DNA of 32,000 nt, from positions 300,001 through 332,000 of the forward strand of contig JAUYHT010000006.1 in NCBI GenBank assembly GCA_030688545.1, in the 5' to 3' direction. The position numbers and the translations under genes are program-made. This document shows positions 1 to 32,000 of this stretch, piece by piece. Below the pieces are notes generated by a model, which saw only the letters and a list, made by a program, of their open reading frames with translations, had not been told where the DNA came from and did no database searches. How positions within the stretch are numbered: position 1 is the stretch's first letter; every line of letters starts with the position of its first letter. The stretch is from Candidatus Iainarchaeum sp. Lineage in GTDB: Archaea > Iainarchaeota > Iainarchaeia > Iainarchaeales > VGJJ01.

Positions 1-366
1 CGCCATGGTGGCGAGGGCGTGCATGGGTTGGGGGATGTTCCATTGGTAATTGTATGCGTCCTTATAGGATTTGGCTCCTTTGGGGAGGATGGTTTCTTGG
101 GTCTTCTCCGAGAGGGCTTTTCCTATGTTTTCGAATGTCCCTTTGGGATGGCTTCCTTTCGCCGCTTCCATGGCGTGGTATTCCTCCTCGTATATTTTTT
201 TGGCCTTTTCAATCCCTTTTTTGGCCCCTCGGGTAATCGTCCGAGTGGAATAGAAAACCATGTACACGAGAAATAGCAGGCCGCCTGCGATTAGCCAGAA
301 TAGGTTTCCCGTCGCCGCGAGCGCCACGAGAATGACTAATAGCAGAATCCATCCTCCCTCACTCAT
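1..366 (-). CDS. membrane protein, N-terminal 122 codons only (gene runs off the left window edge)
   Basis: Absent from the ORF track because it is truncated. The minus-strand frame is open from ATG 366-364 down to base 1: MSEGGWILLLVILVALAATGNLFWLIAGGLLFLVYMVFYST... This gives two hydrophobic helices followed by a K/E-rich soluble part. Its ATG overlaps the TAA of the upstream ORF by one base (TAATG). No family recognised. Confidence 0.45.
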   Translation of the reverse strand, partial: MSEGGWILLLVILVALAATGNLFWLIAGGLLFLVYMVFYSTRTITRGAKKGIEKAKKIYEEEYHAMEAAKGSHPKGTFENIGKALSEKTQETILPKGAKSYKDAYNYQWNIPQPMHALATMA

Positions 367-731
367 TAGTGGCCGCCCCCCATGCCTCCAAATCCACCCA
401 TTCCTCCTCCCATGCCGCCGCCCATACCCCCATCCATTCCCTGGAGCATCGCCAGCATGTCGGGGGACATCGCGGCCTGTTCCTCCGAAGGCTTCACTCC
501 CACAAAATAGGCCAATCCCACGAGCGCCACGACGACATAGAGTAATTCTCCTTTCAGCGCCCCCCCGAAGATGAAAAATACGACCCCTGTCACGAGCGTG
601 AGCAATATTCCCGGAATTGAGCGTAGGCTGATGAGCAAAAATACGAGGATGGCGAGGCTCAGCCAGATCTGGCTGTATTGCATGGTGAAGGCCAGCAGGA
701 ACACCGCCACCGCGTACGTGAAGGAGTCCAT
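366..731 (-). CDS. small polytopic membrane protein with C-terminal Gly/Met repeat tail (GGMGGGMGGGMGGFGGMGGGH)
   Basis: 121-aa ORF with an ATG start, 3-4 hydrophobic segments, and a periodic GGM tail encoded at about 369-431. No family recognised. Confidence 0.55.
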   Translation of the reverse strand: MDSFTYAVAVFLLAFTMQYSQIWLSLAILVFLLISLRSIPGILLTLVTGVVFFIFGGALKGELLYVVVALVGLAYFVGVKPSEEQAAMSPDMLAMLQGMDGGMGGGMGGGMGGFGGMGGGH

Positions 732-738
732 GCGTCGT

Positions 739-981
739 TCACTTCCCGAAGACGTTCACTTTGGTGAAAACGTCTTTTCCGAATGTAGCGAAAGCCCATA
801 AAAAAACGAGCCCCCACACGAGCTCGGGAAACTGGTAAAACGTGAGGAACATGATTACAAGGGCCGTGACGAAAGCGAGCTTGGTGCTCCCCACATTTCC
901 TTTGGCCCAGTTGTAGATCCAGATGAATAGGAATATGGTGATGGCCAATTGGACGTTTTCCGTGAGGGATTGGAGGAGCAT
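739..981 (-). CDS. small membrane protein (80 aa, about 3 hydrophobic helices)
   Basis: ATG start at 981. A TATA-like CCCTTAAATAAGGGG lies about 31 nt upstream. The gene sits 7 nt from the next ORF. No family recognised. Confidence 0.5.
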   Translation of the reverse strand: MLLQSLTENVQLAITIFLFIWIYNWAKGNVGSTKLAFVTALVIMFLTFYQFPELVWGLVFLWAFATFGKDVFTKVNVFGK

Positions 982-1004
982 GCGCTCCTATTTTGGACGA
1001 AATC

Positions 1005-1019
1005 CCCTTATTTAAGGGA
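1005..1019 (-). promoter_or_regulatory. TATA-like box (TTAAATAA on the minus strand) upstream of the small membrane-protein genes
   Basis: Minus strand reads CCCTTAAATAAGGGG, centred about 31 nt upstream of ATG 981. The spacing fits a short-leader or leaderless archaeal transcript. Confidence 0.3.
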
Positions 1020-1039
1020 ATGGTCATTTTGGAGAAAAG

Positions 1040-1774
1040 TTATCCGGAGGCGGCCTCGTCGTAGCGGGAAAAACGTCCTCTCCCTCGTCCCCCATTCCCA
1101 CCCATGCGGGGTCGGCGTTTGCGCGCACCATCGTCATCCCCTTCCCGCACCGGGTGTTCGAACTCTTCGGGCGTCCTGGTAAAGGATTCTTCATCCGCGA
1201 TCTTTCCCGTTCCGATTAAATAGCCCCGGGCCAGGAGCCAATAGATGAGGGCCAGGGATTTGCGCCCTTTATTGTTCACGGGAAGAACCACATCGATGTT
1301 TCTGAGTTCATTGTTCGTTGATGCTAATGCCACTACAGCTGCCCGGGCGAGGGAGGCTTCTTGGATGGCTTGCACATCGGACTCTGGTTCGGTGATGATG
1401 ACCACTTTGGGTTGTAAAAATTCCTTCCCTTCGGGATTGGTAAATGTTCCGGGCACGAATCGTCCGGTGAGCGCGCGGCATCCGATGGTCGCGGCGAATT
1501 CTTCAACCGGTGTTTTCCCATACATCTTTCGGCTGACCACAATAATTTCATGCGGGGCATACCGGGAGAGGAATTGTCCCACGTGCTTGACGCGTTGGTC
1601 AATCATCTGGATATCCAGCACTTTTAGCCCGTCCCGACGCTGTTTGTAGATGTACTTTCCCATATCCCCTGATTTGAATCGGGCGCCGATGTGGGCACCG
1701 GAAGTAAGGTATTTCTCCATGAGGGGATTAGTCCCGACGGGGGTGTTCTGGATATCATCTTGTTTGTCAGTCAT
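1040..1774 (-). CDS. rps2: 30S ribosomal protein uS2
   Basis: Motifs YLTSGAHIGARFKSGDM, VLDIQMIDQRV and LPVNNKGRKSLALIYWLLAR. The track ORF begins at TTG 1780 and the first ATG is at 1774. There is a C-terminal RGG-like tail (GGNGGRGRGRF). Confidence 0.95.
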   Translation of the reverse strand: MTDKQDDIQNTPVGTNPLMEKYLTSGAHIGARFKSGDMGKYIYKQRRDGLKVLDIQMIDQRVKHVGQFLSRYAPHEIIVVSRKMYGKTPVEEFAATIGCRALTGRFVPGTFTNPEGKEFLQPKVVIITEPESDVQAIQEASLARAAVVALASTNNELRNIDVVLPVNNKGRKSLALIYWLLARGYLIGTGKIADEESFTRTPEEFEHPVREGDDDGARKRRPRMGGNGGRGRGRFSRYDEAASG

Positions 1775-1780
1775 CGGCAA

Positions 1781-1975
1781 TCACACGTTATATCGCATCA
1801 CGTCATCGATTAATTCGACATGACTGCGGAGCATTCGTCGGCAACAATACCTTGTTATCCCCAATTCTTGGAAAATATCTTCCCATTTCTCTCCCTTCTT
1901 GACACGGGATTGAATTTCGTCATGGTATCCCGCGACGGGTTTTCCGCATGAGAAGCATCGTACTGGCATGATCAT
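1781..1975 (-). CDS. rpoN: DNA-directed RNA polymerase subunit N (Rpo10)
   Basis: MIMPVRCFSCGKPV...ITRYCCRRML zinc motif, 64 aa, in the canonical position after rps9. Confidence 0.95.
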   Translation of the reverse strand: MIMPVRCFSCGKPVAGYHDEIQSRVKKGEKWEDIFQELGITRYCCRRMLRSHVELIDDVMRYNV

Positions 1976-1990
1976 ATGGTTCCCTCCGAA

Positions 1991-2398
1991 TCAGCGTTTG
2001 GAATGCTGTTTCTTCCTCCGTGCTTTGGGCCCTAAAGGTTTCTTTGGTTCGGTCCGCCGGGGATCGTCCACGAGGAGCATCCGGTCGTATTGGAGGTATT
2101 TCTTTCGCAGGTCATCCCCTAGATGTTCCGCTAAGGCTTTGGCCAGCGTGGCCCTAACCGCCACCGCTTGGGACATGGGCCCTGATCCCTGCACCCTGAC
2201 ATCAAAATCGAATGCATGGGCCGCTTCCCCCGCCAGGAGCAATGGTTCCCGGATAAAGGTTTGTACCTCAGGGGGTTCCACGAGATTCAGGTGGCGGGCA
2301 TTGATCCTCACCACCCCCCTCCCGGGAGAGATGATGGTTTTGGCGATAGCCTCTTTCTTCTTGGCCTTGAACATCATTTGCTTTTTCCGTTTCGCCAT
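1991..2398 (-). CDS. rps9: 30S ribosomal protein uS9
   Basis: C-terminus DPRRTEPKKPLGPKARRKKQHSKR. The track start at 2407 is GTG. The first ATG is at 2398, 6 nt after the rpl13 stop. Confidence 0.93.
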   Translation of the reverse strand: MAKRKKQMMFKAKKKEAIAKTIISPGRGVVRINARHLNLVEPPEVQTFIREPLLLAGEAAHAFDFDVRVQGSGPMSQAVAVRATLAKALAEHLGDDLRKKYLQYDRMLLVDDPRRTEPKKPLGPKARRKKQHSKR

Positions 2399-2403
2399 GT
2401 CAT

Positions 2404-2898
2404 TCACCTGTCTTTCAATCCGGTGTACCCGATGGATTCGGCTAATTGCAACACGCTAAAAACCCCTTTGGCTCTCTGATTGCGGGCTTTTTCCAGTGGT
2501 TCAAATGTTTTTCCTTCATATTGGGTGGGTGTCCCGATGTAAACCCGCAAACGCCGCAGAGCCTCGCGTCCCCGCATCCGTTTGGAGGGCAACATCCCCT
2601 CGATGATCTCTTTGAGGATGCGGTCGGGCATTTTAGAGAAGCGGGGTCCGAATTCAGGATTTCCTTTGGGACGTAAATCAAGTCGTTTTTGCCAGCGGGT
2701 CGAGAGCACGATGGGATTTCCAGTGAAAACGGCCTTCTCCGCATTCACAATAATCACACGCTTCCCCTTCAGCAAGTCTTGCGCCACGTGAGAAGCCAGA
2801 CGCCCGACCACGAGATTAGTCGCATCGACATGGTGTGTCGCATCCCCCCTACTGGGTGGGGAGGAAGCTGGTTTTTTAGTTATAGGGGGGTTGGTCAT
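2404..2898 (-). CDS. rpl13: 50S ribosomal protein uL13
   Basis: VDATNLVVGRLASHVAQDLLKGKRVIIVNAEK, with an ATG start. Confidence 0.95.
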   Translation of the reverse strand: MTNPPITKKPASSPPSRGDATHHVDATNLVVGRLASHVAQDLLKGKRVIIVNAEKAVFTGNPIVLSTRWQKRLDLRPKGNPEFGPRFSKMPDRILKEIIEGMLPSKRMRGREALRRLRVYIGTPTQYEGKTFEPLEKARNQRAKGVFSVLQLAESIGYTGLKDR

Positions 2899-2899
2899 T

Positions 2900-3268
2900 C
2901 TATTTCACCACCATCATCCGAGAGGAAGGAATATTGTTTTCAATCAATTGGGCGAGCGTGTAAATCGTTCCTTGCTTCCCCGTGATTTTATCTCTCGCCG
3001 CCTGCGAGAACCCCAGGGCGGCCACTTCCATCTTCTCAGAAACATCCCCTTTCCCCATGACTTTTCCGGGGACGACGAATACCTTGTCCTTGAATCGGAT
3101 GGCCATCCCATTGAGATGATCCACATTCACTTCCGCCCGGTTGCGGGTGGAAGTTTGGATGAGCGTGGCGAGCGTGCGGAACACATTCTGCTTGGTCTTT
3201 TTTCCCTGCTTGTCCAACTGCACCACGAGTTGTCGCGTCATTGGATTGGTTGGTCCGCTTCGTTTCAT
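2900..3268 (-). CDS. rpl18e: 50S ribosomal protein eL18 (L18e)
   Basis: MKRSGPTNPMTRQLVVQLDKQ...VVPGKVMGKGDV. The internal ATG at 3268 is preceded by CAGGTGA, a Shine-Dalgarno-like sequence. The longer track ORF (to 3544) runs through the tRNA gene and is rejected. Confidence 0.9.
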   Translation of the reverse strand: MKRSGPTNPMTRQLVVQLDKQGKKTKQNVFRTLATLIQTSTRNRAEVNVDHLNGMAIRFKDKVFVVPGKVMGKGDVSEKMEVAALGFSQAARDKITGKQGTIYTLAQLIENNIPSSRMMVVK

Positions 3269-3319
3269 TTTTTTCACCTGATAATATTCTTTTCTTTTTT
3301 TGGCCACCGGGAAATTAGA

Positions 3320-3398
3320 AAAAGGTTGGCGAAAACCTTTTAGCCGGGAGGTTTCCGAGAAACCTCCCCATGTCCAAACGCCCAAATGGAATTTGGGC
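3320..3398 (-). other. three consecutive perfect stem-loops in the tRNA-Leu / rpl18e spacer
   Basis: On the minus strand: GCCCAAAT-TCC-ATTTGGGC (3398-3380), GGGAGGTTTC-TCG-GAAACCTCCC (3368-3346) and AAAAGGTT-TTCGCC-AACCTTTT (3341-3320). The last runs into a T5 tract. Confidence 0.6.
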
Positions 3399-3399
3399 A

Positions 3400-3483
3400 T
3401 GCACGGGGGAGGATTCGAACCTCCGAAGGCACTAAGCCACCAGATCTTAAGTCTGGCCCCTTTGACCGCTCGGGAACCCGTGC
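3400..3483 (-). tRNA. tRNA-Leu (anticodon UAA), class II with a long variable arm
   Basis: The reverse complement folds as a cloverleaf: acceptor GCACGGG/CCCGTGC, D arm CCC-GAGCGGTCAAA-GGG, anticodon arm CCAGA-CTTAAGA-TCTGG, variable arm with GGC/GCC stem, T arm GGAGG-TTCGAAT-CCTCC, discriminator A. No CCA is encoded. Confidence 0.92.
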
Positions 3484-3485
3484 CA

Positions 3486-3592
3486 CAAACTTTTTGGGAA
3501 AAAGTTTGATCAAAAACCTTTCCTCTTGAAAAAAGTTTGATCAAAAAACCCTTTCCTTTTGGAAAAAGGCTTAATCAAACAAACTTTTCATT
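3486..3592. repeat. hairpin plus three ~31-33-bp tandem repeats (core AAAAAGTTTGATCAAAAA), locus 1
   Basis: 10-bp inverted repeat CAAACTTTTT-GGG-AAAAAGTTTG (3486-3508). Units are at 3497-3527, 3528-3560 and 3561-3592 (the last degenerate). The GATC of the first unit lies about 26 nt upstream of the tRNA-Leu 5' end. Confidence 0.85.
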
Positions 3593-3727
3593 GTGGAATA
3601 ATCCCGAAGAATTGGCTATCCCCCCGTTTTCTTTTTGGGAAATCTGGGGGGTCAAAACCGCTTCCATCTAGGAAAATGGCTCCGAATCGGTTAAAAGGCG
3701 CTAGGGGCAGTGGGTGCCTCTGGCTGG

Positions 3728-4501
3728 TCACAATCCATCTTTCACCCGGTCGGCGAAGTCTTTTGCTTTGCTTTCCATAATCGAAATGGCCTCTTCTACG
3801 AGCTGCCTGGTTGAGAGGGCCCCGGTTCCTTCCATCGTCATGACGAACCCGCTTTCATCTGGGTCGACTTGGATGATTCCCGCGCCACCCACTTCCTCGC
3901 AATGCCCGCAGAGGGTGCAGTCGCTCGGTTCCGTGATGCTGATCTTCTTTCCTTTCATTTCAATGATGTTCACGGGACAGCTCTTCACCAGCTTTTCTCC
4001 CATTTCGGGGGAAATATTCTCATTAATCGTGAATAGGGGTAACATGCGGTAGCCCACGATGGCGGGTTGGTATTTGACATGATCCTTCCCCACCCCCACG
4101 ACGCATTCCCCTTCCAGCCGAATGTGTTGATCGGCTTTGAGCTTAGCCAGGGGAATCTTTTTGTCCAGGACTTGGATTCCCTCATCCAGGATCTTGATGT
4201 CCCCGCTGTACACCGTGCAGGGTCCTTCTGCTTCAAGGGTCATTTTCACTTTGTCTCCCAGTTTGTAGGATTTGGGATCCATGGAAATAGGAACCAGTCC
4301 CAATCGGTGTCCTATGAATTCGTCGAATAACACCCCATTGTTTTCATAGATACTCAGTTCCTCAATGGCGAGCGTAGGTACTTCAGACATGATGATGCGG
4401 CGCAAGGCGTTCATCGTCGCCAGATTTGTCCCTTTGACCAGGAGTTGGGTTCGGCTCCCTTTCTCCGACAAAACTTTTATCACGTTTCTCGCCATGTTCA
4501 T
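3728..4501 (-). CDS. rpoD: DNA-directed RNA polymerase subunit D (Rpo3) with ferredoxin-like Cys cluster
   Basis: NALRRIIMSEVPTLAIE, GHRLGLVPI and CPVN...C-x2-C-x2-C (DCTLCGHCEEV). An alternative ATG at 4495 has a better-spaced GAGGG. Confidence 0.93.
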   Translation of the reverse strand: MNMARNVIKVLSEKGSRTQLLVKGTNLATMNALRRIIMSEVPTLAIEELSIYENNGVLFDEFIGHRLGLVPISMDPKSYKLGDKVKMTLEAEGPCTVYSGDIKILDEGIQVLDKKIPLAKLKADQHIRLEGECVVGVGKDHVKYQPAIVGYRMLPLFTINENISPEMGEKLVKSCPVNIIEMKGKKISITEPSDCTLCGHCEEVGGAGIIQVDPDESGFVMTMEGTGALSTRQLVEEAISIMESKAKDFADRVKDGL

Positions 4502-4507
4502 TCCCTC

Positions 4508-4897
4508 TTAGACCTTTTTGCTCCGGTGTTTTTTCTTCTTGCGTGTCCCATCATGGGGAACAGGGGTTACATTCTCGATGGAAATAATCCGCATCCCATT
4601 CCGTGTCAAGCTCCGGATGGCGGCTTCGGCTCCCTGCCCGGGATTGCGGGGTCGGATGCCCCCTTTCGCGCGCACTCTCACGTGGACTTGGTCGATGCCT
4701 TTTTCCCGTGCTTTCTGCGCGATGGTTTCGGCGATCTTCATGGCGGCATAAGGGCTTCCTTCTTTGTGTTGGGTCTTGATAACCACTCCCCCTGAGCACT
4801 TGGCAAGGGTTTCCGCTCCCGTCACATCGGTGAGGAGCATAATCGTATTGTTGTGCGTCGCGAACACGTGGATCAGTCCTATTTTGTCGTTGGCCAT
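4508..4897 (-). CDS. rps11: 30S ribosomal protein uS11
   Basis: GLIHVFATHNNTIMLLTDVTGAETLAKCSGG, plus the C-terminal TPVPHDGTRKKK. Confidence 0.95.
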   Translation of the reverse strand: MANDKIGLIHVFATHNNTIMLLTDVTGAETLAKCSGGVVIKTQHKEGSPYAAMKIAETIAQKAREKGIDQVHVRVRAKGGIRPRNPGQGAEAAIRSLTRNGMRIISIENVTPVPHDGTRKKKKHRSKKV

Positions 4898-4903
4898 GGG
4901 GGT

Positions 4904-5545
4904 TCACTTCCCTTCCTCGGTGGCGTCGGCTGCTTCGGGAGATACAGGAGCTTCTCCTTCTTCTCCGACTAATGGGGTTTCAACCCCTTGGGGTTCGCCG
5001 CGGGCTTCCGCGAATTCATTCTCCAATTGTTTCCGGTCCTTCTCTTTCCCATCCGGGGATAGGAGAATCATGGGCTTCCCATAGTAGGCCAGGGCGACCT
5101 CTTCATCCTTGGTTACAACATAGGAGGGAATCGTCACTTTCTTTCCATTCAGGGAAATGTGTCCATGCGTGATGAATTGGCGGGCTTGTTTGGAGGTGTT
5201 GGCCAGGCGCTTGCGCCACACCACGGTTTGGAGGCGTCGTTCGAGGAAGCTGTCAACCGTGAGGGAGAGCACATCATTGAGCGTGGGTTTTCCCCGCATG
5301 ATGCCCAGTTTAATCATGTTGTCTAAAAGTTCTTTCTCCCGGGCCGGTCGTTCTTCTAGAGGGAGGGCCAGCACCGCTTTGGCGTTGGCGCGTTTCTTCC
5401 GTAATATGGCTTCGACCCGTCGGAGTTCTCGCTTATTGGTCAAGCCGTAGGAATCGACCATCTGTCGCTCGTGTTCCAGAATTTTCCGGTCCCACGGTTT
5501 CTTGGGGCTCCCATATTTCTTTTTCAAGTGTCGCGGATCACCCAT
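4904..5545 (-). CDS. rps4: 30S ribosomal protein uS4 with acidic C-terminal extension
   Basis: MGDPRHLKKKYGSPKKPWDR...YGLTNKRELRRVE, then an S4 domain, followed by about 35 extra E/G/A-rich residues. Confidence 0.93.
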   Translation of the reverse strand: MGDPRHLKKKYGSPKKPWDRKILEHERQMVDSYGLTNKRELRRVEAILRKKRANAKAVLALPLEERPAREKELLDNMIKLGIMRGKPTLNDVLSLTVDSFLERRLQTVVWRKRLANTSKQARQFITHGHISLNGKKVTIPSYVVTKDEEVALAYYGKPMILLSPDGKEKDRKQLENEFAEARGEPQGVETPLVGEEGEAPVSPEAADATEEGK

Positions 5546-5551
5546 AAAATA

Positions 5552-6037
5552 TCACTTCTTCTCTCCCTTCGTGGCGGGAGCCTCTTTCTTCTTATCCACA
5601 CCCACCGAGGCGCCTCGTTTTCGTCCACTCGTCTTGGTGCGTTGCCCGCGTACGGTTAGTCCGAGGGAGTGTCGCACGCCTTTGTAGGAGTGCAATTTCT
5701 TCATCGTCTGCAAATCATTCCGGATGGCGAAATCCAGGTCGTTCATGACGAGATGGCCATCTTTTCCGGCAATGGCTTGGCGGCGATTAACAGCCCACAG
5801 GGGCACCTGATGGAGCAGTGGGTTCAGCACGATCTGTTCGAGGTGGGCATCCATGTCTTCTGGGAGTTCCCCGATCTTAGTCAAGTGGGATACGTGGTGC
5901 ACCCGTTCGAATTCATAAGCGAGGATGCGTGCCATGCGCGTGCCGATCCCCTTGATCTCGGCGAGGGCGTGATAAATAGGTTTGTTCCCATTCAAGTCGC
6001 GTCCGGCGATACGCACGATATATCGGTTCTCAGCCAT
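5552..6037 (-). CDS. rps13: 30S ribosomal protein uS13
   Basis: YIVRIAGRDLNGNKPIYHALAEIKGIGTRMA and KGVRHSLGLTVRGQRTKT. Confidence 0.95.
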   Translation of the reverse strand: MAENRYIVRIAGRDLNGNKPIYHALAEIKGIGTRMARILAYEFERVHHVSHLTKIGELPEDMDAHLEQIVLNPLLHQVPLWAVNRRQAIAGKDGHLVMNDLDFAIRNDLQTMKKLHSYKGVRHSLGLTVRGQRTKTSGRKRGASVGVDKKKEAPATKGEKK

Positions 6038-6054
6038 AACTATTCATTTTCCCC

Positions 6055-6279
6055 CTAATTCCCCTTCAACATGTCGGTGATATCTTTATGCGTATAATCG
6101 GCGGCCAGTTTTACTTTCTTCTCGGTTGGGATGAGATGACGCACATTGCATTTCCTTTTGGTCCGCGCTCCTTCCGCTAATACGAATCCATCTTTCAATG
6201 CTCCGACGACGACTATTTTTTTCCCCGCGTCTCTCCCAGAGGATTTGTAACAAACCCGGCCTATTTCAAAAAGGGTCAT
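6055..6279 (-). CDS. rpl14e: 50S ribosomal protein eL14 (L14e)
   Basis: 74 aa, KOW-like EIGRVCYKSSGRDAGKKIVVV...KRKCNVRHLIPT. ATGA overlap with rpl34e. Confidence 0.88.
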   Translation of the reverse strand: MTLFEIGRVCYKSSGRDAGKKIVVVGALKDGFVLAEGARTKRKCNVRHLIPTEKKVKLAADYTHKDITDMLKGN

Positions 6280-6617
6280 GCGGCTTCCCTCCGGAGGAGG
6301 TGATCGACATACGGTTGAAGGGGCAGATCTACATCGCCTATGGTTTTCTTTCCCGCGGCCACGAGGGCCATTTCATGCACCACGCGCCTTCGCGCCTTTG
6401 TTCCCAGGATGCCTCCAAATGGAACAGAAGGTCGGCGATGGGTCTTGGCGAGCTTGCTCATCTTTTTAGGATTCGTCCCATGGGGAACGCCATGCAGCAC
6501 TTCATTGGTGAGGGCAGAGCGGAGTATTTTTCGTTTTTTATCGCGAACTACCATTCGGGTCCCTTTGGCGGTCTTGCGGAACCCGCGGAGTTTTCGTCGA
6601 TCGGATTTGTTGGGCAT
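6276..6617 (-). CDS. rpl34e: 50S ribosomal protein eL34 (L34e), Cys-less variant
   Basis: RKTAKGTRMVVRDKKRK...LHGVPHG...RRPSVPFGG. The usual zinc-binding Cys positions appear to be occupied by other residues. Confidence 0.85.
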   Translation of the reverse strand: MPNKSDRRKLRGFRKTAKGTRMVVRDKKRKILRSALTNEVLHGVPHGTNPKKMSKLAKTHRRPSVPFGGILGTKARRRVVHEMALVAAGKKTIGDVDLPLQPYVDHLLRREAA

Positions 6618-6623
6618 GGTTTT

Positions 6624-7091
6624 TCACGTTCCAGATAATATCTTCTTTTCCGCGCGGTCTTCATATAGGGCGAGCACGCGGTTCACCGTAAAACTGATGA
6701 TCAAGCTGCAGAGCATATACCACCAGAACCAATCCGCCTGATCCCACACGAGGGTGAGGGGGAAAAACAGATCGATTTTGGCTTCATGATATATGCTGGT
6801 GGCGAATACGAACAGCGGCAGCACGACGAGGATAGATCCAATCATCATCTTGGGCATGTGTTTCATGCTCTTGGTGGTGAGTTCCATCATCTCGCGTTGG
6901 ACGCGGTCGATTTCGTCTTTGCTGGCCCCTCCTTTTTTCAATAGTTCCCGGTGCTCCTGACTCTTGGCTTTCATCTCTTTCTGATTTTTCCTGAATTCCT
7001 TCCGGTCGATCAGCACGATTTGCAGGATTTGAGATACGAATACGATTGCGCCCGCAATCAACACCAAATCCACGCCCGCATTGATTAACAT
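6624..7091 (-). CDS. DUF106-family membrane protein (archaeal YidC/Oxa1-like insertase, MJ0480 type)
   Basis: TM1, then a K/E-rich coiled hairpin (KEFRKNQKEMKAKSQEHRELLKKG...VQREMMELTTKSMKHMPKMM), then two more TMs. It is in the canonical position downstream of secY. Confidence 0.8.
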   Translation of the reverse strand: MLINAGVDLVLIAGAIVFVSQILQIVLIDRKEFRKNQKEMKAKSQEHRELLKKGGASKDEIDRVQREMMELTTKSMKHMPKMMIGSILVVLPLFVFATSIYHEAKIDLFFPLTLVWDQADWFWWYMLCSLIISFTVNRVLALYEDRAEKKILSGT

Positions 7092-7200
7092 CGTGTTTTA
7101 GACGAAAAACCCCCTTTTTCCAGGTGAAAAGGCAGGTCCTCGTCACCTACACCCCCTGGGGAATGTTTTAAAAGGTATCAAGGGTTCCGCGTCGTTCCTC

Positions 7201-8586
7201 CTATTTTTCCCCGAAGAATCCTTTGAGGGCGGGGTGCAGGTCCATGAGCTGCGCCTTCGCCAGTTCCTCGTATAACCGATACACGATCCCCACGGTCAGC
7301 AAAACCCCTGTTCCGGAAACCAGGGAGGCCGTGGTGATATCCGAGAGGCCCGCGAGGAGTCCTACGAAAATGGACCCCAATATGGTGACGTGGGGGATGT
7401 ATCGGTCCAACACCTTCTGCATGATTCTTGGATCCCGTCTGAAACCCGGGATGCTCATCCCACTCCTATCCAGTTGTTCGGAGACCGCTTTGCTTCCCTG
7501 TCCCCCTAATTCGATCCAGAATCGTCCAAAAACAACACACGCTCCCACGAGGAGGAGAATATAGACTAACGCCTGCAGCACCTCCATTCCCGTAGAAGAA
7601 GTAATTCCGAGTGTCAACAGCCCCTCCAGGAGAGAAAATCCTCCCCCCACTTGGGGGTAGCTGGTGGCCCATGCGAGGCCGGAGGTAATGGTGTTCGCCA
7701 CCGGGATGCTTTGGGTGATGGCCGCCCATAATTGGATGTTGGCGAACAGGGCAGCCGCCAGGATAACCGGCATGTTGCTCACATAGAGGAGTTTAACCGG
7801 AAATCTTCCTCCCGCCCCGGTTTGCCCCATGGCGATGGGAATGTTCACATGCATCCCTTCTGCGAATACGATGACGAGGAATATGAGTAGCACGAATATG
7901 ATGGGTAGAAAACCCACGAAGGCCTGGTAGGCGTTTCCTTCCAGCAAAGCCTGGCCGATGGTGAAGATACGTCCTGCGCTCCCGAAGGCGTCCGCGGGCC
8001 GGAATACTTGCCAGAAGAATCCTTGCGACACCCCTCCGGCGATGAACAATCCTATTCCGCTCCCAATCCCCCACTTACTGACTAACTCATCCAAGTACAT
8101 GAGGATAATGCTCCCCACCGCGATCTGTAGAACAACGAAAAGGAACATCCCTGGGGCTGCCGTGAGAAACCCCACTCCCTGCACTCCGAATCCCAAGAAG
8201 GCCGCTCCCTCGAAGAAGGATAGGATAATAGCCAACAGTTTCTGAGCCGCCGTGAACCGGGCTTTGTTCTCTGGAATGGATAGGTCAATCTTCAAAAATC
8301 CGCCGCCCACCAATAGTTGGAGAATGATGGAAGCCAGGACAATCGGCCCAATCCCCACCGTGATCAGGGATCCAATATCCGAGGCCAGGATGGTCTGCAG
8401 GGCTTCCGATTGGACCTCGGATTCTCCCGTCAGCCCAATGAGGGCTACTTGCCCCATGGCGAAGAATAGGATGAGGGCGAGGGCGCTGTAAATCAGGCGT
8501 GTCTTGAGCGTGGGAGTGGTTTCGGGCCGTCGCACTTCGGGAAGGAGCTTGAGGATTGGGTCTAATCGTTCGAAGAAGCCGCTCAT
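7201..8586 (-). CDS. secY: preprotein translocase subunit SecY
   Basis: 461 aa with about 10 TMs, in the canonical position after rpl15 (ATGA overlap). The N-terminus is typical of SecY/Sec61alpha: LPEVRRPETTPTLKTRLIYSALALILFF. Confidence 0.95.
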   Translation of the reverse strand: MSGFFERLDPILKLLPEVRRPETTPTLKTRLIYSALALILFFAMGQVALIGLTGESEVQSEALQTILASDIGSLITVGIGPIVLASIILQLLVGGGFLKIDLSIPENKARFTAAQKLLAIILSFFEGAAFLGFGVQGVGFLTAAPGMFLFVVLQIAVGSIILMYLDELVSKWGIGSGIGLFIAGGVSQGFFWQVFRPADAFGSAGRIFTIGQALLEGNAYQAFVGFLPIIFVLLIFLVIVFAEGMHVNIPIAMGQTGAGGRFPVKLLYVSNMPVILAAALFANIQLWAAITQSIPVANTITSGLAWATSYPQVGGGFSLLEGLLTLGITSSTGMEVLQALVYILLLVGACVVFGRFWIELGGQGSKAVSEQLDRSGMSIPGFRRDPRIMQKVLDRYIPHVTILGSIFVGLLAGLSDITTASLVSGTGVLLTVGIVYRLYEELAKAQLMDLHPALKGFFGEK

Positions 8587-9068
8587 GGGCTATCTCCTTC
8601 CCCCGCCACAGGGTCTGCGACTTTCGTCTCGCCCGTGCCGGATTCGAATCCTTCTTCTATCTCTCCGTCCGCGCCTTCTATCTTGGTGCGCGCTTTCTCG
8701 GATACGCGTATATGTTGAACGTAAATGGGGATACCTATTTCTCCTCCCCCGAGTAATTTGGATATTCCCACGCGCCGCCCATCCACGATGAGCATCCCCT
8801 CTTCTTCTTTGACCCATCCTTTCTCTTTCCACCCGGGCAAGGCGGCGGCGACCTGGCCCACGTTCAAAGCTTTCCCTTTGGGTTGGCCTTTCAATCGTAC
8901 TTTCTGTCCGAATGTCTGCCAGTATTTGGAGAACTTGTGCTTTTGGCTTCCCGCTCGTCCTCTTCCACCCCTATTTCCCGCGCCCCGGTTGTTCTTGGTG
9001 TTCCCATGTCCATGCGTGCGTTTCCCGAGCTGGGTGCGGTTTCTCGTTTTTTGGCGGCGTACGACCAT
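8583..9068 (-). CDS. rpl15: 50S ribosomal protein uL15 with acidic C-terminal tail
   Basis: GKRTHGHGNTKNNRGAGNRGGRGRAGSQKHK. About 30 extra E/G-rich residues at the C-terminus. Confidence 0.93.
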   Translation of the reverse strand: MVVRRQKTRNRTQLGKRTHGHGNTKNNRGAGNRGGRGRAGSQKHKFSKYWQTFGQKVRLKGQPKGKALNVGQVAAALPGWKEKGWVKEEEGMLIVDGRRVGISKLLGGGEIGIPIYVQHIRVSEKARTKIEGADGEIEEGFESGTGETKVADPVAGEGDSP

Positions 9069-9078
9069 ATTCTTTCCC

Positions 9079-9540
9079 TCACATCATCGACTGGACCAGA
9101 GAATCAATTCCATTCGTATAGGGTCCCAGCGACCCTCCCACCCGGGTGGATTTTTTAATGCCTTTCCTGGCAAATCCCCCTCGAGGGGCATTCAGCCTGA
9201 AAACGGGTTTGATTCCTAAGGCTATGAGCGTGATTTTTTCTTCCGCAATGGCTTTCCCCGCTTCCTCGAAGGAGGCAAGGTGATGCTGTTTCAGCCAGTC
9301 GTCCGTTACCCGTAAGTCACCTGGCCTTCGACCCCGTTTGGCAAGCAATTGGGCGATGGTCTCCGGGGCTATTTTCCCATACCCGATGTAATCCTTCACC
9401 TTGTGGATCATTCCTTTCGTCACCGGGTTATCGGGCACCAGCACTAAATGGTTTTTCCGGTCGAGCTGGAGCAAGTCCAATGTCTTTCGTATGTCGTGAC
9501 GCACGTCCTTCAAACCCCGAATGCGGATGAGGGCGAGCAT
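9079..9540 (-). CDS. rpl30: 50S ribosomal protein uL30
   Basis: LALIRIRGLKDVRHDIRKTLDLLQLDRKNHLVLV. Confidence 0.93.
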   Translation of the reverse strand: MLALIRIRGLKDVRHDIRKTLDLLQLDRKNHLVLVPDNPVTKGMIHKVKDYIGYGKIAPETIAQLLAKRGRRPGDLRVTDDWLKQHHLASFEEAGKAIAEEKITLIALGIKPVFRLNAPRGGFARKGIKKSTRVGGSLGPYTNGIDSLVQSMM

Positions 9541-10334
9541 CAGGTATTCCCTCCCGTGGCAGCGAATTTTCGTTCTATGTCCGGGGAGATGCGCACGCGA
9601 TTCAATCGTTCAAGGGCATTATAGGCAGCCCGCACGAAGTTGAGTTTGGTGTCGCTCGACCCTCTAGTTTGTCCCCAAACATCCGTTATTCCGGCGAACC
9701 TGAAAACATCCTGGATCTGCTGCCCCACCACTAAACCGGTGCCCCGGGGGGCGGGGTGCAGGGTGACGCGCACACTTCCCGAACGTCCGGTCACCTTGAA
9801 TGGAACACTCCGCGTAGTCTTAGAGAAATCCTCCCAGCTCCCTGAGCCGGTGCGCACGGGCATGAGGTTCATCTTGGCATTCCGCGTGGCTTTCCGAATG
9901 GCTGGGAACCTTTCCTTGTCCGAGCCCATGCCCAATCCGATATATTTCTTCCCATCCCCCACCAGGACGAAAGCAGAAAAGTTGAACTTCCTTCCAGAAG
10001 AACGGACATAGGCTGTTTTTCGGGTGTCAATGAGCTTGTCCATGAGATCAGGGATGAGGAGGTCCACGATGGGTTCTTCCTTAATGGGGAGGTTGCGGGC
10101 CCACAGCTCTTCCATCGTCGAAATATCCCCCTGTTTCACTAGGCGCCCAGCTTCCGTCTTGGGGTTCCAGTCCAGCAATGCCTGTTGCCGCATCTCCTCT
10201 CCCCGGGTCATCGCGGGGGTCGGGGTGTCCCCATCCACGGGGGTTTCCCCTCGCCGGGGACTGATTCCACGTCGGGAATCTCCTCCCCCGCGTCGGGGTC
10301 CTTTTCCAATAGGTTTTCGTCGATCGTTTCTCAT
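9540..10334 (-). CDS. rps5: 30S ribosomal protein uS5 with R/G/P-rich N-terminal extension
   Basis: FSAFVLVGDGKKYIGLGMGSDKE and GTGLVVGQQIQDVFRFAGITDVW. About 45 extra N-terminal residues. Confidence 0.94.
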   Translation of the reverse strand: MRNDRRKPIGKGPRRGGGDSRRGISPRRGETPVDGDTPTPAMTRGEEMRQQALLDWNPKTEAGRLVKQGDISTMEELWARNLPIKEEPIVDLLIPDLMDKLIDTRKTAYVRSSGRKFNFSAFVLVGDGKKYIGLGMGSDKERFPAIRKATRNAKMNLMPVRTGSGSWEDFSKTTRSVPFKVTGRSGSVRVTLHPAPRGTGLVVGQQIQDVFRFAGITDVWGQTRGSSDTKLNFVRAAYNALERLNRVRISPDIERKFAATGGNT

Positions 10335-10915
10335 GACTTCAACCCCATTTCAATCTGCTGCTTGGCCCGTTCCACCATGCGTGAGAATGCGGGCCAATCC
10401 CCATTCTTCTTGGCGTATGTGGAGAACTGCACCGTATGCTTTTTAGACGCCTCGTGTCCCGCGAAGGCTTCGATGTGCTGCCCCTTCAGACGGGATTCGG
10501 CGGGGAAAGCGTCCGGGTTAGCGGGAATATTTATCCCTGCGTCGCGGAGGCCTTTCACCGTGGCAAATAAACGGGTGCCCCGGATGGGGCGTTGCACCCC
10601 AATGTCAATGATGGCGGCCTTCCCTTCTTTCCCCAGAAATTTCTTTCCCGCGAGATACCCCACCAAGTAAGCGGCGGGAATATTTCCCCCATGCCCCGTG
10701 TAGGCATACGTGGATAATTCCCCCGTATGAGCGGCTGTGATAACATGATCCATTCCCTTTTCGGATCGGACGAATTGTACGCGCACGTGGTTGGTGCTTT
10801 TCCGGATGACCGCGCGCACGGCTCCGCTTTTGAGGAAAGCGAGCCGTTTGGTATAATTGGTGCGCCCTTCCCGTCGCCGTCGGAAGGAGGTTTGGAACGT
10901 GCTCGTCTTGGTCAT
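10331..10915 (-). CDS. rpl18: 50S ribosomal protein uL18
   Basis: FRRRREGRTNYTKRLAFLKSG...VRVQFV. ATGA overlaps on both sides. Confidence 0.94.
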   Translation of the reverse strand: MTKTSTFQTSFRRRREGRTNYTKRLAFLKSGAVRAVIRKSTNHVRVQFVRSEKGMDHVITAAHTGELSTYAYTGHGGNIPAAYLVGYLAGKKFLGKEGKAAIIDIGVQRPIRGTRLFATVKGLRDAGINIPANPDAFPAESRLKGQHIEAFAGHEASKKHTVQFSTYAKKNGDWPAFSRMVERAKQQIEMGLKS

Positions 10916-11349
10916 GCCTTTTCCTCCTTGGCAATAGTCTCGAGGTGGCGTTTTCCTCGGAACACGTTCCCTTTGACCTGGCGGTAGAGTTTAGCGTAAT
11001 TTCCTTTCAGCTCGCCACTGGTTCGCATCTCGCGCAGTTTTTTGCGGAGGGATCGGACGCGGGCGATCCATTGCTTCTTGGGTTGTGTCCGCGCTTTCTT
11101 GGTGCCGGTGCGTTTCCCCATGCCTGATTTGCGTCCTTTCCTTTTCTTGGCGTGCAGGATGCGTGCACCTCCGCGGGAATGATAATGGTCTTTCCGCTTG
11201 CGCACGATGCGCTGGGCGACCAGTTTGCGCACGTCATCCCGGGTCATGGCTTCCGTGGCGGGCTTTATTTCCGTGGGGTTGATCCAGATCTTGCTTTCTC
11301 CCACATCCAGGATGTCGGCGGCCATGCGTTTGAGTTTGCGTGGATTCAT
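10912..11349 (-). CDS. rpl19e: 50S ribosomal protein eL19 (L19e)
   Basis: LKRMAADILDVGESKIWINP...HYHSRGGARI. Confidence 0.93.
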   Translation of the reverse strand: MNPRKLKRMAADILDVGESKIWINPTEIKPATEAMTRDDVRKLVAQRIVRKRKDHYHSRGGARILHAKKRKGRKSGMGKRTGTKKARTQPKKQWIARVRSLRKKLREMRTSGELKGNYAKLYRQVKGNVFRGKRHLETIAKEEKA

Positions 11350-11362
11350 CAGGCATCCTCCG

Positions 11363-12067
11363 TCAGTTCAATACCTTGATCTTCTTTTCGTTCGCATAGG
11401 TGATGAGCTGGATGCGCTTTTTCCGGCCCACCGTAGCGGCGATGCGGGCCGCTTGAGTCTTTCCCAGGCTATCCAACTCTTTCTTCGTGGCGACCCGCAC
11501 CTCGTCGTACCCGGAAGGGTGTTTTCCCCGAATGGTTTTGGGCATCCGATACCCGGTTTGGGGGTAGGCTCCATCATCTTTGCGGCGCAGGATATCAATG
11601 CCCCGGGGCTTGCGCCACTTGTCAAATTTAGGATTGTTTCGCGTGCGCAGGTTCTTTTTTCCAAACCGTCCCCAGAAAACGGGTTTCCATTTTCCAATGA
11701 GATCTCCCTGGATGGCCTTTATCGTATCTTCTGTGCGCACCTTCTCTTTTTTCACCCATGCGTCCTTTTTCCCTTTTTTCTTGACGGTTTTTTCCACCCC
11801 TAATTTCTCGTCCTTTTTTGCCCCTTTCTTCAATTCTTTTTTATCATTAAGAGTGGGTTTAGCGGGGTCGGTAGCCGTTTTTGTTCCTTCAGGAATTGCT
11901 GTTTTTGTTTCTGATTGGGACATATTCTCACCGATAGATTTACTTTTGATGGAAACAGGCTTCGATGTCTTTTGATCCGTTTGGGTTTGGCCGGCTGGCT
12001 GATTGGGGCGAGCATTTTTTTCCGGCGCGACAGGCGAGTTGGCTGGAATATTGGTTTCGTCGGTCAT
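11363..12067 (-). CDS. rpl32e: 50S ribosomal protein eL32 (L32e) with ~105-aa K/T/E-rich N-terminal extension
   Basis: The conserved part is FDKWRKPRGIDILRRKDDG...GYRMPKTIRGKHPSGY. The ATG at 12067 overlaps the rpl6 stop (ATGA), which supports the long form. Confidence 0.88.
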   Translation of the reverse strand: MTDETNIPANSPVAPEKNARPNQPAGQTQTDQKTSKPVSIKSKSIGENMSQSETKTAIPEGTKTATDPAKPTLNDKKELKKGAKKDEKLGVEKTVKKKGKKDAWVKKEKVRTEDTIKAIQGDLIGKWKPVFWGRFGKKNLRTRNNPKFDKWRKPRGIDILRRKDDGAYPQTGYRMPKTIRGKHPSGYDEVRVATKKELDSLGKTQAARIAATVGRKKRIQLITYANEKKIKVLN

Positions 12068-12615
12068 GCGGGGGTCCCTTTGCTCGTGATGTAAATCCCA
12101 TCCTGGAATACGCGTTGGTCTTTTTTCGTGTTGCGGCAGGCATTCTCGATGTTGGCGGCGGTCTGGGAGACCGCTTCCACATTGTTGCCAGTGATGGTGA
12201 TTAATTTTCCCTTCACATCCACTTTAGTATTATCCCCCACGATCCGGGCGAAGCGGGGGTTTTTCTCTCCCAGATAATTAGCTATTTCAAGCGTCCGTTC
12301 CTTCACCTTCACATTCATGGGGAAGTGGGAGTGGACAATGGCCAGGGTGTACACATAGGGGGTTTGCAACCCGTGGATGAGATTCTTGATATGCGATTCA
12401 TACGTTCGGAGGATGGCCAGGGTCTTCCGTTTGGTGTTGAGGGGGGTGAGGATAATGGCTTCTCCTTCCACTTTCACCTCAACCGATGGCTCGCGCAGGA
12501 TCTTGAGGGTGGAGGTATTTCCTTTGGTAAAGGTAAGCGTTCCCCCCTCGTAGTGGGCGGTGGTGCCTGCGGGCAGCCGGGTGGTGATGATCTGTTCTCC
12601 CATATAATTATCCAT
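12064..12615 (-). CDS. rpl6: 50S ribosomal protein uL6
   Basis: Two-domain L6 pattern: VEVKVEGEAIILTP...IKNLIHGLQTPYVYTLAIVHSHFPMNVKV. An alternative ATG is at 12603. Confidence 0.93.
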   Translation of the reverse strand: MDNYMGEQIITTRLPAGTTAHYEGGTLTFTKGNTSTLKILREPSVEVKVEGEAIILTPLNTKRKTLAILRTYESHIKNLIHGLQTPYVYTLAIVHSHFPMNVKVKERTLEIANYLGEKNPRFARIVGDNTKVDVKGKLITITGNNVEAVSQTAANIENACRNTKKDQRVFQDGIYITSKGTPA

Positions 12616-12632
12616 CCTGTTCGGAAACCTTT

Positions 12633-13025
12633 TTAGTAGACGTAGGCCAGGAGCCTCCCCCCGATAGCCTTAGCTTTAGTCTCATCGTGCGCCAACACCC
12701 CTTGGGAGGTGGACACGATGATCGTGCCCATGTCCTTGGCGGGCAGGTATCTTTTCTCAAACCGTTCGAAGTCATTCCGTTTCACCGCATACCGGGGCTT
12801 GATCGCGGCCACTTGATTGATGCGTCCGATGAGTTCAATTCGGTAGAGGCGTTTGTTTCCTTCCTCGACTGGTTCGAAATGACCCACGTACCCTTTCGCC
12901 TGGAGGACGCGTAATATTTCTCCCAGGAGGCGGGACGCTGGTTTGAGGAGGATTGTTTTTTTGGAGGCGTTTTCGCTGTTTCGGATGTGCGTCAGCGCGT
13001 CGGCCAGGGTGTCCATTTGTGTCAT
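12633..13025 (-). CDS. rps8: 30S ribosomal protein uS8
   Basis: MTQMDTLADALTHIRNSENASKKT...GGRLLAYVY. The internal ATG at 13025 avoids overlap with rps14, so the longer track ORF is rejected. Confidence 0.92.
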   Translation of the reverse strand: MTQMDTLADALTHIRNSENASKKTILLKPASRLLGEILRVLQAKGYVGHFEPVEEGNKRLYRIELIGRINQVAAIKPRYAVKRNDFERFEKRYLPAKDMGTIIVSTSQGVLAHDETKAKAIGGRLLAYVY

Positions 13026-13039
13026 GTTCCGTCTCCTCC

Positions 13040-13207
13040 TCACTCGTACTTCTTGAATCCCATCATGGGGGCGAACTCTTTGAAGCATCGTCGGCATAAG
13101 TCAACCCCATATTTGCGGATCAGGCCCTTGTTGTTTTTGCAGTTTTTGCAGAAGGGTCGCGGCCGCTTTTTTTTCTCTTGCTTCATCCGTTGTTTGGCCT
13201 CATTCAT
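13040..13207 (-). CDS. rps14: 30S ribosomal protein uS14 (zinc type)
   Basis: [25 protein letters not shown] (CxxC...CxxC). The ATG at 13207 lies 1 nt after the rpl5 stop. Confidence 0.9.
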
Positions 13208-13208
13208 C

Positions 13209-13724
13209 TCAAACCACCTTTGCCCCGAATGTTTCATTCATGAACGTCATGGCATCCTCTTTGGTGATGCGGTGATGTTTTCCCACTTTCCCGGGTCGAA
13301 GGGCGCGGCGTTTGATGCGGTATCCTTTCCGTTCCAGGGTCACCAGGACATCGAAACCCCGGATTCCCATCTTGGGATCATATTTGATTCCGGGGAGATC
13401 GATATATTCCCTGATCCCAAACCCAAGGTTCCCATTTTTGTCGAAATTGCGTTTGGTGAGTGTGTTCTCTTTGGCGACGAGGGCGTTTTTGAGGAATGCT
13501 TCCGCTGTTTTCTTGCGAAGCGTGGTTTTCACCCCGATGGGAAGGCCTTCCCTTATTCCCCACGCGGGAATCTTCACTTTGGATTTGGTCTGCACCACTT
13601 TCATACCCGTTATCTTGTGCAGAATTTCTCCTGCTTTCTTGAGGGGTTCCCCTGTTTCCCCCACCCCCATGTTGACGGTGACCTTTTCGATGCGTATCCC
13701 CCGCATGGGATTATCTGTTTTCAT
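13209..13724 (-). CDS. rpl5: 50S ribosomal protein uL5
   Basis: [22 protein letters not shown]...[15 protein letters not shown]. Confidence 0.95.
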
Positions 13725-14488
13725 GGCGCTTCCTCCTCAGAGGAAATAGGGATGAGGGGGTTCGTTTCCTGTATCCATCCCGCCGTCGTCTCATCGATGA
13801 CCATGATATTGCGTATCGTCGTCTGGAATTTCTCTTTTCCCTCGGCCAGATTCACTAATTTCTTCCGTTTCATCGTGCCGGGCACTATTTCCTCCACTTT
13901 CGCCACTTCCCCGACGTGGGTCCCCCCAATGATAAACACGCGACTCCCTTTCTGTAGGGGGAGATGTTCCCCCATCACGTGTCCGTCTTTCATCTGGACA
14001 ATAACCGAATCGTCCACTTTCATGAGAACGTCATTATTCGGCGAATAGACATACCCATCCTGCGTCTGGACAAGGATTTTGTTCCCTTTCACCCTAGTTT
14101 TTCTAACGATTTTCACTGGCTTCTGGCCCGCTCGATCAGCCGGGGTTTCACGGGTCATTAACCTCCCTTTCCCGTCCAGGAGGAGGGTGTATTGCTTCTT
14201 CACGGTGGGGATGGAAATGATGTCAAACAACCCCACGGGATACCGATATTCCTTCCGGGGGATAGTGTCCACGTGGATGTTTCCCGCGGATATAATTTGG
14301 CGGGCCTCCCGGAGCGTGCGGGCTATTTTCAGCAGATCGCGCACCACGAATCCCAGGGGCACGCTGGTTTCCCGGGTATATCCTCCCGAATTCTGTCGGA
14401 TGGCCCACACGTGTCTCTTCCTCTGGAGATGACGGATGGGGGCGACGGCGAGGCGCTTCTGTTTGGTGGGGTTTCCTTTCTTAGCCAT
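13721..14488 (-). CDS. rps4e: 30S ribosomal protein eS4 (S4e)
   Basis: KRLAVAPIRHLQRKRHVWAI...YRYPVGLFDIISI, plus a KOW-like C-terminal half. Confidence 0.94.
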   Translation of the reverse strand: MAKKGNPTKQKRLAVAPIRHLQRKRHVWAIRQNSGGYTRETSVPLGFVVRDLLKIARTLREARQIISAGNIHVDTIPRKEYRYPVGLFDIISIPTVKKQYTLLLDGKGRLMTRETPADRAGQKPVKIVRKTRVKGNKILVQTQDGYVYSPNNDVLMKVDDSVIVQMKDGHVMGEHLPLQKGSRVFIIGGTHVGEVAKVEEIVPGTMKRKKLVNLAEGKEKFQTTIRNIMVIDETTAGWIQETNPLIPISSEEEAP

Positions 14489-14495
14489 ATTTTCT

Positions 14496-14981
14496 TCACT
14501 CCCTTTTTCCTTCCGTGATCAGGGGATTCGGTATCATCGTCCTGCTCTCATCCTTATTTGGAACGGAGGGTTTTTCCTTCTTGTTTATGGAAGAAATTCC
14601 TTTCCCTTTGGTTTCCGTCGCTGGGGCTTTTCCTCGCTTGGCATGGGAGAGGCGACGTTTATCCTTCCCATCCATCCCGGTAACAAGGAGATTACTAGGT
14701 TTGAATCCAACGAAGGCCTCTTTCCCATCGGTCTTCTTGTGAGTGAATCCCTGCAAAAACACCTTGTTCCTTTTGGAGTCAACCTGCGTCACATTCCCTG
14801 TTTTTCCTTTGTAGTCCCCGCGCGCCACCTTCACCGTGTCGCCCACTCGAAGGGGGAGGGCGCGCGTCTTATGCTTCTGCCTCAGTTCCTTGGAGAGGGG
14901 GGCGGCCATCATACGGTGGTGCGTGCGTTGGTCGGCCTCATACCAGATTAGGCGTTGTTTGCGGGGGTTGATCGATGCCAT
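14496..14981 (-). CDS. rpl24: 50S ribosomal protein uL24 with ~50-aa K-rich C-terminal extension
   Basis: KOW motif LRVGDTVKVARGDYKGKTGNVTQVD. Confidence 0.93.
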   Translation of the reverse strand: MASINPRKQRLIWYEADQRTHHRMMAAPLSKELRQKHKTRALPLRVGDTVKVARGDYKGKTGNVTQVDSKRNKVFLQGFTHKKTDGKEAFVGFKPSNLLVTGMDGKDKRRLSHAKRGKAPATETKGKGISSINKKEKPSVPNKDESRTMIPNPLITEGKRE

Positions 14982-14991
14982 GTTGCTTCAC

Positions 14992-15390
14992 CTACACGAT
15001 TCCTGCTGAGATTCCAGCTATTTTGGGGTAGCGTTCCCCCACTTCCTTGGCCACAACCCCCTTGATCTCGGAGGCTTTGGGCAACCCTTTGTCGTCTACG
15101 AGAACAACGGCATTATCTTCAAACTTGATCCGCGTGCCATCCGGGCGGCGGCATTCTTTTTTTGTCCGCACGATCACCGCGCGTTCAACCTTGCTGCGAA
15201 TCTGGGGTTTACCCGTTTTCACCACTACATTAACTAAATCCCCTAATCCTGCCGATGGCTGCATACGTTTACGGGCAGTGTGGCGGAACACCGATATGAT
15301 CTCCACCTCTTTCGCTCCCGAGTTGTCGGTGCAGATGCATCGGGATTTCTTGGTTAATCCTTTGGTGATGGAGGCGCTCAGGGCTTTCAT
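14992..15390 (-). CDS. rpl14: 50S ribosomal protein uL14
   Basis: CTDNSGAKEVEIISV...AVIVRTKKECRRPDGTRIKFEDNAVVL. Confidence 0.95.
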   Translation of the reverse strand: MKALSASITKGLTKKSRCICTDNSGAKEVEIISVFRHTARKRMQPSAGLGDLVNVVVKTGKPQIRSKVERAVIVRTKKECRRPDGTRIKFEDNAVVLVDDKGLPKASEIKGVVAKEVGERYPKIAGISAGIV

Positions 15391-15770
15391 TCTTTTTCCT
15401 CCGGCTTTTCCTTTTCCATTTGCTTAGCGCGCACGTGCATCCCTTCCGTCATATCCTCATGGATGATTTCCCCGCGCGTGTGACCTATAATCTCGGTGAC
15501 CAGGAAATTCTTGGTCTTGCTGATCTTCCGCGTTTCACCTATGCGAACGATATCATTCTCCTTGGCGTTGATCCATTCTGGATTGTGGGCGTGGATCTTG
15601 GATTTGACCTTCTTGTACCGTTCAAACTTCCGGCTGTAGGCCACGGATTCCCTCAATATGGTAACGGTTTGGGGGGTCTTAGCCGCGATCACGCGCCCTA
15701 CGAATTCGCTTCCGCGGACACGCAGATTGGCGGCCTTGCCGGTTCGCAGGGGACTCTTTTTCTTAGGCAT
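15387..15770 (-). CDS. rps17: 30S ribosomal protein uS17
   Basis: GRVIAAKTPQTVTILRESVAYSRKFERYKK...NDIVRIGETRKISKTK. The ATG at 15770 overlaps the rnp1 TGA by 1 nt. The track start at 15785 is an alternative. Confidence 0.92.
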   Translation of the reverse strand: MPKKKSPLRTGKAANLRVRGSEFVGRVIAAKTPQTVTILRESVAYSRKFERYKKVKSKIHAHNPEWINAKENDIVRIGETRKISKTKNFLVTEIIGHTRGEIIHEDMTEGMHVRAKQMEKEKPEEKE

Positions 15771-16066
15771 CAGCGGTTCCCCCATAGTGCTTTCAATCGT
15801 CCCACCGGGGAATACAATAGGTTTTTCCCTTCCAGTATCACCTGTTCATCTCCCAGGTTGAAGGCAAATATGCTTTCATTCTTGGGAACCATTTTGATCC
15901 CTTTCTCCGTTTCCACAGTGAACGTGCGTTGGGTTTCGTCCACGATTTTCCCTTCTATCTTCCCTTTATTCGGGTCGCGGCTGGTGACCACATGAACGTT
16001 TATTCCAATGAGTTCGTGGACCGGAAGGCGTTCCGGGGTGATGATGTATTTTTTCCCTTTAATCAT
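15770..16066 (-). CDS. rnp1: RNase P protein component 1 (Rpp29/Pop4)
   Basis: ELIGINVHVVTSRDPNKGKIEGKIVDETQRTFTVETEKG, in the canonical position between sui1/rpl29 and rps17. Confidence 0.88.
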   Translation of the reverse strand: MIKGKKYIITPERLPVHELIGINVHVVTSRDPNKGKIEGKIVDETQRTFTVETEKGIKMVPKNESIFAFNLGDEQVILEGKNLLYSPVGRLKALWGNR

Positions 16067-16358
16067 ATATTGAACTCTCCTTGAATCCTTCTGCTAGCAA
16101 TACCTTTTTCACTTCTTTCCTATGGTTCCCCTGCAATTCGATGCGGGTCTTGTCCAATGTTCCCCCGCACGCGAGTTTGCTTTTGAGCACTTTCACCATT
16201 TCCTTGGCGACCTCGGGTTCCAAACCTTCCACAATAGTAATGTATTTCCGGAACCGGCGTTGTTCCAGACGGATGGTTATTTTTTGGCTTTCCTTGGCGA
16301 TTTGTCCGCAGACACAGATGTTTTTGGGCAATCCGCACGTGGCACATATGCTTTCCAT
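16059..16358 (-). CDS. sui1: translation initiation factor aSUI1 (eIF1 homologue)
   Basis: N-terminal CATCGLPKNICVCG, then ITIRLEQRRFRKYITIVEGL...LACGGT...IELQGNH. Confidence 0.92.
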   Translation of the reverse strand: MESICATCGLPKNICVCGQIAKESQKITIRLEQRRFRKYITIVEGLEPEVAKEMVKVLKSKLACGGTLDKTRIELQGNHRKEVKKVLLAEGFKESSIYD

Positions 16359-16360
16359 GC

Positions 16361-16591
16361 TCAGGTCTTCACCTCGTTCCCCGAAGACGGGGTTTTCATC
16401 CCCTTCTCCTTCTGGATGGTTAGTATTCGCGCAATCTGCACCCGGATGGTGCGGGCTTTCCCGGGGTTCTCCGGGCGCGTGTTGGTTGACTTAACCGCCT
16501 GTTCCTTGGCGAGGGCGTTGCGCAGCTCCTTCAATTTGAGAGCCGCCTCATCCTTCCCCATGGCGCGGAGGTCATTGAGGCGCTTATTCAT
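16361..16591 (-). CDS. rpl29: 50S ribosomal protein uL29
   Basis: 76 aa, LRAMGKDEAALKLKELRNALAKEQ...RVQIARILT. Confidence 0.92.
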   Translation of the reverse strand: MNKRLNDLRAMGKDEAALKLKELRNALAKEQAVKSTNTRPENPGKARTIRVQIARILTIQKEKGMKTPSSGNEVKT

Positions 16592-17619
16592 GCCGCATCC
16601 TCCTTTTTCTCTTCCGGCGTATGAGTTTCCTCGATGGTCTTGGGTGGAATAGGGGGTTCCGTAGTTTCAGGAGTTGGGGTGCTCACATCAACGTCCGCAA
16701 TAGCAGGGGTCGTTTTCTCTTCAGAGGGGGGTGGTTCACTTATGATGGAAATATTTTGGTTCGTCACGGACTCTTTTTCTCCCGTTTCCTCGGTTGGGGG
16801 TTGAGATGGGGAATTGTCTTTCTTCTTTCGGGGCTTGCGGGCTTTGGTTTCCACCTTGGGGTTTGGTGATGGAAGGGCCTGTGATTCCGCCACTCCTTTT
16901 ATCGGAACGGATTCATTTTCAGGAGTGGGAGAGGTGGTTTCCGGGGTAGGCGTGTCTTCCCCTTGTGGAGGGGTTTCCACAGATGTTCCTTCGGGGGCGG
17001 CGGCAAGGGTTTTCCGCGCGGCAAGGAGCGGACGAATGTCCACTTTGTCAGGAAAATAGGTTCCAGGGGCGATGATGCGAACCGTCAGTCCGATGGCACC
17101 AACCTTGGGATACATGGTGACTTTGGCTTCGTCCACACGGAAGCGTTGTTCGCCCACTTTTTTCATGTAGCCCTTGGCAAATCGTACTTGTCGTTTCCGT
17201 CCTCCTTTCCCAGCCAGCTTTCCGGATAAAACGATTTCCACTCCCTCGGCGCCCGCGCGTTCAATATCCGAGAGGGTGCGGAAAGCAACACTTCTCCAGG
17301 TGAATCCGCGTTCGATGGAGTTCTTCACGCGATCCGCCACACTCTTGGCGTCCAGATCGGGGTTGGCGATTTCCCGTATTTCAAGCTGGGGGTTGTCTAC
17401 TCCATAATTCTTCTGGATGGCATCGGTGAGGGAGCGGATGTTCTGTCCCCCTTTTCCTATTGCTAATCCCGGTCGCGAGACATTTACGATGATGCGAGTT
17501 ACCAAGGGTGTTTTCACCATCTCAAAACCCGTGAACCCGGCGCGGCCGAGCTCGCTCTTGAGGTACTGGTGGAGTTGCACCTTCTTCAGTCCCTGTTTGA
17601 CGAATGTCTTTTCGATCAT
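16588..17619 (-). CDS. rps3: 30S ribosomal protein uS3 with ~130-aa P/T/E/S-rich C-terminal extension
   Basis: KH domain FVKQGLKKVQLHQYLKSELGRAGF...VNVSRPGLAIGKGGQNI. The extension is encoded at about 16591-16986. Confidence 0.94.
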   Translation of the reverse strand: MIEKTFVKQGLKKVQLHQYLKSELGRAGFTGFEMVKTPLVTRIIVNVSRPGLAIGKGGQNIRSLTDAIQKNYGVDNPQLEIREIANPDLDAKSVADRVKNSIERGFTWRSVAFRTLSDIERAGAEGVEIVLSGKLAGKGGRKRQVRFAKGYMKKVGEQRFRVDEAKVTMYPKVGAIGLTVRIIAPGTYFPDKVDIRPLLAARKTLAAAPEGTSVETPPQGEDTPTPETTSPTPENESVPIKGVAESQALPSPNPKVETKARKPRKKKDNSPSQPPTEETGEKESVTNQNISIISEPPPSEEKTTPAIADVDVSTPTPETTEPPIPPKTIEETHTPEEKKEDAA

Positions 17620-18092
17620 GCCTTCACCTCGGCCACCACGATTTCAATATGCGTGCTTTTTTCCTTTCGGTTCTTTCCTGAAATCCGTCCTTGGGATTGG
17701 CTGGACTGCCTCCGGAACCCGATGCACGCCGTAGCATGGATGATTTTCAACTTGTCGCGATCCAATCCCTTCACGTCCGCATTATGCCGGACGCTCCCTA
17801 AGAGTTTCAGCCAGGCCATACTGGCCCTCACCGGATACCGCCCCCCTTTCGTCCCCTCCATGGCATTCCCTTTCCGGTGGGGGACTTTTTTGTGGTAGAT
17901 ATGTAGAGGCAAGGGGGTCTGCTGTTCCGCCACCCGGTCCAAGAGCTGCAGGGCATTCCCGATCATTCTCCCCTTGATGGTTCGGCTGATCTCGAGGCTG
18001 TATTTCATGCTGATGGGAACGTTCGTGGAATAGGCCCGGGCCATGCGGGTGGGGTCGTAGGTTCCAGCATAGTTGTAGGTGCGTTTGGTCAT
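17616..18092 (-). CDS. rpl22: 50S ribosomal protein uL22
   Basis: ARAYSTNVPISMKYSLEISRTIKGRMIGNALQLL. The ATG at 18092 is preceded by GTGAGGAAG and lies just after the rps19 stop. The longer track ORF overlaps rps19. Confidence 0.92.
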   Translation of the reverse strand: MTKRTYNYAGTYDPTRMARAYSTNVPISMKYSLEISRTIKGRMIGNALQLLDRVAEQQTPLPLHIYHKKVPHRKGNAMEGTKGGRYPVRASMAWLKLLGSVRHNADVKGLDRDKLKIIHATACIGFRRQSSQSQGRISGKNRKEKSTHIEIVVAEVKA

Positions 18093-18102
18093 TGTTTCTT
18101 CC

Positions 18103-18501
18103 TCACTTCGATACCGCCGAGCTGGATTTCGTGGAACCCAACCCTGCCTTTCCATGGGTGATTCGTTTGCGTGTCAGGACATATTCCCCGAGGCGATGGC
18201 CCACCATCTCGGGTTGGATCTCGACGATGTCGAATGCATTTCCCTTGTGCACGGCAAACTTCAACCCTACCATCTGGGGGAGGATGACAAATTGTCTTTG
18301 GTGCGTCCGCAATGGTTTGATGGGGGGTTTCCCTTGCAGGGTCAATTCCCGTGCTTTCATTATTTTTTTGACGAACAGTTGGTCCATTCCCCGGGTAATT
18401 GAGCGTCGCGCACGGGATGGCACGATTTTGGCAAATTCGTCGATGGGCATCGCCTGCATCTCTTCAACGGTTTTTCCTCGGTATAGTATCTCTTTGGCCA
18501 T
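18103..18501 (-). CDS. rps19: 30S ribosomal protein uS19
   Basis: MAKEILYRGKTVEEM...LRTHQRQFVILPQMVGLKFAVHKGNAF...GHRLGEY. The internal ATG at 18501 is downstream of the rpl2 stop. Confidence 0.93.
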   Translation of the reverse strand: MAKEILYRGKTVEEMQAMPIDEFAKIVPSRARRSITRGMDQLFVKKIMKARELTLQGKPPIKPLRTHQRQFVILPQMVGLKFAVHKGNAFDIVEIQPEMVGHRLGEYVLTRKRITHGKAGLGSTKSSSAVSK

Positions 18502-18517
18502 AAGTGTGCGTTCACCT

Positions 18518-19243
18518 TCAGTTCTTCTTTCTCCGTCCCGTCCGTCTGGATGCAATGGCCCCCACTTTTCGTCCGGCCGGCGCTCCGCGAGCCGTCGACT
18601 TGGACTTCCCCGGGTGGTGCTGGCTTCCCCCGAAGGGATGGGCATTTGGATTCATGGCGACTCCGCGGACGATGGCGTGTCGCTTTCGCTTGGCCTTACG
18701 CTCATGGTGTTTCTTCCCCGCTTTCATAAATGGTTTTTCGGTTCGGGTGGCGCAGGACACCATGCCAATGGTCGCTCGGGCATCCGGATGCACGTGGATG
18801 GTTTTCCCACTGGGGAGTTTCACGAGCACGTGTTTGGCTTCCTTCGTCACAACGACGGCATACCCCCCCGACCCCCTCACCAGTTTTCCCCCATCGCCAG
18901 GGCGTATCTCCACATTGCAGATAGGGGCCCCTTCCGGAACGAAGCGGAGGGGGAGGATGTTGCCTATTTCCACTCCCGCGTCTTTCCCGTATTCGATTCG
19001 CTGTCCCTGCATCAGCCCTTCAGGGGCAATGATATAAGTTTGAATGCGACCGGGTAATAGTATTTCTCCCAGCACCGCAGTTTTAGTGGGATCGTCCACG
19101 AGATCCATAACTTGTCCCACTACCTTTCCGGTGCGCTGGTCGTCAGTGTAAGGAACATACCGCACCCCCGCAACCCCATGGAAGCTGGCGCGAAAGGTGG
19201 TGCCGCCTTTCCCGCGGCGCTGGTGAATGAGGCGCTTCCCCAT
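18518..19243 (-). CDS. rpl2: 50S ribosomal protein uL2
   Basis: GKRLIHQRRGKGG...VRGVAMNPNAHPFGGSQHHPGKSKSTAR. Confidence 0.96.
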   Translation of the reverse strand: MGKRLIHQRRGKGGTTFRASFHGVAGVRYVPYTDDQRTGKVVGQVMDLVDDPTKTAVLGEILLPGRIQTYIIAPEGLMQGQRIEYGKDAGVEIGNILPLRFVPEGAPICNVEIRPGDGGKLVRGSGGYAVVVTKEAKHVLVKLPSGKTIHVHPDARATIGMVSCATRTEKPFMKAGKKHHERKAKRKRHAIVRGVAMNPNAHPFGGSQHHPGKSKSTARGAPAGRKVGAIASRRTGRRKKN

Positions 19244-19244
19244 A

Positions 19245-19637
19245 TCAGATGACCCCCAGCTTGGCCGCGAGTTCTTCGGCCTTGTTTTTTTTGTCGAGTT
19301 TCACGGTAACTTTTTTCCGACCCTTCATGTCATTAACCACATTCACTTTTTCCACCCGCACCCCATATACTTTTTCAATGAGCTTCTTCACGTCAGTACG
19401 CGTGGCTTTTTGGTGGGCAACAAAGGAAATTTTGTTCTCTTTTTCGATGAGCGTAATGGCTTTTTCCGTCATGAGGGGGTATTTCAAATAACCAAAATCT
19501 TCCAGTTCGAAAGCGAATCCTTTCGCGGGGGTGGGAACCTTGGCCTTGGCCTCGGGTGGCGCCTTCTTGGCTTCCTGGGCGTGGGCCTTCATCTTTTCTT
19601 CCTGTTTGGCGTCCAGGACAGCGGCGCGGTCGACCAT
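19245..19637 (-). CDS. rpl23: 50S ribosomal protein uL23 with ~45-aa A/K/E-rich N-terminal extension
   Basis: The conserved core begins at LKYPLMTEKAITLIEKENKISFV...KVNVV. Confidence 0.9.
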   Translation of the reverse strand: MVDRAAVLDAKQEEKMKAHAQEAKKAPPEAKAKVPTPAKGFAFELEDFGYLKYPLMTEKAITLIEKENKISFVAHQKATRTDVKKLIEKVYGVRVEKVNVVNDMKGRKKVTVKLDKKNKAEELAAKLGVI

Positions 19638-19638
19638 G

Positions 19639-20448
19639 TCAAGCCCCTCCTTGCTTGGTCATCAAACCCGCGAGGGCGCTTTCAGTCCAGATGGTTAGTC
19701 TTCCCGCATGGGTTCCAGGGGCCAAATGCGCGGCGTTGAGCGTGCGCATCGACACCACGTCCACTCCCGCTAGATTGCGGGCGGCGCGGGCGATTTTGGG
19801 TTGGCCTTCCACAACAATGAGGATGGATTTCTTCTGCTTGTAGGGTTTTCCCCGGTTTTTCATCTTGCCTGCGCGGTTTTTCCTCTGTTTCTTGGCATGG
19901 GTGACATCCTCCAGCACATGAAGGGCTTGTAACGCCTCCCTCACATCCTTGGTTTTGGTCAATGCTTCAAATGAATGGTCCACGAGGAGGGGAAAAATGT
20001 TTTCATCAAACCGGTGGCCGCGGCGCTTGACCATATCCCTATTCACCGATGCCGCGATGGCGCTCGCAATGGCTTTCTTTCGTTCCTTGGCGTTGATGTA
20101 TTCTTCCCGCTTGGCCTCCACTTTAGGAGGGTGGGCCATGGGTCCCCCACGGGCTTGTGGTACGGAGGCCACCTTTCCATAGAGGATGCCTCGCCGGTTG
20201 CGCATGCGGGGCAGGCGGGCGCGGCCCACATTGATCGTGCGGTACATCGTGGGTTTTCCCCGCACCCCAATGTATTCCGCGGTATTGTTTCGTCCCGAAC
20301 CCGGTTTCTTTCCCATGGGTTGTAACCGCGAGGATTCCACCGCCAGAACGGCGCGCTTGATGAGGTGCGGCCAGTAGGGGGTGTGAAAAACGGCTGGGAG
20401 TTCCAGGTCCTTAGCCTTCTCTCCCTTGTTGGAATAGAGCGCGGGCAT
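19639..20448 (-). CDS. rpl4: 50S ribosomal protein uL4
   Basis: GRARLPRMRNRRGILYGKVASVPQARGG. The first ATG at 20448 overlaps the rpl3 TGA by 1 nt. The track start at 20451 is GTG. Confidence 0.94.
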   Translation of the reverse strand: MPALYSNKGEKAKDLELPAVFHTPYWPHLIKRAVLAVESSRLQPMGKKPGSGRNNTAEYIGVRGKPTMYRTINVGRARLPRMRNRRGILYGKVASVPQARGGPMAHPPKVEAKREEYINAKERKKAIASAIAASVNRDMVKRRGHRFDENIFPLLVDHSFEALTKTKDVREALQALHVLEDVTHAKKQRKNRAGKMKNRGKPYKQKKSILIVVEGQPKIARAARNLAGVDVVSMRTLNAAHLAPGTHAGRLTIWTESALAGLMTKQGGA

Positions 20449-21485
20449 CACACGGCCCCCGCAGTAGAGGAGGTAATCGTGATGTTCCCTATCCGATAAT
20501 CATTCCGGGGTTGGGGCCGAACACACGTGCGCAGTCCGATCAACCGTTTCACGGGTCCGGGAACGCTTCCCGCGAGGAGCATGTATTCATTCTGGATAAC
20601 CCCATAATGCATGAATCCTGACTTGGGGTTTATTTTTTTGGCATCGTCTGATATTGTGAGGATGCGTTTGTTGAATTCGGTGCGGTTATGATACCCCAAT
20701 TGTCCCGGTCGGGCCACGGTGAACATGACTGTTTTTGGTCGGAGCGGGGAAATGCTTCCCACCGCCCGGATGTATTTGGCTTTTGGTCGGAATGTTTTAA
20801 CCCCAAACCGAGCTACCACCCCTCCGAATCCGAATCCGCGGGTCACCGCTCGGACATCCACGTCCTCATTCGCCTCGAATATTTCGCTGACGGCGATGGT
20901 TTTCCCCATCTTTTCCTTGGCGTAGGCCAGTTGTTCCTCCACCGTTCCGGATAGGGCTACCTCGGCGATCTCGGCCTTCTTCTTTCCGAATCCCACTTTT
21001 TCGGGGTGGGTGTGCACGAGTAGTCGGAGGCAGTGGAGGGCCTCCTTTTGGGTGTCCAATTGTTCAAAAGTGAGTTTTTCTCTAGAAACCGTTTTTTTTT
21101 CTGTGTTCCGTTTGTGCGGATATTTTTTCTTGAATGAGGGGATGCGTTTCTGCGCCCCCTTTTCCAGCTTATCAACCGTTAGTTCGCCGTGCGCATGGAG
21201 GCCATACGCATTCTTGGTGTAGGCACGGACCCCCCACACCTGTAGGGGAGGGCATTCGATCACCGTGGTGGGAATCTGAATGTCCATGTTCTGTCGTCTT
21301 CCTTTGGGATGCTGGCTCTGCGCGAGGACATGGACCATCCCCGCTTTGTAGCCGAAAAAGTTGAGTGGCTTAGTGGGCCCTTCTCCTATTGGAAAGGAGC
21401 GGAAGCTCGGCGTTTGTTTGCGTGCACGGACGCGGGGGCGGTAGGCGATGCTCCCCTTCCTTGGGTTGTGCCGGGCTCGGACCAT
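20448..21485 (-). CDS. rpl3: 50S ribosomal protein uL3
   Basis: MVRARHNPRKGSIAYRPRVRA...FFGYKAGMVHV...GFGGVVARFG. The 42-codon N-terminal extension of the track ORF has no L3-like sequence and is rejected. Confidence 0.94.
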   Translation of the reverse strand: MVRARHNPRKGSIAYRPRVRARKQTPSFRSFPIGEGPTKPLNFFGYKAGMVHVLAQSQHPKGRRQNMDIQIPTTVIECPPLQVWGVRAYTKNAYGLHAHGELTVDKLEKGAQKRIPSFKKKYPHKRNTEKKTVSREKLTFEQLDTQKEALHCLRLLVHTHPEKVGFGKKKAEIAEVALSGTVEEQLAYAKEKMGKTIAVSEIFEANEDVDVRAVTRGFGFGGVVARFGVKTFRPKAKYIRAVGSISPLRPKTVMFTVARPGQLGYHNRTEFNKRILTISDDAKKINPKSGFMHYGVIQNEYMLLAGSVPGPVKRLIGLRTCVRPQPRNDYRIGNITITSSTAGAV

Positions 21486-21610
21486 GGGATATCTCTCTAT
21501 GGATTGGACGCGGAAAATACACCCTAAAAACAGCCTTTGCAGGCGGTATTTACCCCCTTTTGGGAGGGGGCAGTGTACCTTCCCCGATACCCAATTCCCC
21601 TTGGCAATCA

Positions 21611-21618
21611 TTTATATA
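21611..21618. promoter_or_regulatory. TTTATATA box in the divergent rpl3 / orphan-gene intergenic region
   Basis: Exact TTTATATA on the plus strand (TATATAAA on the minus strand). It lies about 85 nt from ATG 21699 and about 130 nt from ATG 21485, so its direction cannot be decided. Two short G/C hairpins flank it: CCCCCT..AGGGGG near 21555, and CCCTCC-TGG-GGAGGG just before ATG 21699. Confidence 0.3.
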
Positions 21619-21698
21619 GGTGATGGCCAAGGACCCATTCCGTATCTCTCCAGGCGTGGGCCAAACAAATAAATAGCGTCCCCCCTCCTGGGGAGGGC

Positions 21699-22244
21699 AT
21701 GCCTACCCGAAATGCGTTCAAACGGTTCGTTCAAAAGATGAGACATAGACGAATCTTGGGTGAAATATTGGATGAAAATAGAGGAAGACGCCCGACCGAT
21801 ATCCCATCCGAAGAGTTGATGCGCATCGGAGGAGCTACATCAAGGAGCCGAAAAAGGCCAGCTGAAGTTGCCGTCGGCCGATCAATGGCTGACTTTAAAC
21901 AATGGATCGAAAAGATCGCAATCTATGAAACAGGAAAGGCAATCGCAATTGAAAAAGGGACGAAAATAGTTAGAAAAGGTGCACAAAAAAAATTGAACAA
22001 ATCCCGCCCACGCGGAAAGCGCTCGCCCTACAAACTGACGGGTTTGGGAAACTCAGATGCCCGCGCAACATTGAAATGGAACCAAGAAATTAGGAAACGA
22101 TTGGCAGACATGTCTATTTTCCGGAGTCCCGAAGCCGGCCGGTTTTTGGCGGAACGAGCGATGGCCGAGCAATGGGAACGCTTGCCGGACGCCCGAAAAA
22201 AAGAAATGCTCGCATGGATGAAAAAGAACGGGCGCGCTAAATAG
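21699..22244 (+). CDS. hypothetical highly basic protein (181 aa), no family recognised
   Basis: ATG preceded by GGGGAGGG. K/R-rich throughout, with no TM segment or signal peptide. Plus strand, and visibly more A/T-rich than the ribosomal genes. A T6 tract follows the stop. Confidence 0.6.
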   Translation: MPTRNAFKRFVQKMRHRRILGEILDENRGRRPTDIPSEELMRIGGATSRSRKRPAEVAVGRSMADFKQWIEKIAIYETGKAIAIEKGTKIVRKGAQKKLNKSRPRGKRSPYKLTGLGNSDARATLKWNQEIRKRLADMSIFRSPEAGRFLAERAMAEQWERLPDARKKEMLAWMKKNGRAK

Positions 22245-22315
22245 CCCGGCTATTTCATTATTTTTTCCCGAGTCCCCCAAAAGGGACAATGGAATGATCC
22301 ACACGAAACCCGCGT

Positions 22316-24517
22316 TTACTTCTTCCGCGGCGCCACCCATACTTCATCGGGCCATTCCTCTTCGGTGACGCGGGGGGCCCAGGCTTGTGCGGGAAAAAAC
22401 CGGGAGCGGATCCAGAACCAGGCTCCCGCAAGGATGAGGAGCACTAATATTCCCAACCAAAAACCCCTGGCGCCGCTCACGAATGCAGTGGCTTGCGCCA
22501 CGGAGTTGGTGCTGGGCTTCAGGATGAGGGTGTGCGGCGCGGATTGGGTGGCGAATCCCACGAATTGGATAGGGATATTCCGCGGTTGCATCAACCAGGC
22601 GTCGGGCGAAATGGTATAGGTCACCCGTTTGGTTTCCATGGGAGCCAATGCAATGGGGGTTTCCCCTTCTATTTTCCAACCAGTGGGAACCGTGATCAGG
22701 ATATTCCCTTCATGAGACTGATTGGTCGTATTTTGGATGAGCACATCCACCGTGTACGCGTTGCGCGTCACGGGTTCCTCCACCACTTCCGGGGTGATGC
22801 GCACCTTTTCCTCGAATACGATGTTATACATGTGCGTCACGATGTACCCCTCGCTCGCCACCTGCAGAATGAGTTGGCTCCCATTCTGCAAAAGGGACAC
22901 CGGAAGAAGGATAATAGGTTCATCAAATCCCCCCACGCGAACGATTTTTTCGAATGTCTGGCCGGTAGGTTTCACGGTTAGTGTGAGAGTGGCATCGTGG
23001 GAATAGAAGCTCGTGTTCATCAGAGGAATGGCGAATGTGGATGCGTTTCCGATGACAATTTCGGATGGGGGGTTATTCAATTGGATGGGAGCTTGCGTGA
23101 CGCTCGAGAAGAACAATGGGCGATCTTCCCCCTCCAAAGCGCATCCTTCGATGAGGGGTTGAAGATGAAGAGTATTCACTTGGGAATTGGTCTCGACGCG
23201 TACCGCGTGAATGACGTGGGAAAGGGGGGGTACAGCGATGACAGATGGGATGATGATTCCGTCTTCCAGGGTTAGCGCGACGCGAGCCGTTTGAGTGAGA
23301 GGGTTTATCAGTTCGATGGGGATGGTTTGCCCTTCCTTCACTAATCCCCCATCGAGAATGATCTTGAAGTCGGCGCATTGTTCCCCTTGTGTCCCATGGA
23401 AAGTGAATGGGATGCGCATGTTGGGAATGGCGCACGCCGTGGTATCGGTGAAATGTCCTTGGATGGTGATGAACGCACTCCCGTCGAATGACACATCATT
23501 CCTGAATCCGGTGGATTGCAGGGAGAATTCCCCAGTCTTAGTTGAGCGAATGGTTTGGGGAGTGGCCAACAGGGAATAGTCAAGTTGGTAATTGACATCC
23601 TGTATCTGGAAGTGGTCCACATGGAAGGTTTGATCGGAGTTGTTCTGCAAGAATAGGGAATGGGTATTGTTTTCTCCTGCGCGCACGTCGAAATGGGCGG
23701 GTAGCACACGCAGTTCGGTGCAGGCGAAGACATTGGTGAATGTGTTTTCCACTGTCACCTCGAATGCCCCGTCGATGTCCCCGAATGAACAGTCCTGGCC
23801 ATTTGAAAAAGCCCCTCGGGTTTCCAGGAATACATGATCCACGACATCCTCGCTTACCCGTTGCGTGCGGATTTCAATGCGCACGGGTTGGCGAGTATGC
23901 CGCGGGATGCTTTTTATAAAATCCGCATCATTGAATCCGGGGTTCAATCGCGTGCTGAACTCGGGAGAATCATCAAAGACATTGAATCCTTGCAGGGTGA
24001 AATCCTCAGAGGAATCGTTGCGCAGGAAAACCGTGTGGATGATTGTGACATCCTCGGCCACCGAAACATCCGTGGTCTCGAATGAAATGGCTTTGCATAC
24101 GTCCGCCGAATCCTGGATAGTGACATCGATGGTGAAAGTGAGGTCAGCCAATGAACAAGAAGGGGTATTGTCGAATGCCCCCCGCAGGGAAACGTTGAAT
24201 GAGGTGGTTTGGTCTCCATTCACATCTTGAGTAGTGTATCGTAGGACCAGGTTCCCACTCCCATTTTCCTGGATCTCGTCGGGAAACGAATCTACCGTGA
24301 TATCAATTCGCGAATCATCCTCTTCCACCCGGACATCATCCAAATCAAAGGAATCATTCCCCTCATTCTCAATCCGAAGGGTCAGCACACGATTAATCCT
24401 GCTTTCGGATAAAACAACCGAATCAGGAGTGACGGTGATGTCATTGCAGGTGGCGGCAAAGGCCGGGGTGGCCAGCAAGAACAAACAAACTCCCAATATG
24501 CCTAGGAAACGGCGCAT
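22316..24517 (-). CDS. large surface protein: signal peptide, four Cys-bracketed beta modules, Cys-free beta modules including a CARDB/NEW3-like one, C-terminal TM anchor
   Basis: Signal peptide MRRFLGILGVCLFLLATPAFA/AT. Cys pairs are at track-ORF residues 31/128, 148/250, 273/369 and 388/466. There is a recurring RGAF(D/S)N..C(S)(L/F)(A/G)D module end. About 11 N-x-S/T sequons. NAYTVDVLIQNTTNQSHEGNILITVPTGWKI resembles NEW3/CARDB. TM segment is GFWLGILVLLILAGAWFWI. The track start at 24538 is GTG. The first ATG at 24517 lies about 27 nt downstream of a TATA-like ATATTTAAAGG. Confidence 0.8.
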   Translation of the reverse strand: MRRFLGILGVCLFLLATPAFAATCNDITVTPDSVVLSESRINRVLTLRIENEGNDSFDLDDVRVEEDDSRIDITVDSFPDEIQENGSGNLVLRYTTQDVNGDQTTSFNVSLRGAFDNTPSCSLADLTFTIDVTIQDSADVCKAISFETTDVSVAEDVTIIHTVFLRNDSSEDFTLQGFNVFDDSPEFSTRLNPGFNDADFIKSIPRHTRQPVRIEIRTQRVSEDVVDHVFLETRGAFSNGQDCSFGDIDGAFEVTVENTFTNVFACTELRVLPAHFDVRAGENNTHSLFLQNNSDQTFHVDHFQIQDVNYQLDYSLLATPQTIRSTKTGEFSLQSTGFRNDVSFDGSAFITIQGHFTDTTACAIPNMRIPFTFHGTQGEQCADFKIILDGGLVKEGQTIPIELINPLTQTARVALTLEDGIIIPSVIAVPPLSHVIHAVRVETNSQVNTLHLQPLIEGCALEGEDRPLFFSSVTQAPIQLNNPPSEIVIGNASTFAIPLMNTSFYSHDATLTLTVKPTGQTFEKIVRVGGFDEPIILLPVSLLQNGSQLILQVASEGYIVTHMYNIVFEEKVRITPEVVEEPVTRNAYTVDVLIQNTTNQSHEGNILITVPTGWKIEGETPIALAPMETKRVTYTISPDAWLMQPRNIPIQFVGFATQSAPHTLILKPSTNSVAQATAFVSGARGFWLGILVLLILAGAWFWIRSRFFPAQAWAPRVTEEEWPDEVWVAPRKK

Positions 24518-24537
24518 ATACCCAATGAGAAGCCCCA

Positions 24538-24548
24538 CCTTTAAATAT
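24538..24548 (-). promoter_or_regulatory. TATA-like box (ATATTTAAAGG on the minus strand) upstream of the surface-protein gene
   Basis: Centred about 27 nt upstream of ATG 24517, which fits a leaderless or near-leaderless transcript. Confidence 0.35.
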
Positions 24549-24575
24549 CATTACTTTAACCCGTGAATCAGTTAC

Positions 24576-24683
24576 TCGAACTTTTTAGGAAAAAGTTCGA
24601 TCAAAAAACGACTATTTTAAAGAAAAAATCAATCCAAAAACGACTATTTCTAAGAAAAAAAGGTCAATCAAAAACGACCAGCT
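24576..24683. repeat. hairpin plus three 32-bp tandem repeats (core AAAAAGTTCGATCAAAAA), locus 2
   Basis: 11-bp inverted repeat TCGAACTTTTT-AGG-AAAAAGTTCGA (24576-24600). Units are at 24588-24619, 24620-24651 and 24652-24683. The last unit overlaps the TAG stop of the Pro-rich gene. The architecture is the same as at 3486-3592. Confidence 0.85.
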
Positions 24684-26586
24684 ATGGGCCGTGCTCTTCC
24701 TCAATCATTTTCTTCAATCGACGTAATATTTCTTTTTTGGGGTCGTCGACTGGTTCCTCCGGCACGGCTTGGGCCACTTGTTTTTCCTGTCGAGTGAGGG
24801 TTTGATTCAGGGCATCTATTGAAGCCTGCTCCTTCTCCTCCTGCTCGTGTTCCTTCTCTTTCTGTTCAAGATATGCCCAGTCCGCGGGGGTGAGATTTTC
24901 CTGATCCTCTTCGTCCGCTTGGGAAGGGATTTGGGTTTCCTTTGGTTGAAGAGGAGAGAGTGGAGATTTGGTTTCGGGAGGCGCGGAAGAAATGGGTCGT
25001 GGTTCGTCATCCATTCCTTTGGGGGCCAGGGGAGGTATCGCCACTTCTCCGGATTCCTTATTCGGGCGCGCGGGAGGAGGGGTAATTTCGGGGGTGTTTA
25101 ACCTTTCTCGGGGGACCGACCAGGGAGGAACATAGGGGCGGGGGCCACGCGGGGCTGATTCGAGAGGAGTATGAGACGGATCTCGAAGCCCCTTGGGTTG
25201 AATTGGGAATTTTTCTTGGGAGCTATCCATTTCGGATTTGTATGGCAATGGAGCTGTTTCCGGGACAGGAGGATTGGGGGCTATCGTGGGCGCCTCTTCT
25301 TGGCGTTGGGCATCGATGTGTTGCAAATAGGATGTTGGTTTTGCTTGACCTGTTTCCATGTTGGGTGTCACTGTTTGAGGGACTGGCGAATTCCCTTCGT
25401 TTCGCGTGGATGGGGTGTTTTCCACCCTCCTCCCCGATGGGGGAAACGTTTCCTGCGTCGGAAGGTGTGCCTCTTTCAAAGGGGGTGGGGCCATGGGGTC
25501 CGTCCTTTTTTCAGGGGAAACCGATATTTTTTCTTCACGGGGACGCGGTATTTCGACTTGGAGGGAGGGGATGTCAGCGTACTTTTTTCCCTCTTCTTGC
25601 ATTTCATAGGGAGTGGGATTCCCCTGCGGGGCGATGATGGGTTCCGCCGATCCGAATCCTTCCCACTTGGACGTATTATTGGTCGTCGTCCCCCGCGCAT
25701 CCTTTTTCCAAGGTGGAGCAAAAGATGGGGGTGCGGCGTCTTTCCCAGGAAGTGAACGAATATCCTTGGATGGGGTAACCACCTGGTTGGTTGATGGTGG
25801 TTTCAAATGTGGAGACGCCGGGGCTGAGGGTGGGGGAAAGGGTGATGTAAAAGAAGGAGGGGTCGTGGGGGTGGGGGTGGGAATCCCAACCCTCGTCGGT
25901 TGCAACACGATATCTTTTTCGGTGCTCGGAGGCATCGGTGCACGTTCGGGGATGATCGGCACAGAGGATGAGGGAGTAGAAGAAAGGGGGAAATCCTTTT
26001 TTTGTCCAGGAAGGATGGCTCGGGTTGGGCTGACGGTTCCTCGTGGGGCCATTTCCTGTTTGGGTCGCATGAAGGGGAGCATTTGGGCGAATGTGAATGG
26101 TTTTTTGGGTGGCGTGTTTAATGGCTTTGGATTCGATGCGATGGCGCGTTGGAGGGGGGTGGGCGGCTGTGCAGGTATAGTCGGCAATGGAGAAGCAGGG
26201 AGGAGAGATGGTCCCTGCGTCCGAATGGGAGAATAGAGTGGCGCATTTCCCGGTGATAAATTTTTTTGGGTCGATGAGAGACGGGGGGAAATGGACATGT
26301 TCTTGTTGGCGAATGGGCGCGCAGGAGTTATCGTTCCATGGGCACTCCCCTGCATCATGGTGGCTAACTGCTGGCGCATTTGACCTTGGGCGTTGGAGCT
26401 GGCGCGCGTGGGTTGGGAGGTAATCAAGGGTTGTCGTCTGGGTTTTGGTTTTCCGAATATCGCTTGGGCAACGCGCTGTCCCAATCCGGGTTGCGGTAAT
26501 TTGGGAACGAGTTCTCCGTGGGAAATCTTTTCCCGACGTTGCTTGAGGAATTCGTCGATCTCATCCACATCCTCTGAAACGGGCAT
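24682..26586 (-). CDS. proline-rich, low-complexity (probably intrinsically disordered) protein, 634 aa, no signal peptide or TM
   Basis: A 1.9-kb open frame with an ATG start about 25 nt downstream of TTTTTTATAG. The ends are acidic and helical-looking (N: EDVDEIDEFLKQRREK; C: EQKEKEHEQEEKEQASIDALNQTLTRQEK...LRRLKKMIEEEHGP). They flank about 550 aa of P/T/S/Q-rich sequence. Confidence 0.75.
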   Translation of the reverse strand: MPVSEDVDEIDEFLKQRREKISHGELVPKLPQPGLGQRVAQAIFGKPKPRRQPLITSQPTRASSNAQGQMRQQLATMMQGSAHGTITPARPFANKNMSISPRLSSTQKNLSPGNAPLYSPIRTQGPSLLPASPLPTIPAQPPTPLQRAIASNPKPLNTPPKKPFTFAQMLPFMRPKQEMAPRGTVSPTRAILPGQKKDFPLSSTPSSSVPIIPERAPMPPSTEKDIVLQPTRVGIPTPTPTTPPSFTSPFPPPSAPASPHLKPPSTNQVVTPSKDIRSLPGKDAAPPSFAPPWKKDARGTTTNNTSKWEGFGSAEPIIAPQGNPTPYEMQEEGKKYADIPSLQVEIPRPREEKISVSPEKRTDPMAPPPLKEAHLPTQETFPPSGRRVENTPSTRNEGNSPVPQTVTPNMETGQAKPTSYLQHIDAQRQEEAPTIAPNPPVPETAPLPYKSEMDSSQEKFPIQPKGLRDPSHTPLESAPRGPRPYVPPWSVPRERLNTPEITPPPARPNKESGEVAIPPLAPKGMDDEPRPISSAPPETKSPLSPLQPKETQIPSQADEEDQENLTPADWAYLEQKEKEHEQEEKEQASIDALNQTLTRQEKQVAQAVPEEPVDDPKKEILRRLKKMIEEEHGP

Positions 26587-26606
26587 AGCTACCCAGACTT
26601 TTCCGA

Positions 26607-26616
26607 CTATAAAAAA
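26607..26616 (-). promoter_or_regulatory. TATA box (TTTTTTATAG on the minus strand) for the Pro-rich gene, probably a leaderless mRNA
   Basis: Centred about 25 nt upstream of ATG 26586, with no Shine-Dalgarno-like sequence in between. Confidence 0.4.
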
Positions 26617-26794
26617 GAACGCTCATGCGCCAACCAAAAATCCCCAGCGGGATCCCCACGACTCCCAATGCAATCTCGGTAGGATCGGGTTCAGCCGCAT
26701 TCATGAACGGAGGAGCTGTCGATCAAAAGAATTTCTCTTGCGGGAAAAATCAGTCTATTAAAAAAGGGCACCGCCTATTGGAGTAAGTGGTCTC

Positions 26795-27292
26795 ATGCGC
26801 CAAAAATTCATCGACTGGTTTTTTTATGATCCCTTGTTCAAAAAGTTGAACGTGCGGACCGTATTAGATGTGGGATCGGAAAATGGTAAGATGATTAAAT
26901 ATTTCTCCAGACGGGGAGCTAAAGTCACGGCGATCGACCTGGAGCCCACGCGACCCGAAATCAAAAAGATGGACTTTTTGAATAATGTTTTCGCGGACGG
27001 ACAGTTTGATTTGGTGTACAGTGCGCACACCATTGAACACATTCCCACCCCGGAAAAATTTTCTTTGGAAATGCTGCGTGTATCAAAACAATACGTGTGT
27101 CTTGTAGCTCCCTTACCGGGCAAGCAATTCTGGGATCAGCCCGATCATATTCGACCGTACACAAAAGAAACATTAAAACGCATTTTTCACTTGAATAAGT
27201 GGATCATCTGCAAAGAAATACGTTTTCCCGGGTTTGAGCCCATCGCTCTCGTGTTGTTTGACAAGAAGGATTCACGCCTCGTTCGAAATTGA
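26795..27292 (+). CDS. small class I SAM-dependent methyltransferase (Methyltransf_11/23-like)
   Basis: Motif I VLDVGSENGKM, acidic post-I AIDLEP, then FDLVYSAHTIEHIPTPEKF. 165 aa, more A/T-rich than its neighbours. Confidence 0.75.
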   Translation: MRQKFIDWFFYDPLFKKLNVRTVLDVGSENGKMIKYFSRRGAKVTAIDLEPTRPEIKKMDFLNNVFADGQFDLVYSAHTIEHIPTPEKFSLEMLRVSKQYVCLVAPLPGKQFWDQPDHIRPYTKETLKRIFHLNKWIICKEIRFPGFEPIALVLFDKKDSRLVRN

Positions 27293-27690
27293 AGCGAATC
27301 ATTGCTTCATAATCTTTCGCAAGGATCTGAAAGTATACCCATTTTCCACGCTTCCTGAAACGACACGCTTCTTAGGAATCGCGGATACGTATGGTGCGAT
27401 ATACCCGCGGAACACCGCCTCCAATTTTGCATTTATGGGATTTCGGCGTTTTTCCCTTCATGGTTCGACATTCGCGTTCCACAATTTTGATAGCTGGTTC
27501 AACGCGGGTTTTTGTGCACACAGGAAGCTCTGGTGCTATTGATACTGTTTGAATGTCGCCGCATACTGAGCCAGCATGCGATTAGGTTTTATAGGAGCGA
27601 GTTCATGCGGGTAGAAAAGAAGGAACAATTTCCTGTCCCCAAAAAGTCCTCTCCCAACCTCTTTCTTTTCTCCGAATGCGGGTGCGCGCA

Positions 27691-27775
27691 TTTTTGATCG
27701 AACTTCCGGGTAAAACCAAAAAGGTTTTGCGGGCCTCGCAGAACAACGTTCTGCAAGGTTTTTCAAAAAGTTCGT
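27691..27775. repeat. rearranged partial copy of the GATCAAAAA element with two internal hairpins, locus 3
   Basis: TTTTTGATCGAACTT (27691-27705, inverted orientation) ... CAAAAAGTTCG (27764-27774). In between are AAAACC-AAAAA-GGTTTT (27712-27728) and GCAGAAC-AAC-GTTCTGC (27738-27754). It lies immediately downstream of the stop at 27777. Confidence 0.6.
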
Positions 27776-27776
27776 T

Positions 27777-28712
27777 TTACTTGCGGCGCTGCGAATAGGC
27801 CAACAGCAATCCCGCGAGGACAAGGACGATTCCCAGTCCAATCACAGGATTGGTAATGAAACCCAAGAGTCCGGTGGCGGGCGAACCAGCATTCGGGACC
27901 TCGTTCGCGATGGGTAAAATACTCCCGCGCGGAATGCCCGCTTCGCCCAATGCGATTTCTGTGGGATTGGGTTCCACCGTGTTCACGAACGTGGGGGCTG
28001 ATGTCAAGGGGGTATTCGTTCCATCTCCTGACGCGGGTGGGGACAAAGAAAGATTGTTCCCTTGCCATAAAGGATTGAATGAGAACAGGGGCACAGGGCC
28101 GCTTGATCCATCGTCATCATCATCCGTGGACGATTGCGTGCTGGGGCCTTCACAATTATCCCCTTCGCAGATCGTGGGATTAGTGTTCTGCCCATTCGTC
28201 GGAGTGCATCCGATGGTGCCGACGGCGCAGGGCGCTGGCTGGCAATTAATGGTTCCCTCTACTGGACAGGGGTCCTTGGGAGGGCAATTGGAATCGCCGT
28301 TTAACTCACAAGGATTAGGTTGATTGCAATCCGGTTCATTCACCGGACATGGATCCGTTACTTCTTTATCGCGTATCCGGCGGCCGCTAGAGCCAGGTCC
28401 GCTGGGTCCTTGAGGCGCGGGGGCCGCATCGATGCTCTGGGCCGATGTATTTCCTGTAGAAGGTGAAGATGATTCGGTGTTACTGGCAGGTGGCGCGGGT
28501 GCGGAATTGTTTCCCCCATCATTGCTTGAGGTTGTGCGCGTTGATTCATTTGTTGGCGTGGTGGGTGCCGGAGCCGATTCCGTGGCACCGGTGCCTGAAG
28601 ATCCCGAATCATTTGTCGTCGCCGGAGCGTCGGGCGCGCTGTCGGCGAATCCAAAGGGTGACAGCATCAGGCTCATCACGATGAGGACCATTCCCAGTTT
28701 CATTCCGTTCAT
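27777..28712 (-). CDS. secreted S/T/P-rich protein with a 10-Cys module, poly-Asp tract and C-terminal hydrophobic anchor plus basic tail
   Basis: Signal peptide MNGMKLGMVLIVMSLMLSPFGFA/DS. The Cys module is C-x6-C-x5-C-x7-C-x5-C-x7-C-x4-C-x6-C-x12-C-x4-C (nt 28152-28349). There is a DDDDDG tract. C-terminus is GSPATGLLGFITNPVIGLGIVLVLAGLLLAYSQRRK. The first ATG at 28712 is preceded by GGAAGGAG. The track start at 28718 is TTG. Confidence 0.75.
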   Translation of the reverse strand: MNGMKLGMVLIVMSLMLSPFGFADSAPDAPATTNDSGSSGTGATESAPAPTTPTNESTRTTSSNDGGNNSAPAPPASNTESSSPSTGNTSAQSIDAAPAPQGPSGPGSSGRRIRDKEVTDPCPVNEPDCNQPNPCELNGDSNCPPKDPCPVEGTINCQPAPCAVGTIGCTPTNGQNTNPTICEGDNCEGPSTQSSTDDDDDGSSGPVPLFSFNPLWQGNNLSLSPPASGDGTNTPLTSAPTFVNTVEPNPTEIALGEAGIPRGSILPIANEVPNAGSPATGLLGFITNPVIGLGIVLVLAGLLLAYSQRRK

Positions 28713-28818
28713 TCTCAATCAGCTCCTTCCAATTAGATGATGGTGATTTCAATCTTTTAATGTATACGTTTTAAATGAAATTGCGTTAACGACCTCAATT
28801 CATACGGCGATTGTAGAA

Positions 28819-29754
28819 TTAAAACCTTCCTCCGAACCCTCCGCCCCCCGTGCTTCCTCCCCCAAATCCCCCAAATCCCCCACCGCCTCGTCCGAAGCCG
28901 CTCCCGATATACCCCCCTCCGATGCCCCTTCCCCTCCCAAGCGAAGGAGAGTTACCGGAATGAGATAAGTCCGTGGGGAGGGGTTGAAAGAGCGCCACGT
29001 ACAGGAAATAGAGGCTCGTGAGTAATGCCCCATGAAACACATTGAGAGTGAGGGCAGTGAATATTCCCCCGATGCTGAAGAAAAGGAGCCCGGTGAAAAA
29101 ATAGAGGATGACATTGGCAGCCCGCATTTTTTTCTTTTGGGGATCTCCTGCACTATTTTTCCAAATTTTGAATAGGATTATTGCAAAAAGACCCAGTGCG
29201 ATTACCGTCGACCATCTTTCGGTTTCAGGAAAGGCGACGGAAAAAGAATCCGCTTGCGCAATGACATCCGGATCCCCCCGCACGTACCCTTCCATCGTTA
29301 TCACCCCTGCTTCCAACCCACCCGCAAAATCCCCTTCTTGGAAGAATGGGACCATTTTTCCTTCGGCGATCTGCCGGAGACGCGCATCCGGGAGCATCCC
29401 TTCCAATCCATATCCTGTTTCGATGAAGTAGGACCGTTCCTGCAGGGCGATGACGATCAGCAAACCTGTGTCCTTCTGGGCCTCCCCAATTTTCCATGCC
29501 TCAAACACGCGCGTAGTGAATTCGAAAATATCCCCTCCTTCCAAAGTGGGAATGGTGAGCACCACCATCTCCACCCCAGTCTCCTCATCCAATGTTTTCA
29601 GCCGGGTTTCAAGTAACCCTTGTTGATCTGGAGGAATGATGTTGGCGGTGTCCGTGATGTATCCTTGCGGCAACGGCACGGCCTGGGCCGCGACGGTGGC
29701 TCCCAGAACGAGGAGAAAAATCAATACCCCTATTTTCATTTTCCACATGATCAT
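28819..29754 (-). CDS. TPM-domain (YgcG/DUF477-like) membrane protein with Gly-rich C-terminal tail
   Basis: Signal peptide, then GYITDTANIIPPDQQGLLETRLKTLDEETGVEMVVLTIPTLEG...TGLLIVIALQERSYFIETGYGLEG..PDA, then TM helices, then GRGRGIGGGYIGSGFGRGGGGFGGFGGG. Confidence 0.85.
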   Translation of the reverse strand: MIMWKMKIGVLIFLLVLGATVAAQAVPLPQGYITDTANIIPPDQQGLLETRLKTLDEETGVEMVVLTIPTLEGGDIFEFTTRVFEAWKIGEAQKDTGLLIVIALQERSYFIETGYGLEGMLPDARLRQIAEGKMVPFFQEGDFAGGLEAGVITMEGYVRGDPDVIAQADSFSVAFPETERWSTVIALGLFAIILFKIWKNSAGDPQKKKMRAANVILYFFTGLLFFSIGGIFTALTLNVFHGALLTSLYFLYVALFQPLPTDLSHSGNSPSLGRGRGIGGGYIGSGFGRGGGGFGGFGGGSTGGGGFGGRF

Positions 29755-29763
29755 GATATCTCA

Positions 29764-30345
29764 TCACGTGAAATCAGTAGGAACAATGGGCGCGTTCTCA
29801 GCCCCGGCCACGGATTCGAAGAAGGGCTTGGCCTCTCTATCTCCCACGAAAAATGAGTTGGGGATGAGACGGATGTAGGTGTTGTATTCCCGCACCGCAT
29901 CATTATACCGCTTACGGGACACACTGATGCGGTTCTCCGTTCCTTCGAGTTGCGCCATCAAATCGCGAAAGGCTTGGGTGGCCGTCAGCTCGGGATAGTT
30001 TTCAAATGTCAATATGATTTTCGACAGGGTGCTTTCCAGTTGGTTGGCGGTTTGAACTTGTGAGTCCACAGTGCCCCCTTGCTGCCATTGGGTGCGAAGT
30101 TGGGTTATCTCCGTCAGCGTTTCCTGCTCGAATCCCGCGACTCCTTTCACGGTGTTCACCAAATTAGGGATAAGGTCCACCCGGCGCTGGTAATCCGCCT
30201 GCACATTGGCCCACTCCCCATCGACCGCTAAATCGCGTTGCGTGGCCCCATTGTATATCCCCATGACCCATAGCCCGAGGAAGAGAACCAATACCACGGC
30301 AATGCCCACTGGGGCGACCCAATTGGGTAATCCTTTTTCGGCCAT
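29764..30345 (-). CDS. lemA: LemA family protein
   Basis: N-terminal TM, then YNGATQRDLAVDGEWANVQADYQRRVDLIPNLVNTVKG...FRDLMAQLEGTENRISVSRKRYNDAVREYN. It ends 9 nt upstream of the TPM gene. Confidence 0.88.
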   Translation of the reverse strand: MAEKGLPNWVAPVGIAVVLVLFLGLWVMGIYNGATQRDLAVDGEWANVQADYQRRVDLIPNLVNTVKGVAGFEQETLTEITQLRTQWQQGGTVDSQVQTANQLESTLSKIILTFENYPELTATQAFRDLMAQLEGTENRISVSRKRYNDAVREYNTYIRLIPNSFFVGDREAKPFFESVAGAENAPIVPTDFT

Positions 30346-30411
30346 GCTTTTCCCTCCAGAATGTAATCCTGAAACCCCAATGAGAATAAAAGAGGAAGAG
30401 AAAAGGAGATT

Positions 30412-30442
30412 AAAAAAGGAAAAAGGGGGGATAGCCCCCCCC
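30412..30442 (-). terminator. intrinsic-terminator-like G/C hairpin followed by T tracts
   Basis: Minus strand reads GGGGGG(GG)-CTAT-CCCCCC followed by TTTTTCCTTTTTT. It starts 8 nt after the stop of the 113-aa gene. Confidence 0.55.
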
Positions 30443-30449
30443 GGTCTAC

Positions 30450-30791
30450 CTAGTGATTGCTGGCCAGGTTCCAGACGGCTTTAATCCCCACGATCACGGC
30501 AGCGGGTGCCATGAGGGCGGCGATGTAGGCGAATATGCTTCCCAGCGGGGGTCCCACGATGGGGATCAGGGTCCAATTGACGGCTCCCGCCACCAACAGG
30601 GCGATGACCGCTACCAGGAAGGATGTAATCTCTTTATCGCTGATGTTCAGCAGTCCGATGATGGCACCCAAGATCACGAAGATCAATGGTAACCAGTTCG
30701 CGGCCTCGCCGAAGCTTTGCCCCAGGATTCCAGCGATGATGGCGAGAACCACCCCGATGATGAATGCCCAGGATCCAATCTTCTGCTCCAT
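30450..30791 (-). CDS. small polytopic membrane protein (113 aa, about 4 TM)
   Basis: ATG preceded by GAGGAGGTG. Hydrophobic throughout. No family recognised. Confidence 0.6.
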   Translation of the reverse strand: MEQKIGSWAFIIGVVLAIIAGILGQSFGEAANWLPLIFVILGAIIGLLNISDKEITSFLVAVIALLVAGAVNWTLIPIVGPPLGSIFAYIAALMAPAAVIVGIKAVWNLASNH

Positions 30792-31043
30792 TGATGAAAC
30801 ACCTCCTCAGTGTTTCCCTGCAGACCATAAGCCCGCGGGGGTTCATCTACTCCACTTCCTGAATTATGTCCTTTTAATAAACATTCTTTTTTGGAGCCGT
30901 ATTTGCGGCAAAGAGCGAAAATAAAGCGGGTAATCTGAATTCTTGGAAAAAAGAAAGAGGGAGCACGGTTTCTATTCTAATTGGACTTGGATGTTCGCCA
31001 ATACCTGGCGCAATAATACCCATAACCCTCTCATGGTTGGAGG

Positions 31044-31076
31044 AAAAAAAAATCCTATTATTTTTAAGGAAAAAAA
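31044..31076 (-). terminator. oligo-T termination signals after rps10
   Basis: T7 and T9 tracts on the minus strand (A runs at 31070-31076 and 31044-31052) lie within 40 nt of the rps10 stop. Confidence 0.5.
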
Positions 31077-31081
31077 GCCCT

Positions 31082-31393
31082 TTATTTATCGCGCAATTCA
31101 ATCTCGATATGCACGTTTTCGGGGATGTCCACGCGCATGACCCGGCGTAGCGTGCGCTCGTCCGCCTGAATATCGATCAGGCGCTTGTGTACGCGCATCT
31201 GCCATTTCTCGAATGTCTCCGTTCCCCCACCGCATGGGGATTTGCGCGTGGGCAAAATCAATTTTTTGGTGGGCAGGGGCACTAATCCCGAATGCTTGAC
31301 CCCCGTCCGATCCGCGACGTCCAATATCTTCCCTGAAATGTCTTGGAGGGAATCCAGGCTGGGGCTCGTCAATTTGATACGGGCATTCTGCAT
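31082..31393 (-). CDS. rps10: 30S ribosomal protein uS10
   Basis: ARIKLTSPSLDSLQDI...GLVPLPTKKLILPTRKSPCGGGTETFEKWQMRVHKRLIDI, immediately downstream of aEF-1alpha as in most archaea. Confidence 0.95.
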   Translation of the reverse strand: MQNARIKLTSPSLDSLQDISGKILDVADRTGVKHSGLVPLPTKKLILPTRKSPCGGGTETFEKWQMRVHKRLIDIQADERTLRRVMRVDIPENVHIEIELRDK

Positions 31394-31412
31394 GAATCAT
31401 CCCTCAAAAAAA

Positions 31413-32000
31413 TCACTCGCGGGGCGTGACTTGCATCACGACCCCGGCGGCGACCGTCGCTCCCATATCCCGCACGGCAAATCTTCCGAGGGAAGGGAAT
31501 TTCTTGAACTCTTCCACGACCAGCGGGCGCTGCGGCACGATTTTCACGATGGCCGCATCCCCGGTCTTGAGGAACTTAGGATTCTCTTCCGCCGCTTGCC
31601 CGGTCTTGGGGTCGATGCGCTTCTGCAATTCCGCGAAGGTACAGGACATTTGGGCCGTGTGCATGTGGAACACGGGGGTGTATCCTTGGGGGATAGCAGT
31701 GGGGTGGTTCAGCACAACAATCTGGGCGATGAACTCCTTCGCAACGGTCGGGGCATTCTGCGGGTGTCCCACGACGTCCCCGCGGTTAATATCCTTCCGT
31801 TCCAGCCCCCGGACATTGAACCCCACATTATCCCCTGGAATGGCTTGCGTGAGTTGTTCGTGATGCGCCTCAAGGGATTTTATTTCCCCTTGGGCCTTGG
31901 AGGGCATGACGATAATTTTGTCCCCCGGCTTGGCGATCCCGGTTTCCACGCGTCCTACTGGCACGGTGCCCACTCCCTTGATGGAGTAGACATCCTGGAT
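31413..32000 (-). CDS. tuf: translation elongation factor aEF-1alpha, C-terminal 195 codons (domains II-III); continues beyond the right window edge
   Basis: The frame is open to base 32000: [21 protein letters not shown]...[10 protein letters not shown]...[17 protein letters not shown]. The apparent start at 31973 is an internal GTG (Val). Confidence 0.95.

What the first reader, a model, noticed from the sequence alone, without database searches (positions are those of the whole stretch)
3486..3592. Same composite element (A/T hairpin fused to three ~32-bp tandem units) at two loci 21 kb apart, plus a rearranged third copy
**Locus 1 (seen directly).** Locus 1 spans 3486-3592, between rpoD and tRNA-Leu. 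It has a perfect inverted repeat CAAACTTTTT-GGG-AAAAAGTTTG. The right arm of that repeat opens three head-to-tail units: GGAAAAAGTTTGATCAAAAACCTTTCCTCTT, GAAAAAAGTTTGATCAAAAAACCCTTTCCTTTT and GGAAAAAGGCTTAATCAAACAAACTTTTCATT.

**Locus 2.** Locus 2 spans 24576-24683, between the Pro-rich gene and the surface-protein gene. It has the same plan: TCGAACTTTTT-AGG-AAAAAGTTCGA, then three 32-bp units. These are GGAAAAAGTTCGATCAAAAAACGACTATTTTA, AAGAAAAAATCAATCCAAAAACGACTATTTCT and AAGAAAAAAAGGTCAATCAAAAACGACCAGCT.

**Other copies.** An inverted, broken-up copy sits at 27691-27775. A GATCAAAAG half-site is at 26721-26729.

**Frequency.** I scanned the window by eye for GATCAAAAA/TTTTTGATC. It occurs four times, all intergenic. 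About 0.25 occurrences would be expected for a fixed 9-mer in 64 kb of two-strand sequence under uniform composition.

**Positional clues.** At locus 1 the GATC centre is about 26 nt upstream of the mature tRNA-Leu 5' end, which is the usual TATA-box distance. On the transcribed strand every unit supplies T5-T7 tracts, which are archaeal termination signals.

**Possible functions (inference).** It could be a terminator/promoter cassette. It could be an array of operator sites for a dimeric DNA-binding protein at the GATC-centred near-palindrome TTTGATCAAA. It could also be a small mobile or recombinogenic intergenic repeat. I do not recognise it as a described element.
Basis: partly seen in the sequence, partly recalled or inferred. 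Interest (0 to 1): 0.7.

Follow-up and report, generated by a model that had tools for sequence, protein, structure and literature searches.

The report
Dispersed archaeal promoter-terminator hairpin cassette
The two repeat arrays are real: they are tandem copies of a roughly 31-base "T-run/GATC box plus A/T hairpin" cassette that recurs almost unchanged in many archaeal genomes (and some bacterial ones), and in archaea it sits exactly where a promoter should be in front of tRNA and protein genes while also carrying the T-runs that stop archaeal transcription.

Summary
Two tandem arrays, each closed by a perfect A/T hairpin, lie at 3486-3598 and 24576-24683. A decayed copy lies at 27691-27775. 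A fourth copy lies just beyond the window end, in front of EF-1alpha.

The window comes from a DPANN archaeon (Ca. Diapherotrites). All relevant genes are on the minus strand, so both arrays sit after one gene's stop codon and before the next gene's start.

The core is TTTTTGATC(R)AACTTTTTYC-N-AAAAAGTT(Y)G. Collection scans show it is a widespread element, with more than 120 exact hits in each of two collections. It occurs in DPANN, Methanosarcinales and other methanogens, and unexpectedly in some Firmicutes and Desulfobacterota.

Among 95 distinct non-Methanosarcina archaeal copies:
- 6 have a tRNA 5' end within -1 to +4 nt of the hairpin's last G.
- 19 of 86 have a Shine-Dalgarno motif plus start codon 9-23 nt downstream, against 2 of 85 on the antisense side.

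This places TTTTTGAT at -30 to -23, the archaeal TATA position. Relatives that lack the array have an ordinary TATA-like box at that spot. Hairpin arms covary.

Best reading: a propagated promoter cassette that also carries T-tract terminators, locally amplified by tandem duplication. No transcript data exist. Its means of spread and its role in bacteria are unexplained.

The parts
3486..3508 (-). Locus 1 hairpin: arms 3486-3495 and 3499-3508, loop GGG. On the minus strand it reads CAAACTTTTT-CCC-AAAAAGTTTG. Its last G (the complement of C3486) is the predicted transcription start, 3 nt before tRNA-Leu.
   Evidence: Searches give the sequence. Searches show it as the stable stem in both RNA and DNA folds. 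One search gives the geometry relative to the tRNA.
3509..3516 (-). Proximal GATC box. It reads TTTTTGAT on the minus strand and spans -30 to -23 relative to position 3486. It is the proposed TATA-box equivalent.
   Evidence: Searches give the sequence. In some searches relatives have TTCTTAATC, CTTATTAAC or TTCTTAAAC ending 21-27 nt before the tRNA, at the same position. One search shows the recurrent geometry.
3492..3598 (-). Locus 1 tandem array: three units of about 32 nt at 3492-3523, 3523-3554 and 3557-3588. Each unit on the minus strand reads T-tract, purine-rich stretch (GGAAAGG), then TTTTTGATCAAAC. Together they carry five T5-T6 tracts on the sense strand.
   Evidence: define the repeats. 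One search gives the minus-strand reading.
3400..3483 (-). tRNA-Leu(UAA), the gene immediately downstream of locus 1.
   Evidence: ARAGORN; Rfam RF00005, 55.5 bits.
3728..4501 (-). rpoD (RNA polymerase subunit D), the last gene of the S13-S4-S11-rpoD block. Its stop codon lies 130 nt upstream of the array.
   Evidence: Pfam RNA_pol_L and RNA_pol_A_bac. Searches give the gene order.
24576..24600 (-). Locus 2 hairpin: TCGAACTTTTT-AGG-AAAAAGTTCGA. The stem has C-G where locus 1 has T-A, a compensated change.
24583..24683 (-). Locus 2 tandem array: units at 24583-24614, 24615-24646 and 24649-24680. It carries six T5-T7 tracts on the sense strand. It begins directly at the stop codon of the 634-aa gene (24682-26586).
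24540..24547 (-). Canonical TATA box (TATTTAAA on the minus strand), centred 26.5 nt before the ATG at 24515-24517 of the 733/740-aa signal-peptide surface protein. This gene therefore has its own leaderless-type promoter downstream of the cassette.
   Evidence: One search gives the sequence and I counted positions directly. One search gives FixG_C. One search gives the N-terminus MRRFLGILGVCLFLLATPAFA.
27691..27708 (+). Locus 3 GATC box without its hairpin, reading TTTTTGATCGAACTTCCG on the plus strand. It is a decayed or rearranged copy.
   Evidence: 3 mismatches to the 18-mer. In one search an independent assembly's contig ends inside it.
27738..27774 (.). Locus 3 remainder: a G/C hairpin GCAGAAC-AAC-GTTCTGC followed by T5, and a single arm AAAAAGTTCG (27765-27774) abutting the stop codon of gene 27777-28718. 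On the minus strand, CGAACTTTTT follows that stop codon directly.

Best explanation
**What it is.** The element is a compact intergenic punctuation cassette of an archaeon. On the sense (minus) strand it reads [purine-rich stretch]-TTTTTGATC(R)AAC-TTTTT-YCN-AAAAAGTT(Y)G.

**Promoter function (inferred from position).**
- TTTTTGAT acts as the TATA-box equivalent at -30 to -23.
- The purine-rich stretch upstream acts as a BRE, the transcription factor B recognition element.
- The A/T-rich hairpin fills the region that must melt.
- Transcription starts at the G that closes the hairpin (pyrimidine at -1, G at +1).
- tRNA-Leu would therefore be made with almost no leader. EF-1alpha would be made with a 12-nt Shine-Dalgarno leader.

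**Terminator function (inferred from sequence).** The T5-T7 runs are archaeal intrinsic termination signals. Because of the palindrome there is also one T5 run on the other strand. The same cassette therefore stops read-through from the gene upstream.

**Origin of the arrays (inferred from the repeat structure).** The three-unit arrays arose by tandem duplication of the roughly 32-nt unit. The hairpin's 3' arm corresponds to the start of a further unit that is cut off at the transcription start. Upstream units mainly add terminators, and possibly extra TBP/TFB binding sites.

**Spread.** The cassette is not private to this genome. It is a propagated sequence gained and lost at orthologous positions. 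The means of spread is unknown.
For: **Shown by tool results.**
1. The arrays and hairpins are real and non-random.
2. The organism is archaeal, a Ca. Diapherotrites MAG. It has a fourth copy, TTTTGATCAAACTTTTTCCTAAAAAGTTTG|GAGGAGAAAAATATG, in front of EF-1alpha. Three independent assemblies break inside that copy.
3. Relatives with RpoD 62-69% identical have no array between rpoD and tRNA-Leu. They have a TATA-like box ending 21-27 nt before the tRNA. In the window, TTTTTGATC ends 24 nt before it.
5. About 66 of 80 cellular hits carry the unforced second hairpin arm, against 1 of 43 hits in viral contigs.
6. Among 95 distinct non-Methanosarcina copies, 6 tRNA 5' ends lie at -1 to +4 from the last hairpin G: Met 0, Ser -1, Ala 0, Val +2, Leu +3, His +4. 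In the same set, 19 of 86 have Shine-Dalgarno plus start plus an ORF of at least 60 aa at 9-23 nt (mode 10-12). Only 2 of 85 do on the antisense side (examples).
7. Hairpin arms covary. R/Y pairs are A-T 77, G-C 16, mismatched 1. Among 38 copies not forced by my patterns there are 7 different fully complementary stems, 26 fully paired against a shuffled mean of 10 and maximum of 16.
8. The orthologous EF-1alpha site in the closest relative has GAACC/GGTTC in place of CAAAC/GTTTG.
9. The same multi-unit architecture (2-3 boxes about 32 nt apart, then the hairpin, then Shine-Dalgarno and ATG) recurs in other contigs (L195, L210, L225, L254).
10. Terminator side: locus 2 starts at a stop codon, and locus 3's T5 directly follows a stop codon. 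Three tRNA 3' ends abut the hairpin on the other strand. Convergent gene contexts outnumber divergent ones 15 to 5.

**Established knowledge.**
- An archaeal TATA box is centred about 26 nt upstream of the start.
- Oligo-T serves as the archaeal terminator.
Against: - There are no transcript 5' or 3' ends for any copy, so function is inferred from position alone.
- TTTTTGAT has a G-C pair and is not the TTTAWATA consensus. Other genes in the window use canonical boxes (TATTTAAA at 24540-24547; TTTTTTATA upstream of the 634-aa gene).
- At locus 2 a canonical TATA lies between the cassette and the ATG, so the cassette is not needed as a promoter there.
- About three quarters of the non-Methanosarcina copies and all 48 Methanosarcina-type copies are not followed directly by a gene start.
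- Four copies in the closest relative point at the 3' ends of downstream genes or at 23S rRNA.
- The promoter model does not by itself explain why the spacer must be a hairpin.
- A promoter function cannot explain near-identical copies in bacteria.
Confidence: 0.55

Rival explanations
1. A selfish miniature palindromic repeat of the REP/BIME or MITE kind. It spreads and is tolerated in intergenic DNA and tRNA introns. Any promoter or terminator activity is incidental.
For: - It is multi-copy and dispersed next to unrelated housekeeping genes.
- Copies are nearly identical across phyla and domains.
- It is present or absent at orthologous sites.
- It lies inside tRNA introns in either orientation.
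- It forms the end of a ~165-nt repeat in the closest relative.
- It sits within mosaics of other short repeats in Acutalibacter.
- Assemblies break at it.
- It prefers convergent over divergent gene contexts.
Against: - No target-site duplication and no defined ends beyond the hairpin were seen.
- No transposase, RAYT (REP-associated tyrosine transposase), TnpA or TnpB was found among 150 neighbouring ORFs.
- The strong strand-specific fixed spacing to tRNA 5' ends and Shine-Dalgarno/ATG starts (25 of 95 against 2 of 85) is not expected of neutral insertions.
- This rival is not exclusive of the best explanation. A mobile promoter would satisfy both.
Confidence: 0.2
2. An array of binding sites for a sequence-specific DNA-binding protein, either a global regulator or an architectural protein. 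The protein would recognise the arm AAAAAGTTYG or the GATC box. The roughly 32-bp period (three helical turns) would place sites on one face of the helix.
For: - Specific bases are strongly conserved beyond what TBP/TFB binding is known to need.
- The unit period is 31-34 bp.
- The palindrome overlaps the predicted transcription start, a typical position for archaeal repressors (established knowledge).
- Bacterial terminator palindromes can double as transcription factor sites (bioRxiv 10.64898/2026.08.19.745784).
Against: - The hairpin loop varies from 2 to 5 nt, and to 21 nt in L093, which is hard to reconcile with a fixed dimer site.
- The GATC-centred palindrome is broken wherever R = G, while the hairpin partner compensates.
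- No candidate regulator gene is linked to the copies.
- The same sequence occurs in both archaea and bacteria.
Confidence: 0.1
3. An RNA-level element. The hairpin would be transcribed from an upstream promoter as part of a 5' leader directly before the Shine-Dalgarno motif or the tRNA. It would act on mRNA stability, translation or processing.
For: - The hairpin directly abuts the Shine-Dalgarno motif in about 20 copies.
- Compensatory stem changes are seen.
- In the closest relative a canonical TATTTAAA lies about 90 nt upstream of the EF-1alpha copy.
- The RNA fold z-score for locus 1 is -3.0.
Against: - Two T5-T6 tracts lie inside the would-be leader. These are archaeal termination signals (established knowledge).
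- In three tRNAs the hairpin's last base is tRNA position 1.
- The element occurs in both orientations relative to flanking genes and between convergent genes.
- No Rfam family matches.
- The fold z-score for locus 2 is only -1.6.
Confidence: 0.1
4. A chance local duplication with no wider meaning.
For: Only two full copies lie inside the 32-kb window. Units within each array are diverging, at 63-78% identity to the reference unit.
Against:
- A fourth copy exists in the same genome.
- The architecture recurs in unrelated contigs.
Confidence: 0.02

Closest known systems
Archaeal core promoter (BRE, TATA box, initiator), in particular the fixed-distance tRNA promoters of the DPANN archaeon Nanoarchaeum equitans (box A TTTAAA 26 nt upstream of the transcription start, T-stretch terminators; PMC3491384)
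   Same: - An A/T-rich 8-bp box is centred about 26.5 nt upstream of a pyrimidine/G step.
- That step coincides with, or lies 1-4 nt before, mature tRNA 5' ends.
- A purine-rich stretch lies immediately upstream of the box.
- The setting is a DPANN archaeon.
   Different: - The box is TTTTTGAT(C), with an internal G-C pair, not TTTAWA.
- The whole 31-nt stretch, including the spacer, is conserved and palindromic.
- The cassette is repeated in tandem.
- It also occurs where no gene follows.
Intergenic repeats that carry promoters: halovirus HF2 class I/II repeats of 58 and 29 bp (PMC8707807), and bacterial 'putative mobile promoters' and Correia, ERIC and REPIN elements (PMC3575422)
   Same: - Short, near-identical A/T-containing repeats lie upstream of non-homologous genes.
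- They are conserved across related genomes.
- The sizes are similar (29-58 bp for HF2).
- The idea of promoter reuse and propagation applies to both.
   Different: - The HF2 repeats are viral and were tested by reporter assay. Nothing has been tested here.
- The putative-mobile-promoter survey required at least 80% identity over at least 50 nt. It found no family shared between Archaea and Bacteria. This core is about 31 nt and does appear in both domains.
- Correia elements have terminal inverted repeats and TA duplications. None was seen here.
REP/BIME clusters of Gram-negative bacteria (from my own knowledge)
   Same: - Both are dispersed palindromic units.
- Both form tandem clusters with alternating linkers.
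- Both prefer gene 3' ends and convergent intergenic regions.
- Both have terminator-like effects.
   Different: - REPs are G/C-rich, species-specific and mobilised by RAYT (REP-associated tyrosine transposase) enzymes.
- This element is A/T-rich and shared across phyla.
- It has a strand-specific fixed position before gene starts.
- No RAYT was seen among its neighbours.
Promoter-coupled terminators in bacteria (bioRxiv 10.64898/2026.08.19.745784)
   Same: One short sequence serves both termination of the upstream unit and initiation of the next. Terminator palindromes can have a second role.
   Different: That work describes bacterial sigma-70 promoters and hairpin-plus-U terminators. Here the signals would be archaeal TATA-type and oligo-T.

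Membership tests
Archaeal core promoter | An A/T-rich TATA box centred about 26-27 nt upstream of the transcription start | tested here: inconclusive
   Geometry is met indirectly. TTTTTGAT spans -30 to -23 relative to the hairpin's last G. That G coincides with tRNA position 1 in three cases and is followed by Shine-Dalgarno plus ATG in 19 of 86. The sequence is not the TTTAWATA consensus, and no transcription start has been mapped.
Archaeal core promoter | Purine-rich BRE immediately upstream of the TATA box, and a pyrimidine(-1)/purine(+1) initiator | tested here: met
   GGAAAGG, GAGGAAG, GAAAAG or GGGAGG precede the box in the window and in L183, L195, L225, L233 and L255. The Y-G step at the hairpin end is invariant in the pattern hits. 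This is consistency of sequence only.
Archaeal intrinsic terminator | A run of at least 5 T on the non-template strand shortly after a gene's end | tested here: met
   There are five T5-T6 tracts at locus 1 and six T5-T7 tracts at locus 2, all on the sense strand. The locus 2 array begins at the stop codon. At locus 3 a T5 run follows the stop codon. 3' ends are not mapped.
MITE | Terminal inverted repeats flanked by a target-site duplication, with a related transposase somewhere | tested here: not met
   The only inverted repeat is the hairpin itself. No duplication flanks it in the window, in L300 compared with L301/L302, or in the four CAYJRE01 copies. No transposase was found among 150 neighbouring ORFs.
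REP/BIME | Dispersed extragenic palindromes in clusters, plus a cognate RAYT (REP-associated tyrosine transposase) gene in the genome | tested here: inconclusive
   Dispersed palindromes and clusters are present. The presence of a RAYT could not be tested because the whole genome was not available. None was found among sampled neighbours.
IS200/IS605 ends or PATEs (palindrome-associated transposable elements) | Subterminal hairpins at both ends, a cleavage site some 10-20 nt from the hairpin foot, and TnpA/TnpB | tested here: not met
   TTGAT lies directly against the hairpin foot. No second matching hairpin defines an element. There are no Y1_Tnp or OrfB hits.
Putative mobile promoters (Matus-Garcia/Nijveen definition) | At least 80% identity over at least 50 nt upstream of non-homologous genes | tested here: not met
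   Loci 1 and 2 share 80% over 46 nt, and the conserved core is about 31 nt. This falls just short of the formal threshold, although the concept fits.
CRISPR array | Repeats separated by unique spacers of similar length | tested here: not met
   Units are head to tail without spacers.
Type III toxin-antitoxin antitoxin repeats (ToxI-like) | Tandem repeats of about 34-45 nt followed by a ToxN/AbiQ-type toxin gene | tested here: not met
   The downstream genes are tRNA-Leu and a 740-aa surface protein. There is no ToxN-like domain.
C/D box sRNA or any Rfam family | C (RUGAUGA) and D (CUGA) boxes, or a covariance-model match | tested here: not met
   UGAUCA is one base away from the C box consensus and there is no CUGA. 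No Rfam match at gathering score was found in the window or in 12 loci, and only noise at E up to 5.
Operator array for a dimeric regulator | A palindrome with fixed half-site spacing, with both half-sites conserved | tested here: not met
   The loop is 2-5 nt, and 21 nt in L093. The GATC palindrome is broken in all copies where R = G.

The most novel reading that the evidence does not exclude
The ~31-bp cassette is a horizontally mobile promoter/terminator module. It moves within and between genomes of DPANN archaea, methanogens and co-resident anaerobic bacteria by a hairpin-dependent mechanism that has not been described. It rewires the expression of whatever gene it lands in front of, and it uses tRNA introns as safe harbours. 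It would be the first promoter-bearing repeat family shared across the two prokaryotic domains.
Probability: 0.2. Interest if true: 0.85.

Novelty: new variant of a known kind. Interest (0 to 1): 0.66.

Why it matters
**If the cassette is a promoter.**
- It gives a sequence rule for predicting transcription starts in uncultivated DPANN archaea and methanogens, where almost no promoters have been mapped. The rule is TTTTTGATC-N21-G.
- It predicts that several of their tRNAs are made with little or no 5' leader, as in Nanoarchaeum.

**If it is also propagated between genomes.** It would be a clear archaeal case of promoter reuse. The only survey I found of such elements reported no family shared between Archaea and Bacteria (PMC3575422).

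**Practical points.**
- The 31-mer breaks short-read assemblies of these genomes at predictable places. Three assemblies end inside it.
- It is a ready-made candidate for a short portable promoter/terminator part for methanogen genetics.

Tried and rejected
1. **Whole-genome tabulation in the source MAG.** I could extend the window only through short-read contigs, which end at the element.
2. **IS200/IS605, RAYT or other transposase association.** No enriched family was found among 150 neighbouring ORFs.
3. **Known RNA families.** Nothing was found. STAXI at E = 0.026 lies next to one Acutalibacter copy but does not overlap the core.
4. **Literature by sequence string.** No relevant paper was found.
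5. **Phage and plasmid BLAST.** Only Bacillus megaplasmid intergenic hits were found, with no annotation under them.
6. **Hin/hix half-site resemblance.** GGTTTTTGATCA matches GGTTTTTGATAA at 11 of 12 positions. I rejected it because the GG is not conserved elsewhere and there is no inverted partner at hix spacing.
7. **Other motif resemblances, rejected on spacing or sequence.** LexA Cheo box (CGAAC-N4-GTTCG), CodY box, NrpR operator, IHF consensus and C/D boxes.
8. **Remnant of a duplicated tRNA 5' end at locus 2.** The match is 8 of 13 bases beyond the hairpin, which is too weak to claim.
9. **Are downstream genes all highly expressed?** They are not. EF-1alpha, L7Ae, tRNAs and a surface protein are downstream of copies, but so are ribulose-phosphate 3-epimerase, ferredoxin, pentapeptide and regulator genes.
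10. **An inflated count.** My first relaxed-regex count of copies (662) was inflated by overlapping matches.
Full report
**1. What is in the window**

- Tandem Repeats Finder reports 3492-3598 (period 34, 3.2 copies) and 24590-24678 (period 32, 2.7 copies).
- The repeat finder puts all six units into one family. It aligns 3471-3516 with 24562-24607 at 80% identity.
- The 18-mer AAAAAGTTYGATCAAAAA with up to 3 mismatches occurs 5 times against 0.14 expected.
It occurs 4 times against 1.1 expected, and 1 of 100 shuffles reached 4.
- The single half-site at 26721-26729 is at chance level.

**2. Setting**

- Flanking genes are archaeal: RpoD with the Rpb3-type domains, L13, S2 and L3.
- RpoD and EF-1alpha are 100% identical to proteins of a 'Candidatus Diapherotrites archaeon' MAG, a DPANN archaeon.
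- Nearly all genes are on the minus strand. tRNA-Leu(UAA) is at 3400-3483 on the minus strand.
- Read in the direction of transcription, locus 1 lies after rpoD and directly before tRNA-Leu.
- Locus 2 starts at the stop codon of a 634-aa gene and lies before a 740-aa signal-peptide surface protein.
- Locus 3 follows the stop codon of gene 27777-28718.

On that strand each unit reads T-tract, then a purine-rich stretch, then TTTTTGATC(R)AAC. The array ends with TTTTT-YCN-AAAAAGTT(Y)G, which closes the hairpin. The hairpin's 3' arm corresponds to the beginning of one more unit, cut off at the downstream gene.

**3. Comparison with relatives**

- Three genomes with RpoD 62-69% identical keep the order rpoD, tRNA-Leu, L18e. 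Their spacer is only about 65 nt and contains no array.
- At 21-27 nt before the tRNA they have TTCTTAATC, CTTATTAAC or TTCTTAAAC. In the window TTTTTGATC ends 24 nt before the tRNA.
- The proximal GATC box therefore occupies the place of the relatives' TATA-like box.
- A sequence resembling the ancestral spacer (TTCTT...CCAC...GAAAAGTTTG) persists at about 3575-3609, distal to the array. This is my reading and the resemblance is weak.

**4. A fourth copy**

- Contigs from three independent assemblies start inside TTTTGATCAAACTTTTTCCTAAAAAGTTTG|GAGGAGAAAAATATG. This is immediately upstream of EF-1alpha, about 700 nt beyond the window end.
- Another contig ends inside the locus 1 hairpin. One from a second MAG ends inside the locus 3 box.
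- The likely reason is that this 31-mer recurs within and between genomes of the community. That is inference.

**5. The core is a widespread element**

- About 66 of the 80 listed loci continue with the second hairpin arm, which the pattern did not require. The R in the first arm is matched by the Y in the second.
- As a control, 43 hits of the 18-mer in viral contigs were almost all in coding sequence, and only one had the arm.
- Archaeal carriers include Iainarchaeum (3 copies), the window's closest relative CAYJRE01 (4), Micrarchaeota, Aenigmatarchaeota, Methanosarcinales, ANME-1, Methanovirga and Methanoflexus.
- There are also bacterial carriers, which I did not expect:
  - Acutalibacter sp. 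1XD8-33, an isolate with at least 10 copies;
  - Ruminococcus and Oscillospiraceae MAGs;
  - Desulfatibacillum alkenivorans DSM 16219;
  - Bacillus megaplasmids.
- In the Clostridia the loop is 2 nt, and the element is followed by G/C hairpins inside a mosaic of other short repeats.
- Neighbouring genes are unrelated housekeeping genes. No transposase family is enriched.
- No Rfam family matches. No paper contains the sequence.

**6. Position relative to genes**

The archaeal-type copies fall into two groups.

*Methanosarcina-like copies.*
- There are 48 distinct copies from long contigs with 40-47% G+C.
- They sit in long arrays of similar A/T hairpins with other stems, for example CAAGCCTTTTTT-G-AAAAGGCTTG.
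- None is followed directly by a gene start.

*Other archaeal copies.* Among the remaining 95:
- Six have a tRNA 5' end at -1 to +4 from the last G of the hairpin: Met 0, Ser -1, Ala 0, Val +2, Leu +3 (the window) and His +4.
- 19 of 86 have a Shine-Dalgarno motif and a start codon opening an ORF of at least 60 aa, 9-23 nt downstream (mode 10-12). Only 2 of 85 do on the antisense side.
- Counting back from that G, TTTTTGAT spans -30 to -23.
- This is the canonical place for an archaeal TATA box. It matches the fixed-distance tRNA promoters of Nanoarchaeum equitans (box A 26 nt upstream of the start, T-stretch terminators; PMC3491384).
- Upstream of the box the sequence is purine-rich, as a BRE (the transcription factor B recognition element) would be.
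- Several unrelated contigs (L195, L210, L225, L254) show the window's full architecture: two or three boxes about 32 nt apart, then the hairpin, then Shine-Dalgarno and ATG.
- Downstream genes are varied: EF-1alpha, L7Ae, a hydrogenase subunit, ferredoxin, ribulose-phosphate 3-epimerase, pilin-like and regulator genes.

**7. The hairpin is under selection**

- In the scan hits the free R/Y positions are A-T 77, G-C 16 and mismatched 1.
- Of 38 box-plus-hairpin copies that did not match my scan patterns, 26 have fully complementary outer stems. These are of seven different sequences. The partner-shuffled mean is 10 and the maximum 16.
- At the orthologous EF-1alpha site the closest relative has GGTTTTTTGATGAACCTTTTTTCCTAAAAAAGGTTCTGGAGGAG. 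Its stem is GAACC/GGTTC in place of CAAAC/GTTTG.
- Two other relatives lack the roughly 37-nt cassette altogether. They keep the same upstream TATTTAAAC box and leader.
- The cassette is therefore gained or lost as a unit, directly before the Shine-Dalgarno motif.
- Copies are related by descent, so these counts are not independent events.

**8. Terminator side**

- On the sense strand locus 1 has five T5-T6 tracts and locus 2 has six T5-T7 tracts. The antisense strand has one T5, in the hairpin arm.
- Oligo-T is the archaeal intrinsic termination signal (established knowledge).
- Locus 2 begins at a stop codon. At locus 3, CGAACTTTTT follows the stop codon.
- Three tRNAs on the opposite strand end right at the hairpin.
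- One Iainarchaeum copy fills a roughly 35-nt gap between convergent genes.
- With crude ORF-based gene calls, convergent contexts outnumber divergent ones 15 to 5.
- Similar T-run/loop/A-run hairpins with other outer stems follow genes in these genomes.

**9. Interpretation**

The most economical reading is a dual-purpose cassette. It stops read-through with its T-tracts and starts the next transcript from the GATC box, with the hairpin's last G as position +1.
- *Locus 1.* It would supply the promoter of tRNA-Leu, and probably of the L18e-L13-S9 genes behind it. It would also insulate that promoter from the rpoD transcript.
- *EF-1alpha copy.* It would supply a promoter with a 12-nt Shine-Dalgarno leader.
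- *Locus 2.* It probably acts mainly as a terminator for the 634-aa gene. The surface-protein gene has its own canonical TATTTAAA centred 26.5 nt before its ATG. A second, upstream start with a 60-nt leader is possible.
- *Locus 3.* This is a decayed copy.
- *The arrays.* They are tandem duplications of the unit.

All of this is inferred from position and conservation. Nothing has been measured.

**10. What remains unexplained**

- Why the spacer must pair.
- How the cassette spreads. I saw no duplication and no associated enzyme.
- Why it sits inside tRNA introns at position 37/38 in at least six genes, in either orientation.
- Why four copies in the closest relative form the end of a ~165-nt repeat that points at the 3' ends of genes and of 23S rRNA.
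- What near-identical copies do in bacteria, where an archaeal promoter makes no sense.

The rivals are a selfish REP/MITE-like palindrome, a protein-binding array and an RNA leader element. Each is weighed in its own section. The first is compatible with the main explanation.

**11. Known analogues and novelty**

Repeats that carry promoters are known.
- Halovirus HF2 intergenic repeats were tested by reporter assay (PMC8707807).
- Correia elements, ERIC elements and 'putative mobile promoters' are described in PMC3575422.
- Coupled promoter-terminators have been described in bacteria (bioRxiv 10.64898/2026.08.19.745784).

I found no description of this element. It differs from the known ones in its sequence, its archaeal TATA-type geometry, its very short conserved palindromic core and its cross-phylum and cross-domain spread. 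I therefore rate it a new variant of a known kind, of moderate to high interest, pending transcript mapping.

Noticed in passing
L051, L054, L074, L081, L109, L114, L116, L119 (Acutalibacter sp. 1XD8-33); L129 (Desulfatibacillum alkenivorans DSM 16219); L171 3001-3029 (Bacillus thuringiensis plasmid CP020005.1): The same ~30-nt composite (TTTTTGATCAAACTTTTTTC-AAAAAGTTTG, with a 2-nt loop) occurs in bacterial isolates. In Clostridia it is multi-copy, preceded by GTAAAAG and followed by G/C hairpins with covarying stems, inside mosaics of other short repeats. An archaeal promoter function cannot explain these copies.
   Followed up: partly
L086 817-976, L093 5417-5586, L186, L193, L204/L207, L215, L270: The composite lies inside predicted tRNA introns at position 37/38 (tRNA-Ser three times, tRNA-Gly twice, and others). 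It is antisense to the tRNA in most and sense in L186 and L193, where it directly precedes the 3' half of the tRNA. This could bear on how split or intron-containing tRNA genes arise in DPANN.
   Followed up: partly
L077, L092 (about 4470-4640), L112 1-165, L118 about 5410-5575 (genome GCA_964372665.1, the window's closest relative): A ~165-nt repeat (AATGACCTCCTCCGTGGCCTAAAGGCCACGG...GAGGTATCAGACC plus the composite) occurs in at least 4 copies. It is bounded by AATGA at both ends. All copies point at the 3' end of the next gene or of 23S rRNA. In L118 a transposase-like ORF runs into it. It may be a MITE or an IS end.
   Followed up: partly
L001 end, L173/L174/L178 starts, L174 end: Contigs from three independent short-read assemblies of this organism begin or end inside copies of the element. 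It is therefore a predictable assembly breakpoint.
   Followed up: yes
window 3614-3636 and 30414-30436: A 23-nt inverted repeat pair is 91% complementary (GGCTATCCCCCCGTTTTCTTTTT / AAAAGGAAAAAGGGGGGATAGCC). The second copy is part of a G/C hairpin plus T-run terminator-like site at 30424-30442 (minus strand). This is another shared intergenic module, and it lies next to locus 1.
   Followed up: no
L300 223-310, L301 3889-3975, L302 2889-2975: A conserved segment of about 80 nt lies upstream of EF-1alpha in three relatives (TATTTAAAC...GTATACCGCGCCGGAAAGGGTGGC...CCTTTAGTGCTGGTTAACAAC). It is either a structured 5' leader or a small RNA gene with its own TATA box. No Rfam search was run on it.
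   Followed up: no
L179-L258, about 48 copies, e.g. L196, L197, L200, L241; also L105 (Methanosarcina sp. UBA289): In Methanosarcina-like contigs the composite is one member of long arrays of A/T hairpins with different outer stems. These arrays are preceded by repeats such as GTTGCGCCGCTTGACCACGCC and TTTATCAC boxes. This is a large uncharacterised intergenic repeat system in a culturable methanogen.
   Followed up: no
window 3315-3340: Another A-run/stem/T-run hairpin (AAAAGGTT-TTCGCC-AACCTTTTT) lies just after tRNA-Leu and two G/C hairpins. It is probably the tRNA terminator, located before L18e.
   Followed up: no
window 24515-24547: The surface-protein gene has a canonical TATTTAAA centred 26.5 nt before its ATG. 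This implies a leaderless mRNA. The GTG start at 24538 listed by the ORF finder is probably wrong.
   Followed up: partly
L074 825-963: A sub-threshold STAXI RNA match (21 bits, E = 0.026; gathering score 40.5) lies next to an Acutalibacter copy of the element.
   Followed up: no

What the first reader, a model, noticed from the sequence alone, without database searches (positions are those of the whole stretch)
22316..24538. Surface protein built from four tandem ~100-aa modules, each bracketed by one Cys pair
**Cys pattern (seen in the translation).** After a classical signal peptide (..ATPAFA/AT), all mature-chain cysteines fall in a regular pattern. The positions are 31/128, 148/250, 273/369 and 388/466, giving spacings of 97, 102, 96 and 78.

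**Module similarity.** The modules begin alike: C-x-polar..hydrophobic-L-x-N-x-S..F-x-(L/V). They also end alike: LRGAFDNTPSCSLADL, TRGAFSNGQDCSFGDI and IQGHFTDTTACAIPNM.

**Remaining architecture.** Cys-free beta-rich modules follow. One of them (NAYTVDVLIQNTTNQSHEGNILITVPTGWKI..METKRVTYTISP) looks like a NEW3/CARDB fold. Then comes a TM helix and a 30-aa W/acidic cytoplasmic tail (EEEWPDEVWVAPRKK). There are about eleven N-glycosylation sequons.

**Interpretation.** A disulfide-stapled Ig-like array anchored by a C-terminal TM is what one would expect of an adhesin or S-layer-like protein. The specific module is not one I can assign to a named family.
Basis: partly seen in the sequence, partly recalled or inferred. 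Interest (0 to 1): 0.65.

Follow-up and report, generated by a model that had tools for sequence, protein, structure and literature searches.

The report
Disulfide-stapled Ig-domain surface protein, Iainarchaeota
This gene encodes a membrane-anchored cell-surface rod of six immunoglobulin-like domains, four of them apparently pinned by a disulfide bond; it belongs to an undescribed protein family of tiny uncultured DPANN archaea (Iainarchaeota) whose gene always sits just upstream of the main ribosomal-protein gene cluster.

Summary
The 740-aa ORF (window 22316-24538, minus strand) has a signal peptide and mature-chain Cys at exactly 31/128, 148/250, 273/369 and 388/466. It also has 11 N-x-S/T sequons, a C-terminal TM helix and a Trp/acidic tail.

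- **Modules.** Modules 1-3 are homologous to each other. Module 4 is a shorter, sequence-distinct domain with an equivalent Cys pair.
- **Fold.** AlphaFold2 (pLDDT 84.7 for the whole chain, 93.6 for one module) gives six beta-sandwich domains in a row. Foldseek places the module in the PapD-like/ASH Ig superfamily. No Pfam or NCBIfam model reaches its threshold, except FixG_C on domain 6.
- **Family.** It is rare: 186 representatives among 1.84 billion proteins. Every named member is a "hypothetical protein" from a DPANN MAG, nearly all labelled Diapherotrites/Iainarchaeum.
- **Cys pairs.** The two Cys are kept or lost together (333 both, 33 neither, 23 one).
- **Synteny.** In 11 of 11 loci the ortholog lies directly upstream of rpl3 on the same strand.

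My best reading is a constitutive envelope (S-layer-like or stalk) glycoprotein. An adhesin role is not excluded. Disulfide geometry could not be measured because the tools give no coordinates. I classify it as a new variant of a known kind, of moderate interest.

The parts
22316..24538 (-). Whole ORF as listed (740 aa, GTG start); surface protein of the Iainarchaeota family described here
   Evidence: The ORF is.
24539..24570 (-). Promoter-like region: a TATA-like ATATTTAAAG (24539-24548) lies about 26 nt upstream of the ATG at 24517. It is preceded by a conserved TTCACGGG..AAAGT element.
   Evidence: The sequence is. The same element, at the same spacing to the ATG, is found in L003, L007, L001 and L004. 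That this implies a leaderless mRNA is an inference.
24455..24517 (-). Probable true start (ATG 24517) and signal peptide MRRFLGILGVCLFLLATPAFA (residues 8-28), with cleavage before A29-T30-C31
   Evidence: Sequence. Orthologs align from this Met. AF2 predicts a helix at residues 5-20 with low pLDDT. No signal-peptide predictor was available.
24101..24448 (-). Module 1 (residues 31-146): PapD-like/ASH-type Ig domain with Cys31-Cys128; membrane-distal tip
   Evidence: Module HMM E = 1e-22. Single-module AF2 model has pLDDT 93.6 and pTM 0.83. Foldseek hits PapD-like domains. With M2 it is the most conserved domain (48% in the close clade).
23726..24097 (-). Module 2 (residues 148-271): same module type, Cys148-Cys250
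   Evidence: Module HMM E = 2e-22. hhalign against M1 gives 97.9% probability.
23381..23722 (-). Module 3 (residues 273-386): same module type, Cys273-Cys369
   Evidence: Module HMM E = 9e-21. hhalign against M1 and M2 gives 64-71% probability.
23105..23377 (-). Domain 4 (residues 388-478): shorter beta-sandwich of a different sequence type, Cys388-Cys466
   Evidence: It is not hit by the module HMM, and hhalign gives <2% probability. Its own HMM finds 115 instances family-wide; the Cys pair is present in 74, absent in 27, and only one Cys is present in 14. Beta strands span 392-478.
22808..23104 (-). Domain 5 (residues 479-577): Cys-free beta-sandwich
   Evidence: AF2 strands span 485-575. 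It is conserved in the orthologs.
22499..22807 (-). Domain 6 (residues 578-680): FixG_C/NEW3-like Ig domain, Cys-free, membrane-proximal
   Evidence: Pfam FixG_C scores 27.3 bits, above the 25.6 cut-off. NPCBM_assoc scores E = 0.0025. The domain is present in P0005-7, P0011, P0013, P0014 and P0024, and absent from P0002 and P0003.
22397..22471 (-). Transmembrane anchor (residues 690-714, GFWLGILVLLILAGAWFWIRSR). It is preceded by a TAF motif (res 684-686, 22481-22489, just outside this span).
   Evidence: AF2 helix at 690-714. A pre-TM [ST][GA][FL] motif is seen in 80 of 119 family C-termini.
22319..22396 (-). Cytoplasmic tail (residues 715-740) ending in an acidic-x-W-[MLV]-x-P-x-K/R motif (EEEWPDEVWVAPRKK)
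   Evidence: Sequence. The motif recurs in P0002, P0003, P0005, P0007, P0008, P0010 and P0014.
20448..21485 (-). rpl3, first gene of the L3-L4-L23-L2-S19-L22-S3 cluster; the conserved downstream neighbour of the family
   Evidence: ORF. Synteny holds in 11 of 11 loci.

Best explanation
**What it is.** A type I membrane protein displayed on the cell surface of an uncultured DPANN archaeon of the Iainarchaeota (Diapherotrites) lineage.

**Layout.** After the signal peptide is removed, the roughly 72-kDa acidic ectodomain (pI about 4.5) forms a beads-on-a-string rod of six Ig-like beta-sandwich domains.
- Domains 1-3: homologous PapD-like/ASH-type modules.
- Domain 4: a shorter domain of its own sequence type.
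- Domain 5: Cys-free.
- Domain 6: FixG_C/NEW3-like, next to the membrane.
- One TM helix anchors the rod.
- A short cytoplasmic tail carries a conserved acidic-Trp motif.

**The disulfide.** In each of domains 1-4, a Cys three residues before strand A is inferred to bond with a Cys in the F-G connection. This would pin the N-terminal end of each domain at the pole that faces the preceding domain, stiffening and stabilising the rod outside the cell.

**Function.** I infer that it is a constitutive structural component of the cell envelope. That could be an S-layer-like canopy or a SlaB-like stalk, probably N-glycosylated, rather than a variable host-specific adhesin.

**What is shown.** The sequence features, the fold, family-wide Cys co-conservation, the lineage restriction and the synteny.

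**What is inferred.** Actual disulfide formation, glycosylation, abundance and the envelope role.
For: **Fold.**
- The full-length AF2 model has mean pLDDT 84.7 and shows six all-beta domains plus a TM helix.
- The single-module model has pLDDT 93.6 and pTM 0.83.
- Foldseek on the whole chain matches ASH-domain arrays (hydin/CFAP proteins of the ciliary central apparatus) and macroglobulin-domain arrays.
- Foldseek on one module matches PapD, FimC and SfaE N-domains, the CEP192 ASH domain (6fvi) and the VesB/VesC Ig domains (TMq 0.45-0.59).
- Weak but consistent sub-threshold hits go to DUF1573 (9 of 63 modules), HYDIN_VesB_CFA65-like_Ig, Cep192 domains and choice-of-anchor D.

**Module signature.**
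- The consensus over 389 instances is C-x2-I...F-x-I-x-N-x-S..F...V-x-G-x-F-x2-G-x2-C.
- Conservation is Asn 99%, Gly 91%, and each Cys 87%.

**Cys pairing.**
- Counts are both present 333, both absent 33, one present 23. The odds ratio is 98.
- For domain 4 the counts are 74 / 27 / 14.
- 113 of 141 complete proteins have an even number of mature Cys.

**Constitutive role.**
- The ortholog sits directly upstream of rpl3 on the same strand in 11 of 11 loci, although L3 identity falls to 45% and target identity to 21%.
- It has its own conserved TATA-like promoter.
- The membrane-distal modules M1 and M2 are the most conserved (48% and 47%, against 33-35% for domains 4 and 6).

**S-layer-like properties.**
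- The ectodomain has pI 4.5.
- Sequons are enriched 1.4-fold across the family.
Against: - There are no expression, proteomic or imaging data for this organism.
- Codon adaptation relative to the neighbouring ribosomal-protein genes is only intermediate (CAI 0.655 against 0.655-0.78).
- No known S-layer domain was found. S_layer_N and the TIGR S-layer models did not hit, and SLAP_DUP scored E = 0.05.
- The S-layer protein identified in Micrarchaeota belongs to a different family (PF05123). Iainarchaeota could therefore have another, unseen S-layer protein.
- The Cys-Cys distance in the models could not be read.
- Sequon enrichment is modest, and part of it comes from the structural N-x-S motif of the module.
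- Paralogs carry head domains (CBM_4_9, Big_9, cupredoxin), which shows that the array can also serve as a display stalk for binding functions.
Confidence: 0.55

Rival explanations
1. It is an adhesin. The rod projects from the cell, and its tip (module 1) binds a host cell, a partner or a substrate, as expected for episymbiotic DPANN archaea.
For: - DPANN archaea are often ectosymbionts, and their surface proteins are candidates for attachment.
- Paralogs in the same family carry N-terminal CBM_4_9, Big_9/He_PIG or cupredoxin heads on the same stalk.
- The protein evolves about twice as fast as L3 and L4.
- Disulfide- or isopeptide-stapled Ig arrays are typical of mechanically loaded adhesins (established knowledge).
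Against: - The window protein has no head domain. Module 1 starts two residues after the signal-peptide cleavage site.
- The distal modules are the most conserved ones, not the most variable.
- There is one ortholog at a fixed housekeeping locus across deep divergence (11 of 11 loci), not a variable multigene set.
Confidence: 0.25
2. It is a transmembrane linker or receptor. The ectodomain senses or holds something outside, and the conserved acidic-Trp tail motif recruits a cytoplasmic partner, for example the Pro-rich protein encoded immediately upstream.
For: - The tail motif acidic-x-W-[MLV]-x-P-x-K/R is conserved in at least 8 orthologs, although the rest of the tail is variable.
- In the closest clade, a 560-680-aa protein with conserved termini and a long Pro-rich disordered middle is always the upstream neighbour.
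Against: - About a third of family members with a C-terminal TM (43 of 119) have a tail of five residues or fewer, usually just two or three basic residues. The tail is therefore not a family-defining feature.
- The Pro-rich neighbour is absent from the more distant syntenic loci, and the 560-aa ORF in L008 is unrelated.
Confidence: 0.08
3. The conserved Cys pairs are not disulfides. They could be free thiols or ligands for a metal or cofactor, or they are reduced in an anoxic habitat.
For: - The geometry could not be checked.
- Many relatives come from groundwater and sediment metagenomes that may be anoxic.
- One paralog carries a cupredoxin domain.
Against: - There are exactly two Cys per domain, lost together.
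- No His, Cys or Met cluster is conserved near them in the module consensus.
- The predicted topology puts both Cys at the same pole, with the second one in a beta-bridge next to the start of strand A.
Confidence: 0.07

Closest known systems
PapD-like / ASH Ig-like domain superfamily (Pfam HYDIN_VesB_CFA65-like_Ig PF22544, DUF1573 PF07610, Cep192 domains; NCBIfam choice-of-anchor D NF012200)
   Same: - The beta-sandwich fold is the same. Foldseek probability is 1.0 to PapD/FimC/SfaE N-domains, CEP192 ASH domain 6fvi and the VesB/VesC Ig domains, and to hydin-type arrays for the whole chain.
- The near-invariant Asn at the end of strand B (N-x-S/G) resembles what I recall as a hallmark of MSP/ASH domains. 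This is a lead from memory, not tested here.
- It occurs in tandem arrays on secreted or surface proteins.
   Different: - No model reaches its gathering score on the window protein. The best results are Cep192_D4 at E = 0.034 and sub-threshold hits in relatives.
- TM-scores are only 0.45-0.59.
- The conserved Cys pair (N-terminus to F-G connection) and the G-x-F-x2-G-x2-C ending are specific to this family.
- The family has been seen only in DPANN archaea.
Archaeal S-layer and cell-surface glycoproteins built of Ig-like domains (Haloferax volcanii csg, Sulfolobales SlaA/SlaB, putative Nanobdella aerobiophila MJ1_0160 and MJ1_0707)
   Same: - Shared features are a signal peptide, several Ig-like folds in a row, an acidic ectodomain, N-x-S/T sequons and a C-terminal membrane anchor.
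- They are lineage-specific, with little sequence conservation between lineages (the Haloferax and Sulfolobus details come from established knowledge).
   Different: - There is no sequence similarity to any of them.
- There is no evidence here for lattice formation or abundance.
- It has a protein TM anchor plus a cytoplasmic tail, instead of the lipid anchor (PGF-CTERM) of Haloferax.
- Regular intradomain disulfides are unusual, since S-layer proteins are typically poor in Cys.
FixG_C / NEW3 (NPCBM_assoc) / CARDB-type Ig domains
   Same: Domain 6 (residues 591-660) passes the Pfam FixG_C threshold and weakly matches NEW3. As in many archaeal COG1470-like surface proteins, it sits just before the TM helix (the COG1470 comparison is my own knowledge).
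   Different: It covers only one of the six domains, and it is absent from two close orthologs.
Micrarchaeota S-layer protein SLP_Mh (PF05123 S_layer_N type)
   Same: It is a DPANN surface protein, glycosylated and highly expressed.
   Different: It belongs to an unrelated family. The window protein has no S_layer_N hit.

Membership tests
PapD-like/ASH Ig domain superfamily (fold level) | Seven-to-eight-stranded Ig-like beta-sandwich that superposes on PapD N-domain, MSP or ASH domains | tested here: met
   The module model has pLDDT 93.6. Its top 50 PDB Foldseek hits are dominated by PapD-like chaperone N-domains and also include CEP192 ASH domain 6fvi and the VesB/VesC Ig domains (probability 1.0, TMq 0.45-0.59).
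Pfam HYDIN_VesB_CFA65-like_Ig / DUF1573 / NCBIfam choice-of-anchor D (sequence families) | HMM score at or above the curated cut-off | tested here: not met
   The window modules get no hit at E <= 0.1 (member 1 of A3). Relatives reach only sub-threshold scores, for example choice_anch_D at 28.4 bits against a 45-bit cut-off and DUF1573 at best E = 8.5e-4.
Pfam FixG_C (PF11614) | HMM score at or above the 25.6-bit gathering cut-off | tested here: met
   It scores 27.3 bits (E = 4.2e-6) at residues 591-660. This applies to domain 6 only.
Pfam NPCBM_assoc / NEW3 (PF10633) | HMM score at or above the 24.4-bit gathering cut-off | tested here: not met
   It scores 18.4 bits (E = 0.0025) at residues 601-648.
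Archaeal S-layer protein | Recognised S-layer domain (S_layer_N PF05123, TIGR01564/01567, DUF1608, SLAP) | tested here: not met
   No such hit was found. SLAP_DUP scored E = 0.051, 13.6 bits against a 28.5-bit cut-off.
Archaeal S-layer protein | Secreted and anchored to the membrane; acidic; sequon-rich | tested here: met
   It has a signal peptide and a TM helix, a pI of 4.5, and 11 sequons against 6.3 expected.
Archaeal S-layer protein | Among the most abundant proteins; forms a 2-D lattice covering the cell | not testable with these tools
   The organism is uncultured and no expression or imaging data are available. The codon-adaptation proxy was inconclusive.
Archaeosortase/exosortase substrates (PGF-CTERM, PEF-CTERM and similar) | Signature motif, then a TM helix, then a short basic cluster at the extreme C-terminus; match to a CTERM model | tested here: not met
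   No NCBIfam CTERM model hits the window protein or 8 relatives. The window protein has a 26-aa tail after the TM helix. Many relatives do show a tripartite TG[FL]-TM-KK end.
Disulfide-stapled Ig domain | Paired Cys within bonding distance in the 3-D structure | not testable with these tools
   The models exist but their coordinates are not exposed. The indirect evidence is co-conservation and the fact that the secondary-structure topology places both Cys at the same pole of the domain.

The most novel reading that the evidence does not exclude
This family could be the hitherto unidentified principal envelope (S-layer or stalk) protein of the phylum Iainarchaeota/Diapherotrites. On this reading:
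- It is built from a new disulfide-stapled branch of the ASH/PapD-like fold.
- Its gene has been held at the head of the ribosomal-protein gene cluster across deep divergence within the lineage.
- That position hints at coupling between envelope production and ribosome production.
- Many members end in a previously undescribed TG[FL]-type tripartite C-terminal signal, which may mark a new archaeal sorting or anchoring system.
Probability: 0.3. Interest if true: 0.6.

Novelty: new variant of a known kind. Interest (0 to 1): 0.4.

Why it matters
- No cell-envelope protein has been described for Iainarchaeota, an uncultured and widespread groundwater and sediment DPANN phylum. The held literature returned nothing on their S-layer.
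- A single, lineage-wide ortholog at a fixed locus gives a concrete target for metaproteomics, for antibody- or FISH-guided enrichment and for cryo-ET.
- The fixed locus is also a handy synteny marker for binning.
- The module is a well-defined new sequence family: 389 instances, strict C...N...G-x-F...C signature. It could be added to domain databases.
- The regular disulfides raise the question of how these minimal-genome archaea oxidise secreted proteins.

The overall architecture itself is ordinary for archaeal surface proteins.

Tried and rejected
1. **Whole-protein family scans.** Pfam, NCBIfam and PHROGs gave only FixG_C on domain 6.
2. **PDB sequence-profile searches.** Neither the module nor the ortholog alignment gave a significant hit.
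3. **Word-indexed homolog search.** It found only 3 proteins. The exhaustive HMMER search was needed to see the family.
4. **The search for related loci with the 23-sequence alignment.** It failed because no stretch was conserved enough. The 3-sequence alignment worked.
5. **Is module 4 a fourth copy of the module?** Rejected at the sequence level. Only an iterated, drifting profile links all six domains.
6. **Codon adaptation as an expression proxy.** The result was intermediate and inconclusive.
7. **The Pro-rich upstream gene as an obligatory partner.** Rejected: it is present only in the closest clade, and the L008 560-aa ORF is unrelated.
8. **Co-transcription with rpl3.** It is not required, for three reasons:
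   - The target has a conserved promoter-like element of its own.
   - A conserved element also lies upstream of rpl3.
   - In the window, an opposite-strand ORF lies between the two genes.
9. **Known C-terminal sorting signals.** No model hit.
10. **Relationship to the Micrarchaeota S-layer protein.** It is a different family.
11. **Viral structure library.** It gave only generic Ig-like accessory domains.
Full report
**1. Checking the observation**

The ORF at window 22316-24538 on the minus strand is real and encodes 740 aa.

A direct count gives Cys at 18, 31, 128, 148, 250, 273, 369, 388 and 466, and eleven N-x-S/T sequons. Cys18 lies in the hydrophobic core of the signal peptide (MRRFLGILGVCLFLLATPAFA|ATC).

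The C-terminus has a hydrophobic segment that AlphaFold2 predicts as a helix at 690-714. After it come RSR and a 26-residue tail ending EEEWPDEVWVAPRKK.

The probable true start is the ATG at 24517 (residue 8):
- A TATA-like ATATTTAAAG lies about 26 nt upstream of it.
- The same promoter-like element, at the same spacing, precedes the equivalent Met in four orthologous loci.
- This suggests a leaderless transcript (inference).

**2. Is the repeat real?**

Profile-profile comparison of the modules, using three orthologs, gave these probabilities:

| Pair | hhalign probability |
|---|---|
| M1-M2 | 97.9% |
| M1-M3 | 70.8% |
| M2-M3 | 63.7% |
| M4 against M1, M2 or M3 | <2% |

All of the M1-M3 alignments run the full length of the modules.

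A module HMM finds three copies in the window protein: 31-131, 148-254 and 273-371. The protein therefore has three homologous Cys-bracketed modules, plus a fourth Cys-bracketed domain that is shorter and of a different sequence type.

Over 389 module instances it reads C-s-d-I...E...F-x-I-x-N-n-S-x2-d-F-x-i-d...V-x-G-x-F-x-d-G-x2-C-s. Conservation is Asn 99%, Gly 91% and each Cys 87%.

**3. Relatives**

The word-indexed search found only an identical fragment (NCBI "MAG: hypothetical protein U1C71_00315 [archaeon]") and two proteins at 39-42% identity. All eight mature Cys are invariant in these.

An exhaustive profile search of 1.84 billion cluster representatives found 186 proteins at E <= 1e-3, of which 119 are at E <= 1e-10.

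Every source-given name is "hypothetical" or "uncharacterised". The organisms are Candidatus Diapherotrites, Candidatus Iainarchaeum/ainarchaeum, one "Micrarchaeota", or simply "archaeon". The family is therefore rare, confined to DPANN as far as labels show, and unannotated.

Family architecture is [0-1 extra N-terminal part] - 1 to 5 Cys-bracketed modules - a domain-4-type module - Cys-free domain(s) - TM. The FixG_C/NEW3-like domain 6 is widespread in the family and is missing only from the two closest relatives.

**4. Structure**

*Full-length model.* It was built from a 23-sequence alignment and has mean pLDDT 84.7. It consists of six consecutive all-beta domains, a TM helix and disordered ends. 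The low pTM (0.32) is expected for a flexible rod.

*Foldseek on the whole chain, against PDB.* The top matches are ASH-domain arrays of ciliary central-apparatus proteins, followed by macroglobulin-domain arrays. These are other tandem Ig-like rods.

*Single-module model.* Module 1, modelled with 63 aligned module sequences, reaches pLDDT 93.6 and pTM 0.83. Its best PDB matches are mostly N-terminal domains of PapD-like chaperones (SfaE, FimC, PapD, YadV). They also include the CEP192 ASH domain (6fvi) and the Ig domains of VesB and VesC, with TMq 0.45-0.59.

*Sequence models agree, but below threshold.*
- DUF1573 hits 9 of 63 modules.
- HYDIN_VesB_CFA65-like_Ig, Cep192_D6/D7 and Ig_TMEM131L_3 give scattered hits.
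- Choice-of-anchor D hits relatives.
- Cep192_D4 hits the window's module 3.
- PDB sequence-profile searches found nothing significant.

*Conclusion on the fold.* The module is a divergent, currently unmodelled branch of the PapD-like/ASH Ig superfamily. Domain 6 is a FixG_C/NEW3-type Ig domain (FixG_C 27.3 bits against a 25.6 cut-off).

**5. The cysteine pairs**

I could not measure Cys-Cys distances, because the tools return no coordinates. The evidence is indirect.

- *Co-occurrence in the main module.* Among 389 module instances, both Cys are present in 333, both absent in 33 and only one present in 23. Many of the 23 are truncated sequences or partial alignments. The odds ratio is 98 with Fisher p = 5e-29. 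That p-value is overstated because the instances are related by descent.
- *Co-occurrence in domain 4.* The counts are 74 / 27 / 14, with an odds ratio of 83.
- *Parity.* 113 of 141 complete proteins have an even number of Cys after the signal peptide.
- *Topology.* In both models the first Cys sits in a short turn three residues before strand A. The second forms an isolated beta-bridge in the F-G connection. In a standard Ig sandwich, these two places are at the same pole (inference from topology).

The invariant Asn (end of strand B) and the G-x-F-x2-G-x2-C turn map to that same pole. The conserved core of the module therefore surrounds the junction with the preceding domain. A disulfide there would pin the N-terminal strand and stiffen the rod.

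**6. Genomic context**

The window is a chromosomal segment of an archaeon. Read along the minus strand, its gene order is:
- EF-1alpha
- S10
- a small membrane protein
- LemA
- a TPM-domain protein
- a secreted 313-aa Cys/Ser/Thr-rich protein
- a methyltransferase on the opposite strand
- a 634-aa Pro-rich protein
- the target
- L3-L4-L23-L2-S19-L22-S3 and onwards, through SecY

*Conserved synteny.* In every locus of the orthologous subfamily with enough flanking DNA, the gene lies directly upstream of rpl3 on the same strand. This holds for the window and for L001, L003, L004, L007, L008/L009, L010, L011, L014, L015 and L017, which is 11 of 11. Across these loci, L3 identity to the window falls to 45-49% and target identity to 21-25%. 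The adjacency has therefore survived deep divergence, while the protein evolves roughly twice as fast as its ribosomal neighbours.

*Promoters.* The target has its own conserved promoter-like element, and a conserved element also lies upstream of rpl3. In the window an opposite-strand ORF separates the two genes. Co-transcription is therefore not implied.

*A paralogous subfamily.* These proteins (P0019, P0030 and similar) carry N-terminal Big_9/He_PIG/CBM_4_9 domains. They sit elsewhere, next to an HTH-CBS gene, and in the longer locus (L012) also next to FixG_C/NEW3 and VWA proteins.

**7. Function**

What is shown is a secreted, membrane-anchored, acidic rod (pI 4.5, about 72 kDa) of six Ig-like domains. 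It belongs to a lineage-specific family with one ortholog at a fixed housekeeping locus.

I infer a constitutive envelope role: an S-layer-like canopy or a SlaB-like stalk. Three points support this.
- The membrane-distal modules are the most conserved (48% and 47%, against 33-35% for domains 4 and 6). That is the opposite of what host-specific adhesin tips usually show.
- The window protein has no head domain.

Other indicators are weaker.
- Sequons are modestly enriched: 11 against 6.3 in the window protein and 1.41-fold across the family. Part of this reflects the structural N-x-S motif.
- Codon adaptation is intermediate and uninformative.
- The characterised Micrarchaeota S-layer protein belongs to another family (PF05123). 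Iainarchaeota might therefore use something else.

The main rival is an adhesin role. That reading is favoured by DPANN lifestyles and by paralogs that use the same stalk to display binding or redox heads.

A linker or receptor role through the conserved acidic-Trp tail motif is possible only for the subclade that has the tail.

**8. Novelty and verdict**

The kind of protein, an archaeal surface protein made of tandem Ig-like domains with a C-terminal anchor, is well known.

Three things are new:
- The sequence family itself. All members are hypothetical, and no domain model covers the Cys-bracketed modules.
- The regular intradomain Cys pair in a PapD-like/ASH-type fold.
- The strictly conserved position at the head of the ribosomal-protein cluster in Iainarchaeota.

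The held literature has nothing on an Iainarchaeota envelope protein.

I rate it a new variant of a known kind, with interest 0.4. It is a solid, well-defined candidate for the envelope protein of an uncultured phylum, but it is not mechanistically surprising.

Noticed in passing
window 22397-22500 (-); family C-termini; window 27777-28718 (-); L012 10780-13005: Across the family, the C-terminal TM helix is preceded by a conserved [ST]-[GA]-[FL]-x2-L-[GA]-x-N motif (consensus GATGLAVLATNAG...). In 43 of 119 members it is followed by a tail of five residues or fewer, usually only 2-5 basic residues. This is a tripartite, sorting-signal-like end. An HMM of it also hits two unrelated secreted proteins: the window's 313-aa ORF (...SPATGLLGFITNPVIGLGIVLVLAGLLLAYSQRRK, iE 0.004) and a FixG_C/NEW3 protein in L012. 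No known CTERM model matches. It may be an undescribed anchoring signal in these archaea.
   Followed up: partly
window 24682-26586 (-): This is a 634-aa protein with no signal peptide, TM helix or Pfam hit. It has a conserved N-terminus (EVDEI[DN]EFLK.RREK) and C-terminus (K.EILRRLKKM.E.E) and a roughly 500-aa Pro/Thr/Ser-rich low-complexity middle. It is the fixed upstream neighbour of the target, but only in the closest clade (window, L001, L003, L004, L007).
   Followed up: partly
window 24590-24678: There are three tandem copies of a roughly 32-nt T-rich unit (minus strand: AGTCGTTTTTGATTGA-CCTTTTTTTCTTAGAAAT) in the intergenic space between the Pro-rich gene and the target. It is not conserved in L001, where the gap is only 43 nt. 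It could be a run of terminator or promoter-like T/A elements.
   Followed up: no
window 21699-22244 (+): This is a 181-aa, very basic ORF on the opposite strand, lying in an unusually long (about 830 nt) gap between the target and rpl3. The other genomes have gaps of roughly 170-460 nt, in two cases with a small 45-57-aa called ORF in the gap. It has no Pfam, NCBIfam or PHROG hit, and its GC3 (0.48) and CAI (0.57) are lower than its neighbours'. It may be a recent insertion.
   Followed up: partly
window 21521-21555 (-); upstream of rpl3 in L003, L007, L008, L010, L011, L014: A conserved element, (G)TAAATGC(C), followed by a short A-run/T-run inverted repeat, lies about 60-75 nt upstream of the rpl3 start codon in distantly related loci. 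It is probably the promoter and leader of the ribosomal-protein operon.
   Followed up: no
window 24553-24570 (-); L001, L003, L004, L007 upstream of the orthologs: A conserved TAATTCACGGGAAAAGT element lies immediately upstream of the TATA-like box of the target gene in the close clade. It may be a BRE plus a regulator site.
   Followed up: no
P0041 residues 208-283; P0030 residues 26-153 and 310-407; L012 and L013: Paralogous family members carry extra domains on the same stalk, either N-terminal heads or inserts. These include a cupredoxin/amicyanin-like domain, CBM_4_9, Big_9/He_PIG and N_BRCA1_IG. They sit in a different conserved neighbourhood: an HTH-CBS regulator upstream and a 270-aa protein plus a 600-730-aa protein downstream. 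In L012 the latter carries FixG_C/NEW3 and is followed by a VWA protein.
   Followed up: partly
window 27777-28718 (-); L001 3202-4173: This is a secreted protein of about 315 aa. It has a Ser/Thr/Pro/Asn-rich N-terminal half, a Cys-rich block (CPVNEPDCNQPNPCELNGDSNCPP...) and the TG[LF]-type C-terminal anchor. It is conserved between the window and L001, and no family hit was found.
   Followed up: no

What the first reader, a model, noticed from the sequence alone, without database searches (positions are those of the whole stretch)
24682..26586. 634-aa proline-rich, eukaryote-like disordered protein with structured acidic ends and no export signal
A stop-free 1.9-kb frame encodes about 550 residues dominated by P, T, S and Q. 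It has no hydrophobic segment and no signal peptide. Short charged helical-looking termini cap it. It contains many PxxP, PPxF, PPW and TPY-type short motifs, for example PPSFAPPW, PRPYVPPW and NPTPYEM. Proteins of this kind are common as scaffolds in eukaryotes and uncommon in archaea. The gene sits immediately upstream of the large surface protein, separated only by the tandem-repeat element, and appears to be leaderless (TATA about 25 nt from the ATG). Whether it is a cytoplasmic scaffold, a non-classically exported matrix or stalk component, or an interaction hub is open.
Basis: partly seen in the sequence, partly recalled or inferred. Interest (0 to 1): 0.6.

Follow-up and report, generated by a model that had tools for sequence, protein, structure and literature searches.

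The report
Conserved disordered scaffold protein, Iainarchaeota-specific
This is a real, selected gene for a mostly disordered, proline-rich protein with helical ends and a fixed series of short tryptophan motifs; it occurs only in one small group of DPANN archaea, always beside their major surface-protein gene, and its function has not been tested.

Summary
Window 24682-26586 (minus strand) is a 634-codon ORF with 18.5% Pro, no Cys and no hydrophobic segment. It is a real gene. Orthologues 27-43% identical occur in about 12 MAG species, three of them labelled Candidatus Iainarchaeum. dN/dS between two close relatives is 0.23. A TATA box about 20-23 nt before the ATG is conserved in all 13 loci, which suggests a leaderless mRNA.

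AlphaFold gives three N-terminal helices, about 475 disordered residues and two C-terminal helices. The disordered region carries a collinear series of conserved short motifs: an aromatic-basic motif, Y-x-D/E-IP, PY-x-PPWV-x-R, SGEV and others. The protein ends in a near-invariant cationic amphipathic helix, EILRRLKKMM.

The gene always lies directly upstream of a multi-Ig-like, membrane-anchored surface protein, between the S10 and L3 ribosomal genes. That surface protein's cytoplasmic tail ends in a conserved acidic-PWMxP motif.

Nothing matched in Pfam, NCBIfam, PHROGs, PADLOC, PDB sequences or Foldseek. An exhaustive HMMER search of 1.84 billion proteins found 11 family representatives.

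My best reading, which is inferred and not shown, is a cytoplasmic multivalent adaptor or hub tied to the envelope module, with a PopZ-like architecture but no homology to PopZ. Interest is moderate.

The parts
26600..26625 (-). Promoter of the target gene. The TATA-like box TTTTTTATAG lies at 26616-26607 and ends 20 nt before the ATG, a placement that suggests a leaderless mRNA.
   Evidence: Sequence read. An equivalent box (TTTTTATTCTCA or TTTTTATAGTC) sits at the same distance in all 13 loci.
24682..26586 (-). CDS of the 634-aa disordered protein (stop codon 24682-24684).
   Evidence: Orthologues. dN/dS 0.23. The exact protein is on record in two public assemblies.
26350..26586 (-). N-terminal module, aa 1-79, with three helices (5-22, 35-44, 64-79) and conserved loops. 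Family signature: MPxPEEVDEINEYLKARRxKQxLGELPxxDxTPxFVKRxxxAxFGKK...LxSxQPTYASxxAQxAVRKQLDEIM.
   Evidence: Alignment A5 has 68% mean column identity. AF2 pLDDT is about 80-87 in the full-length model. Modelled alone, pLDDT is 72 and pTM 0.27, so the helices are predicted but a compact fold is not confident. No non-synonymous change between L004 and L005.
24913..26340 (-). Intrinsically disordered Pro/Ser/Ala/Thr-rich region, aa 83-558. It is basic in its first half and close to neutral or slightly acidic in its second half.
   Evidence: pLDDT below 50. Pooled family linker composition: P 20.6, S 12.2, A 10.9, T 9.2%. Charge pattern is conserved. Linker length ranges from 194 to 479 aa across the family.
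26059..26106 (-). Aromatic-basic motif, aa 161-176, KKPFTFAQMLPFMRPK. The equivalent in relatives is FWKK, PFWKKLF or GFWNKPK.
25702..25734 (-). First PPW motif, aa 285-295, APPSFAPPWKK.
   Evidence: Conserved with L001. Trp census.
25540..25584 (-). Y-x-D/E-IP motif, aa 335-349, KYADIPSLQVEIPRP.
   Evidence: Present in 7 of 15 family members at the same relative position. Alignment.
25075..25140 (-). Universal motif PY-x-PPW(V)-x-R, aa 483-504, RPYVPPWSVPRERLNTPEITPP.
   Evidence: P487, P488 and W489 are invariant in 15 sequences. Motif census.
25027..25056 (-). SGEV motif, aa 511-520, ESGEVAIPPL. The family form is SGE[VI]xV[DE]EL.
   Evidence: S512 and E514 are at least 90% conserved..
24766..24912 (-). 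Acidic helical module, aa 559-607. Window sequence: EEDQENLTPADWAYLEQKEKEHEQEEKEQASIDALNQTLTRQ. Family form: EEISEEEALExLPFEEVEGLSxSDLxYLExKEKEH...LKxxLxxQS. Net charge of the whole C-terminal module is -10 to -15.
   Evidence: Alignment A6. AF2 helix 567-607 with pLDDT about 78-93. Charge.
24691..24747 (-). C-terminal cationic amphipathic helix, aa 614-632, DDPKKEILRRLKKMIEEEH. It is near-invariant in the family.
   Evidence: K617, I620, L621, R623, L624 and M627 are invariant. It is the highest hydrophobic-moment segment in 12 of 13 members, with muH 0.78-0.89 and net charge 0 to +4. AF2 helix 616-631, pLDDT about 91.
24590..24678 (-). Tandem repeat (32-35 bp x 2.7) specific to this organism. 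Each copy carries an oligo-T run (TAGTCGTTTTTG). It is probably a stack of archaeal-type terminators between the target gene and the next promoter.
   Evidence: Absent from the 10 related loci whose downstream intergenic region was read. The terminator function is inferred.
24539..24567 (-). The surface-protein gene's own conserved promoter (CACGGGTTAAAGTAATGATATTTAAAGG). Its TATA box ends 21 nt before ATG 24517.
   Evidence: Conserved in the 10 related loci that include this intergenic region; L012 ends before it.
22316..24517 (-). Downstream partner gene 'Surf740', 733 aa from ATG 24517. It has a signal peptide, multiple Ig-like domains, a C-terminal TM anchor and a cytoplasmic tail ending ...EEEWPDEVWVAPRKK (relatives: acidic run + (E)PWM[HNK]P + basic).
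   Evidence: Adjacent to the target in every locus that covers both genes. Gene callers on public contigs also aa.
27777..28718 (-). Upstream module gene 'Sec313'. It has a signal peptide, S/T/P-rich and Cys-rich regions, and a C-terminal SPATGLLGF + TM + RRK anchor or sorting signal.
30450..30791 (-). Upstream module gene 'TM113', a small polytopic membrane protein that is 66-78% identical (74-78% in most loci) across the clade.

Best explanation
SHOWN. The ORF is a real gene under purifying selection. It defines a small orphan protein family found in MAGs that are labelled Candidatus Iainarchaeum where any taxon is given (DPANN archaea). The family shares a fixed tripartite plan:
1. An N-terminal module of about 80 aa with three conserved helices.
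2. A Pro/Ser/Ala/Thr-rich disordered region of 194-479 aa whose length and sequence drift freely. It keeps a collinear series of short motifs: aromatic-basic FWKK type, Y-x-D/E-IP, PY-x-PPWV-x-R, [KL]PW and SGEVxVEEL.
3. An acidic helical module that ends in a near-invariant cationic amphipathic helix, EILRRLKKMM.
Charge is segregated in the same way in all members: a basic first half of the linker and an acidic C-terminal module. The gene has its own conserved promoter placed for a leaderless mRNA. It is locked in the gene order S10 - TM113 - (LemA-TPM) - (Sec~310) - target - Surf740 - L3.

INFERRED. The protein stays in the cytoplasm and works as a multivalent, membrane-proximal adaptor or hub. 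The two conserved helical ends would dock specific partners or self-associate. The Trp-centred motifs strung along the flexible linker would give several low-affinity binding sites. The most likely clients are the products of the neighbouring envelope genes. The prime candidate is the cytoplasmic tail of the adjacent Ig-like surface (S-layer-type) protein, which itself ends in a conserved acidic-PWMxP motif. The net effect would be to organise or cluster envelope proteins from the inside. The plan resembles the bacterial hub PopZ (N-terminal client helix, Pro-rich IDR, C-terminal helical oligomeriser), but there is no homology.
For: Real gene: an orthologue of 646 aa at 34% identity over 97% of the length; 11 representatives in an exhaustive HMMER scan of 1.84e9 proteins; 11 loci in GTDB genomes, three titled Candidatus Iainarchaeum. 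dN/dS between L004 and L005 is 0.23 overall, 0 non-synonymous changes in the N-terminal module and 0.25 in the linker, at dS about 0.2.

Architecture: AF2 helices and the pLDDT profile; alignments A2 and A4-A6; collinear motif order in all 15 members. Of 46 linker Trp residues, 54% are preceded by P and 33% by PP, against about 20% and 4% expected from composition.

Cytoplasmic location: no hydrophobic segment in any of 13 members (maximum KD19 0.86 or less). The N-terminus is conserved from residue 2 and a conserved TATA box about 20-23 nt upstream leaves no room for a signal peptide. There are few N-glycosylation sequons and they are not conserved (0-6 per protein).

Link to the envelope module: the target is adjacent to Surf740 in every locus that covers both. 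The conserved Surf740 cytoplasmic tail motif (E)PWM[HNK]P resembles the target's PPWV and KPWV motifs.

Specific partner binding for the C-terminal helix: six invariant positions across proteins only about 30% identical overall.

PopZ domain plan for comparison: PMC9512792.
Against: - No partner, localisation or expression data exist. The link to Surf740 rests on gene adjacency and a motif resemblance only.
- The two genes have separate conserved promoters, and in this window a probable terminator stack lies between them. Co-transcription is therefore not required.
- The locus lies inside the ribosomal-protein supercluster, so conserved gene order could reflect general rigidity of that region rather than a functional link.
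- The basic linker would equally suit binding to nucleic acid or anionic lipid.
- AF2 gives low pTM (0.25-0.27), so neither end is shown to be a folded domain.
- There is no homology to PopZ or any other hub.
Confidence: 0.4

Rival explanations
1. Exported envelope component. The protein leaves the cell by a non-classical route and forms a flexible Pro/Thr/Ser-rich stalk, spacer or matrix under or within the surface layer built by the neighbouring genes.
For: The P/T/S-rich composition resembles extracellular linker regions. All three other genes of the conserved module encode membrane or secreted proteins. The window copy has 6 N-x-S/T sequons against 2.5 expected.
Against: No signal peptide or hydrophobic segment in 13 of 13 members. 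The conserved leaderless start excludes a missed N-terminal extension. The termini are highly charged K/R/E-rich helices. Sequons number 0-4 in relatives and are not conserved. No signal-independent secretion route is known for such archaeal proteins (own knowledge).
Confidence: 0.12
2. Cell-division or membrane-remodelling adaptor. The C-terminal helix would act as an MIT-interacting (MIM1-like) or similar docking peptide. The Y-x-D/E-IP-x-L motif would mimic the FtsZ C-terminal peptide (D-I-P-x-F-L) that binds SepF or FtsA-type anchors.
For: The terminal helix I-L-R-R-L-K-K-M has the hydrophobic-x-x-R-L-x-x-hydrophobic spacing of MIM1 (sequence). Y-x-[DE]-IP occurs in 7 of 15 members. A long linker followed by a terminal peptide is the usual layout of such adaptors (own knowledge).
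Against: Neither the strict nor the relaxed MIM1 consensus is matched in any of 13 members. There is no Snf7, CdvA, SepF, FtsZ or ZipA domain. The DIP motif is missing from half of the family. The presence of an MIT-domain ATPase in these genomes was not tested. The literature search gave nothing specific for Iainarchaeota.
Confidence: 0.1
3. Nucleic-acid- or ribosome-associated basic disordered protein. The basic Pro-rich linker would bind RNA, DNA or ribosomes, and the position inside the ribosomal-protein supercluster would reflect co-expression with the translation apparatus.
For: The gene sits between S10 and L3 in all loci. The first half of the linker carries +9 to +24 net charge in all members. 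Ribosomal protein S3 of the same organism carries a P/T/E/S-rich tail of about 140 aa.
Against: No recognisable RNA- or DNA-binding motif or domain. The immediate conserved neighbours are envelope genes, not translation genes. The Trp-Pro motifs and the acidic C-terminal module are not typical of nucleic-acid binders (inference).
Confidence: 0.1
4. Not a gene. The long open frame would be a compositional artefact of GC- and C-rich DNA.
For: Low-complexity composition. The opposite strand also shows ORFs of about 200 aa.
Against: The 646-codon stop-free run compares with a maximum of 284 in 300 shuffles. The frame is kept across more than 12 species despite many indels. dN/dS is 0.23. Promoter and start are conserved. 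The other five frames have 11-16 stops.
Confidence: 0.01

Closest known systems
PopZ (polar organizing protein Z, Caulobacterales): a disordered hub and condensate scaffold
   Same: The domain logic is the same. [quoted passage not shown] In both, composition and charge pattern of the linker are conserved rather than its sequence.
   Different: No sequence homology: no Pfam hit in 15 members at E<=1. The target is 2-4 times longer. Its IDR length is not conserved (194-479 aa), whereas PopZ has a conserved 78-aa IDR. Its IDR is basic to neutral rather than strongly acidic. The IDR carries conserved Trp-based motifs. The organism is an archaeon. Self-assembly is untested.
Pro-rich spacer proteins of bacterial envelopes and divisomes (TonB, ZipA, FtsK/FtsN linkers)
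   Same: A long Pro-rich flexible or extended segment connects functional ends, and the genes are associated with envelope functions.
   Different: Those proteins have an N-terminal TM anchor and a folded C-terminal domain (TonB_C, ZipA_C). The target has neither.
ESCRT-III / CdvA-type proteins with terminal docking peptides (MIM, E3B)
   Same: A terminal short amphipathic helix follows a flexible Pro-rich stretch, with R-L at its core.
   Different: No Snf7 or CdvA core. The MIM1 consensus is not met. The partner has not been looked for.
Eukaryotic SLiM-rich scaffold IDPs
   Same: Long disorder, multivalent Pro/aromatic short motifs, conserved motif order and divergent spacers.
   Different: No homology to any eukaryotic protein or to any Pfam family. 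PxxP and PPxF-type matches are expected by chance at 18-20% Pro. The motifs that are actually conserved are clade-specific (PY-x-PPWV-x-R and others).

Membership tests
PopZ family | Sequence homology to the PopZ model in Pfam-A | tested here: not met
   No Pfam family reached E<=1 consistently in 15 members, and none was PopZ.
PopZ family | Tripartite plan: N-terminal helix, Pro-rich IDR, C-terminal helical region | tested here: met
   AF2 helices 5-79 and 567-631 flank pLDDT<50 residues 83-558. PopZ plan from PMC9512792.
PopZ family | Acidic IDR of conserved length | tested here: not met
   Linker is 194-479 aa with net charge +1 to +29.
PopZ family | Self-oligomerisation, condensate formation and client recruitment | not testable with these tools
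   Needs biochemistry, imaging or multimer modelling.
ESCRT-III / MIM1-bearing proteins | Snf7-type helical core | tested here: not met
   No Pfam hit. No PDB sequence or fold match.
ESCRT-III / MIM1-bearing proteins | C-terminal MIM1 consensus [DE]xxLxxRLxxL[KR] | tested here: not met
   Strict and relaxed regular expressions fail in 13 of 13 members. Only the hydrophobic-xx-RL-xx-hydrophobic core is shared.
ESCRT-III / MIM1-bearing proteins | MIT-domain AAA ATPase (Vps4/CdvC) encoded in the same genome | not tested
Classically secreted or anchored archaeal surface proteins | N-terminal Sec/Tat signal peptide or a TM or lipid anchor | tested here: not met
   Maximum KD19 is 0.33 in the window protein and 0.86 or less in all 13 members.
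TonB / ZipA-type Pro-rich spacer proteins | N-terminal TM anchor plus a folded C-terminal domain (TonB_C or ZipA_C) | tested here: not met
Intrinsically disordered, SLiM-bearing scaffold (generic class) | Predicted disorder over most of the length | tested here: met
   413 of 634 residues have pLDDT<50. All regions fall on the disordered side of the charge-hydropathy boundary.
Intrinsically disordered, SLiM-bearing scaffold (generic class) | Short conserved islands in conserved order within divergent spacers, under purifying selection | tested here: met
   motif collinearity; dN/dS 0.23-0.25.
Intrinsically disordered, SLiM-bearing scaffold (generic class) | Demonstrated binding partners for the motifs | not testable with these tools
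   No interaction data.
FtsZ C-terminal-peptide mimic | D-I-P-x-[FY]-L-[RK] core present throughout the family | tested here: inconclusive
   Y-x-[DE]-IP is found in 7 of 15 members. It is followed by S/P-L rather than x-F-L-R.

The most novel reading that the evidence does not exclude
This would be an archaeal counterpart of bacterial hub or condensate scaffolds such as PopZ. In this reading, a block-polyampholyte disordered protein self-associates through its helical ends under the membrane of an ultrasmall DPANN cell. It uses its Trp-Pro motifs to capture the PWMxP cytoplasmic tails of the S-layer-type protein, and so patterns the envelope, or a host-contact or division site, from the inside. 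It would be the first SLiM-based 'inside-out' organiser of an archaeal surface layer.
Probability: 0.12. Interest if true: 0.75.

Novelty: new variant of a known kind. Interest (0 to 1): 0.45.

Why it matters
Long disordered proteins built from short linear motifs are regarded as mainly eukaryotic, and few prokaryotic examples are understood. PopZ is the textbook case. This family shows the evolutionary signature of such proteins: conserved motif order, free-drifting spacers, conserved charge blocks and purifying selection. It occurs in uncultivated DPANN archaea with small genomes and is fixed next to the gene for what is probably their main surface protein.

If the inferred link holds, it would give a concrete, testable handle on how these cells organise their envelope. 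It would also provide a compact archaeal model for SLiM-based scaffolding. If the link does not hold, the family is still a well-defined clade marker and a useful annotation for what is currently an unannotated hypothetical protein.

Tried and rejected
- Full-length Pfam, NCBIfam, PHROGs and PADLOC scans found nothing.
- PDB sequence searches with full-length, N-terminal and C-terminal profiles gave only insignificant coiled-coil or low-complexity matches, best E 0.08.
- Foldseek against the PDB, with the full model and with the N-terminal model, found nothing.
- The word-indexed protein search with the full-length family alignment was swamped by Pro-rich words and returned only the two known hits. 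With the N-terminal alignment it returned nothing, although true members exist, so this is a limitation of the tool.
- The GTDB scan with the two-sequence alignment found nothing. The 11-sequence alignment was too divergent for pattern extraction. A four-sequence sub-alignment worked.
- Both metagenome-contig scans found nothing.
- The MIM1 hypothesis was rejected at the consensus level.
- Sequon counting as a test of export was uninformative.
- The charge-hydropathy plot discriminates weakly, since L3 also falls on the 'disordered' side.
- L010 and L014, from the same MAG, looked like possible paralogues. They are overlapping contig ends with one SNP.
- Literature searches for Iainarchaeota S-layer or ESCRT biology returned nothing specific.
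Full report
**1. Observation**

The window holds an ATG-initiated ORF at 24682..26586 on the minus strand, encoding 634 aa. Composition is P 18.5%, S 8.2, E 8.2, T 7.4, A 7.1 and Q 6.6%, with no Cys. The most hydrophobic 19-residue stretch has a mean Kyte-Doolittle value of 0.33, so there is no signal peptide or TM helix. The stop-free run of 646 codons compares with a maximum of 284 in 300 shuffles of the local DNA. The five other frames each contain 11-16 stops. There is no large internal tandem repeat, only two tiny ones, so this is non-repetitive low complexity. The window is the archaeal ribosomal-protein supercluster: EF-1alpha, S10, L3, L4, L2, L22, S3, SecY, S4, RpoD and S2.

**2. It is a real, conserved gene**

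- A word-indexed search found an identical fragment and one 646-aa relative at 34% identity over 97% coverage.
- An exhaustive HMMER profile search of 1.84 billion representatives returned only 11 proteins. All share the same N-terminal, central and C-terminal islands.
- A pattern scan of GTDB species genomes gave 11 loci. Three are titled 'Candidatus Iainarchaeum archaeon', one 'Thaumarchaeota archaeon' and the rest 'uncultured archaeon'. Family members are 384-659 aa, 11.5-19.5% Pro, and all lack Cys.
- Between two close relatives (L004 and L005, dS about 0.2), dN/dS is 0.23 overall. The N-terminal module has no non-synonymous change, and the linker and the C-terminal part are each at about 0.25. 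For comparison, the surface protein is at 0.085 and L3 at 0.008. The frame is therefore translated and selected, with relaxed but real constraint on the linker.
- The exact window protein is also on record in two public assemblies.

**3. Anatomy**

AlphaFold2 with the 11-sequence alignment gives helices 5-22, 35-44 and 64-79 (pLDDT about 80-87). Residues about 83-558 are almost all below pLDDT 50. A weak helix lies at 420-431. A long helix at 567-607 and a terminal helix at 616-631 have pLDDT about 78-93. Overall pTM is 0.25. The N-terminal 85 aa modelled alone give the same helices, with pLDDT 72 but pTM 0.27, so a compact fold is not established.

The family alignments and a motif census show one collinear syntax in all 15 sequences:
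- N1-N4: the N-terminal module.
- a: [YF]Pxxxx W, present in a subset.
- b: aromatic-basic FWKK, PFWKKLF, or KKPFTFAQMLPFM in the window.
- c: Y-x-[DE]-IP, present in 7 of 15.
- d: PY-x-PPWV-x-R, universal, with P487-P488-W489 invariant.
- e: [KL]PW.
- f: SGE[VI]xV[DE]EL.
- g-i: the acidic module EEISEEEALExLPFEEVEGLSxSDLxYLExKEKEH...LKxxLxxQS.
- j: D[PE]K[KQ]EILRRLKKMMEEE.

Of 46 Trp residues in the linkers, 54% follow P and 33% follow PP, against about 20% and 4% expected. K or R occurs within three residues after the Trp in 63%. The terminal helix has the highest hydrophobic moment in 12 of 13 members (muH 0.78-0.89, net charge 0 to +4). Six of its positions are invariant.

Charge is segregated in the same way in every member. 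The first half of the linker is +9 to +24, the second half about -9 to +5, and the C-terminal module -10 to -15.

**4. Locus**

Gene order is EF1A - S10 - TM113 - (LemA - TPM) - (Sec~310) - target - Surf740 - L3. This order was found by tblastn in every related locus that covers the region. Identities to the window proteins are:

| Protein | Identity to window |
|---|---|
| EF1A | about 85% |
| S10 | about 79% |
| TM113 | 66-78% (74-78% in most loci) |
| L3 | about 65% |
| Surf740 | 35-39% |
| Target | 27-43% |

Upstream of the target's ATG, all 13 loci carry a conserved TATA-like box (TTTTTATTCTCA, or TTTTTATAGTC in the window clade) that ends about 20-23 nt before the ATG. Archaeal transcription usually starts about 25 nt downstream of the TATA centre (own knowledge), so this placement implies a leaderless mRNA. 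The N-terminal extensions called on P0003, P0007 and P0008 ('...VFILK...') are simply translations of this TATA box.

Immediately after the stop codon, the related loci that extend far enough carry a second conserved promoter (TTAACGGGTCAAAGTAATGCCTTTTAAAGG). It lies about 22-27 nt before the surface-protein ATG, and the gap between the two genes is 42-73 nt in most loci. In the window, the true Surf740 start is therefore ATG 24517 rather than GTG 24538, which matches the public gene calls.

The window alone has about 100 nt inserted between the stop codon and that promoter. This is a 32-35-bp unit repeated 2.7 times, each copy carrying TAGTCGTTTTTG. I read it as stacked oligo-T terminators, which is an inference.

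Surf740 has a signal peptide, Ig-like domains (FixG_C, HYDIN/VesB-like and DUF1573 hits) and a C-terminal TM helix. Its cytoplasmic tail of 30-55 aa ends in an acidic run followed by (E)PWM[HNK]P and basic residues, and this is conserved across the related loci that include the gene's 3' end. It is a plausible S-layer-type protein, but that is not proven. It has no PDB relative by sequence.

**5. What it is not**

- No hit in Pfam or NCBIfam for the window protein. No consistent Pfam hit for any of 15 members at E<=1.
- Nothing for the full-length protein in PHROGs or PADLOC; the C-terminal 80 aa alone gave two insignificant PHROG matches of unknown function, best E 0.025.
- Nothing significant in PDB sequence searches or by Foldseek.
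- The MIM1 consensus is not met.
- It is not a classical secreted protein.
- 'Eukaryote-like' therefore describes composition and architecture only.

**6. Most likely mechanism (inferred, confidence about 0.4)**

I read the protein as a cytoplasmic, membrane-proximal multivalent adaptor or hub. The near-invariance of the terminal helix and the N-terminal module, in proteins that are otherwise about 30% identical, argues for specific protein partners or self-association rather than generic membrane binding. The linker supplies reach and several Trp-centred docking sites. The conserved adjacency to Surf740, together with the conserved acidic-PWMxP motif in Surf740's tail, makes the envelope module the best candidate client. 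The tail motif resembles the target's own PPWV and KPWV motifs and is electrostatically complementary to the basic linker.

The plan parallels PopZ: N-terminal client helix, Pro-rich IDR and C-terminal helical oligomeriser (PMC9512792). It differs in size, in the sign of the IDR charge, in having variable IDR length, in carrying embedded motifs, and in lacking any homology.

Rivals are exported stalk or matrix (0.12), division or ESCRT-type adaptor (0.10), nucleic-acid or ribosome-associated basic IDP (0.10), and artefact (below 0.01). The gene's reality and its disordered, motif-bearing architecture are established at above 0.95. Only the function is uncertain.

**7. Novelty and interest**

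This is an unannotated orphan family restricted to a narrow DPANN clade. It has the full evolutionary signature of a SLiM-based disordered scaffold and is fixed beside the main surface-protein gene. That makes it a new variant of a known kind, the prokaryotic disordered hub, rather than a categorically new system. No function is demonstrated. Interest is moderate (0.45). It would rise to about 0.75 if the inside-out envelope-organising hub model were confirmed, which I put at about 12% probability.

Noticed in passing
window 24590-24678: A 32-35-bp tandem unit repeated 2.7 times, each copy with an oligo-T run (TAGTCGTTTTTG). It lies between the target's stop codon and the Surf740 promoter. It is absent from the 10 related loci whose downstream intergenic region was read, so it is a recent insertion in this lineage, plausibly stacked archaeal terminators.
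   Followed up: partly
window 26795-27292 (+): A SAM-dependent methyltransferase gene on the opposite strand sits between the Sec313 gene and the target. It has no counterpart in any related locus and is present only in contigs of the same organism (L015, L016).
   Followed up: partly
window 27777-28718 (-); L001 1513-2226: Secreted S/T/P-rich protein with a Cys-rich middle. Its conserved C-terminus, SPATGL(L/A)GF + TM helix + RRK(K), looks like a sortase- or archaeosortase-type sorting signal. NCBIfam gives only a weak LAVTG-motif hit (E 0.02).
   Followed up: no
window 22316-22420 (C-terminal tail of Surf740); L002-L010 and L013 equivalents: The cytoplasmic tail of the Ig-like surface protein ends in a conserved acidic run plus (E)PWM[HNK]P plus basic residues. 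In the window it reads EEEWPDEVWVAPRKK. A conserved cytoplasmic motif on a putative S-layer protein implies an intracellular reader.
   Followed up: partly
window 30450-30791 (-): A small polytopic membrane protein (113 aa) is 74-78% identical in most related loci (66% in L013), where L3 is only about 65%. There is no family assignment. A weak FtsK_4TM similarity (E 0.011) falls below the Pfam cut-off.
   Followed up: no
window 24517 vs 24538; P0003, P0007, P0008: Start-codon issues. The mechanical ORF for Surf740 starts at GTG 24538, but homologues and the conserved promoter point to ATG 24517. Database N-terminal extensions of three family members ('..VFILK..') are translations of the conserved TATA box.
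   Followed up: yes
window 16588-17619 (-): Ribosomal protein S3 carries a P/T/E/S-rich C-terminal tail of about 140 aa, against about 45 aa in the L002 relative. This suggests an organism-wide tendency to expand Pro/Thr/Ser/Glu-rich disordered segments.
   Followed up: partly
L010 1-160 and L014 1611-1770: Two contigs of the same MAG end or begin inside the target gene's N-terminus. Their sequences are nearly identical and overlap with one SNP (E19G). This is an assembly break or strain variation inside the gene, not a pair of paralogues.
   Followed up: yes
window 3400-3483 (-): A single tRNA gene is the only Rfam hit at gathering threshold in the whole window.
   Followed up: no
window 21699-22244 (+): A 181-aa ORF on the opposite strand lies between Surf740 and L3. 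It has weak homologues at a different position (upstream of EF1A) in L003, L006 and L012, so this gene has moved. It has no family assignment.
   Followed up: no

What the first reader, a model, noticed from the sequence alone, without database searches (positions are those of the whole stretch)
27777..28718. Secreted protein combining a glycan-linker-like region, a compact 10-Cys module, a poly-Asp tract and a sorting-signal-like C-terminus
**Seen directly.** The protein has a signal peptide. About 90 aa of S/T/P/N-rich sequence with several N-x-S/T sequons follow. Next are ten cysteines in 66 residues with regular 4-7-residue spacing (PCPVNEPDCNQPNPCELNGDSNCPPKDPCPVEGTINCQPAPCAVGTIGCTPTNGQNTNPTICEGDNCEG). 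After that come DDDDDG and a tripartite C-terminus. That C-terminus has a short motif (SPATGLLGF), a hydrophobic helix and a basic end (SQRRK).

**Established knowledge.** Archaeosortase and exosortase substrates (PGF-CTERM, PEF-CTERM and others) have exactly this tripartite layout, preceded by a Thr/Ser-rich linker.

**Inference.** This may be a divergent sorting signal, and the Cys module a knottin- or EGF-like binding unit. No archaeosortase gene is present in the window.
Basis: partly seen in the sequence, partly recalled or inferred. Interest (0 to 1): 0.6.

Follow-up and report, generated by a model that had tools for sequence, protein, structure and literature searches.

The report
Membrane-anchored surface stalk protein, DPANN archaeon
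This is a real, fast-evolving cell-surface protein of a small uncultured (DPANN) archaeon, most likely held in the membrane by its C-terminal helix and encoded in a conserved envelope gene cluster; it matches no known sortase or archaeosortase signal, and its cysteines form a variable string of small two-cysteine loops rather than a knottin or EGF domain.

Summary
The ORF (minus strand, best start ATG at 28703, 308 aa) is a real gene. It is annotated as hypothetical in a 'Candidatus Diapherotrites' MAG. I recovered 11 further orthologues (one only a 53-aa C-terminal fragment), two by exhaustive HMMER and the rest by conserved gene order.

The gene always lies between ribosomal genes S10 and L3. 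It is followed by a Pro-rich cytoplasmic protein and a roughly 660-760-aa surface protein made of beta-sandwich domains.

The orthologues change the interpretation in three ways:
- **Cys module.** It is an array of one to five two-Cys loops, mostly (D/E)PC-x5-7-C. The Cys count is even in all 11 full-length members, from 2 to 10. This is not a fixed knottin or EGF fold.
- **C-terminus.** The P and T of 'SPATG' are not conserved. The conserved core is G-[LF]-x(4-6)-N-x-P-x-[IL]-G, then the helix, then a basic end.
- **Known sorting signals.** No PGF-CTERM, PEF-CTERM or other CTERM model matches, and the target is below threshold for LPXTG.

No sortase-like gene lies in about 200 kb of accessible related sequence, but the full genome could not be searched.

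A plain TM-anchored stalk protein is the best reading (about 0.6). A new sorting signal remains possible (about 0.2).

The parts
27777..28703 (-). Coding sequence of the target protein (308 aa plus stop). The ORF listing extends it to a TTG at 28718.
   Evidence: Identical protein in two other assemblies. Twelve orthologues keep the same architecture.
28644..28703 (-). Sec-type signal peptide MKLGMVLIVMSLMLSPFGFA, with predicted cleavage after Ala20.
   Evidence: Hydropathy. The Ala at the cleavage position is invariant, and most orthologues read A|QE here. AlphaFold predicts a helix at residues 3-14. The cleavage site itself is inferred.
28359..28643 (-). Low-complexity S/T/P/A/N-rich spacer (residues 21-115) with four N-x-S/T sequons.
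   Evidence: Composition. It cannot be aligned between orthologues and is acidic (E/D-rich) in others. pLDDT is below 50.
28146..28355 (-). Array of five short two-Cys loops: PC-x6-C, PC-x7-C, PC-x7-C, PC-x6-C and C-x4-C, joined by 4-12-residue Pro-rich spacers.
   Evidence: Spacings. P of about 2e-13 for this Cys density. Orthologues carry 1-5 such loops and always an even Cys count. Disulfide pairing of neighbouring Cys is inferred.
28110..28124 (-). Poly-Asp patch (DDDDD) in a Ser/Gly-rich spacer.
   Evidence: Read directly. A comparable acidic patch precedes the FNPLW motif in about half of the orthologues (L017, L014, L019, L007). It is absent in L008.
28065..28091 (-). Conserved short motif PLFSFNPLW.
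   Evidence: W213 is invariant and the F-N-P-L-W block is shared by most orthologues.
27927..27971 (-). PNPTEIALGEAGIPR, a diverged copy of the family motif GPDPxI[IV]xLADGR.
   Evidence: Alignment A7. P247 and A253 are nearly invariant.
27831..27884 (-). Juxtamembrane element SPATGLLGFITNPVIGLG. The family core is G-[LF]-x(4-6)-N-x-P-x-[IL]-G.
   Evidence: G278 and G289 are invariant and P286 nearly so, whereas P275 and T277 vary. A related ITGF-x5-FWLG element sits in the neighbouring large protein.
27795..27869 (-). C-terminal transmembrane helix (about L279-Y303).
   Evidence: Hydropathy up to 2.3. AlphaFold predicts a helix at 286-307, with pLDDT 67-89 over residues 281-308.
27780..27794 (-). 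Short basic cytoplasmic end SQRRK.
   Evidence: Read directly. All orthologues end 4-7 residues after the helix with 2-4 Arg/Lys.
22316..24538 (-). Conserved cluster partner: a 733-740-aa secreted protein made of about six beta-sandwich domains, followed by a TM helix and a cytoplasmic tail.
   Evidence: 35-42% identical orthologues occupy the same position in 11 loci. AlphaFold model is all-beta, pLDDT 60. Foldseek returns multi-Ig-domain proteins, including the Haloferax S-layer protein 7ptp at rank 28.
24682..26586 (-). Conserved cluster partner: a 634-aa Pro-rich protein with no signal peptide or TM helix and with conserved N- and C-terminal peptides.
30450..30791 (-). Conserved cluster member: a 113-aa protein with four TM helices.
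   Evidence: 66-79% identity across loci, close to ribosomal protein S10 at 74-85%. No family above threshold.
28819..30345 (-). LemA gene (29764-30345) and TPM-domain gene (28819-29754), directly upstream of the target.
   Evidence: Pfam LemA 3.7e-47 and TPM 7.1e-38. The pair (or its TPM gene) is present upstream of the target in the window, L008, L013, L014, L015 and L021 and absent in the other loci.

Best explanation
The gene encodes a lineage-specific cell-envelope protein of a DPANN ('Diapherotrites') archaeon.

**Proposed mechanism.**
1. It is exported through Sec and loses its signal peptide.
2. It stays in the cytoplasmic membrane as a type-I protein, held by its C-terminal helix with the short basic end inside the cell.
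3. The conserved part lies close to the membrane. It comprises the motifs FNPLW and GPDPxIxxLADGR, a Pro/Thr/Ala-rich linker, and the juxtamembrane element G-[LF]...N-x-P-x-[IL]-G. This part probably docks the protein to conserved partners encoded beside it. The main candidate is the large multi-beta-sandwich surface protein, whose helix begins with a related element.
4. The outer part varies between genomes. It is a string of one to five small loops, each closed by a disulfide between neighbouring cysteines, followed by a disordered acidic or Ser/Thr-rich and possibly glycosylated region. Together they form an extended stalk or brush facing the environment.

**What is shown.** The sequence features, orthology, conserved gene order, which residues are conserved, the absence of matches to known sorting-signal models, and the variable loop number.

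**What is inferred.** Signal-peptide cleavage, disulfide pairing, glycosylation, retention of the helix, and interaction with the neighbours.
For: **The features are real.**

**The family is small and lineage-specific.** Only two relatives turned up among 1.84 billion representative proteins. There is no Pfam, NCBIfam or PDB match.

**The gene order is conserved.** The order S10 / 4-TM protein / (LemA-TPM) / target / Pro-rich protein / large beta-sandwich protein / L3 holds in about 12 contigs.

**Conservation is concentrated near the membrane.** The invariant residues are A20, C159, W213, G278 and G289. The N-terminal half cannot be aligned.

**The Cys region is a repeat array.** Cys counts are 2, 4, 4, 6, 6, 6, 6, 8, 8, 10 and 10. 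Short within-loop spacings alternate with variable between-loop spacings. L015 reads 7,10,7,8,7,8,7,11,7.

**The two C-termini are related.**
- An HMM built from the target-family tails finds the large neighbour's TM region as its best non-family hit (E 4e-4 to 5e-3).
- An HMM built from the neighbour's TM region finds target-family tails as its only non-self hits (E 2e-6 to 1e-3 among 3,089 ORFs).

**The neighbour keeps its helix.** Its conserved cytoplasmic tail ends in an acidic-W-x-x-P motif, so its helix is presumably retained.

**No known sorting signal matches.**
- No CTERM sorting model is matched.
- LPXTG_anchor scores 10 bits for the target against a cut-off of 15.9.

**No sorting enzyme was seen nearby.**
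- No sortase TLxTC signature lies in any real gene in the window or the related loci.
- Five ORFs from related loci (three multi-TM membrane proteins, two others) were checked against Pfam; none matched a sortase, exosortase, rhomboid or CPBP model.

**There is a precedent.** Sulfolobus SlaB is a Sec substrate that stays anchored by a C-terminal TM helix (PMC6098224).
Against: - The juxtamembrane residues are more conserved than a passive anchor needs.
- The protein always ends 4-7 residues after the helix, and a Pro/Thr/Ala-rich linker precedes the motif. This is also the layout of processed sorting signals.
- The Haloferax S-layer glycoprotein was long read as TM-anchored before archaeosortase processing was found (PMC6098224).
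- The rest of the genome (a 446-kb contig and more) could not be searched for a sorting enzyme or for other proteins with this tail.
- No structure could be predicted with confidence (pLDDT 44), so the 'stalk' and the partner interaction are inferences.
Confidence: 0.6

Rival explanations
1. The C-terminus is a new, family-specific sorting signal. An unidentified membrane enzyme (sortase-like, archaeosortase-like or another type) would cleave at or near the invariant Gly and transfer the protein to a lipid or an envelope polymer. The helix and basic end would be discarded.
For: - The layout is tripartite and always sits at the extreme C-terminus.
- G278, P286 and G289 are invariant or nearly so in proteins only 19-38% identical overall.
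- The motif-to-end distance of 30 residues equals that of staphylococcal protein A's LPXTG signal (recalled from memory, not checked here).
- Isolated tails of three orthologues score 17-20 bits on TIGR01167 LPXTG_anchor, above its 15.9 cut-off.
- A related element occurs in a second, non-homologous surface protein next door.
- Sortase E genes are known in some archaea (PMC11915815).
- The Haloferax S-layer glycoprotein is a precedent for a 'TM anchor' that turned out to be processed (PMC6098224).
Against: - No CTERM model matches.
- The TIGR01167 matches cover only the helix and basic tail (profile positions 5-33), not the LPXTG motif. They fall below the cut-off in the full proteins, and the target scores 10 bits.
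- The P and T of SPATG vary. The residue before the invariant G is T, S, M, A or L.
- In a pattern scan of 241 million JGI metagenome records, the tail was found only in one further orthologue.
- The related element in the large neighbour precedes a conserved cytoplasmic tail, which would be thrown away by cleavage.
- No candidate enzyme lies in the conserved neighbourhood of about 12 genomes.
Confidence: 0.2
2. It is a substrate of a known archaeosortase, with a divergent PGF-CTERM or PEF-CTERM signal.
For: The tripartite C-terminus, and 'LGF' in the target and in L008 at roughly the position of PGF.
Against: - No archaeosortase-associated CTERM model (PGF-CTERM, PEF-CTERM) appears at E<=10. 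PFE-CTERM reaches only 7-14 bits against a cut-off of 24.
- 'LGF' is not conserved; the other orthologues read FTG, FSS or ITG.
- The window has no archaeosortase.
- A full-text search found only seven papers that mention both 'archaeosortase' and 'DPANN'; the two that were read (PMC6098224, PMC12462473) do not report one.
Confidence: 0.05
3. The ten-Cys segment is a compact knottin- or EGF-like binding domain with interlocked disulfides, and it is the functional core of a secreted adhesin.
For: High Cys density with regular spacing. pLDDT rises slightly, to 51-65, over residues 121-150.
Against: - Orthologues have as few as 2 or 4 Cys.
- The unit is clearly a repeated two-Cys loop whose copy number changes.
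- No EGF, knottin or other Cys-rich Pfam family matches any of the 11 members, and there is no PDB relative.
- The region is among the least conserved in the alignment.
Confidence: 0.05
4. The helix-breaking residues at the outer end of the helix (G, N-x-P, G) mark the protein, and its large neighbour, as substrates for intramembrane proteolysis, for example by a rhomboid. The ectodomain would then be shed.
For: The protein has type-I topology, and Gly, Asn and Pro are conserved in the outer half of the helix. That such residues are typical of rhomboid substrates is general knowledge, not tested here.
Against: No rhomboid gene was seen in the accessible loci. There is no direct evidence for shedding. 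The same residues can serve helix-helix packing.
Confidence: 0.05

Closest known systems
Sulfolobus SlaB (small, membrane-anchored S-layer subunit)
   Same: Both are Sec substrates with a cleaved signal peptide, a C-terminal TM anchor and an extended Ser/Thr-rich stalk. Both are encoded close to a much larger surface protein (PMC6098224; gene order).
   Different: There is no sequence similarity. SlaB has beta-sandwich domains and a coiled coil, while this protein is predicted to be largely unstructured with two-Cys loops. Here the large partner has its own TM helix, unlike SlaA.
Haloferax volcanii S-layer glycoprotein with PGF-CTERM, processed by archaeosortase ArtA
   Same: Both have a linker followed by a tripartite C-terminus of motif, helix and basic residues. 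The neighbouring large protein is a chain of Ig-like domains like that glycoprotein (Foldseek hit 7ptp_A, rank 28).
   Different: There is no PGF motif and no PGF-CTERM model match. No archaeosortase was found in any accessible sequence. Processing is untested.
LPXTG / (S/P)PXTG cell-wall sorting signals of sortase substrates
   Same: SPATG lies 30 residues from the C-terminus, followed by a helix and RRK. The weak best hits in NCBIfam are to sortase-type anchors: LAVTG at E 0.005, and TIGR01167 at 17-20 bits for three orthologue tails.
   Different: The P and T are not conserved among orthologues (TPISG, NSITG, ASIMG, NPIAG, SPFLG). The HMM matches exclude the motif itself. No sortase signature lies in any real gene in the accessible loci. 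No peptidoglycan or pseudomurein acceptor is known for this lineage.
Knottins and EGF-like domains
   Same: Small, Cys-dense and extracellular.
   Different: Those folds need a fixed framework of at least six Cys with interlocked bonds. This family has 2-10 Cys in repeated (D/E)PC-x5-7-C units and matches no model.

Membership tests
PGF-CTERM / archaeosortase A substrates | Match to the PGF-CTERM sorting-domain model (NCBIfam/TIGRFAM) above its cut-off | tested here: not met
   No PGF-CTERM hit even at E<=10 for the target, its isolated tail, or the tails of four orthologues.
PGF-CTERM / archaeosortase A substrates | Invariant Pro-Gly-Phe at the start of the helix | tested here: not met
   The target reads LLGF. 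Orthologues read GLFTG, GFFTG, GLFSS or GLITG. The residue before the invariant G is T, S, M, A or L, never P.
PGF-CTERM / archaeosortase A substrates | An archaeosortase gene in the same genome | not testable with these tools
   None in the 32-kb window. Five ORFs in related loci (three multi-TM) were checked and are DUF2339-like, EamA or unassigned. The 446-kb source contig and the rest of the MAG could not be fetched.
C-terminal sorting signals in general (Haft criteria) | The same tail on several unrelated proteins of one genome | tested here: inconclusive
   Within the window, only the target has a motif + helix + basic end at its extreme C-terminus. The adjacent large protein shares a related juxtamembrane element but carries a further 30-45-aa tail. 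A metagenome pattern scan found only one more orthologue.
LPXTG-type sortase substrates | TIGR01167 LPXTG_anchor at or above 15.9 bits, including the motif | tested here: not met
   The target scores 10.0 bits, E 1.1. Three orthologue tails score 17-20 bits only when isolated, and the match covers profile positions 5-33 or 9-33, which is the helix and tail. The full proteins score 13 bits.
LPXTG-type sortase substrates | Conserved [LS]PxTG-like pentapeptide | tested here: not met
   SPATG occurs in 4 of 12 orthologues. The others read TSTG, ASLTG, TPISG, NSITG, ASIMG, NPIAG or SPFLG.
LPXTG-type sortase substrates | A sortase gene (TLxTC active site) in the genome | not testable with these tools
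   The window has no TLxTC in any frame, and the first set of related loci has none in ORFs of at least 100 codons. One later hit (L013 3424-5061) has no Pfam family at all.
Knottin / EGF-like Cys-rich domains | Conserved framework of at least six Cys | tested here: not met
   Mature Cys counts among 11 orthologues are 2, 4, 4, 6, 6, 6, 6, 8, 8, 10 and 10, with a repeated two-Cys unit.
Knottin / EGF-like Cys-rich domains | Profile match to a known Cys-rich domain family | tested here: not met
   No Cys-rich domain family matched any of the 11 members in Pfam; only three unrelated families matched, each in a single member. A family profile found no PDB chain at E<=1.
SlaB-like S-layer anchor subunits | Signal peptide plus C-terminal TM anchor, encoded next to a large surface subunit | tested here: met
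   and the gene order. This is an analogy of layout only.
SlaB-like S-layer anchor subunits | Beta-sandwich domains and a coiled-coil stalk, with sequence homology to SlaB | tested here: not met
   AlphaFold predicts no strands or coiled coil, pLDDT 44. No Pfam or PDB relatives.

The most novel reading that the evidence does not exclude
The conserved element G-[LF]-x(4-6)-N-x-P-x-[IL]-G plus helix plus basic end, shared in related form by two adjacent and otherwise unrelated surface proteins, may be a previously undescribed C-terminal sorting or anchoring signal of a DPANN lineage. An unknown enzyme would read it. The five-gene block between S10 and L3 would then encode the main envelope (S-layer-like) complex of these archaea, with a trans-membrane link to a Pro-rich cytoplasmic protein.
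Probability: 0.15. Interest if true: 0.65.

Novelty: new member of a known kind. Interest (0 to 1): 0.3.

Why it matters
Almost nothing is known about the cell envelope of Diapherotrites-type DPANN archaea. This work identifies a conserved block of surface-protein genes lying next to the ribosomal protein operons (a position I take as a hint of high expression). The block comprises a small 4-TM protein, this stalk protein, a Pro-rich cytoplasmic protein and a large multi-Ig-like surface protein. That gives a concrete candidate for the envelope or S-layer locus of the lineage. If the shared juxtamembrane element proved to be a processing signal, it would add a new member to the set of prokaryotic C-terminal sorting systems. 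As it stands, the protein is an ordinary kind of thing, a TM-anchored surface protein, in a new and very narrow family.

Tried and rejected
- **Known family models.** Pfam and NCBIfam scans of the target, its tail and its orthologues found no family and no CTERM model.
- **Homologue searches.** A word-indexed search with the target found only the protein itself. The same search with a three-sequence alignment of the C-terminal domain returned nothing, not even the query.
- **Collection scans with the FNPLW / ADGR patterns.** GTDB genome contigs and JGI metagenomes gave no confirmed relatives. The source MAG is therefore not among the GTDB representatives held here.
- **Metagenome scan with all 11 tails.** With six closer tails it found one more orthologue and no unrelated protein.
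- **Reaching the rest of the genome.** The 446-kb source contig is not indexed for look-up.
- **Structure prediction.** With three sequences the model was unusable, pLDDT 44. I ran no fold search on the target because the model is unreliable.
- **Tandem repeats.** A DNA-level search over the Cys region found none. The loops are too diverged at the DNA level.
- **Promoter and terminator scan.** Uninformative for an archaeon.
- **Literature.** Full-text searches on sortase in DPANN lineages found no paper reporting one. The archaeosortase search found seven papers that mention both terms, and the two that were read do not report one.
- **Readings rejected.** A spurious ORF is excluded by the conserved orthologues. 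Glycosylation is not demonstrated, because the sequon count is not above expectation and is not conserved.
Full report
**1. The observation**

The ORF lies on the minus strand at 27777..28718. The ORF listing starts it at a TTG (313 aa). NCBI's annotation of the identical protein starts at the ATG at 28703 (308 aa). That protein is MDP2666769.1 / MDZ4256534.1, 'MAG: hypothetical protein Q8P05_04720 [Candidatus Diapherotrites archaeon]'. The orthologues all begin 2-5 residues before the hydrophobic core, which supports the ATG.

- an N-terminal hydrophobic signal sequence ending GFA|DS
- about 95 residues rich in S, T, P, A and N, with four N-x-S/T sequons
- ten Cys within 66 residues (spacings 6,5,7,5,7,4,6,12,4) and none elsewhere
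- DDDDD
- SPATG, a roughly 25-residue hydrophobic stretch, and SQRRK at the very end

Cys is 0.41% of the other 36 genes in the window, so ten in 66 residues has P of about 2e-13. The sequon count is not above what the composition predicts. It is also not conserved, ranging from 0 to 6 in orthologues.

**2. The organism and the setting**

The window is archaeal. It holds archaeal-type L3, SecY, EF-1alpha, S10 and a long ribosomal protein operon, plus one tRNA-Leu. The target sits in a block of non-ribosomal genes between S10 (31082-31393) and L3 (20448-21611). All but two of these genes (the methyltransferase and a 181-aa ORF at 21699-22244) are on the minus strand:

| Coordinates | Product |
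|---|---|
| 30450-30791 | 113-aa protein with four TM helices |
| 29764-30345 | LemA |
| 28819-29754 | TPM-domain protein |
| 27777-28703 | the target |
| 26795-27292 (plus strand) | methyltransferase |
| 24682-26586 | 634-aa Pro-rich protein without signal peptide or TM helix |
| 22316-24538 | 740-aa secreted protein with a TM helix near its C-terminus |

**3. Relatives**

- The word-indexed search found only the protein itself.
- An exhaustive HMMER search of 1.84 billion representatives with residues 116-313 found two relatives: P0002 (E 7.5e-16) and P0003 (E 2.6e-4).
- Both lie in the same gene order, between EF-1alpha/S10 and L3, and are followed by orthologues of the Pro-rich protein. 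P0003's locus also shows the large protein.
- Searching with the better-conserved neighbours brought in more loci. The large protein gave L009 and L011. The Pro-rich protein gave nine GTDB contigs, L012-L020.
- In each locus where that part of the contig is present, an ORF of the target's architecture lies just upstream of the Pro-rich gene. One further orthologue came from a JGI metagenome.

Across these genomes L3 is 65-68% identical and S10 is 74-85%. The 4-TM protein is 66-79%, the large protein 35-42% and the target 19-38%. The target is therefore a real but fast-evolving gene of one narrow lineage. No Pfam, NCBIfam or PDB family covers it.

**4. What the orthologues say about the parts**

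The alignment shows conservation concentrated in the membrane-proximal third:
- PLFSFNPLW, with W213 invariant
- GPDPxI[IV]xLADGR, diverged in the target to NPTEIALGEAG
- a Pro/Thr/Ala-rich linker
- the start of the helix, with G278 and G289 invariant and P286 nearly so

The N-terminal low-complexity region cannot be aligned. It is acidic rather than Ser/Thr-rich in several members.

The Cys region varies in an orderly way, as these examples show:

| Member | Cys loops |
|---|---|
| L008 | one PC-x6-C loop |
| L014 | four, three of them DPCLxNDSxFC |
| L015 | five DPC-x7-C loops |
| L017 | four longer KC-x10-13-C units |
| target | PC-x6-C, PC-x7-C, PC-x7-C, PC-x6-C and C-x4-C |

All 11 full-length members have an even number of Cys. 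Short within-loop spacings alternate with variable between-loop spacings. The simplest reading is a string of small loops, each closed by a bond between neighbouring cysteines, with a copy number that expands and contracts. That is incompatible with a fixed knottin or EGF framework.

The poly-Asp patch has acidic counterparts in about half of the members and is missing in others.

**5. The C-terminus**

No PGF-CTERM, PEF-CTERM or other CTERM model matches the target, its isolated tail or orthologue tails, even at E<=10. The weak best hits are to sortase-type anchors:
- LAVTG at E 0.005 and 16.9 bits, against a cut-off of 27
- TIGR01167 at 10 bits for the target
- TIGR01167 at 17-20 bits for three isolated orthologue tails, against a cut-off of 15.9

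These alignments cover the helix and basic end, not the LPXTG positions. They fall to 13 bits in the whole proteins.

The pentapeptide is SPATG in only four of twelve orthologues. The others read TSTG, ASLTG, TPISG, NSITG, ASIMG, NPIAG and SPFLG. The P and T that a sortase-type motif requires are therefore not conserved. The conserved core is G-[LF]-x(4-6)-N-x-P-x-[IL]-G, running into the helix.

**6. A related element next door**

An HMM of the target-family tails, searched against all ORFs of the window and the related loci, finds the TM region of the large neighbouring protein as its best non-family hit. The E-values are 3.8e-4 and 4.6e-3 in the first set, and 5e-4 and 6.5e-4 in the second.

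The reverse HMM, built from the neighbour's juxtamembrane region, finds target-family tails as its only non-self hits among 3,089 ORFs. These are E 2e-6, 3e-4 and 1e-3. The window's own, more diverged tail does not reach E<1.

The shared pattern is [IL]-T-G-[FL]-x5-6-[PF]-W-L-G followed by the helix. In the large protein, however, the helix is followed by 30-45 cytoplasmic residues that end in a conserved acidic-W-x-x-P motif. Such a tail would not be conserved if the protein were cleaved at the element. This favours a role in helix packing or recognition by a common partner rather than cleavage.

**7. Search for a sorting enzyme**

The window has no TLxTC sortase signature in any frame, and no ORF of at least 100 codons in the first set of related loci has one. 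One chance match in L013 has no Pfam family. Pfam assigns none of the flanking ORFs checked, three of them multi-TM proteins, to sortase, exosortase, rhomboid or CPBP families.

The rest of the source genome could not be reached. Presence of an enzyme elsewhere in the genome therefore remains untested.

Literature searches found no report of sortases in DPANN lineages. For archaeosortases, seven papers mention both terms, and the two that were read report none. Sortase E is known in pseudomurein-containing methanogens (PMC11915815).

**8. Structure**

AlphaFold with the three-sequence alignment gave pLDDT 44. Only the signal peptide and the C-terminal helix are confident.

The large neighbour is predicted as a chain of about six beta-sandwich domains, pLDDT 60. 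Foldseek returns generic multi-Ig-domain proteins. The Haloferax pentameric S-layer protein 7ptp_A is at rank 28 with low TM-scores. This is consistent with a surface or S-layer-like protein but is not diagnostic.

**9. Interpretation**

The best-supported reading is a type-I, C-terminally TM-anchored envelope protein. Its conserved membrane-proximal motifs dock it to partners encoded in the same block, and its variable outer part is a disulfide-stapled, possibly glycosylated stalk. Sulfolobus SlaB is the nearest functional analogue (PMC6098224).

A new sorting signal cannot be excluded. The history of the Haloferax S-layer glycoprotein is a caution here (PMC6098224). I give the plain anchor about 0.6. 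An unknown processing system gets about 0.2, a known archaeosortase signal about 0.05, a knottin/EGF-like core about 0.05, and intramembrane shedding about 0.05.

**10. Novelty and score**

The family is new to the databases but belongs to an ordinary kind. Interest is modest (0.3). Most of it lies in the conserved envelope gene block and the shared juxtamembrane element, not in the features first flagged.

Noticed in passing
window 22316-31393 (minus strand); L007, L009, L011-L020: A conserved gene block lies between ribosomal genes S10 and L3 in about 12 related archaeal MAG contigs. Its order is: small 4-TM protein, (LemA + TPM), the target, a Pro-rich cytoplasmic protein, and a large multi-beta-sandwich surface protein. 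It may be the envelope or S-layer locus of this lineage.
   Followed up: partly
window 24682-26586 (-): The 634-aa Pro-rich protein has no signal peptide or TM helix. Only its ends are conserved across genomes: N-terminal EEVDEINEFLKxRREK...AIFGKP and C-terminal EILRRLKKMMxEEH. The middle is variable in length (488-677 aa in total) and appears disordered. The function is unknown. The C-terminal amphipathic peptide looks like a docking motif.
   Followed up: partly
window 22316-22440 (-), the C-terminal ~40 residues of the 740-aa protein: The cytoplasmic tail of the large surface protein ends in a conserved acidic-W-[MLV]-x-P motif in all orthologues (EEEWPDEVWVAPRKK, EEPWMHPEK, EEAWMNPPK, DAVWLPSR, DEVWMPPR). 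This suggests a link across the membrane to a cytoplasmic partner, possibly the Pro-rich protein.
   Followed up: no
window 30450-30791 (-): This 113-aa four-TM protein is 66-79% identical across the related genomes, close to ribosomal protein S10, and lies a few hundred bases downstream of the S10 gene in every locus that includes both. It has no Cys or Arg and a single C-terminal His, and no family is above threshold (FtsK_4TM at 15.9 bits against a cut-off of 23.1).
   Followed up: partly
window 26795-27292 (+): A class-I SAM methyltransferase gene on the opposite strand sits between the target and the Pro-rich gene in this genome only. tblastn found no counterpart in any of the 13 related loci.
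   Followed up: partly
L020 (JAGVNS010000049.1): The record is titled 'Thaumarchaeota archaeon isolate DeMMO3_24', yet it carries the same gene block, with L3 67% identical to the window's. The MAG label looks wrong, or the contig is mis-binned.
   Followed up: no
L014 and L015 Cys-loop regions: In two orthologues most Cys loops contain an N-D-S or x-D-S triplet (CLANDSAFC, CLVNDSVNC). That places a potential N-glycosylation sequon or a metal-binding Asp/Ser pair inside the loop. The target's loops lack it.
   Followed up: no
window 3400-3483 (-): A tRNA-Leu (anticodon TAA) lies inside the ribosomal-protein gene region. A mechanical 214-aa ORF (2900-3544) runs across it, so the true protein gene must start downstream of the tRNA.
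   Followed up: no
tool behaviour: the search for homologous proteins with a three-sequence alignment of the C-terminal domain returned no hit at E<=10, not even the three input proteins. The negative result of that call therefore carries little weight.
   Followed up: no
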